Made by a program: the position numbers and the translations under genes. DNA of 35,569 bases from a virus. Positions 1-35,569 of the stretch are shown here, in pieces. The stretch lies in the UHGV virus genome UHGV-0196225. One strand, 5' to 3'. How positions within the stretch are numbered: the stretch's first letter is position 1; every line of letters begins with the position of its first letter. Under the pieces are notes generated by a model. It saw only the letters and a program-made list of their open reading frames with translations. It did not search any database and was not told where the DNA came from.

Positions 1-8203: not shown

Positions 8204-8299
8204 CTCCTTATGATAAATAATAGTATAACCTTATGAATAAAATAATGAAAATAAAACGTAAATAATACGCTAATTCAGCCTATCAAGGAGGTTTTATAA

Positions 8300-8518
8300 A
8301 TGTTAAACAAGAAAAATATTATGGGAATAATCCAAGATCATAAGGACAGTATCGAAGTTATTGAATCTGAGTTGCAACGTGCACATGATTTAAATTTGGA
8401 TATTCCAGAAGTAACACAGGCAGCACGAAATGAATTGTCTTACCTTTACGACAATAAAGCTCGTTATGAGATGCAGGCAAAGGCTTGGGGGCTAATTGAG
8501 GAGGAAACTAATGTTTAA
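8300..8518 (+). CDS. Hypothetical protein (72 aa)
   Basis: RBS AAGGAGGT. Confidence 0.4.
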   Translation: MLNKKNIMGIIQDHKDSIEVIESELQRAHDLNLDIPEVTQAARNELSYLYDNKARYEMQAKAWGLIEEETNV

Positions 8519-8646
8519 TTACGATGACTTTGCTAAATATATTGTAAAAATGCAAACGGCGCTTGAAAAACAAGGGCAAGGGAAACAGGAAGCATTTAAT
8601 AATGCATTGATGATTTGGACTTTTGCAAGTATTGCTGGGAATCAGA
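8509..8646 (+). CDS. Small hypothetical protein (45 aa)
   Basis: RBS GGAGGAGGAAA. ATG overlaps the upstream stop (TAATG). Below the ORF-track cutoff. Confidence 0.3.
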
Positions 8647-8729
8647 TGTAAAACAAAAAAGCACCAAGTCTTTGCTCGATGCCATCCGTGAACAATTAAA
8701 AGTCAATTAATTATAACACGGAGGCGGCT

Positions 8730-9305
8730 ATGTTTAAAAGAGATGAAGAGTTGATTTTAGAGTATAAAACCAGTTTGAAGAACTTGCGTGCGAGCCATCG
8801 TGCAATCGAAAAGAAGAAACTTACAATTGTTAAAAACGAACAGGGACTAGATGAAGTAACCGATGTTCGTACATCTATTGATATTGAAGACCAGAGCAGA
8901 ATTGCAGGTATGATCAGAGATTGCGAGTATACAATCTTTTGGCTTGAGCATGGATACGAGAAACCATATAGTGATGATGATTTTAGAAAACTATGTAAAT
9001 CAAAGCGAGAGAAACTATGGGCTAATATCGATCATGCTGTTAGCTATTATGGAGTATCAGTTACTACTGATGACAAGAAAGATAAAGAAAAAACTGAACA
9101 ACATGAACAACTATTAGAGGTTCTCTCTACCCTATCGCCAAGAGAGTTGGAATTATTCAAACTGAGGAACGAAGCATTGCTGACAGAGCGAGAATGTGCT
9201 GAGAAGATGGGAATATCTTTTGGGACAGTTAAGTCTATGTCACAGCGAATCAGGGATAAAATAGATGATTATTTTAATTATGGATTTCAAGTGAAATTAT
9301 TTTGA
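8730..9305 (+). CDS. ArpU-family late transcriptional regulator (sigma-70 region-4-like)
   Basis: RBS GGAGG. The C-terminal LSPRELELFKLRNEALLTERECAEKMGISFGTVKSMSQRIRDK is an HTH of the sigma region 4 / ArpU type. Position is just before the packaging and structural genes. Confidence 0.6.
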   Translation: MFKRDEELILEYKTSLKNLRASHRAIEKKKLTIVKNEQGLDEVTDVRTSIDIEDQSRIAGMIRDCEYTIFWLEHGYEKPYSDDDFRKLCKSKREKLWANIDHAVSYYGVSVTTDDKKDKEKTEQHEQLLEVLSTLSPRELELFKLRNEALLTERECAEKMGISFGTVKSMSQRIRDKIDDYFNYGFQVKLF

Positions 9306-9546
9306 AATCTTGTAACCCAAACGCGACTTATATATAGAGTGATCTAAAAATTATGAGCTACTCACAATAACTCATAAAAAAGAAGGAGGTGACCCAGCCC
9401 CTTCAGTCAATTGTTTTAGGCGGCACAATCAAAAAATATATGAGGAACGGAGTTGAAAAACTTCATTTCCATTTAAAGTTCATGTGCCGTCTTTATGTTG
9501 CTGTGGCGGAAAGGGTAACGCCTATCTCATTCTGAGGTACGACTTG

Positions 9547-9572
9547 TAAGGTTCAATTCCTTACCAGTGACA
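9547..9572 (+). other. tRNA-like T-arm/acceptor motif 1 (no full cloverleaf found)
   Basis: TAAGG-TTCAATT-CCTTA (perfect T-arm) followed by CCAGTGAC. No complementary 5' acceptor strand upstream. Confidence 0.35.
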
Positions 9573-9586
9573 TTGGAGCTAGTTCT

Positions 9587-9653
9587 AGGATAGTAGCCAA
9601 ACGGTAAGGCGGCTCGGCGGAGTGACTTGCAGGTTCGAATCCTGTCTATCCAT
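9587..9653 (+). other. tRNA-like element 2
   Basis: AGGATAG...GCC-AAACGGTAA-GGC (D-arm-like)...GCAGG-TTCGAAT-CCTGT-CTATCCA. The acceptor pairs in 6 of 7 positions. The anticodon arm and variable region do not fit a canonical tRNA. Possible tRNA pseudogene or att scar. Confidence 0.35.
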
Positions 9654-9721
9654 TAACATTAAGTGGCGGCCCCTGTAATACATGACATAATACACCGCCA
9701 GCATATGAAAGGAGACTCCCC

Positions 9722-10072
9722 GTGGCCCTCAGAGCTGACAAGCAAGGTAAACATCGTGTTGCTTATGAAAAGAATAAAAAAAGAATACTCAAGACTCAAA
9801 ACGTTTGTGGCATCTGTGGCAAGCCAGTTAACAAGAAGTTGAAGTCGCCTGATCCAATGTCACCAGTTATTGACCATGTGATTCCAGTATCAAAGGGTGG
9901 TCATCCATCAGCGATAGAGAATCTACAGCTTGCACACTGGACATGCAACAGGCAGAAGTCAGACAAGATGTTTAATAATCAACAAAACAATCAGCAGGAA
10001 AAGAAGGTAATAGGTAATAGGAACCTTCCTCAAAGTATTAATTGGGGTTTGTATAGTTCAACAAAAAAATAA
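9722..10072 (+). CDS. HNH endonuclease (116 aa)
   Basis: CGICGK...DHVIPVSKGGHPSAIENLQLAHWTCNRQKSDK (HNH and zinc-finger motifs). GTG start with RBS AAAGGAGA. Position suggests packaging-associated (cos-type) HNH. Confidence 0.75.
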   Translation: MALRADKQGKHRVAYEKNKKRILKTQNVCGICGKPVNKKLKSPDPMSPVIDHVIPVSKGGHPSAIENLQLAHWTCNRQKSDKMFNNQQNNQQEKKVIGNRNLPQSINWGLYSSTKK

Positions 10073-10210
10073 GAATAAAAGTTTTGGAAAATAAAAAAGA
10101 AGTAATCGCAAGAGAAATATAGGGGGGATACCTCCCCCGACCGGTTGGCAGCCGACCTTCACGCAGTCACTGTACATTTTTTCTCGCGCGACATCCAAGG
10201 AGCTGACTAA

Positions 10211-11452
10211 ATGGGAATGCAAGGAATGGAATACTTAAAGAAAAAGCTGAGTTCGCGCCGTTCGCGAGTGAATATGCGTTATGAACATTACTCGATGAAA
10301 AATAGGGAATATGAAATTGGATTTACCATTCCAAAAAAAATAAGGGATCAATACAAAGCAGTTTTGGGGTGGTCAGCAAAAACAGTTGATAGCCTTGCAG
10401 ATCGATTAATATTTCGTGAGTTCGCAAATGACAATTTTGATGTAAATGAAATATTTAGGGCTAATAATCCCGATGTATTCTTCGATAGCGCGGTGTTGTC
10501 AGCCTTGATAGCATCGTGTTCTTTTGTTTATATTTCAAACGGAGAGGACGAAATACCACGGTTACAAGTTATTGAAGCGAGCAATGCGACTGGTGTGATT
10601 GATGAAACTACAGGCTTGCTTAAGGAAGGGTACGCTGTACTTGAACGAGATGAAAACAACAAACCTTCAGTTGAAGCATACTTCACCGGAGATCAAACAA
10701 CCTTTTATTATGCGGATAAGAATGTTGAGAACTTCTCCCTTGATAATCCGACAGGTCATCCGTTGTTAGTTCCGATTATTCATCGACCGGATGCCGTGCG
10801 GCCTTTTGGACGTTCAAGAATTACACGAGCCGGTATGTATTGGCAAAGAAATGCAAAAAGAACACTGGTGCGTGCAGACGTGACGGCTGAGTTCTATTCT
10901 TTCCCACAAAAGTATGTTGTTGGTACTGATCCTGATTCAGAGCCGTTAGATAGTTGGAAAGCAACGGTTTCTGCAATGCTTGAATTCACAAAAGGTGAAG
11001 ATGGAGAAAAGCCAACTCTTGGCCAGTTCACAACATCAAGCATGACACCGTTCACCGAGCAACTTAAAACTGCTGCAGCTGGATTTGCCGGCGAAAGTGG
11101 TTTAACATTGGATGATTTAGGGTTTGCCTCAGACAACCCATCGAGTGTAGAAGCAATAAAAGCTAGTCACGAGAATTTGAGACTTGCCGGAAGAAAAGCG
11201 CAACGTTGTTTTGGATCAGGCTTTTTGAATGTGGCATATTTAGCAGCATGTTTAAGAGATGATTTCCCATACATGCGAAGTCAGTTCATGACTACCGAAC
11301 CAAAATGGGAGCCGCTATTTGAGGCAGATATGTCTACGCTAGGATTAATTGGTGACGGAGTGCAAAAAATAAACACGGCAATTCCTGAATACATCAACGG
11401 TGAAACTATTCGTGATCTGACAGGGATTAAAGGAGCGAATGACAATGGATGA
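10211..11452 (+). CDS. Portal protein (SPP1 gp6-like family)
   Basis: RBS AAGGAG. Size 413 aa. Immediately precedes the gp7-family minor head protein. Family assignment by recollection, not search. Confidence 0.5.
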   Translation: MGMQGMEYLKKKLSSRRSRVNMRYEHYSMKNREYEIGFTIPKKIRDQYKAVLGWSAKTVDSLADRLIFREFANDNFDVNEIFRANNPDVFFDSAVLSALIASCSFVYISNGEDEIPRLQVIEASNATGVIDETTGLLKEGYAVLERDENNKPSVEAYFTGDQTTFYYADKNVENFSLDNPTGHPLLVPIIHRPDAVRPFGRSRITRAGMYWQRNAKRTLVRADVTAEFYSFPQKYVVGTDPDSEPLDSWKATVSAMLEFTKGEDGEKPTLGQFTTSSMTPFTEQLKTAAAGFAGESGLTLDDLGFASDNPSSVEAIKASHENLRLAGRKAQRCFGSGFLNVAYLAACLRDDFPYMRSQFMTTEPKWEPLFEADMSTLGLIGDGVQKINTAIPEYINGETIRDLTGIKGANDNG

Positions 11453-13058
11453 TATTGTTCCAGGACTCCTTGAATCCATTCAACATCAATTTGACGAACG
11501 AACAAAAAAGAGCGCTAAACTGAAGAATGCTGCAATCGCATTGAAGAAGAAAGAAGCAACCTATTTAGATGCGAATGGTTTTGCAATTGAACTTGGTGAA
11601 ATATTAGCCTCTATTTACGCAAAGAACCTGACCAAAAAAGTATTGCCAGACGGCAAGATGTACTACAACATTGCTGAGCGAATTATTCAACCAACGATGA
11701 AAAACAACTACGATCTTGTTTCCGGTTATGCAGGCGATGTTCAAAAACAATTGAATCAAGCCGCAGGGTTATACTTGAAAACTCAAATCCCTGATATGAA
11801 TCAGGATCGAATCAATGGGATTATCAATCGAATATCAAGCGAGCCTGATTTCGATAAAATTAAGTGGATGCTTGATGAACCGATAGTAAATTTTAGTCAA
11901 AGTATTGTCGATGATTCCATAAAAAAGAATGCAGATTTTCAGTCAAGAAGTGGTTTGCGCCCTAAAATCATTCGCCGCGTTTCTGGTCATGCATGTAAAT
12001 GGTGTCAAAGTCTAGCAGGATCATACGATTACCGTAGTGCTCCCGATGATATTTATAGACGACATGAGCGATGTCGTTGCACTGTTGAATACGACCCAGG
12101 AGATGGCAGACGGCAAAATATTTGGTCCAAAATTTGGAGACGGCCTGATAAAGATGATAAAATAGAGTTGAGAAAGAAAGCGGGTGTCGATAAAGACAAA
12201 GAGCTTTCTAAGAGAGCAAGAGCTGCACTCAACAAAACAAACATGCAAACGCAGGTCGGTAAAGATTATTACAGCCAATTCATTAATCACTTAGACAGTC
12301 TTGATAATCCAAGAGTGAAAGAAATGTTTGCTACTATGGCCGATCGACTAGACTTCATGAAGATTAAGGATGTACGTGCATACGCAAGTGGAAGCAGTGT
12401 TCAATTAAGCAAAGCCAGTTTTGTTGGTTCTTCATATCAAAAGCCGTTTCAAACCGTATACCATGAATTAGGGCACGCATTCGATACATTGGGAACGAAA
12501 GTTTTAACGGATAGTACGACTTACTCTACAGGACAAACTAAAAGAATGAAAATTCTTGGTCAAATGATGGATGTCGAAATCAAATCAACTCATGCTTCTG
12601 GAATACCGAGCTATTCGCTAAAAGAGGCAATAGATAATGATGTATGGCAGTTTATCAATGGTGATCTACCAACACTTGAAAGCCTTGGGAAAAGGCCAAG
12701 AAAAAAGGCCGAAAAGGAAGCTTGGGATAGAGAATACAGTCGAATACATGATCAATGGCAAAAGAACAAGAAAGCATTTTTAGATGATTATAAAAAGTTG
12801 GCCAAAGAGGATTTAGCTACCTATGGGGCGTTGTCTGATATGCTTGAATCAACCGGATACTTTGAGAGTTATCCTCTCGGAGTTGGCCACGGGTCAAAGT
12901 ATTGGAAAGACTACGGGAAAGCTGAAACAGAGTTTTTTGCTCACATGACAGAGTTAGCAGCAAACAATGAATCTGCAAAAATTATGAATGAAGTTTTTCC
13001 AAATGCAGCGAAGATTTGGGAGAATTTGGTAGACGACATCTTAAGGAAGGTGAAATAA
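11439..13058 (+). CDS. Minor head / head morphogenesis protein (SPP1 gp7 / Mu F-like)
   Basis: 539 aa. Overlaps the portal stop. Cys cluster CKWCQS...RCRC. Start may be the ATG at 11445. Confidence 0.5.
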   Translation: MTMDDIVPGLLESIQHQFDERTKKSAKLKNAAIALKKKEATYLDANGFAIELGEILASIYAKNLTKKVLPDGKMYYNIAERIIQPTMKNNYDLVSGYAGDVQKQLNQAAGLYLKTQIPDMNQDRINGIINRISSEPDFDKIKWMLDEPIVNFSQSIVDDSIKKNADFQSRSGLRPKIIRRVSGHACKWCQSLAGSYDYRSAPDDIYRRHERCRCTVEYDPGDGRRQNIWSKIWRRPDKDDKIELRKKAGVDKDKELSKRARAALNKTNMQTQVGKDYYSQFINHLDSLDNPRVKEMFATMADRLDFMKIKDVRAYASGSSVQLSKASFVGSSYQKPFQTVYHELGHAFDTLGTKVLTDSTTYSTGQTKRMKILGQMMDVEIKSTHASGIPSYSLKEAIDNDVWQFINGDLPTLESLGKRPRKKAEKEAWDREYSRIHDQWQKNKKAFLDDYKKLAKEDLATYGALSDMLESTGYFESYPLGVGHGSKYWKDYGKAETEFFAHMTELAANNESAKIMNEVFPNAAKIWENLVDDILRKVK

Positions 13059-13059
13059 A

Positions 13060-13290
13060 ATGTTCAGTGCAGAAGACGGAGCAATGGCACTCATTGAACC
13101 AGCTGTAGAAAAGTATGAATTACATTTCGGCAATACATTTCCGTTGTATGAATACATCGAGATGACTCAATCTGAAGGTTGGGATTTTTCAGTCGAAGGC
13201 GGAAAGAAACTAATCGCATTTATCGAGGAAAGAATTAAAAATGATGATCCAGTAGAGGTTCCAGCTGACTATGAGGATCGGACCTATTAA
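13060..13290 (+). CDS. Hypothetical acidic protein (76 aa)
   Basis: Starts 1 nt after the upstream stop. Confidence 0.35.
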   Translation: MFSAEDGAMALIEPAVEKYELHFGNTFPLYEYIEMTQSEGWDFSVEGGKKLIAFIEERIKNDDPVEVPADYEDRTY

Positions 13291-13457
13291 GTAGTACTCA
13301 ATGAAAAATGTTGGGTGCTATTTTTGTGCCTAAAAGGAGCGGTTTTTATGCCAAAACAGAATAAGTATTCTATCCCGATGACTTTAAGGCAGATTGTCGG
13401 GCTTTTTGTGTTGCCAAGAGAACGACTGCCAGATAAACCGAAGGAGGACAAGAAAAA

Positions 13458-13661
13458 GTGATTGTGTTCAAAGTCTCATTTAGTCAAGCGTGGGGGCGAT
13501 GGCGTGATTTTACGTTTGTTACCTGTAGAAGTGCAAGCGAAGCGATCACCAAGGCGCTAGAAGAAATCAACGTACCTGAAAAGATGAACGACAAAGTGAT
13601 TATAACCGTTTCTGTTGAAGGTCAGGTAGGGAAAAAGAAGAAAAGAGGAAAAAATAAATGA
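13458..13661 (+). CDS. Hypothetical protein (67 aa), GTG start
   Basis: RBS AAGGAGGA. Lys-rich tail. Confidence 0.35.
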   Translation: MIVFKVSFSQAWGRWRDFTFVTCRSASEAITKALEEINVPEKMNDKVIITVSVEGQVGKKKKRGKNK

Positions 13662-13843
13662 ATGAAGGGACAACACTCGTAATTTGGACACCTGAAGGAA
13701 AAACCTTATATTTTGAAAATGTTCAGAACATCGTAAACGGTGACGCTGAATTAACTTTTGAATATTTTGGTGTCAGCACTCAAGTAAAACGATCGGCTGT
13801 CTTCAATCAAATTAATATTGCTGGTTTCGCTTTTGGGATTTAG
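13658..13843 (+). CDS. Hypothetical protein (61 aa)
   Basis: Overlaps the upstream stop (ATGA). Confidence 0.35.
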   Translation: MNEGTTLVIWTPEGKTLYFENVQNIVNGDAELTFEYFGVSTQVKRSAVFNQINIAGFAFGI

Positions 13844-13895
13844 TTTTTCCCAGCGATAGGGTTATCATGCATCAAATGATTGAAGGGGGATCAAT

Positions 13896-15305
13896 ATGAC
13901 TACTAAAGTAAGACTTGGTAATCAGCATCCTACTCAATCGGTAATATTGCCATATGACAAAACCATGTCTCAACGAGCGATTGACCGTTATCAACGAACA
14001 GGCCGTAAGTGTTACGAATGGCAAGGAAATATGCTGAATCCGATGATGTCTATAGATAACGATGGATTATGGATTCATCAAAAGTTCGGTTTTTCCATAC
14101 CTCGTAGGAATGGTAAAACAGAAATTGTGTATATAGTCGAGTTAGATGCATTAGAAGAAGGACTCAGCATATTACACACTGCTCATAGAATCAGTACGTC
14201 TCATTCTTCATTCGAACAAGTGAAAAAACTTCTTGAAGATTCTGGTTACATTGAGGGCGAGGATTTCAATTCAATTAAGGCAAAAGGGCAAGAGCGATTA
14301 GAACTGTATAAAAGCGGCGGCGTCATTCAATTTCGTACAAGAACTTCCAGCGGTGGTCTTGGTGAAGGATTTGATCTACTCATAGTCGATGAAGCGCAAG
14401 AGTATACGACTGAACAAGAGTCCGCCTTAAAATATACGGTATCTGATAGTGATAACCCGATGACAATAATGTGTGGAACGCCGCCGACACCTGTTTCTAG
14501 CGGCACGGTGTTTACTCATTATCGCGATAAGGTTCTGTTTGGCAAATCAAAGTATTCAGGCTGGGCGGAATGGTCTGTTGATGAAATGAAAGACATTCAT
14601 GATGTTGAAGCATGGTACAACTCAAATCCATCAATGGGCTATCACTTGAACGAACGAAAAATTGAAGCAGAACTGGGAGAAGATGAATTGGACCATAACG
14701 TCCAACGTCTAGGATATTGGCCGAAGTACAATCAAAAGTCTGCAATTTCCGCAACAGAATGGGAAGGTTTGAAAGTCAGTCGTTTACCTGTTTTCAAAGG
14801 CCCTTTATTTGTAGGTATCAAGTATGGCAATGATGGTGCAAATGTTGCAATGAGCATAGCTGTTCGAACTTTATCAGGAAAAGTGTTTGTTGAAACAATC
14901 GATTGTCAATCAGTTAGAAATGGTAATCAGTGGATCATTAATTTTCTAAAGAATGCTGATGTAGCTGCAGTAACGATTGATGGTCAAAGCGGTCAAAGTA
15001 TCTTAGTGAAGGAAATGAAAGACTTTAGGCTTAAAAGTCCAATTTTGCCAAAGGTATCAGAAATCATTAATGCAAACTCTTCATGGGAACAAGGTATTTT
15101 CCAGAAAACCATTTGTCACAATGATCAACCTTCATTAACTACTGTTGCAACCAATTGTGAAAAACGAAATATTGGTTCAAGCGGTGGATTTGGGTACAAA
15201 TCGCAATTCGATGATATGGATATAAGTCTAATGGATAGCGCGCTTCTAGCGCATTGGGCTTGCGTTAATAAGAAGCCTAAATCAAAACAACAAATCAGGT
15301 ATTAA
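13896..15305 (+). CDS. terL: Terminase large subunit
   Basis: Walker A FSIPRRNGKTE, Walker B DLLIVDEAQE, and a C-terminal nuclease-like region. RBS GAAGGGGGA. Confidence 0.85.
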   Translation: MTTKVRLGNQHPTQSVILPYDKTMSQRAIDRYQRTGRKCYEWQGNMLNPMMSIDNDGLWIHQKFGFSIPRRNGKTEIVYIVELDALEEGLSILHTAHRISTSHSSFEQVKKLLEDSGYIEGEDFNSIKAKGQERLELYKSGGVIQFRTRTSSGGLGEGFDLLIVDEAQEYTTEQESALKYTVSDSDNPMTIMCGTPPTPVSSGTVFTHYRDKVLFGKSKYSGWAEWSVDEMKDIHDVEAWYNSNPSMGYHLNERKIEAELGEDELDHNVQRLGYWPKYNQKSAISATEWEGLKVSRLPVFKGPLFVGIKYGNDGANVAMSIAVRTLSGKVFVETIDCQSVRNGNQWIINFLKNADVAAVTIDGQSGQSILVKEMKDFRLKSPILPKVSEIINANSSWEQGIFQKTICHNDQPSLTTVATNCEKRNIGSSGGFGYKSQFDDMDISLMDSALLAHWACVNKKPKSKQQIRY

Positions 15306-15382
15306 GCGACTTTTTTGGAAGTCGTTTTTTTAATACACAAAATTACCGAACTGCCGGGCAAGCAGGAGAAAGGACGTTTAAC

Positions 15383-15859
15383 ATGTCAGATTTTAAAGTA
15401 ATTGAAACGCAGCAAGAGTTGGACCAAATTATTCGGGAGCGCTTAGATCGTCAAAAAGAGTCCTTGGAAAAGCAATTTGGTGATTATGACCAGCTCAAAA
15501 CTCGTAATGAGGAACTAGAAAATGAAGTTGGTGCATTGAAGACAGCTGCAGAAGAATCAAAAAATGCTGCTTCACAATATGATCAAACAATTGCGGAATT
15601 GAATGCAAAAGTGACTAGCTACGAAACGGCTAACTTAAGAACACGAATTGCCATTCAAAATGGATTGCCACTTGATCTTGCCGACCGTTTAGTTGGTGAG
15701 GATGAGGATAGTTTGAAAGCTGATGCAGAGCGTCTTTCTGGATTTGTTAAATCTCAGAAACCAGTACCACCTTTAAAAGATACTGAACCGCCATTAGGTG
15801 ACGAAAAAGATGAACCATATAAAAAATTAATCGAAGGATTAAATAAAGAGGGAGAATAA
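15383..15859 (+). CDS. Scaffolding protein
   Basis: Coiled-coil, acidic, 158 aa, directly upstream of the major capsid gene. Confidence 0.5.
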   Translation: MSDFKVIETQQELDQIIRERLDRQKESLEKQFGDYDQLKTRNEELENEVGALKTAAEESKNAASQYDQTIAELNAKVTSYETANLRTRIAIQNGLPLDLADRLVGEDEDSLKADAERLSGFVKSQKPVPPLKDTEPPLGDEKDEPYKKLIEGLNKEGE

Positions 15860-15863
15860 CAAT

Positions 15864-16766
15864 ATGACAACATTATCAAGAGGTAGTTTATTTGAACCGG
15901 AATTAGTAACAGACTTAATTAACAAGGTAAAAGGCAAAAGCTCATTAGCTATTCTTTCGCAACAAGAGGCGATTCCATTTGATGGACAAACAGAGTTTGT
16001 TTTCACGATGGATTCTGAAATTGATATTGTAGCTGAAAACGGAAAGAAATCACACGGCGGCATTTCTTTAGAGCCAGTTAAAATGGTGCCTATCAAAGTT
16101 GAGTATGGCGCGCGTGTTTCTGACGAGTTCATGTACTCGTCTGATGAAAAGAAAATTGACGTGATCAAAGGATTTAACGAAGGATATGCCAAAAAGCTTG
16201 CTCGTGGTATTGATTTAATGGCTTTTCACGGGATTAACCCACGTACTGGTGCAGCGTCTACAGTCATTGGCGACAAACATTTCGACAGCAAGGTAACTCA
16301 AACAGTTACTTTTTCTCCAACTGATCCAGATGCAAACATCGAAGCGGCTGTCGCATTGATTCAAGGTGAAGAAGGCATTGTGACTGGTCTAGCGGCAGAT
16401 ACACAATTTTCGGCAGCATTAGCAGCAATGCGCACAGGTGGAGACACAAATATTCGCTTGTTTCCTGAACTTGCTTGGGGAGCTAATCCAGGTTCTATCA
16501 ATGGTCTAAAAGCTGATATTAATAATACGGTGTCAGGTGGTTCTAATGACGTGGCCATCATTGGAGATTTCGCAAATTACTTCCAATGGGGCTTTGCGAA
16601 AGAGATTCCATTAGAAGTTATCGAATATGGTGATCCAGACAACTCAGGTAATGACTTGAAAGGATACAATCAAGTTTATCTACGTTCTGAAACATTCTTA
16701 GGATGGGGCATCATGGACGCTAACAGCTTTGCTCGTATTGTTAAAACTACCGGAGGTGGCGAATAG
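15864..16766 (+). CDS. Major capsid protein (HK97-fold)
   Basis: 300 aa, after the scaffold gene. RBS GAGGGAG. Confidence 0.65.
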   Translation: MTTLSRGSLFEPELVTDLINKVKGKSSLAILSQQEAIPFDGQTEFVFTMDSEIDIVAENGKKSHGGISLEPVKMVPIKVEYGARVSDEFMYSSDEKKIDVIKGFNEGYAKKLARGIDLMAFHGINPRTGAASTVIGDKHFDSKVTQTVTFSPTDPDANIEAAVALIQGEEGIVTGLAADTQFSAALAAMRTGGDTNIRLFPELAWGANPGSINGLKADINNTVSGGSNDVAIIGDFANYFQWGFAKEIPLEVIEYGDPDNSGNDLKGYNQVYLRSETFLGWGIMDANSFARIVKTTGGGE

Positions 16767-16767
16767 C

Positions 16768-17061
16768 ATGAATTACAAAAATACTAGAACAGGCGTGGTC
16801 ATTTCCACGCCTTGTGTTGTTAGCGGCGGAAACTGGAAGTTAATTGATGAAGAACAAGAACAGGTTAATGATACTCAAGAAATTGAAGAAACAACACCAG
16901 ACAATGAACCTGAACAAGAAGATGCGGCAAACGCTGTATCTGATGATTTAGCAGATGTCACTAAAAAAGATATTATGCAGGAACTAGATGCAATGAAAAT
17001 CAAGTATGATCCTCGTGCTAAAAAACAAGAACTGTATGATTTGATGATGCAAGGGGAGTGA
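16768..17061 (+). CDS. Head-associated protein with C-terminal Rho-N/HeH-like motif
   Basis: Acidic linker, then KKDIMQELDAMKIKYDPRAKKQELYDLM. Confidence 0.4.
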   Translation: MNYKNTRTGVVISTPCVVSGGNWKLIDEEQEQVNDTQEIEETTPDNEPEQEDAANAVSDDLADVTKKDIMQELDAMKIKYDPRAKKQELYDLMMQGE

Positions 17062-17065
17062 TTAA

Positions 17066-17485
17066 ATGCAACCATTCGCAACGATTACTGATTTAAGTAA
17101 CTTATGGCGCACTCTTAAGATGGATGAAGTGGATCGCGCAGAGTCCTTACTTGAGGTCGTTTCTGATTCGTTGAGAGAGGAAGCACACAAAGTCGGCAAA
17201 GACCTAGACGCGATGATAAAGGAACGTCCATCTTACGCGACTGTCGTTAAGTCTGTAGTGGTCGATGTGGTTGCTCGTACACTTATGACCTCAACTGATC
17301 AGGAGCCAATGACGCAGTTCTCAGAGGGCGCAATGGGCTACAGCGTTTCAGGCTCCTATCTTGTTCCAGGCGGAGGCTTGTTCATCAAAGATACAGAGCT
17401 TAAACGTTTAGGCTTACGCCGTCAAAGAATGGGAGTGATTGAACCTTATGGTCAAATTGAAAGGCATAACAATTATCCTTGTTGA
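17066..17485 (+). CDS. Head-tail connector (gp6-like DNA-packaging/connector family)
   Basis: N-terminal ATITDLSNLWRTL...RAESLL is typical of phage gp6-like connectors. Confidence 0.55.
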   Translation: MQPFATITDLSNLWRTLKMDEVDRAESLLEVVSDSLREEAHKVGKDLDAMIKERPSYATVVKSVVVDVVARTLMTSTDQEPMTQFSEGAMGYSVSGSYLVPGGGLFIKDTELKRLGLRRQRMGVIEPYGQIERHNNYPC

Positions 17486-17786
17486 TAAAGTAGAGATTGG
17501 AAGAGACCCATTTGATAAACCCATTTATGAAGATAAGGATATTGAAGTTGAAAATGTCTTGATTCAACCGACATCCACTGATGATGTCGTAAATCAAATG
17601 AATTTGACAGGAAAGAAAGCCGTGTACACGTTAGCTATTCCAAAAAGCGACTCTCACGATTGGGAAAATAAAGAAGTGAAATTCTTTTGTAAACGTTGGC
17701 GAACTGTCGGTTTTCCAACTGAAGGGATTGAGGACTTAATCCCGCTTGATTGGAATAAGAAAGTGATGGTGGAACGTTATGGCTAA
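17439..17786 (+). CDS. Head closure / head-tail adaptor protein
   Basis: Position and size (115 aa) within the connector genes. Confidence 0.45.
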   Translation: MNLMVKLKGITIILVDKVEIGRDPFDKPIYEDKDIEVENVLIQPTSTDDVVNQMNLTGKKAVYTLAIPKSDSHDWENKEVKFFCKRWRTVGFPTEGIEDLIPLDWNKKVMVERYG

Positions 17787-18015
17787 AATGAAATTCAAGC
17801 TGAATTATGATGGTGTTGGCCAATTGCTAAAATCTGCCGAAATGCAGGGCGTTTTAGAAGAGAAGGCAACAGCGATTAAAAATCGTGCAGGCGAAGGATA
17901 TGCTCAGGATGTTTATGTCGGAAAGACACGGGCGAATGCGATGGTTTACGCAGATTCTTACAAAGCCAAACGAGACAATAAGAAAAACAATACACTTTTG
18001 AAGGCGGTGCGGTAA
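17779..18015 (+). CDS. HK97 gp10-like tail component
   Basis: 78 aa. Position. Confidence 0.4.
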   Translation: MAKMKFKLNYDGVGQLLKSAEMQGVLEEKATAIKNRAGEGYAQDVYVGKTRANAMVYADSYKAKRDNKKNNTLLKAVR

Positions 18016-18351
18016 GTGATCGAGATTGTAATAAAAGAATTTCTTGACGGTCATTTATCTGTACCGTCTTTTTTAGAGCGTCCAGAAAAACCGCCAGAAA
18101 AGTATGTTCTCTTTGAAAAAACTAGCGGTGGAAGCAACAACTATCTGCCGTCTGCTACTTTTGCTTTTCAAAGCTATGCTCCTTCTTTGTACGAGGCAGC
18201 AGCGTTGAACGAAAAATTAAAAGCTGCTGTTGAATCAATGATCACACTTGATTCTATCAGTAAGATTAAGCTCAACAGTGACTACAACTTTACGGATACA
18301 GAAACGAAAGAATACCGTTATCAAGCGGTATTCGACATTAATCATTACTAG
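18016..18351 (+). CDS. Tail completion/terminator-like protein (GTG start)
   Basis: 111 aa, between the gp10-like gene and the major tail gene. Confidence 0.4.
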   Translation: MIEIVIKEFLDGHLSVPSFLERPEKPPEKYVLFEKTSGGSNNYLPSATFAFQSYAPSLYEAAALNEKLKAAVESMITLDSISKIKLNSDYNFTDTETKEYRYQAVFDINHY

Positions 18352-18362
18352 GAGGTAAACAT

Positions 18363-18935
18363 ATGTCAGATGTAAAATACGTGACAACAGCAAAGCCAAA
18401 AGTCGGCGGTGCTGTTTATTCAGCGCCATTAGGAACAACATTGCCAACAGATGCAACAACAGCATTAGGCGCTGCTTTTAAAAGTTTGGGCTATATTTCA
18501 GAGGATGGAATGACCAACTCAAACTCACCAGAAACAGACAATATTAAGGCCTGGGGCGGCGATGTCGTTGACAACGTGCAAACCGAAAAAGCAGACACTT
18601 TTTCTTATACATTGATTGAGGCTTTGAATCCTGATGTATTAAAAGAGGTTTACGGTGAAAAAAATGTCAGTGGAACATTGGACACTGGAATCACAATCAA
18701 AGCGAATTCCACACCTATGGAAGAACATTGCTTAGTTGTTGAAATGGTTCTGAAAGGCGGCATTTTGAAACGGATTGTTATTCCGATCGGCAAAGTTTCC
18801 GAAGTTGGCGAAATCGTCTATAAAGATGACGAAGCGAGCGGATATGAAACAACGATTGCAGCTCTTCCAGATACAGACGAAAACACTCACTATGAATACA
18901 TCCAAAAACCTACAAGTGAAGGAGGCGGCGATTAA
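18363..18935 (+). CDS. Major tail protein
   Basis: RBS AGGAGGT. 190 aa, immediately before the G/GT chaperones and TMP. Confidence 0.65.
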   Translation: MSDVKYVTTAKPKVGGAVYSAPLGTTLPTDATTALGAAFKSLGYISEDGMTNSNSPETDNIKAWGGDVVDNVQTEKADTFSYTLIEALNPDVLKEVYGEKNVSGTLDTGITIKANSTPMEEHCLVVEMVLKGGILKRIVIPIGKVSEVGEIVYKDDEASGYETTIAALPDTDENTHYEYIQKPTSEGGGD

Positions 18936-19210
18936 TGGCCAAAAAGGACAATTTGAAAGGAACCACGAAATCAGGTTTTGATTACAACATTTCAAAAGAC
19001 CGTCTAAATAACTATGAATTAGCGGAAACACTTGGCGATCTAGAAGATAATCCACTTTTAATGGGAAAAGTTGTCAAACTGATGCTAGGCAATGAACAAA
19101 CCAAAAAATTAAAGGATCACTTGCGGACAAAGGATGGTTTTGTTCCTAGTGATTTGATGGAAGCGGAAATTACAGAAATTCTGCAAAAGCAGGCTGAATT
19201 AAAAAAATAA
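18935..19210 (+). CDS. Tail assembly chaperone G
   Basis: 91 aa. Ends in the slippery A7 tract directly before the TAA stop. Confidence 0.65.
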   Translation: MAKKDNLKGTTKSGFDYNISKDRLNNYELAETLGDLEDNPLLMGKVVKLMLGNEQTKKLKDHLRTKDGFVPSDLMEAEITEILQKQAELKK

Positions 19211-19608
19211 TTACCCTTGCTAGAATGATCAAGCTCGATGAAGATGCATTGATTTGTGATCTAGCCGAGACTTATCAAATATACGACTTCAGGCAGTTAC
19301 CTCTATTGAAGGTAGCTGTCTTTTCTTATGGTTTAAGTGAAAATTCAAGAATCAAAATGCGAATGAGTAATCAAATCATTCCAATGGAAACCCTACTTTT
19401 GGCTGGCTTGTCTGACAAAATCAGTGTCCTTTTATGGACCAAGACAAAAGATGGTCAGAAAGGGAGAAATCGTCCGCCAATGATCTTGGATGCATTCAAT
19501 CAAAACAAAACGAAACAAAGAGAAACAGTCGTATTCAATTCAGGCGAGGATTTCGAAGAAAGAAGAAAAGAGTTACTTAAACAAGCAGGGAGCGGAGGTG
19601 GAGATTAA
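18935..19608 (+). CDS. Tail assembly chaperone GT fusion via programmed -1 frameshift
   Basis: A_AAA_AAA heptamer at 19201-19207, then TAA at 19208-19210. The -1 frame is open from the slip site to 19608 and ends in TAATG overlapping the TMP start. Confidence 0.6.
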
Positions 19609-22343
19609 TGGCAACGGATTTAGGTCAGGCTTATGTTCAGATTGTGCCATCTGCAAAAGGAATCAGCGGAGCAATCAGAAATCAATTAGACCCAGAAGCC
19701 TCTGCAGCTGGTACCAGTGCTGGGAATAATCTGGCTAGTAGATTGGTTACGGTTGTAAAAGGTGTGATTGCTACTGCAGCAATCGGAAAATCAATCGGTG
19801 CGGCTCTAACTGAAGGTGCTAATCTTCAACAATCCCTTGGCGGTATCGAAACACTGTTTAAAGGTAGTGCGGATAAAGTAAAAAAATATGCGGATGAAGC
19901 GTACAGGACTTCTGGCTTGTCTGCCAATGATTACATGGAAAACGTGACAAGTTTTAGTGCTAGTTTGCTACAGTCAGTAGGGGGCGACACCGAGAAAGCA
20001 GCCGATGTTGCAAACATGGCCATGATCGACATGTCAGATAATGCCAATAAGATGGGTACCAACATGGGCGACATTCAAAACGCCTATCAGGGGTTCGCAA
20101 AACAGAACTATACCATGTTAGATAACTTGAAACTAGGTTACGGCGGAACCCAAGAAGAAATGAAGCGGCTACTTGCCGATGCCGAAAAGCTCACAGGTGT
20201 TAAGTATGACATCAATAATTTAAGTGACGTATACAACGCGATCCATGCTATACAAGAGAACTTAGACATTACAGGCACAACCGCAAAAGAAGCCTCTGAA
20301 ACCTTCAGCGGATCATTTGCAGCAATGAAAGCCGCAGCGTCTAACGTCCTTGGTAAAATGGCTCTTGGTCAAGATATTCAACCATCTTTAAATCAATTAG
20401 CAGAAACAACGTCAACTTTCTTTGTTGGAAACTTTATCCCGATGGTGATGAATATTGTCAAAGCGATACCTGGTGCAATCGTTACTTTGATTAAAGCATC
20501 AATTCCATACGTACAAGAAGCTTTTACAAGTATGTTTGGCTCAGTTGGTTTGCCATCAGCTTTCACAGGGTTAATTGCAAATTTAAAGTTTGCCTTTGGC
20601 CAAGTAGTAGCGAATGTAAAAAACATGGGCTATCAAGTAAAGGATCGACTGACTGAACTTGATGATTCCTTTAGAAGCTTGCTTGTTTCGTTAGAACCAG
20701 TTTTCACTAAACTAGGTGGAATTATCAGCACATGGGCTGTTGGAATTACAACAGTGTTATCCTATGCCATCCCGTTAGCGATCGATGTTTTTCGAATGGC
20801 CTTTGATGGTATTGTGGAATTTGTCGTTCCCATTTTGGACAAGGTACTTCAAATCTTTTGGGATCTGAGTGCGGCAGTTATGGAAGTAGTCATGAATACA
20901 GTCGTACCAGCATTACAGAAAATGATTGATTGGGTTCGTGCTAACGAGGGAATCATGAAAGGCTTAGGAGTTGCAGTAACAGCCCTAGTTGCTGGATTCG
21001 GAGCATTCAAAGCCGTTACCGGTGTGGTAGCCATTTTTAGTAAATTATCTGTTGCAGCAGGAGCATTAAAAACAGTTTTCCTAGGTCTTTCGAATCTAGG
21101 AATCAAAGGCTTAATCACAGTGTTCACCACACTATTAGGACCCGTTGGAGTAGTAGCAATTGCAGTAGGAGCTTTAACCGCTGCATTCGTTTATCTATGG
21201 AATACGAATGAAGGCTTCAAAGAGGCAGTCATTCAAATATGGACAACTATTTCTGAATTATTAAGTCCACTTATTTCTGGAATAGCTGAGTTTATTAAAA
21301 CGATTTGGGGTGCAGTCACTGCATGGTGGAATGCAAATCAACAATCGTTTTTGACAACTGCTCAAACTATTTGGAATTCCATTATGACTACCATTCAATC
21401 CATACTTAATCTAGTGCAATTAGTAATTCAAACCGTGTTGACCAATATCCAGAATTTCTGGAATACATGGGGATCAACGATTCAAAATTTCACTTCCGCA
21501 GTATGGGGAGCAATTAAAGCTCTGATAACTGGTGTGGTAAATAATTTGCTATCAACGATAACTACCATCTTCAATCAGATTAGTATTGTCATTCAAACCG
21601 TGATGGGTGTGATTCAAGGGATAATTAAAGCAATCACAGGAGCAATCAAGGGTGACTGGTCACAGGTTTGGGAAGGAATCAAACAGATTGTTTCTAGCAT
21701 CTTTGAAGGTATTGTCGCTACAATATCAAATTTCATGGAAGGCGCCAAAAACACTATATCTAATGCGATTGAAACAATAAGAGGCGTATTCGATTCATTA
21801 TCTCAAATTGATCTTTTCGCAGCTGGTCAAGCGATCATCGAAGGGTTCTTGAATGGACTTAGACAGAAATATGAAGATGTAAAAAGCTTTATCGGTGGTA
21901 TTGGTGACTGGATCAAAGACCATAAAGGCCCAATTAGTTACGATAAGATACTATTGATCCCAGCTGGTAATGCGATTATGGATTCGCTAAACAATGGTCT
22001 AATAGATCGATTTTCTAACGTTAAGCGAACAATCTTAGGTGTTGCAGGCGAAATACAGGACATAATTACCAATAGCATTGACACAAGTCCATTTACAGAT
22101 GATTCATTGAATACTCAATTGTCCTTTGCTGCAGCATCGATCGATGCACAAAATATTAGTGCAAGACAAGCAAGCGGTGAATACGGTGGTGACTCTTCAG
22201 TAATCATTGATAACCACGGCATGATGGACGGAGCAACGTTTGTTGTACGAGAAGAGGCTGACATCGAAAAGATTGCAGAGGCATTGTACAAGAGACAACA
22301 ACGCCAAGATGGACGGCGTGGATTGCGAGGTAGTTTCCGATGA
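19608..22343 (+). CDS. Tail tape measure protein
   Basis: 911 aa. Hydrophobic and repetitive central region. Sits between GT and Dit. Confidence 0.85.
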
Positions 22344-23245
22344 CAGTAACACTTGAAAAGAAATTACCTGCAAGAGCAATGAACATTGATGGCAAGTTTT
22401 TAGAAGACTTGGTTCCTGGATACACAACACTTGATGTTGAGGGAAGGGAACTTTTTGAAACGAATAACGAGTATTCTCAACTTGGAATTCGAGATGGCGA
22501 AAGACACATCTATAATCGAATTCCAGCACGAGAGCTTGAAGTAAAGTTCTTTTTGAAAGCCGAAGATGATTCATCCTACAGAGACAAGTTCAACAAACTG
22601 AACGTGGCTTTGTTCACCGAAAAAGAAGTGCCAATTTGGTTCAACGATGAACCAGAAATGATCTTCAAAGGAACAAAGGCAACAATAGATAAAGTAGATT
22701 CTGGTCATTATTGGGCGACTGGTAGCTTCACAATCACTTGTGGCGATCCGTACAAGTATACGAAAAGCGATGCAACGTCCGTAATGTGGGGATCAGAAAT
22801 CATTACATTTCAGGCGAACTATTTGCTTGGGAATACCGGATCGGGTGCCGTTTTAATGCCGATCATTTTTGAAGGCGGCGCTTATTGGGGGTCTGACATT
22901 ATCACATTCCAACATCAAGGGTATTTGATGGGGGATACAGGTAAAGAGGCGCAGCCGTTTGAGATTTATCCGACCGTTGAAGGCTTGAAGGTGAAACCGA
23001 TGATCGAAATTGTCGGCATGGGTCGTGGTGTCAAAATTCGAACACGGACAGACACGATTGACTTAGGAGACTTTGACAATGCGACAATTGTGATCGATAC
23101 TCAAACATTTAACATTACCAAAAACGGGAAACCAATGATCCGGCCAATGAATGACTTTTATATCTATCCCAAAGAACCGCTTTATGTTTCAGGGAAAGAC
23201 GGCGATTTTGATTTAACAATTAAATATTCAAATCGATATTTATAG
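22340..23245 (+). CDS. Distal tail protein (Dit, Sipho_tail family)
   Basis: 301 aa, directly after TMP with ATGA overlap. Confidence 0.65.
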
Positions 23246-23257
23246 GGAGCTGATTAC

Positions 23258-25342
23258 TTGTTAATGGCTATGAACCTAAGTCGTGAGTATACAGCTATCC
23301 TAGAAAATGCTTACGATGTTGGGTATGAAAAAATTGAAAATGAAATCGGATCAATTGAATTTTCGATGCCATTATATGACACGAAAAACGCAATGATTCA
23401 AGCTTTGCAGTATGTGGAGCTTACGGATAATGAAGATGAATACATCGGATTATATCGGATAATGCCGTCAACGATCCAGAAAGACAAAAGCAATTACACA
23501 ATTAAATACACTGCAATGCATGTGCTAGGGACGTTATTGGATAGCGTCCTTTTTGGTTATCATGAATTAGTTAATCGAACAACTACAGATGTGATCAATT
23601 ACATTCTAGGTAAGCAAAAAACAAAGCATTGGGTTCTTAAGAAATGTGAGTTCACAAGGTATTTCAGCTATGCATGGGAAAATGAGAACGGCCTTGCTGA
23701 TGCATTGTTTTCTATTCCGGCAGCATTTGATGAAGATTATATTTGGCAATGGAATACGCAAGTTTATCCATTTGAGCTATCCCTTGTTAAGCCACCGACT
23801 GAACCGATTTGTCGGATTCAAGAAGGCTACAACATGGAAGGGTTCGAAATAGAAAGCGATCCTAATAACCTAGTGAATCGAGTGTACCCTTTGGGAGCCG
23901 GTGAAGGCATCAATCAGCTGAATATTAAATCCGTGAATGACGGTAAAGAATATGTAGAAGATACTGACTCTATCAAAAAGTATGGATTAATCGAATACGT
24001 TTGGGTGGATCAGCGTTTTACCATTGCACAAGCTTTAAAAGACAATGCGTTAAATATGTTGAAAAAATGGTCGATTCCAAAAGTATCTTGGAAAGTTAAG
24101 GCAGCAGATTTAATCAAGCTGACTGATTCACCACTTGATATTGATAAGTTGCGACAAGGAACTGTCGTGATGATTAATACAAACGAGTACGGGTCTTTTA
24201 ACTTGCGGATAAAGAAGGAGTCTAAATCAGATGTATTTGGAGCGCCGCAGGAACTTGAGTTAGAACTTGGTAACTTGAAGGATGACATCAACACAACAAT
24301 GTCTGACCTCAACCGAAAACAGCAAATCAATGAAACGTATTCTCAAGGTGCAACAAACATCTTGAATTATTCATACCAAGACAATTGCGAATCAGCATAC
24401 CCGGCTGAAATAGAATTTTACTTGGATGATGATGTTTTCCATGTGAATACTGTTGAACTGACCTTCAAAACGAAGCGTTATCGCGGATACACGAAAGCAG
24501 TGAAAGGCGGCGGTGCAAAAACTATCACAAGTGAGTCGGGCGGTTCTACAGTAATTACTAGCGAGTCTGGTGGCTCAAGTGTTGTTACCAGTCAAGGCGG
24601 CGGCGGTTCTGTGGCATCTACGACTAGCGGTGGTGGTTCATACCAAGGTGGGTCTACAAGTGCAGGCGGAGGATCGTATCAAGGTGGGTCAACAAATGCT
24701 GGCGGCGGTTCTTTGAGGTCTTCTAGTGCTGGGGGAAATCATGATCATGTTATGTTTAATGTTAGACCAGGTCCAACACCACCAGCAACAAAGTCAATGT
24801 ATGTTGCTGGTGGTAGTGGTGTTTTATATGCAGAAGGGGCTGGCAGTACATTTAGAACAGCTAGTTCATCAGGAAATCACGCGCACACTGTTGATGTACC
24901 AAGTCATTCTCATGGATTCAACATCAGTATTCCTAGTCACTCACACGGCTTCGGTATTAACATACCTAATCACTCACATAGAGTGACGATCCCTAGTCAT
25001 ACTCATAAAGTGACATTACCAAGTCATAGACACAATGTGAAGCTACCAAGCCATAAACATAATGTAGTGCTGCCAGAACATACGCATCCTTTAGAATGGG
25101 GAATTTTCCAAGCGAGTGAGTCGGCATCTAGTGTTGACATTATTGTTGATGGAACGACTATTCCTAAACATGAAACAAGTCAAAGTCGGTTGAATATCGT
25201 AGACTATCTGAGAAAGACTAGCAGTGGGAAGATTCAACGCGGAAACCACACAATCAAAATTAAACCGAACAAGCTTGCTCGAATTGAAGCTCAAGTGACA
25301 TGTCGTGTATTTATTCAGTCACAATTAGGAGGACAATTTTAA
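23258..25342 (+). CDS. Tail-associated lysin / tail endopeptidase-like protein (Tal) with C-terminal Gly/Ser-rich and HxH repeat regions
   Basis: 694 aa after Dit. The C-terminus carries a Gly/Ser-rich repeat stretch and then nine HxH motifs. Confidence 0.65.
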   Translation: MLMAMNLSREYTAILENAYDVGYEKIENEIGSIEFSMPLYDTKNAMIQALQYVELTDNEDEYIGLYRIMPSTIQKDKSNYTIKYTAMHVLGTLLDSVLFGYHELVNRTTTDVINYILGKQKTKHWVLKKCEFTRYFSYAWENENGLADALFSIPAAFDEDYIWQWNTQVYPFELSLVKPPTEPICRIQEGYNMEGFEIESDPNNLVNRVYPLGAGEGINQLNIKSVNDGKEYVEDTDSIKKYGLIEYVWVDQRFTIAQALKDNALNMLKKWSIPKVSWKVKAADLIKLTDSPLDIDKLRQGTVVMINTNEYGSFNLRIKKESKSDVFGAPQELELELGNLKDDINTTMSDLNRKQQINETYSQGATNILNYSYQDNCESAYPAEIEFYLDDDVFHVNTVELTFKTKRYRGYTKAVKGGGAKTITSESGGSTVITSESGGSSVVTSQGGGGSVASTTSGGGSYQGGSTSAGGGSYQGGSTNAGGGSLRSSSAGGNHDHVMFNVRPGPTPPATKSMYVAGGSGVLYAEGAGSTFRTASSSGNHAHTVDVPSHSHGFNISIPSHSHGFGINIPNHSHRVTIPSHTHKVTLPSHRHNVKLPSHKHNVVLPEHTHPLEWGIFQASESASSVDIIVDGTTIPKHETSQSRLNIVDYLRKTSSGKIQRGNHTIKIKPNKLARIEAQVTCRVFIQSQLGGQF

Positions 25343-25515
25343 TGAAAATTAAAGTGAAGAAAATCAGCGGTGAAGAGTTTGACGCTGAAACAAATAAAAC
25401 AATGAATGAACTATATGAAGAACTGACTGATCAAACAGTTAGTTCTTTTATTTTGCTCGGTGACCACATCGAGCAAAAAATGACAATTGATTCAATTAGA
25501 AAAATTAATGAATAG
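25343..25515 (+). CDS. Small hypothetical protein (57 aa)
   Basis: RBS AGGAGGACAA before the ATG at 25343. Confidence 0.4.
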
Positions 25516-25519
25516 GTAG

Positions 25520-28135
25520 GTGATCATTTTGGCCGTTGAACATATCCAAGAAACAGACACGCTGAATCGTGGGCGTGAAAAAATTAACCAGGCGATCGAT
25601 TTAGCGAATAGTTCTTCAACTAAAGTTGATCAATATGGCACTGAGTTGGATCAAGGGATTAAAGACGCTAAAAAGATTGCGACTGATGCTGGACAGGCTG
25701 CAAAGACAACGGCAGATACAGCGGCAGCAGAAGCAAAACAATCGGCGTCTGCTGCCGCTACAGAAGCAAAAACGATTGCGACAAATGCAGGTATTGAAGC
25801 CAAATCGATTGCTGAGGCTGCAGGTAAAGAAGCAAATAGAAAAGCGGATCAAGCAATCGGTGATTCGGCTACCGCTGTGGAGAATTCAAATCAGGCAATT
25901 GGACGTGCAAATCAGAACAAACAGGAATTTGATGCATTACGTAATGACTTTGACGATCTAGTGGCAGAGTCAGGCGATAGCAACCCTGAAATTGTCCAAG
26001 CTCGGACAGACTCGCAAGGTGTGAAACAGAATACGTTGCAAAATCGTCTGCAAGCTGATTTTAGTAGCCGTTTAACAAATGCCGATGCAATTCAATTGTT
26101 TTCTGGTCCAGTTGTCGTTCCGTTGATGATGGATTTCTCAGGAAAAGTTGCCGGAAACGTCGCGGCTAATCCTCATAGTTTCTACACTGACTATACGTCA
26201 ACCAGCTTGAAAAAGCCTTCAGATCCTTGGAGTGAGGTTACTCAAGAAAACTATAACAAGTTAGCTGGTAGAGATGACCAAGGTGTAACAGTCGGTTCAA
26301 GCCAAGGAAGCGTCATTCCTCAAAATCGCGGTTCCTATAATACAATCGTATCTATTGAACAATTAGCCCCACGAATTTTTGAAGGGATGACTTTAGCGGA
26401 AAAAGTTAAATACATCAAGGACAATTTTATTTCCTTTTCTATTACGACACGAGCAAAGGCAACGTCGCCAAATAATAAGAATTTGAAGGTTGGTGTTTTC
26501 TTAGAATCAACTGGTTCATACTCTACAAAAATCCAAGGAGATGCAACTGAATTTACTGATTTTACGGTAGAAGTCACTGATAGTAATTTCATTGATTCTA
26601 AAGGTTTTATTGAAATAAACTCGCATACTGATAGTTCAAATGGCGTCACTGCTTCTAGTGTGACAACAGATTATGTTGGTGTTCAACTAAAGGTATCCTT
26701 AAATCCTTTAACTGTTTTGAATAAGTCGGGTTTCGCTAACGAAAGTGACTTGGATTTGAAAGCTGATTTAAAAGATTTTCAAGAATTTGCGAAGAGGGAA
26801 GACAATCCTCATGCTGTAACTGCGGAACAAGTCGGAGCCTATACAAAAGAAGATGCTGACGATACGTTTTTAACTCAAACAGATGCAGAAGCAACACTAG
26901 CAAAGAAAACCGATTTAACAAAAGCCACAGTTGGGTTGGGATCAGTTGATAATTATGGCACGGCAACAGAAAGTGAAGCCGTTGCAGGATCGGCTGCGAA
27001 TAAGTTCATTACTCCGCTTGGAGTTAAACAGTTCTATGATCAACAAGCAATTGAAAGACCTAAGTTTTTAAGTAATACAACAAACTTTTGCGCACATAGA
27101 GGTAATAACGCTGAATTTCCTGAGAATTCGGCATTAGCATTAAAGTCGGTAACCCGTCACAGATTTATCGAATTTGATGTCGGTATTACAAAGGACGGCA
27201 AATGGGTAGTCATGCATGATGATACAGTTGATCGTACTACTAACGGAACTGGAAGAGTGGACTCATTAACTTTAGCTCAAATCAGAGCATTAAGAATCGA
27301 CACAGGAGCTGGGTTGGGCTATTTAACAGATGCTGAAAAAATAATTCCTACAATGAGTGAAGCAATTCAATATTGCAAATCGGCGGGGAGTGTTCCATTC
27401 GTTGAGATTAAATCTAACAATTACACAGACAGTCATCTTCAAGAATTTATTAATGTGCTGAAACAAGCAAAGATTCTAAACGGTGGTTGTGTCGTCATTT
27501 CTTTCGATAAGACAATTTTAGAAAGACTTCGAAATATGTCTAATGAAATTGAACTTTCGTGGGTCATGAATTCGGTTACTCAGACTGAATTAAGTGAATG
27601 TATTCGGTTACGGATGTCAGCGGACGTTGCTTATAATCATGCGACTGTCACAAAAGACATGGTTAATGCATTTCATGACAATGGGTTGCAGTTGAATGTC
27701 TGGACAGCTCCTGACGATTCGTTTGAAAGCTTGAAAGAAAAGGGCGTTGATGTGATCACAACGAATAGCCGTTCCGGTGATCTACGTTGGAGCTTGCTTA
27801 CTTTGGATAGTAATTTTACTCACTACGCTGCAGGTGGGAATTTAAGACAGCCATTTGTTGAAGAGGTATCACCAGGAGTCGCCAAGGTAACTTTTACAGT
27901 AATCGGCGGAGTAAATACGAAGCAAACTAGAATATTATCTTTTCCAGACTGGGCGACACCGTTGTACACAAGTTGGCATCTTTGCAATATACGGACTTCT
28001 AGTGGATCTGACTTTGCTACGGTCGATGTGTATGGTAAGGCTTTAAGCGCGGATAAGCGTGGGGTGGTCGTTGGATTGAATTGGGATGCTCGAACAACTT
28101 GGGCAAATGGCAGTTTCACTTATGATTTGTATTAG
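25520..28135 (+). CDS. Tail fibre / receptor-binding protein with glycerophosphodiester phosphodiesterase (GDPD) domain
   Basis: Ala/Lys-rich coiled-coil N-terminus. GDPD signature FCAHRGNNAEFPENS...EFDVGITKDGKWVVMHDDTVDRTTNGTG at about 27085-27790. The start may be TTG at 25528. Confidence 0.8.
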   Translation: MIILAVEHIQETDTLNRGREKINQAIDLANSSSTKVDQYGTELDQGIKDAKKIATDAGQAAKTTADTAAAEAKQSASAAATEAKTIATNAGIEAKSIAEAAGKEANRKADQAIGDSATAVENSNQAIGRANQNKQEFDALRNDFDDLVAESGDSNPEIVQARTDSQGVKQNTLQNRLQADFSSRLTNADAIQLFSGPVVVPLMMDFSGKVAGNVAANPHSFYTDYTSTSLKKPSDPWSEVTQENYNKLAGRDDQGVTVGSSQGSVIPQNRGSYNTIVSIEQLAPRIFEGMTLAEKVKYIKDNFISFSITTRAKATSPNNKNLKVGVFLESTGSYSTKIQGDATEFTDFTVEVTDSNFIDSKGFIEINSHTDSSNGVTASSVTTDYVGVQLKVSLNPLTVLNKSGFANESDLDLKADLKDFQEFAKREDNPHAVTAEQVGAYTKEDADDTFLTQTDAEATLAKKTDLTKATVGLGSVDNYGTATESEAVAGSAANKFITPLGVKQFYDQQAIERPKFLSNTTNFCAHRGNNAEFPENSALALKSVTRHRFIEFDVGITKDGKWVVMHDDTVDRTTNGTGRVDSLTLAQIRALRIDTGAGLGYLTDAEKIIPTMSEAIQYCKSAGSVPFVEIKSNNYTDSHLQEFINVLKQAKILNGGCVVISFDKTILERLRNMSNEIELSWVMNSVTQTELSECIRLRMSADVAYNHATVTKDMVNAFHDNGLQLNVWTAPDDSFESLKEKGVDVITTNSRSGDLRWSLLTLDSNFTHYAAGGNLRQPFVEEVSPGVAKVTFTVIGGVNTKQTRILSFPDWATPLYTSWHLCNIRTSSGSDFATVDVYGKALSADKRGVVVGLNWDARTTWANGSFTYDLY

Positions 28136-28136
28136 T

Positions 28137-28166
28137 AGCACACTTTAGGTGTGTTTTTTATTTTAG
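28137..28166 (+). terminator. Intrinsic terminator after tail fibre gene
   Basis: AGCACAC-TTTAG-GTGTGTT followed by TTTTTATTTT. Confidence 0.65.
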
Positions 28167-28182
28167 GAAGGAAGAGGGAAAA

Positions 28183-28578
28183 ATGGACATGTTCGATTAT
28201 TTTAGGCACTTTTTGGAAACCGAGGATCAGAAAATTCTTTTCATTTTAGCTTTGATTTGTGCAGCGATGGTGATTGATTTTCTAACAGGAACCATTGCAG
28301 CAAAGGTTAATCCTGATATTGAATTTAAGTCAAAGGTTGGGATTAACGGGATTTTGAGGAAGATAGTTAGCGTAATTCTACTGATGTTTTTCATTCCTTT
28401 GTCAGTGATCGTACCAGGAGCGGCAGGCACGGCTTTGCTATATACGCTGTACGTTGGGTACTTACTGATGGAATTGAAATCCATCTTAGAGAATTATCAA
28501 AAGTTGGGCGGTACGACTGATTTATTTCAAAGGTTTTTAGACAGTTTCAAATCTGACCAAACAAACAAGGAGGACTAA
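28183..28578 (+). CDS. Holin
   Basis: 131 aa, 3 predicted TM helices, charged C-terminus, directly upstream of the endolysin. RBS GGAAGAGGG. Confidence 0.7.
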   Translation: MDMFDYFRHFLETEDQKILFILALICAAMVIDFLTGTIAAKVNPDIEFKSKVGINGILRKIVSVILLMFFIPLSVIVPGAAGTALLYTLYVGYLLMELKSILENYQKLGGTTDLFQRFLDSFKSDQTNKED

Positions 28579-29877
28579 ATGAAAAAGAATAAAATTATTA
28601 TGAGCCTTATTGTGGCTCTTTTTTTGTTGCCGTTTTTTTCGAGCACCGCACAAGCGGCGAAAGGGGATCAGGGTGTAGATTGGGCCGTTTATCAAGGTGC
28701 ACAGGGGAAATTTGGGTATGGTTCTGATAAGTTTTCTATCTCGCAAATAGGTGGTTATAATGCGAATGGCCTTTATGATCAGTGGACGTATAAAAGCCAA
28801 GTAGCAAGTACGATCGCACAAGGGAAACGAGCACATACTTATATCTGGTATGACACGTGGGGGAGTTTATCGATTGCAAAAACTACGATGGATTACTTTT
28901 TGCCGAAGATACAAACACCCAAGAACAGTATTGTGGCACTAGATTTTGAGCATGGAGCCAGTTCGAACAAACAAGCGAATACAGATACGATCTTATACGG
29001 AATGAGGCGGATCAAGCAAGCTGGTTACACACCGATGTACTATTCTTATAAACCCTTCACTCTTCAGTATGTGAACTATCAGCAAATTCTAGCAGAGTTC
29101 CCGAACAGCTTGTGGATGGCTGCATATCCGAATTACAATGTGACGCCAAGTCCAGTTTGGAGTGTTTTCCCATCGATGGAAGGCGTAGCAATATATCAGT
29201 TTACGAGTACTTATGTTGCTGGTGGACTTGACGGTAATGTTGATTTAACAGGTATTACAGATAGCGGATACAACGGAACTAACAAAGATGATGACGGAAA
29301 AGTTACTGTTAAACCTGAAACGACACCGCCAGCGGTAGAACAAGGTCAAGAAGCTAACGAAACATCTAAAAAAGACATTGAACCAGGGTTCAAAGTAAAA
29401 GTGAATTTCTCAGCATCAAAATGGTTAACGGGTGAACCTATTCCTACATGGGTTAAGGGAAACAGTTACACTGTTAAAGAAATTGACGGAAGTAAGGTGT
29501 TGTTAGATGGAATCATGAGTTGGATCAATCGTAAAGATGTAGAAATTATCGAAACAAATGCTGCAAATCCAGTGCAATCAAGCGATGTTCATGTGGTCCA
29601 AAGCGGTGAAACTTTATCCGGCATCGCCTCTAAGTGCAACACTTCTTATCAATCATTAGCAAGCTTGAACGGGTTGACTAATCCAAATCTGATTTATGTT
29701 GGCCAACTTTTAAAAGTTAAAGGTTCGAATGTTTCAACCAGAATTTATGCAGTGCAAGTGGGTGAAACGCTTTCTAGTATCGCTTCTAAGTTAGGTACTA
29801 GCTATCAAAAACTTGCTCAGGAAAACAGTATTGCGAATCCTAATTTGATCTATCCAAATCAACGACTAGCTTATTAA
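28579..29877 (+). CDS. Endolysin: signal peptide + GH25 muramidase + SH3-like + 2x LysM
   Basis: N-terminal [29 protein letters not shown] is a Sec signal with AQA cleavage site. GH25-like [12 protein letters not shown]. Two C-terminal LysM repeats ([12 protein letters not shown]..., [12 protein letters not shown]...). Confidence 0.8.
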
Positions 29878-29879
29878 TG

Positions 29880-29913
29880 GTTGCACTCAACTAGTTATTT
29901 GGTTGAGTGCAAC
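29880..29913 (+). terminator. Perfect 12-bp stem hairpin after lysin gene
   Basis: GTTGCACTCAAC-N10-GTTGAGTGCAAC followed by a T-rich tract. Confidence 0.6.
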
Positions 29914-29949
29914 TATTCTCAGTGTTTTATTTTTGAATCCTATACAAAT

Positions 29950-29995
29950 TGTGATTAACTAATTCTTGGACTTTGGTATAATGAATACATCATTT
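29950..29995 (+). promoter_or_regulatory. Candidate extended -10 promoter for the glycosylation gene
   Basis: TGGTATAAT (TGnTATAAT) at about 29975-29983 with a weak -35 TTAACT 16 nt upstream. Lies between the lysin terminator and the 30015 ATG. Confidence 0.4.
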
Positions 29996-30014
29996 TTAAA
30001 GAAAAGGTGTAATA

Positions 30015-31769
30015 ATGAGTTCAAAGCTGAGCAAAAAAGAAGTTCTAAAGATGTTACTATTTCTTGCAATTGTCGTGTTTTTAATGATGTCAATACAAGT
30101 GTATAAAAAAGCAATTTTTCTAGGAGATGATATAACTTTTCATTATCAAAGATTCTATGAAATGTATATGCAAATAAAGAATGGTAATCTGAATTATTTT
30201 CAGTCAATATACTCGTTTAATAGTAGTGGAAGGATTATCAATGCACTATATGGATATGATTTTGCTTTTATTCAAGGAATAATCTTATCTATATTTAGAT
30301 CATGGGCGAAGTTCCAAATAGTATCTTCATTTCTATGTTTTTATACAAGCGGGGTTTCAATGTACTTTTTAGCGAGGACGATTAAACTAAGTCCGAAATT
30401 CTCGTTTATAGGGTCTGTTATGTACATGACCACATCAGTAGTTTCCTCGTACCCCTTATATCAAGCATTTAACGGGTGGGGTGCTGCTTTCGTGCCTCTA
30501 CTATTTATTCCTGCAATAAAGTCTGTGGTTGATTCAAAAGAAAGAATCAATCCTGTGTATCTTGCTATTCCGGTAAGTATTTTGTTGTCTGTTCACACTC
30601 TTTCAGCGCTCATTGGGGTTTTAGCAATCATTCCATTTTATATCGTTAGTTTCTTGTTAGAGAAAAATAAATTACGATGGATAAAAAATGGTTTTATAGC
30701 AGTTCTATTAGCCCTGTTGCTAGTTGCAAATACGATATTCAGCTATATAGATGTGTACTCATCCAATAAAATATATGGTCCCACATTGATACAAAAGATG
30801 TCTGATTTTAGTGCTATACCAACCTTAGGTGGAAATGATTTGAAAAGCTTAGGCCTGGTTGTTTCAATTGTTTTCATTTTTCAGATAGCCTACTCAATTT
30901 TAAATTGGAACAAATATCCATTAATTTATAAGTTAATAAATTCAGTGGGAATAGTATTTTTGGTTTTATCATCTACTATTATTCCTTGGGATGCTTTAGC
31001 AGCGAGACTTGATTTTCTACAAGTTTTACAATTCCCGCATAGATTCCTAATGATTCCTTATGTTTTGCTATTACTAGGTTTTCTAATAACTATTAGTGAT
31101 CTGTATAGTAAACTAGGAGAAGCTAATAAAAGTGTTCTATTCTCAATCGCCGTGACAATTGCCGGATTAATGGTTTTCGGGCTAAACAGCGCAATTACAA
31201 ATAAGACTACAATTTGGTTTAGTGATTCACCTCAAAATAATGGAAATAATGGGTATGCTCTTCGAGAGAGAAATCCACAGAAAATTCGGGATGGATTCAA
31301 AGATAAGGATTTAACAAAAGCATTCGAAATCGTTGTAAAGGGTACAAGTGATTATCTTCCTATGCCAGAAAACGAAGATGCTGAGGACCTTCTAAATAAG
31401 GGACCTTATGGAATGTATTATAGGGAAATAGTAGATAATCAAAAGGGTTACAAAAGGAAAATTTCTGATAATGGATCAATAATTTTAAGCTGGGAGAACA
31501 CCACTGGAAAGACTGAAGAAAAAGTAGTGCCAGTCATTATTTACGGGCACTCAGTTGTAAAATTAAATGGGTCCGAAATTAAACCTACTGAACTTTCAAA
31601 AACAGAAATCGGGGTAGCAAAAGTAAAATCAATTCCGGGCAGGAATGAATTAGTTGTTGGATATAAACCGTTGATCAGCATGAAAATAGCATTCGCCTTA
31701 AAAATGATAGGATTGATTTCATCAGTCTTATTCCTGTTCTTAAATAATAATAAAAAAAGAAAGCACTAA
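30015..31769 (+). CDS. YfhO-like GT-C family polytopic membrane glycosyltransferase (teichoic acid / polysaccharide glycosylation)
   Basis: 584 aa. More than 10 TM helices. N-terminal GDDITFHYQRFYEM in the first loop is GT-C DD-motif-like. Soluble C-terminal domain. AT-richer than the structural genes. Paired with a GtrB-like GT2. Confidence 0.55.
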   Translation: MSSKLSKKEVLKMLLFLAIVVFLMMSIQVYKKAIFLGDDITFHYQRFYEMYMQIKNGNLNYFQSIYSFNSSGRIINALYGYDFAFIQGIILSIFRSWAKFQIVSSFLCFYTSGVSMYFLARTIKLSPKFSFIGSVMYMTTSVVSSYPLYQAFNGWGAAFVPLLFIPAIKSVVDSKERINPVYLAIPVSILLSVHTLSALIGVLAIIPFYIVSFLLEKNKLRWIKNGFIAVLLALLLVANTIFSYIDVYSSNKIYGPTLIQKMSDFSAIPTLGGNDLKSLGLVVSIVFIFQIAYSILNWNKYPLIYKLINSVGIVFLVLSSTIIPWDALAARLDFLQVLQFPHRFLMIPYVLLLLGFLITISDLYSKLGEANKSVLFSIAVTIAGLMVFGLNSAITNKTTIWFSDSPQNNGNNGYALRERNPQKIRDGFKDKDLTKAFEIVVKGTSDYLPMPENEDAEDLLNKGPYGMYYREIVDNQKGYKRKISDNGSIILSWENTTGKTEEKVVPVIIYGHSVVKLNGSEIKPTELSKTEIGVAKVKSIPGRNELVVGYKPLISMKIAFALKMIGLISSVLFLFLNNNKKRKH

Positions 31770-31771
31770 AT

Positions 31772-31816
31772 AAAAACAAGACTAAAGGTAGAATAATCTT
31801 CCCTAGTCTTGTTTTT
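31772..31816. terminator. Bidirectional terminator between convergent glycosylation genes
   Basis: Perfect 13-bp inverted repeat AAAAACAAGACTA-N19-TAGTCTTGTTTTT. Confidence 0.65.
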
Positions 31817-32744
31817 CTTCTTTATCTTTTTCGGTTTCTTTTACAATGTACACAGGTCTTTTTTTTGTTTCAAGGAAAATCTTTCCTAAATATTTTCCAA
31901 TTATTCCTATACTTAGTAATTGAATACCACCAATAAATAGAGTTATTGTAACCATGGATGGCCAACCACTTGTTGGATCGCTAAATAGAAGAGCACGTAC
32001 AACGATAAAAACCATTGATACGAGGGCTACCAAACAAGAAAATGCACCTATAATGGATGCGATGTTCAGTGGCGCTTCTGAGAAATTTACAATCCCATCT
32101 ATTGAATAATTAAACAGTTTCCAAAACGACCAAGTGGATTCGCCAACAACTCGTTCACGATTCTCAAATGAGATGTATTCTGTTTTATATCCTACCCAAC
32201 TAAACAGACCTTTTGAAAAACGATTATATTCAGTCAATTCTAAAACAGAGTCAACCATTTGTCTTGTCATGAGACGGTAATCTCGCGCACCATCTACCAT
32301 CTCTGTATCGCTAATTTTATTTATTAACTGATAAAACCTTCGTGCAAAAAAACTTCTAATTGGAGGCTCTCCTGTCCGATCAGTTCTGCGTGTACCTACG
32401 CAATCAGTATCTGTTGTCTCAATTATTTCAATCATTTGAGGTAATAATTCAGGAGGGTCCTGTAAATCAACATCCATAACAGTGACTAAGTCACCTGTAG
32501 ATGCCTGTAAACCGGCATAAAGAGCAGCTTCTTTACCAAAATTACGCGAGAAAGAAATATAACGAACATAAGAATGCTCTGAGGCCATCCTTCGTAATAT
32601 TTCAAGCGTCTTATCACTTGAACCATCATTGATGAAGAGATATTCGAATTCATGTGAGAGGCTGCCTTTCAATTTTTCCATTTCTGAAAAGTATAAAGGA
32701 ATGGCTTCTTCCTCATTAAAGCACGGAATAATTATCGAAATCAT
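31803..32744 (-). CDS. GtrB/CsbB-like GT2 bactoprenol (C55-P) sugar transferase
   Basis: N-terminal ISIIIPCFNEEEAIP, DVDLQDPPE motif, and two C-terminal TM helices. This is the typical GtrB/CsbB architecture. RBS AGAAAGG before the ATG at 32744. The listed 32774 start lacks an RBS. Confidence 0.75.
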   Translation of the reverse strand: MISIIIPCFNEEEAIPLYFSEMEKLKGSLSHEFEYLFINDGSSDKTLEILRRMASEHSYVRYISFSRNFGKEAALYAGLQASTGDLVTVMDVDLQDPPELLPQMIEIIETTDTDCVGTRRTDRTGEPPIRSFFARRFYQLINKISDTEMVDGARDYRLMTRQMVDSVLELTEYNRFSKGLFSWVGYKTEYISFENRERVVGESTWSFWKLFNYSIDGIVNFSEAPLNIASIIGAFSCLVALVSMVFIVVRALLFSDPTSGWPSMVTITLFIGGIQLLSIGIIGKYLGKIFLETKKRPVYIVKETEKDKEEKQD

Positions 32745-32924
32745 AATAGACCTTTCTAAAATAGTATTAAGCAATTAGTAGTATAGCATATTGGATTGTG
32801 CTTAAAAATATGAAAAAAGGGGATAAATAAAGGTTTCTATATACCCGAAATCAGGCGAAAAGATTTGTTATTAAATAAATACATATTTACAAACCTGCCC
32901 CTAAAACCTGCCCCTGAGACAAAA

Positions 32925-32992
32925 AAAGTCACCACGCACATTCTTTTCTAAACTACCGAAGTAGCCAAGAATGCACTGGTGACGTGGGTTTG
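32925..32992. repeat. Large imperfect inverted repeat / hairpin between the glycosylation cassette and attP core
   Basis: AAAGTCACCACGCACATTCTT ... AAGAATGCACTGGTGACGTGGG. Possible terminator insulating int readthrough from the GT2 gene. Confidence 0.4.
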
Positions 32993-33000
32993 GCACCCAA

Positions 33001-33042
33001 TGGGCCGTGAGGGGCTCGAACCCGCGACCCGCTGATTAAGAG
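33001..33042 (-). other. Partial tRNA (anticodon-loop 3' half, T-arm and acceptor 3' strand; no CCA)
   Basis: Minus strand reads TAATCAGCGGGTCGCGGGTTCGAGCCCCTCACGGCCCA. T-stem GCGGG/CCCTC has one mismatch. T-loop TTCGAGC. Resembles Firmicute Thr/Lys-type tRNA 3' halves. The 5' half is absent. Confidence 0.55.
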
Positions 33043-33175
33043 GACGTTATTTAATGAGGTTAAAGGATGACACGACATGATACGAAAGGAAATAAGAAAG
33101 TTTTAACATAGCATAAAATTTAGTGTTTTGTTGCTTTCTGCCCCTAATTCTGCCCCTTGGAACAATGAATTACTG

Positions 33176-34399
33176 TTATTTAATATCCTTTTTCAGTAAA
33201 TTATCAAATGCAATCGTAGCTGTATCTTGTTGTTTCTTTAGAGCGTGACCGTAAATATTCATCGTTGTGTTGTAGTCGCGATGCCCTAAGCGCTCTTGCA
33301 ATTCTTTAGCAGTCATTTCTGGATTGCTTAATAAATATGTTGCAGATGTATGTCGAATATCGTGAAATCTAATATGTCTTAAATTGTGACGCTTAGTGAA
33401 TCTTTTGAATTTTTTGTATAGGTAACTTCCACGTGGGAGAGTTCCATCTTGTTTAGTGTCAAAAATAAAGTAATGATCTAAACGGCTTACTTTTAATTTC
33501 CAGCGAATCTTTTTGTTGTGGTTAATCAAATCTTTCAGCACATCAAATAAGTAGGCAGGACCAGAAACAACCTTTGAATCATCATTATTTTTAAGACCTG
33601 GTAACAACTGTACGTTTGATTTTCCATCTACCTCGGATATTCTTTGATGGAAGACAATTCTTTTATTGTCAAAATCAATATCTTTTTCTTCTAATGCCAC
33701 GATTTCGCCTTGACGCGCAGCAGTGATAAAGGCAGTGAGTATAAGTGCTTTAATTTCAATATCTTCAGCGAAGGCAGAAGAGATCATTTTGTTGATTTCC
33801 TCCTCAGAGTAGGGTTCTTCAACGTTCTTTTTAACTCCCTTTTCCTTTGGAATCTTTACTTTTTGCGCAGGATTGTCTTTAATGATCCCATACTCTTCTT
33901 GGGCAATGAGAAAGACACTATTGATTGCGTAAAGCATTTGCTTTTTTGTAGCTCTGCTAAGTGGTTTTTCAGAATTACGTCCTGGGTCCTTTGTATTTAT
34001 TCTCTTAGCATTAAGAATAATGTCTTTAATCATGTATGGCTTAATATCAACAAGGGAAGTATATTCAAATTTATTCATAAATCGATTATTGATATGTTTA
34101 TTGTAGTTATGGAAAGTTTTTGGTTCCAGGTTTCTTGATGCTTCTTTCATCCAAAAATTTTCCACAAACTGACCAAATGTAATGGTTAGTAAATCAATGT
34201 TTTTCAAACCAACCGTTTCAAAATCTTCTATCCAGTCATCTAACAAACGAAATGCTTTTCTGATATTCGGAGCTTCTACGTTTTTGCTCGTTCTTTTAGG
34301 ATTTCCTTTCTCATTATATCCGAGTGTGATTCTGAGTTTGTACTTTCCGTTTCCCAAGTCTTCTACAGAGCCTGTAAGTTCTTTCCTTTTTCTTGCCAT
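33176..34399 (-). CDS. int: Tyrosine integrase (phage integrase family)
   Basis: C-terminal catalytic residues ...IRFHDIRHTSATYLL... and MNIYGHAL (His-x-x-Arg ... Tyr). N-terminal SAM-like domain. The listed start at 34441 is a TTG. The ATG at 34399 is preferred. Confidence 0.85.
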   Translation of the reverse strand: MARKRKELTGSVEDLGNGKYKLRITLGYNEKGNPKRTSKNVEAPNIRKAFRLLDDWIEDFETVGLKNIDLLTITFGQFVENFWMKEASRNLEPKTFHNYNKHINNRFMNKFEYTSLVDIKPYMIKDIILNAKRINTKDPGRNSEKPLSRATKKQMLYAINSVFLIAQEEYGIIKDNPAQKVKIPKEKGVKKNVEEPYSEEEINKMISSAFAEDIEIKALILTAFITAARQGEIVALEEKDIDFDNKRIVFHQRISEVDGKSNVQLLPGLKNNDDSKVVSGPAYLFDVLKDLINHNKKIRWKLKVSRLDHYFIFDTKQDGTLPRGSYLYKKFKRFTKRHNLRHIRFHDIRHTSATYLLSNPEMTAKELQERLGHRDYNTTMNIYGHALKKQQDTATIAFDNLLKKDIK

Positions 34400-34426
34400 A
34401 ATTGAATCAACTACCTTTCTTTGATA

Positions 34427-34509
34427 CAATAGGCAAAGCAAATAGGCCTATTGCGGGTTTATTTTCTTTAGCACACCAAGTAGCTTGCCGGCGGTTGGTG
34501 TGCTTTTTA
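34427..34509 (+). terminator. Two tandem hairpins between immA and int
   Basis: CAATAGGC-N9-GCCTATTG, then GGGTTTATTTTCTTT. Then perfect AGCACACCAA-N15-TTGGTGTGCT followed by TTTTT. Both are oriented as + strand intrinsic terminators. Confidence 0.4.
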
Positions 34510-35007
34510 ACCTGAATGTCTAATAGGTTGAATAAAAATTGATTCACTATCAAAGAAAAATTGATAGTTACGATGAAAATGACTAGTGCCATATTTGTTA
34601 AAGTAGTGAGTTAGAGAATCTTCAATGAAATCGGGAGTTACCTCTAAAAACTCAGCACATTCATATTTTGTATGACAGTCATTTAAAGCACAGTTTAATA
34701 AGTCATCAAGTGTGACAAGAGTTTCAACTGCATATCTTCTGGCTTTCCATTCTTCCTTCCAAGCACCAGGGGAATTATAATCAACTATATTCCCTACTGA
34801 TCTTTTGTAATGTCCATATTCTTCAGCCAGAACAATTGTTTTCTCAATCATACTTTTAGTCTTGTCTAAATAAATTTTGCCATTCCTATAAAATCCAGTA
34901 TATCCAGTAGCGGATTTTATGTTTTCTTCATAAACTGGGAGTTCAGAACTAATCCCATCTAACAACCTCTCGTATTTGTCCATATTAAAAAACCTACTTC
35001 TTATCAT
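34507..35007 (-). CDS. ImmA/IrrE-family metallopeptidase-like protein (putative repressor protease)
   Basis: 166 aa, overlaps the 3' end of the cI-like gene. Degenerate HEXXH-like EEYGHY. Position between repressor and int matches ImmR/ImmA systems. Confidence 0.45.
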   Translation of the reverse strand: MIRSRFFNMDKYERLLDGISSELPVYEENIKSATGYTGFYRNGKIYLDKTKSMIEKTIVLAEEYGHYKRSVGNIVDYNSPGAWKEEWKARRYAVETLVTLDDLLNCALNDCHTKYECAEFLEVTPDFIEDSLTHYFNKYGTSHFHRNYQFFFDSESIFIQPIRHSG

Positions 35008-35461
35008 ATTTCCTATCTATTTCATCTAAAACAGAATTAATATTGTCTAAGTCATTTTTAGTAACTTTCCTTTTAAGGTCATCTGAATGGGCAGCAAGCG
35101 TGAATGGTTCGCTTGACTCATTTTTCGATGCTTGTTCTTGTTCATAAAGGTTTTGACTAAATTTAATAACAGATTTTTTGCTGTCGTTACTCAATTTAGA
35201 GAAAATTTGATTTGCTTTCTTAGTCAGAAAATCGGTAGTCATAGAACTTTGTTCATTTGATATTAAGTCAAATAAGTGTTGAGGTGAAACTCCTAATGCT
35301 TTAGAGTATACCGAGATATCCTTTTCGGTAATTGATCTATTTTGGTTTTCATGATTGGAGATAGTATTTTGACTAAAGCCGGTTATTTCACTAAGTTCTT
35401 TTTGAGTCATACCTTTTTCTTTTCTGAGGGACTTAATTGCTGGACCAATAACATTTTTCAC
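34994..35461 (-). CDS. cI-like XRE-family repressor (GTG start)
   Basis: HTH GMTQKELSEITGFSQNTISNHENQNR. RBS GGAGAGGAGA 7 nt before the GTG at 35461. The listed longer ORF has no RBS. No S24 peptidase domain, consistent with ImmA-dependent control. Confidence 0.7.
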   Translation of the reverse strand: MKNVIGPAIKSLRKEKGMTQKELSEITGFSQNTISNHENQNRSITEKDISVYSKALGVSPQHLFDLISNEQSSMTTDFLTKKANQIFSKLSNDSKKSVIKFSQNLYEQEQASKNESSEPFTLAAHSDDLKRKVTKNDLDNINSVLDEIDRKYDKK

Positions 35462-35490
35462 GGTACATTCTCCTCTCCTATGAGAAAAAT

Positions 35491-35509
35491 ATATCACATG
35501 GCGAGATAA
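35491..35509. promoter_or_regulatory. Operator site 1 (imperfect) overlapping predicted P_cI
   Basis: ATATCAC-ATGGC-GAGATAA. P_cI -10 TATATT is the complement of 35488-35493. -35 TTTACT is the complement of 35511-35516. Confidence 0.5.
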
Positions 35510-35521
35510 TAGTAAATAAAA

Positions 35522-35540
35522 ATATCTCATGTTGTGATAA
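35522..35540. promoter_or_regulatory. Operator site 2 (imperfect)
   Basis: ATATCTC-ATGTT-GTGATAA. Centre lies 31 bp from sites 1 and 3. Confidence 0.45.
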
Positions 35541-35545
35541 AAAGC

Positions 35546-35569
35546 TTGCAATATATCTCGTAATGAGAT
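35546..35569 (+). promoter_or_regulatory. P_cro -35 TTGCAA and operator site 3 (ATATCTC-GTAAT-GAGAT..), both completed across the window junction
   Basis: TTGCAA at 35546-35551, then a 17-nt spacer. The -10 TATATT is made of base 35569 plus bases 1-5. Operator half-site GAGATAT is completed by bases 1-2. RBS at 13-20, cro ATG at 28. Confidence 0.5.

What the first reader, a model, noticed from the sequence alone, without database searches (positions are those of the whole stretch)
9306..9721. 415-bp noncoding block between ArpU and HNH containing two tRNA-like T-arm/acceptor modules that do not fold into canonical tRNAs
This is a long noncoding stretch in an otherwise tightly packed genome. 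It contains a perfect T-arm (TAAGG-TTCAATT-CCTTA plus acceptor-like CCAGTGA). It also contains a second tRNA-like segment with D-arm, T-arm (GCAGG-TTCGAAT-CCTGT) and a 6/7 acceptor pairing (AGGATAG/CTATCCA), but no anticodon arm that fits. Options are: degenerate phage tRNA genes, scars of former tRNA-targeted att sites at a module boundary, or part of a structured RNA or cos/packaging-recognition region next to the HNH. The block sits exactly where late transcription and the packaging site are expected.
Basis: seen in the sequence. Interest (0 to 1): 0.55.

Follow-up and report, generated by a model that had tools for sequence, protein, structure and literature searches.

The report
Anticodon-less tRNA mimics in phage leader
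The gap holds two genes for tRNA-shaped RNAs that have lost their anticodon loops, and one of them belongs to a widespread, apparently undescribed phage family of leucine-tRNA look-alikes whose job is unknown.

Summary
9306-9721 has no conserved ORF and holds two tRNA-like modules. Rfam's tRNA model scores 9587-9653 at 38.2 bits and 9497-9572 at 26.7 bits; default ARAGORN calls neither.

Element 1 is the shortest member of a large phage family derived from tRNA-Leu. The family keeps a 7-bp acceptor stem, a Leu-type D arm, a 6-bp T stem and mostly A73. A hypervariable insert (23-196 nt, about 30 classes) replaces the anticodon and variable arms. Covariation is strong. No Rfam family or paper matched.

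Element 2 is a Gln/Asn-type tRNA body. It recurs with the identical collapsed arm in one unrelated Enterococcus phage contig. Relatives carry ordinary tRNAs (Gln, Lys, Asn, Met) at this position.

The first half of the gap is a conserved structured leader after the sigma-like late regulator. attP lies near the integrase at about 33 kb, and genome ends appear to map to about 10170, so neither explains the block.

Best reading: non-decoding tRNA mimics matured by tRNA-processing enzymes. Their function is unknown.

The parts
8730..9305 (+). Sigma-70 region-4 / Xpf-like 'positive control factor' late regulator.
   Evidence: Pfam Sigma70_r4_2 4e-8. PHROG 1190 sigma factor 5e-38. Homologues named 'positive control factor' in Enterococcus avium.
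9306..9345 (+). Conserved block right after the stop codon (TGAAATCTTGTAACCCAAACGCGACTTATATAT). Candidate late promoter (inferred).
   Evidence: Nearly invariant in six relatives of the sigma module (A1; blastn). The sigma-70 consensus scan does not call it, so the promoter status is inference only.
9352..9376 (+). Leader hairpin H1 (TATGAG...CTCATA).
   Evidence: RNAalifold on six relatives; two pairs change on both sides (GC to AU, AU to GC).
9381..9405 (+). Leader hairpin H2, which carries the Shine-Dalgarno-like AAGGAGGTGA (9383-9392) with no start codon at translation distance.
   Evidence: Conserved hairpin in relatives. An analogous AAGGAKGTG...CTCCTT hairpin precedes the elements in E. 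faecium-type phages. A STAB-SD-like 5' stabiliser role is inference from B. subtilis/B. thuringiensis knowledge.
9419..9492 (+). Leader helix H3 (GGCGGCAC / GTGCCGTC) enclosing an inner hairpin (9444-9471).
   Evidence: Nine-pair long-range helix kept in all six relatives. It is also seen in L003 with a different sequence (by eye).
9497..9572 (+). Element 1, a tRNA-Leu-derived tRNA-like RNA of the 7/6 frame family. Acceptor 9497-9503 / 9565-9571. U8-G9 at 9504-9505. D arm 9506-9521. Hairpin 9523-9539 (7 bp + UUC). U48 at 9545. T stem 9546-9551 / 9559-9564. T loop TTCAATT 9552-9558. A73 at 9572.
   Evidence: Rfam tRNA 26.7 bits, below the gathering score. Default ARAGORN negative. Family membership and covariation.
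9579..9586 (+). 8-nt CTAGTTCT that travels with element 2 as part of the same cassette.
   Evidence: Homology between the window and L348 begins here and ends just after the element.
9587..9653 (+). Element 2, a Gln/Asn-type tRNA body with a collapsed anticodon arm. Acceptor 9587-9593 / 9646-9652 (A1·A72 mismatch). D arm 9596-9610. Arm GCTC-GGCG-GAGT 9612-9623. T arm 9629-9645.
   Evidence: Rfam tRNA 38.2 bits with 4 loop nt where the model has 9. Default ARAGORN negative. Second copy with the identical arm in L348. Same D arm in canonical phage tRNA-Gln, Cys and Asn.
9662..9721 (+). Hairpin GGCGG...CCGCC (9665-9699) and the ribosome-binding site of the HNH gene. This is the left edge of the module shared with portal-relatives.
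   Evidence: Homology to L002-L004 and L081 resumes at 9665-9705. No + strand terminator lies between the elements and HNH.
9722..10072 (+). HNH endonuclease, always adjacent to the portal gene in relatives. Likely the packaging-associated type (inferred).
   Evidence: Pfam HNH 5e-13. It is conserved next to the portal gene in most of the 79 related loci.

Best explanation
The block is the 5' leader of the late (packaging and morphogenesis) operon of a temperate Enterococcus-type siphophage. Its first ~190 nt are a conserved structured leader. Its second half carries two cassettes that descend from phage tRNA genes and now encode tRNA-shaped RNAs that cannot decode.

Element 1 is a tRNA-Leu mimic. 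It keeps the acceptor stem, U8, the Leu-type D arm with G18G19, U48, a canonical T loop and A73. It has a family-specific 6-bp T stem, which gives a 13-bp acceptor/T helix. A 17-nt hairpin stands in place of the anticodon and variable arms.

Element 2 is a Gln/Asn-type cloverleaf whose anticodon arm is a 4-bp stem with a tetraloop.

Shown:
- their tRNA descent;
- the intact frames;
- the lack of a usable anticodon loop;
- family-wide covariation for element 1;
- recurrence of element 2 as a discrete cassette.

Inferred:
- They are transcribed with the late leader.
- RNase P and RNase Z cut them out. Neither element has an encoded CCA, and both have an A discriminator followed by TT.
- They receive CCA and persist as stable tRNA mimics.
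- The same cuts separate the leader from the late mRNA.

The family keeps exactly the features bacterial LeuRS needs and discards those it does not need. Element 1 may therefore still be leucylated while being useless for decoding. What the mimics do is not known. They could be a scaffold for a variable RNA domain, a decoy for tRNA-binding factors, or a processing signal.
For: - tRNA-model hits with collapsed anticodon arms. ARAGORN is negative at default and positive when relaxed.
- The pattern of element 1's 5' strand plus D-arm start hit at least 119 viral contigs. That gave 93 full-frame instances, 63 of them unique, always with a non-canonical middle.
- The D arm matches that of ARAGORN-called tRNA-Leu genes. 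L183 has a true tRNA-Leu(UAA) with the same acceptor GTCACTG, followed by tRNA-Lys and tRNA-Gln.
- A pattern on the D arm alone, which excludes the common acceptor, gave 14 of 14 contigs with the same frame and entirely different acceptor stems. 97% of cells pair versus 76% in shuffles. Six of 7 acceptor pairs and 5 of 6 T-stem pairs change on both sides. Slid controls pair at 35-45%.
- RNAalifold independently returns the cloverleaf with a tetraloop arm.
- About 30 unrelated insert classes share no motif.
- No Rfam family matches.
- Element 2 recurs in L348 at 64 of 67 identity with the same arm, and the homology is limited to the cassette.
- Canonical tRNAs occupy the same position in relatives: Met in L003, L074 and L076; Asn in L082; Lys in L089 and L109; Gln in L338 and L339.
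- Other anticodon-less designs occur at the same locus: the L032 type in about 17 loci, and L065.
- No terminator lies between the leader, the elements and HNH in the window.
- LeuRS needs A73 and the D/T hinge, not the anticodon or variable arm (PMC9976931).
Against: - There are no expression, processing or charging data.
- Most rows of the first covariation set (A2) were selected by requiring pairing. Positions 8-15 are fixed by the search patterns.
- Element 2 rests on two near-identical copies, which could simply reflect recent transfer of a dead gene. One of the differences (U8 to G in L348) hits a conserved tRNA tertiary position.
- tRNA genes at this locus demonstrably decay: truncated tRNA-Lys copies in L098, L104, L135 and L141, and truncated Leu-like copies in L123 and L348.
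- The closest relative of the sigma module (L081, 97% identical sigma protein) lacks both elements, and phage vB_ElaS_B1578 lacks them too. They are therefore dispensable.
- In the Enterococcus subgroup most members have U73, and a 'type B' subfamily lacks G18G19 and U55. Leucylation cannot be general.
Confidence: 0.6

Rival explanations
1. The elements are decaying tRNA pseudogenes. They are relics of an accessory phage tRNA array (Leu-Lys-Gln/Asn type) that lost their anticodon loops by small deletions and now have no function. The frames look conserved only because the copies are young and spread by recombination.
For: Clear decay products of tRNA-Lys and of Leu-like elements exist at the same locus in relatives. 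Element 2 is known from only two 96%-identical copies. The elements are absent from the closest relative L081. Homing-endonuclease genes disrupt such elements in L198, L173 and L001.
Against: For element 1, acceptor stems differ completely between phages yet stay paired. Eleven of 16 frame pairs show double changes. A derived 6-bp T stem is shared by all members, whereas the canonical L183 tRNA-Leu has 5 bp. More than 60 variants keep U48, the T loop and the frame, and none keeps an anticodon loop. Structured inserts of up to ~196 nt persist. For element 2, both copies keep a perfect hairpin in place of the anticodon arm.
Confidence: 0.22
2. The elements are anti-defence decoys. They are non-decoding tRNA mimics that soak up host or rival-prophage factors attacking tRNAs, such as anticodon or variable-loop nucleases and acceptor-end-modifying toxins. 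Because they cannot decode, they do not disturb translation. The hypervariable domain would reflect an arms race.
For: Canonical tRNAs at the same locus are Lys(UUU), Asn(GUU), Gln(UUG) and Met(CAU). At least Lys and Met isoacceptors are reported targets of anti-phage tRNases. Phage tRNAs are known to counter such defences (PMC10264068, PMC11464382, PMC11555353, PMC13056530; listed, passages). Septu is reported to cleave the variable loop of a class II tRNA (PMC13096335, abstract). The collapsed or replaced region is exactly the part these nucleases cut. There are about 30 insert classes.
Against: There is no direct evidence. No defence gene was linked to the elements in the loci examined. Insert diversity is equally expected from relaxed constraint. 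No decoy of this kind was found in the literature searches.
Confidence: 0.1
3. Element 1 is a real, unusual decoding tRNA: tRNA-Glu(UUC) with a 5-bp anticodon stem 9523-9527 / 9535-9539 and the loop CAUUCUG.
For: ARAGORN at 90% thresholds draws this cloverleaf. Rfam scores it 26.7 bits.
Against: The loop has A33 instead of the universal U33, and U37 instead of a purine. The body is Leu-type with a 6-bp T stem. The same bases form a more stable 7-bp stem with a 3-nt loop. No family member has a canonical loop. The score is below Rfam's gathering threshold and below ARAGORN's default.
Confidence: 0.04
4. The block acts at the DNA level, as the cos/pac recognition region or as a scar of a tRNA-targeted attachment site at a module boundary.
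For: Homology to portal-relatives breaks at about 9700, so this is a mosaic junction. Contigs L084 and L085 end inside the homologous region.
Against: Compensatory changes in the stems point to RNA structure. The integrase and the expected attP are at about 33 kb. The conserved cos-like block, and the starts of six relatives' contigs, lie at 10121-10192. The contig ends inside the RNA array fall at different positions, as expected for assembly breaks at repeats shared between prophages.
Confidence: 0.03

Closest known systems
Canonical phage tRNA genes and arrays (Rfam RF00005), including tRNA-Leu(UAA)
   Same: Acceptor, D and T arms, elbow nucleotides, position inside tRNA arrays, and lack of an encoded CCA like the neighbouring true tRNAs. 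L183 has a true tRNA-Leu with the same acceptor stem as the Enterococcus-group members (GTCACTG; the window has GTTGCTG with two G·U pairs).
   Different: There is no 7-nt anticodon loop. Element 1 has a 6-bp T stem and a hairpin instead of the anticodon and variable arms. Neither element can read a codon.
tmRNA (SsrA)
   Same: Works-like topology: a tRNA frame whose anticodon arm is replaced by an inserted, often pseudoknotted domain. The frame is built on an identity (Ala there, Leu here) that its synthetase reads without the anticodon.
   Different: There is no G3·U70, no tag ORF and no four-pseudoknot ring. The insert is 23-196 nt rather than about 300 nt. There is no Rfam or ARAGORN tmRNA hit on the elements. 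A full D stem is present.
Bacteriophage T4 'RNA species I and II', stable RNAs in the T4 tRNA gene region
   Same: They are small stable RNAs of unknown function encoded among phage tRNA genes (map legend in PMC2330249). From my own knowledge, they have tRNA-like ends and are processed with the tRNAs.
   Different: No sequence relationship was tested. The host group is different. T4's RNAs are not known to be Leu-type or to carry a hypervariable insert.
t-elements of plant mitochondria and mascRNA-type tRNA-like processing signals
   Same: tRNA-like structures inside longer transcripts that RNase P and RNase Z cut to define RNA ends (own knowledge). In the window the elements sit in an mRNA leader with no terminator before the first gene.
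   Different: Those are eukaryotic or organellar. Here most family members lie in their own promoter-to-terminator unit, so punctuation cannot be the whole story.
Bacterial Y RNA-like YrlA (RF02553)
   Same: A non-coding RNA with a tRNA-mimicking domain, also reported in phages (PMC4201824).
   Different: In YrlA the tRNA-like part is internal and the termini form the Ro-binding stem. No YrlA hit covers the elements, and no rsr gene is nearby.
Engineered 'tRNA scaffold' RNAs (own knowledge: Ponchon and Dardel approach)
   Same: A foreign RNA is inserted in place of the anticodon arm of a tRNA so that the cell processes and stabilises it. This is the architecture of the long-insert family members.
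   Different: That is a laboratory design. Natural cargo function here is unknown, and the window's element 1 has almost no cargo.

Membership tests
Canonical tRNA (RF00005 / ARAGORN) | 7-bp acceptor stem closing a cloverleaf | tested here: met
   Element 1 has 7 of 7 pairs (two G·U). Element 2 has 6 of 7 pairs (A1·A72).
Canonical tRNA (RF00005 / ARAGORN) | 5-bp anticodon stem with a 7-nt loop carrying U33 and purine 37 | tested here: not met
   Element 2 has a 4-bp stem plus a 4-nt loop. Element 1 has 7 bp plus 3 nt, or 5 bp plus CAUUCUG with A33 and U37.
Canonical tRNA (RF00005 / ARAGORN) | Score at or above the curated threshold, or a default call | tested here: inconclusive
   Element 2 scores 38.2 bits, above the gathering score of 29, but only in the permissive run. 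Element 1 scores 26.7 bits, below 29. Default ARAGORN calls none.
Phage '7/6' tRNA-Leu-like frame family (defined here) | 7-bp acceptor, UG, D arm GCGGAA..GGTA(GA)CGC | tested here: met
   Element 1 at 9497-9521. The D-arm variant GGTAACGC is shared with L136 and L178.
Phage '7/6' tRNA-Leu-like frame family (defined here) | 6-bp T stem plus 7-nt T loop directly abutting the 3' acceptor strand | tested here: met
   GTAAGG-TTCAATT-CCTTAC-CAGTGAC at 9546-9571. Five of 6 T-stem pairs covary in the family.
Phage '7/6' tRNA-Leu-like frame family (defined here) | Non-canonical insert in place of the anticodon and variable arms | tested here: met
   A 23-nt insert, the shortest of about 30 classes.
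Substrate of leucyl-tRNA synthetase | A73, U8:A14, A15-U48, G18G19 with U55C56, U54:A58 (PMC9976931) | tested here: met
   All are present in element 1 at the sequence level. A73 is present in 12 of 15 rows of the broad set.
Substrate of leucyl-tRNA synthetase | Actual aminoacylation | not testable with these tools
   This needs a charging assay. The effect of the 13-bp acceptor/T helix on charging is unknown.
tmRNA | G3·U70 Ala identity, tag reading frame, pseudoknots, ACCA end | tested here: not met
   No tmRNA call by ARAGORN or Rfam on the elements. Position 3-70 is U·G in element 1, but the body is Leu-type and there is no ORF.
Phage attP carrying a tRNA 3' fragment | Location next to the integrase gene, with only the 3' part of a tRNA | tested here: not met
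   The integrase is at 33176-34441, 23 kb away. Both elements have 5' and 3' halves.
cos site / genome terminus | Physical ends of virion DNA map here | tested here: not met
   Indirect evidence only. Contigs of relatives (L017, L025, L051, L056, L066, L068) start inside the conserved block at window 10121-10192, not in 9306-9721.
YrlA / Y RNA | Rfam RF02553 match and linkage to an rsr (Ro60) gene | tested here: not met
   No hit on the elements at E<=10 in the window. No rsr-like gene is among the annotated neighbours.

The most novel reading that the evidence does not exclude
Phages encode a widespread class of non-decoding tRNA-Leu mimics. These keep the full LeuRS identity set and a tRNA-Sec-like 13-bp acceptor/T helix, and they carry a hypervariable, often pseudoknotted, domain where the anticodon arm was. 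If so, they would be charged or at least bound by tRNA enzymes but kept off the ribosome. They could act as natural tRNA-scaffolded effector RNAs, or as decoys against tRNA-targeting immunity. That would make them a second tmRNA-like invention, made by viruses.
Probability: 0.2. Interest if true: 0.85.

Novelty: new variant of a known kind. Interest (0 to 1): 0.62.

Why it matters
Standard tRNA finders and Rfam do not report these genes, so they are invisible in phage annotation. Yet one frame recurs in more than a hundred viral contigs, and some designs have their own promoter and terminator.

If the frames are functional, they show phages re-using the tRNA maturation machinery, and possibly the charging machinery, for RNAs that do not translate. 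This bears on two open questions: why phages carry tRNA loci at all, and how those loci figure in conflicts with tRNA-cleaving defences.

There are practical points as well. The frames are repeated between co-resident prophages and break assemblies. They also mark the early/late module junction where these phages recombine.

Tried and rejected
- **GenBank phages.** BLAST of the gap against 50,697 phages found nothing. The family is almost absent from that collection.
- **Exact patterns in IMG/VR.** Exact T-arm/acceptor patterns of both elements gave only an unrelated jumbo-phage tRNA remnant.
- **Sigma protein in IMG/VR.** No relative was found. The big protein search and contig look-ups were needed instead.
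- **Short patterns.** A 16-nt pattern from the leader gave chance hits in high-GC contigs.
- **Known RNA families.** GOLLD, ROOL, ribozymes, T-box, YrlA and tmRNA were considered. There was no Rfam hit at permissive thresholds on the window or on 12 related loci.
- **Group I intron in tRNA-Leu.** Rejected, because inserts of 23-196 nt are mostly too small and no intron model matched.
- **The 48-aa ORF 9389-9535.** Rejected, because of a frame-breaking indel in relatives.
- **A shared motif in the inserts** (I suspected GAGGG). It is not above shuffle expectation.
- **Contig ends inside the region as genome termini.** Rejected, because the ends fall at different bases.
- **The second 'gap' at 13290-13896.** It holds small ORFs, one of which resembles an ORF in L103.
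- **Literature.** Seven full-text searches found no description of this family.
Full report
**Setting**

The window is a complete, circularly permuted temperate siphophage genome of an Enterococcus-like host.
- Integrase 33176-34441(-), repressor module 34507-35551(-).
- An IS110-family transposase sits inside the early region, 1909-3117(-).
- RecU-like and replication genes follow, then a sigma-70 region-4 protein at 8730-9305.
- The late genes are HNH 9722-10072, portal 10211-11452, minor head protein 11439-13058 and large terminase 13896-15305, running through to a GH25/LysM lysin at 28579-29877.
- Homologues of the 8730-9305 protein are called 'positive control factor' or sigma factor-like in Enterococcus avium.

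**The observation**

- 9306-9721 has no credible ORF. The 48-aa ORF 9389-9535 is frame-shifted by a 2-nt indel among close relatives.
- Default ARAGORN calls no tRNA anywhere in the window.
- Rfam at gathering thresholds reports nothing on the whole window.
- A permissive Rfam scan of 9200-10300 gives two tRNA-model matches: 9587-9653 at 38.2 bits (E=3e-6) and 9497-9572 at 26.7 bits (E=0.0046).
- In the first match, the model's 9 central anticodon-arm positions are matched by only 4 nt.
- ARAGORN at 90% and 80% thresholds draws both cloverleaves.

Reading the sequence:
- Element 1: GTTGCTG-TG-GCG[GAAAGGGTAA]CGC-C-TATCTCA-TTC-TGAGGTA-CGACTT-GTAAGG-TTCAATT-CCTTAC-CAGTGAC-A.
- Element 2: AGGATAG-TA-GCC[AAACGGTAA]GGC-G-GCTC-GGCG-GAGT-GACTT-GCAGG-TTCGAAT-CCTGT-CTATCCA-T.

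Both are complete cloverleaves in which only the anticodon arm is wrong.

**The first half of the gap**

Contigs encoding homologues of the sigma-like protein (72-97% identity) share window 9306 to about 9511 at 75-94% identity. The shared region holds:
- an invariant block right after the stop codon (TTGTAACCCAAAYGCGAC);
- a hairpin H1 with two compensatory pairs;
- a hairpin H2 containing AAGGAGGTGA with no start codon;
- a 9-bp long-range helix, GGCGGCAC/GTGCCGYC.

No + strand intrinsic terminator lies between this leader and the HNH gene. I read it as the promoter-proximal leader of the late operon. This is an inference; no transcript data are available. The SD-like hairpin resembles 5' stabilisers known from Bacillus (own knowledge). 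An analogous AAGGAKGTG...CTCCTT hairpin precedes the elements in E. faecium-type phages.

**Element 1 belongs to a large family**

The search pattern was TGTYRCTGTGGCGGAA, which is element 1's 5' acceptor strand plus the start of its D arm.
- About 80 hits are real. The rest are chance hits in high-GC contigs.
- Requiring a matching 3' acceptor strand and an adjacent T arm gave 93 instances, 63 of them unique.

The shared frame is:
- a 7-bp acceptor stem, then TG;
- the D arm GCGGAA..GGTAGACGC;
- a 6-bp T stem with a 7-nt loop (TTCGATT, TGCAAAT, TGCRATY or GGCAGTG);
- the 3' acceptor strand;
- a discriminator, and no encoded CCA.

Between the D and T arms lies an insert of 23 to about 196 nt. 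It falls into about 30 unrelated classes with no shared motif above shuffle expectation. The window has the shortest insert.

Descent from tRNA-Leu:
- This D arm is the one carried by genes that ARAGORN calls tRNA-Leu, in L183, L207, L342 and L345.
- L183 carries a canonical tRNA-Leu(UAA) with the very same acceptor GTCACTG but a 5-bp T stem. It is followed by tRNA-Lys(UUU) and tRNA-Gln(UUG).
- That is a plausible picture of the ancestral array.

Detection by standard tools:
- No ARAGORN call overlaps a family element in the loci scanned.
- No Rfam family matches the elements at permissive thresholds.

**Structure support**

- *First set, 57 frames (A2).* 94.8% of cells pair, versus 84.3% in shuffles and 33-45% when partners are slid. 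Five of 6 T-stem pairs show compensatory changes. Most of these rows had been selected for pairing, and their 5' strand was fixed by the pattern.
- *Independent scan.* I repeated the search with a pattern on the D arm alone that excludes the common acceptor: VGTGGCGGAAAGGGTAGACGC. All 14 contigs found carry the same architecture with completely different acceptor sequences, such as GGCAAGG/CCTTGCC, CCACCCG/CGGGTGG and GACACGG/CCGTGTC.
- *Second set (A5).* 97.1% of cells pair versus 75.9% in shuffles. Six of 7 acceptor pairs and 5 of 6 T-stem pairs change on both sides. The covariation score is 0.61 versus 0.16.
- *Context of these members.* They lie inside ordinary tRNA arrays (L354, L358). 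They mostly have A73. One has an encoded ACCA (L352).
- *RNAalifold.* On 13 short members it returns, unprompted, the acceptor, the D stem, a 4-bp stem with a YGNG tetraloop, a variable arm and the 6-bp T stem.

The frame is therefore a selected RNA structure. The extra T-stem pair is a derived family character. It gives a 13-bp acceptor/T helix, as in tRNA-Sec (own knowledge).

**What the frame keeps**

According to the identity review PMC9976931:
- E. coli LeuRS needs A73 and the hinge: U8:A14, A15-U48, G18:U55, G19-C56 and U54:A58.
- Truncated minimal tRNA-Leu variants stay active if A73 and the D/T-loop contacts are intact.

Element 1 and the 'type A' members keep exactly this set. In the window: T9504, A9510, A9511, GG in the D loop, T9545, T loop TTCAATT and A9572. 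Positions 8-15 are fixed by my search patterns. U48, the T loop and A73 are independent observations.

A 'type B' subfamily cannot share this property. It has the D loop AAGTAGAAGA, T loops GGCAGTG or TGCRATY, and discriminator U. Most Enterococcus members have U73. Retained leucylation is therefore a hypothesis for type A only.

**Element 2**

- Its D arm, TAGCCAAACGGTAAGGCG, is identical to that of canonical phage tRNA-Gln, Cys, Asn and others.
- That includes the tRNA-Gln(UUG) that follows a Leu-like element by 4 nt in L339. L338 has the same pair, about 130 nt apart.
- A gapped pattern in the metagenome collection found two relatives. L347 is a canonical tRNA-Asn(GUU) with the same D and T arms. 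L348 is a 1.4-kb contig from an E. faecium-type phage.
- L348 carries element 2 at 64 of 67 identity, with the identical GCTC-GGCG-GAGT arm. There it follows a somewhat degraded Leu-like element.
- Homology with the window starts at CTAGTTCT, 8 nt upstream of the element, and ends just after it. Element 2 is thus a discrete cassette that has moved between unrelated leaders.
- Two of the three differences (T9594 to G, T9645 to C) could pair with each other in an alternative register, with the acceptor at 9588-9594 / 9645-9651 and A9652 as discriminator. Two sequences cannot decide this.

**The locus in relatives**

Seventy-nine loci with a related portal gene share the window from about 9700 onward, but not the sigma gene or the gap. 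The block therefore sits on a mosaic junction. What relatives carry there:
- canonical tRNA-Met in L003, L074 and L076;
- tRNA-Asn in L082-L084;
- tRNA-Lys in L089, L090 and L109;
- tRNA-Gln in L338 and L339;
- Leu-like elements, often two in tandem;
- other anticodon-less designs. One is a 65-nt gene with its own promoter-like sequence and terminator, in about 17 loci of the L032 group. L065 has a cloverleaf with a 5-nt loop. L348 and L081 share a third module closed by GCACCCA/TGGGTGC.

In E. faecium-type phages, the array lies between the ArpU gene and the first late gene. It ends in one or two intrinsic terminators, and the first late gene's ribosome-binding site follows within about 10 nt.

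Decay also happens:
- tRNA-Lys with internal deletions in L098, L104, L135 and L141;
- a Leu-like element lacking its T arm in L123;
- HNH_3-type homing-endonuclease genes replacing the 3' half in L198 and L173.

The elements are dispensable. L081 (97% identical sigma protein) and phage vB_ElaS_B1578 lack them.

**DNA-level readings**

- attP should lie beside the integrase at about 33 kb. The only other T-arm-like hairpin in the window (2219) is far from the integrase.
- Between HNH and portal there is a block conserved even in distant relatives: GGGGGGnTACCCCCC ... CTTCACGCnGTCACTGTACATTTTTTCTCGCG, at window 10121-10192.
- Six relatives' contigs begin inside it. L051 starts with TGTACATTTTTTCTC.
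- Eleven of 27 loci cut off by a contig end upstream of the portal gene end 55-240 nt upstream of it.
- This suggests the cohesive ends are near 10170, about 450 nt downstream of the finding.
- Contig ends inside the RNA array fall at varying bases. They fit assembly breaks at repeats shared by co-resident prophages.

**Conclusion**

Shown:
- two tRNA-derived cassettes with intact frames and no usable anticodon loop;
- element 1's membership in a widespread, covarying family that is absent from Rfam;
- element 2's recurrence as a cassette;
- a conserved structured leader upstream;
- att and cos located elsewhere.

Inferred:
- co-transcription with the late leader;
- excision by RNase P and RNase Z, followed by CCA addition;
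- possible leucylation of element 1.

Unknown: the function.

I commit to 'non-decoding tRNA mimics that are matured like tRNAs and selected for their frame' at about 0.6. The main rival, at about 0.2, is plain pseudogenes; it weighs more heavily for element 2.

The closest precedents:
- tmRNA, for the architecture and for an anticodon-independent identity;
- the T4 'species I and II' RNAs in its tRNA region (PMC2330249);
- tRNA-like processing elements in organelles.

Seven literature searches found no description of this family. Absence from the searchable library is not proof of novelty.

Noticed in passing
window 10121-10192: A conserved cos-like block lies between HNH and portal: the GGGGGGATACCTCCCCC palindrome, then CTTCACGCAGTCACTGTACATTTTTTCTCGCGCGAC. 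It is kept in relatives with only 60-70% portal identity. Contigs L017, L025, L051, L056, L066 and L068 begin inside it, so it is the likely genome terminus.
   Followed up: partly
window 1909-3117 (-): An IS110-family transposase (DEDD_Tnp_IS110 plus Transposase_20) is inserted in the early region of the phage genome.
   Followed up: no
L001 280-1010 (- strand): In a 178-kb phage's tRNA array, an HNH endonuclease ORF ends 8 nt before a lone tRNA 3' half. That half is identical to element 2's T arm and acceptor (23 nt). It is followed by a second 3' half with a weak permuted-tmRNA-like Rfam hit (350-400).
   Followed up: partly
L198 and L173, downstream of the Leu-like 5' half: An HNH_3-type homing-endonuclease gene (INHKNGNKLDNR motif) follows the acceptor and D arm of a Leu-like element, and the 3' half is gone. 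tRNA-like genes appear to be homing targets, as for T4 SegB.
   Followed up: partly
L032 2040-2150, and about 16 further loci (e.g. L035-L037, L040-L046, L048, L049, L054, L070, L071, L077): A 65-nt mini tRNA-like gene: 8-bp acceptor TTAGCTGT/ACAGCTAA, one hairpin, and the T arm ATGGG-TTCGAAT-CCCAT. It has its own promoter-like sequence and terminator. It sits directly upstream of a ~190-aa ORF that by eye resembles a tyrosine-recombinase catalytic domain (no domain search run).
   Followed up: partly
L089 3115-3290: Between the conserved post-sigma block and the leader, the E. avium prophage has an insert. It carries a short hydrophobic ORF on the opposite strand with its own terminator, which looks like a type I toxin.
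   Followed up: no
L082 4078-4890: In an 82%-identity relative of the sigma module, the RNA array (Leu-like element plus tRNA-Asn) is followed by a TIR-domain protein gene instead of HNH and portal.
   Followed up: no
L354, L355, L361 inserts; Enterococcus 109-nt class (e.g. L103): Several inserts can be drawn as H-type pseudoknots, with loop bases of the first hairpin pairing just upstream of the T stem. This was seen by eye only.
   Followed up: no
L348 430-514; L081 2995-3150: A third module type is closed by GCACCCA/TGGGTGC, with a TTCGAGT loop in the anticodon position and a TGCGATA T loop. ARAGORN calls the L348 copy tRNA-Ser(cga), which is doubtful. L081 has this module where the window has elements 1 and 2.
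   Followed up: partly
window 13290-13896: This second apparent gap before the large terminase holds small ORFs. The ORF 13658-13843 resembles a 61-aa ORF next to the RNA array in L103.
   Followed up: no
window 1-35569, Rfam runs: The gathering-threshold run on the whole window missed a hit that scores 9 bits above the tRNA gathering score. A 27-kb permissive run also missed the L348 copy. Collapsed-arm tRNA-likes escape the speed filters.
   Followed up: yes
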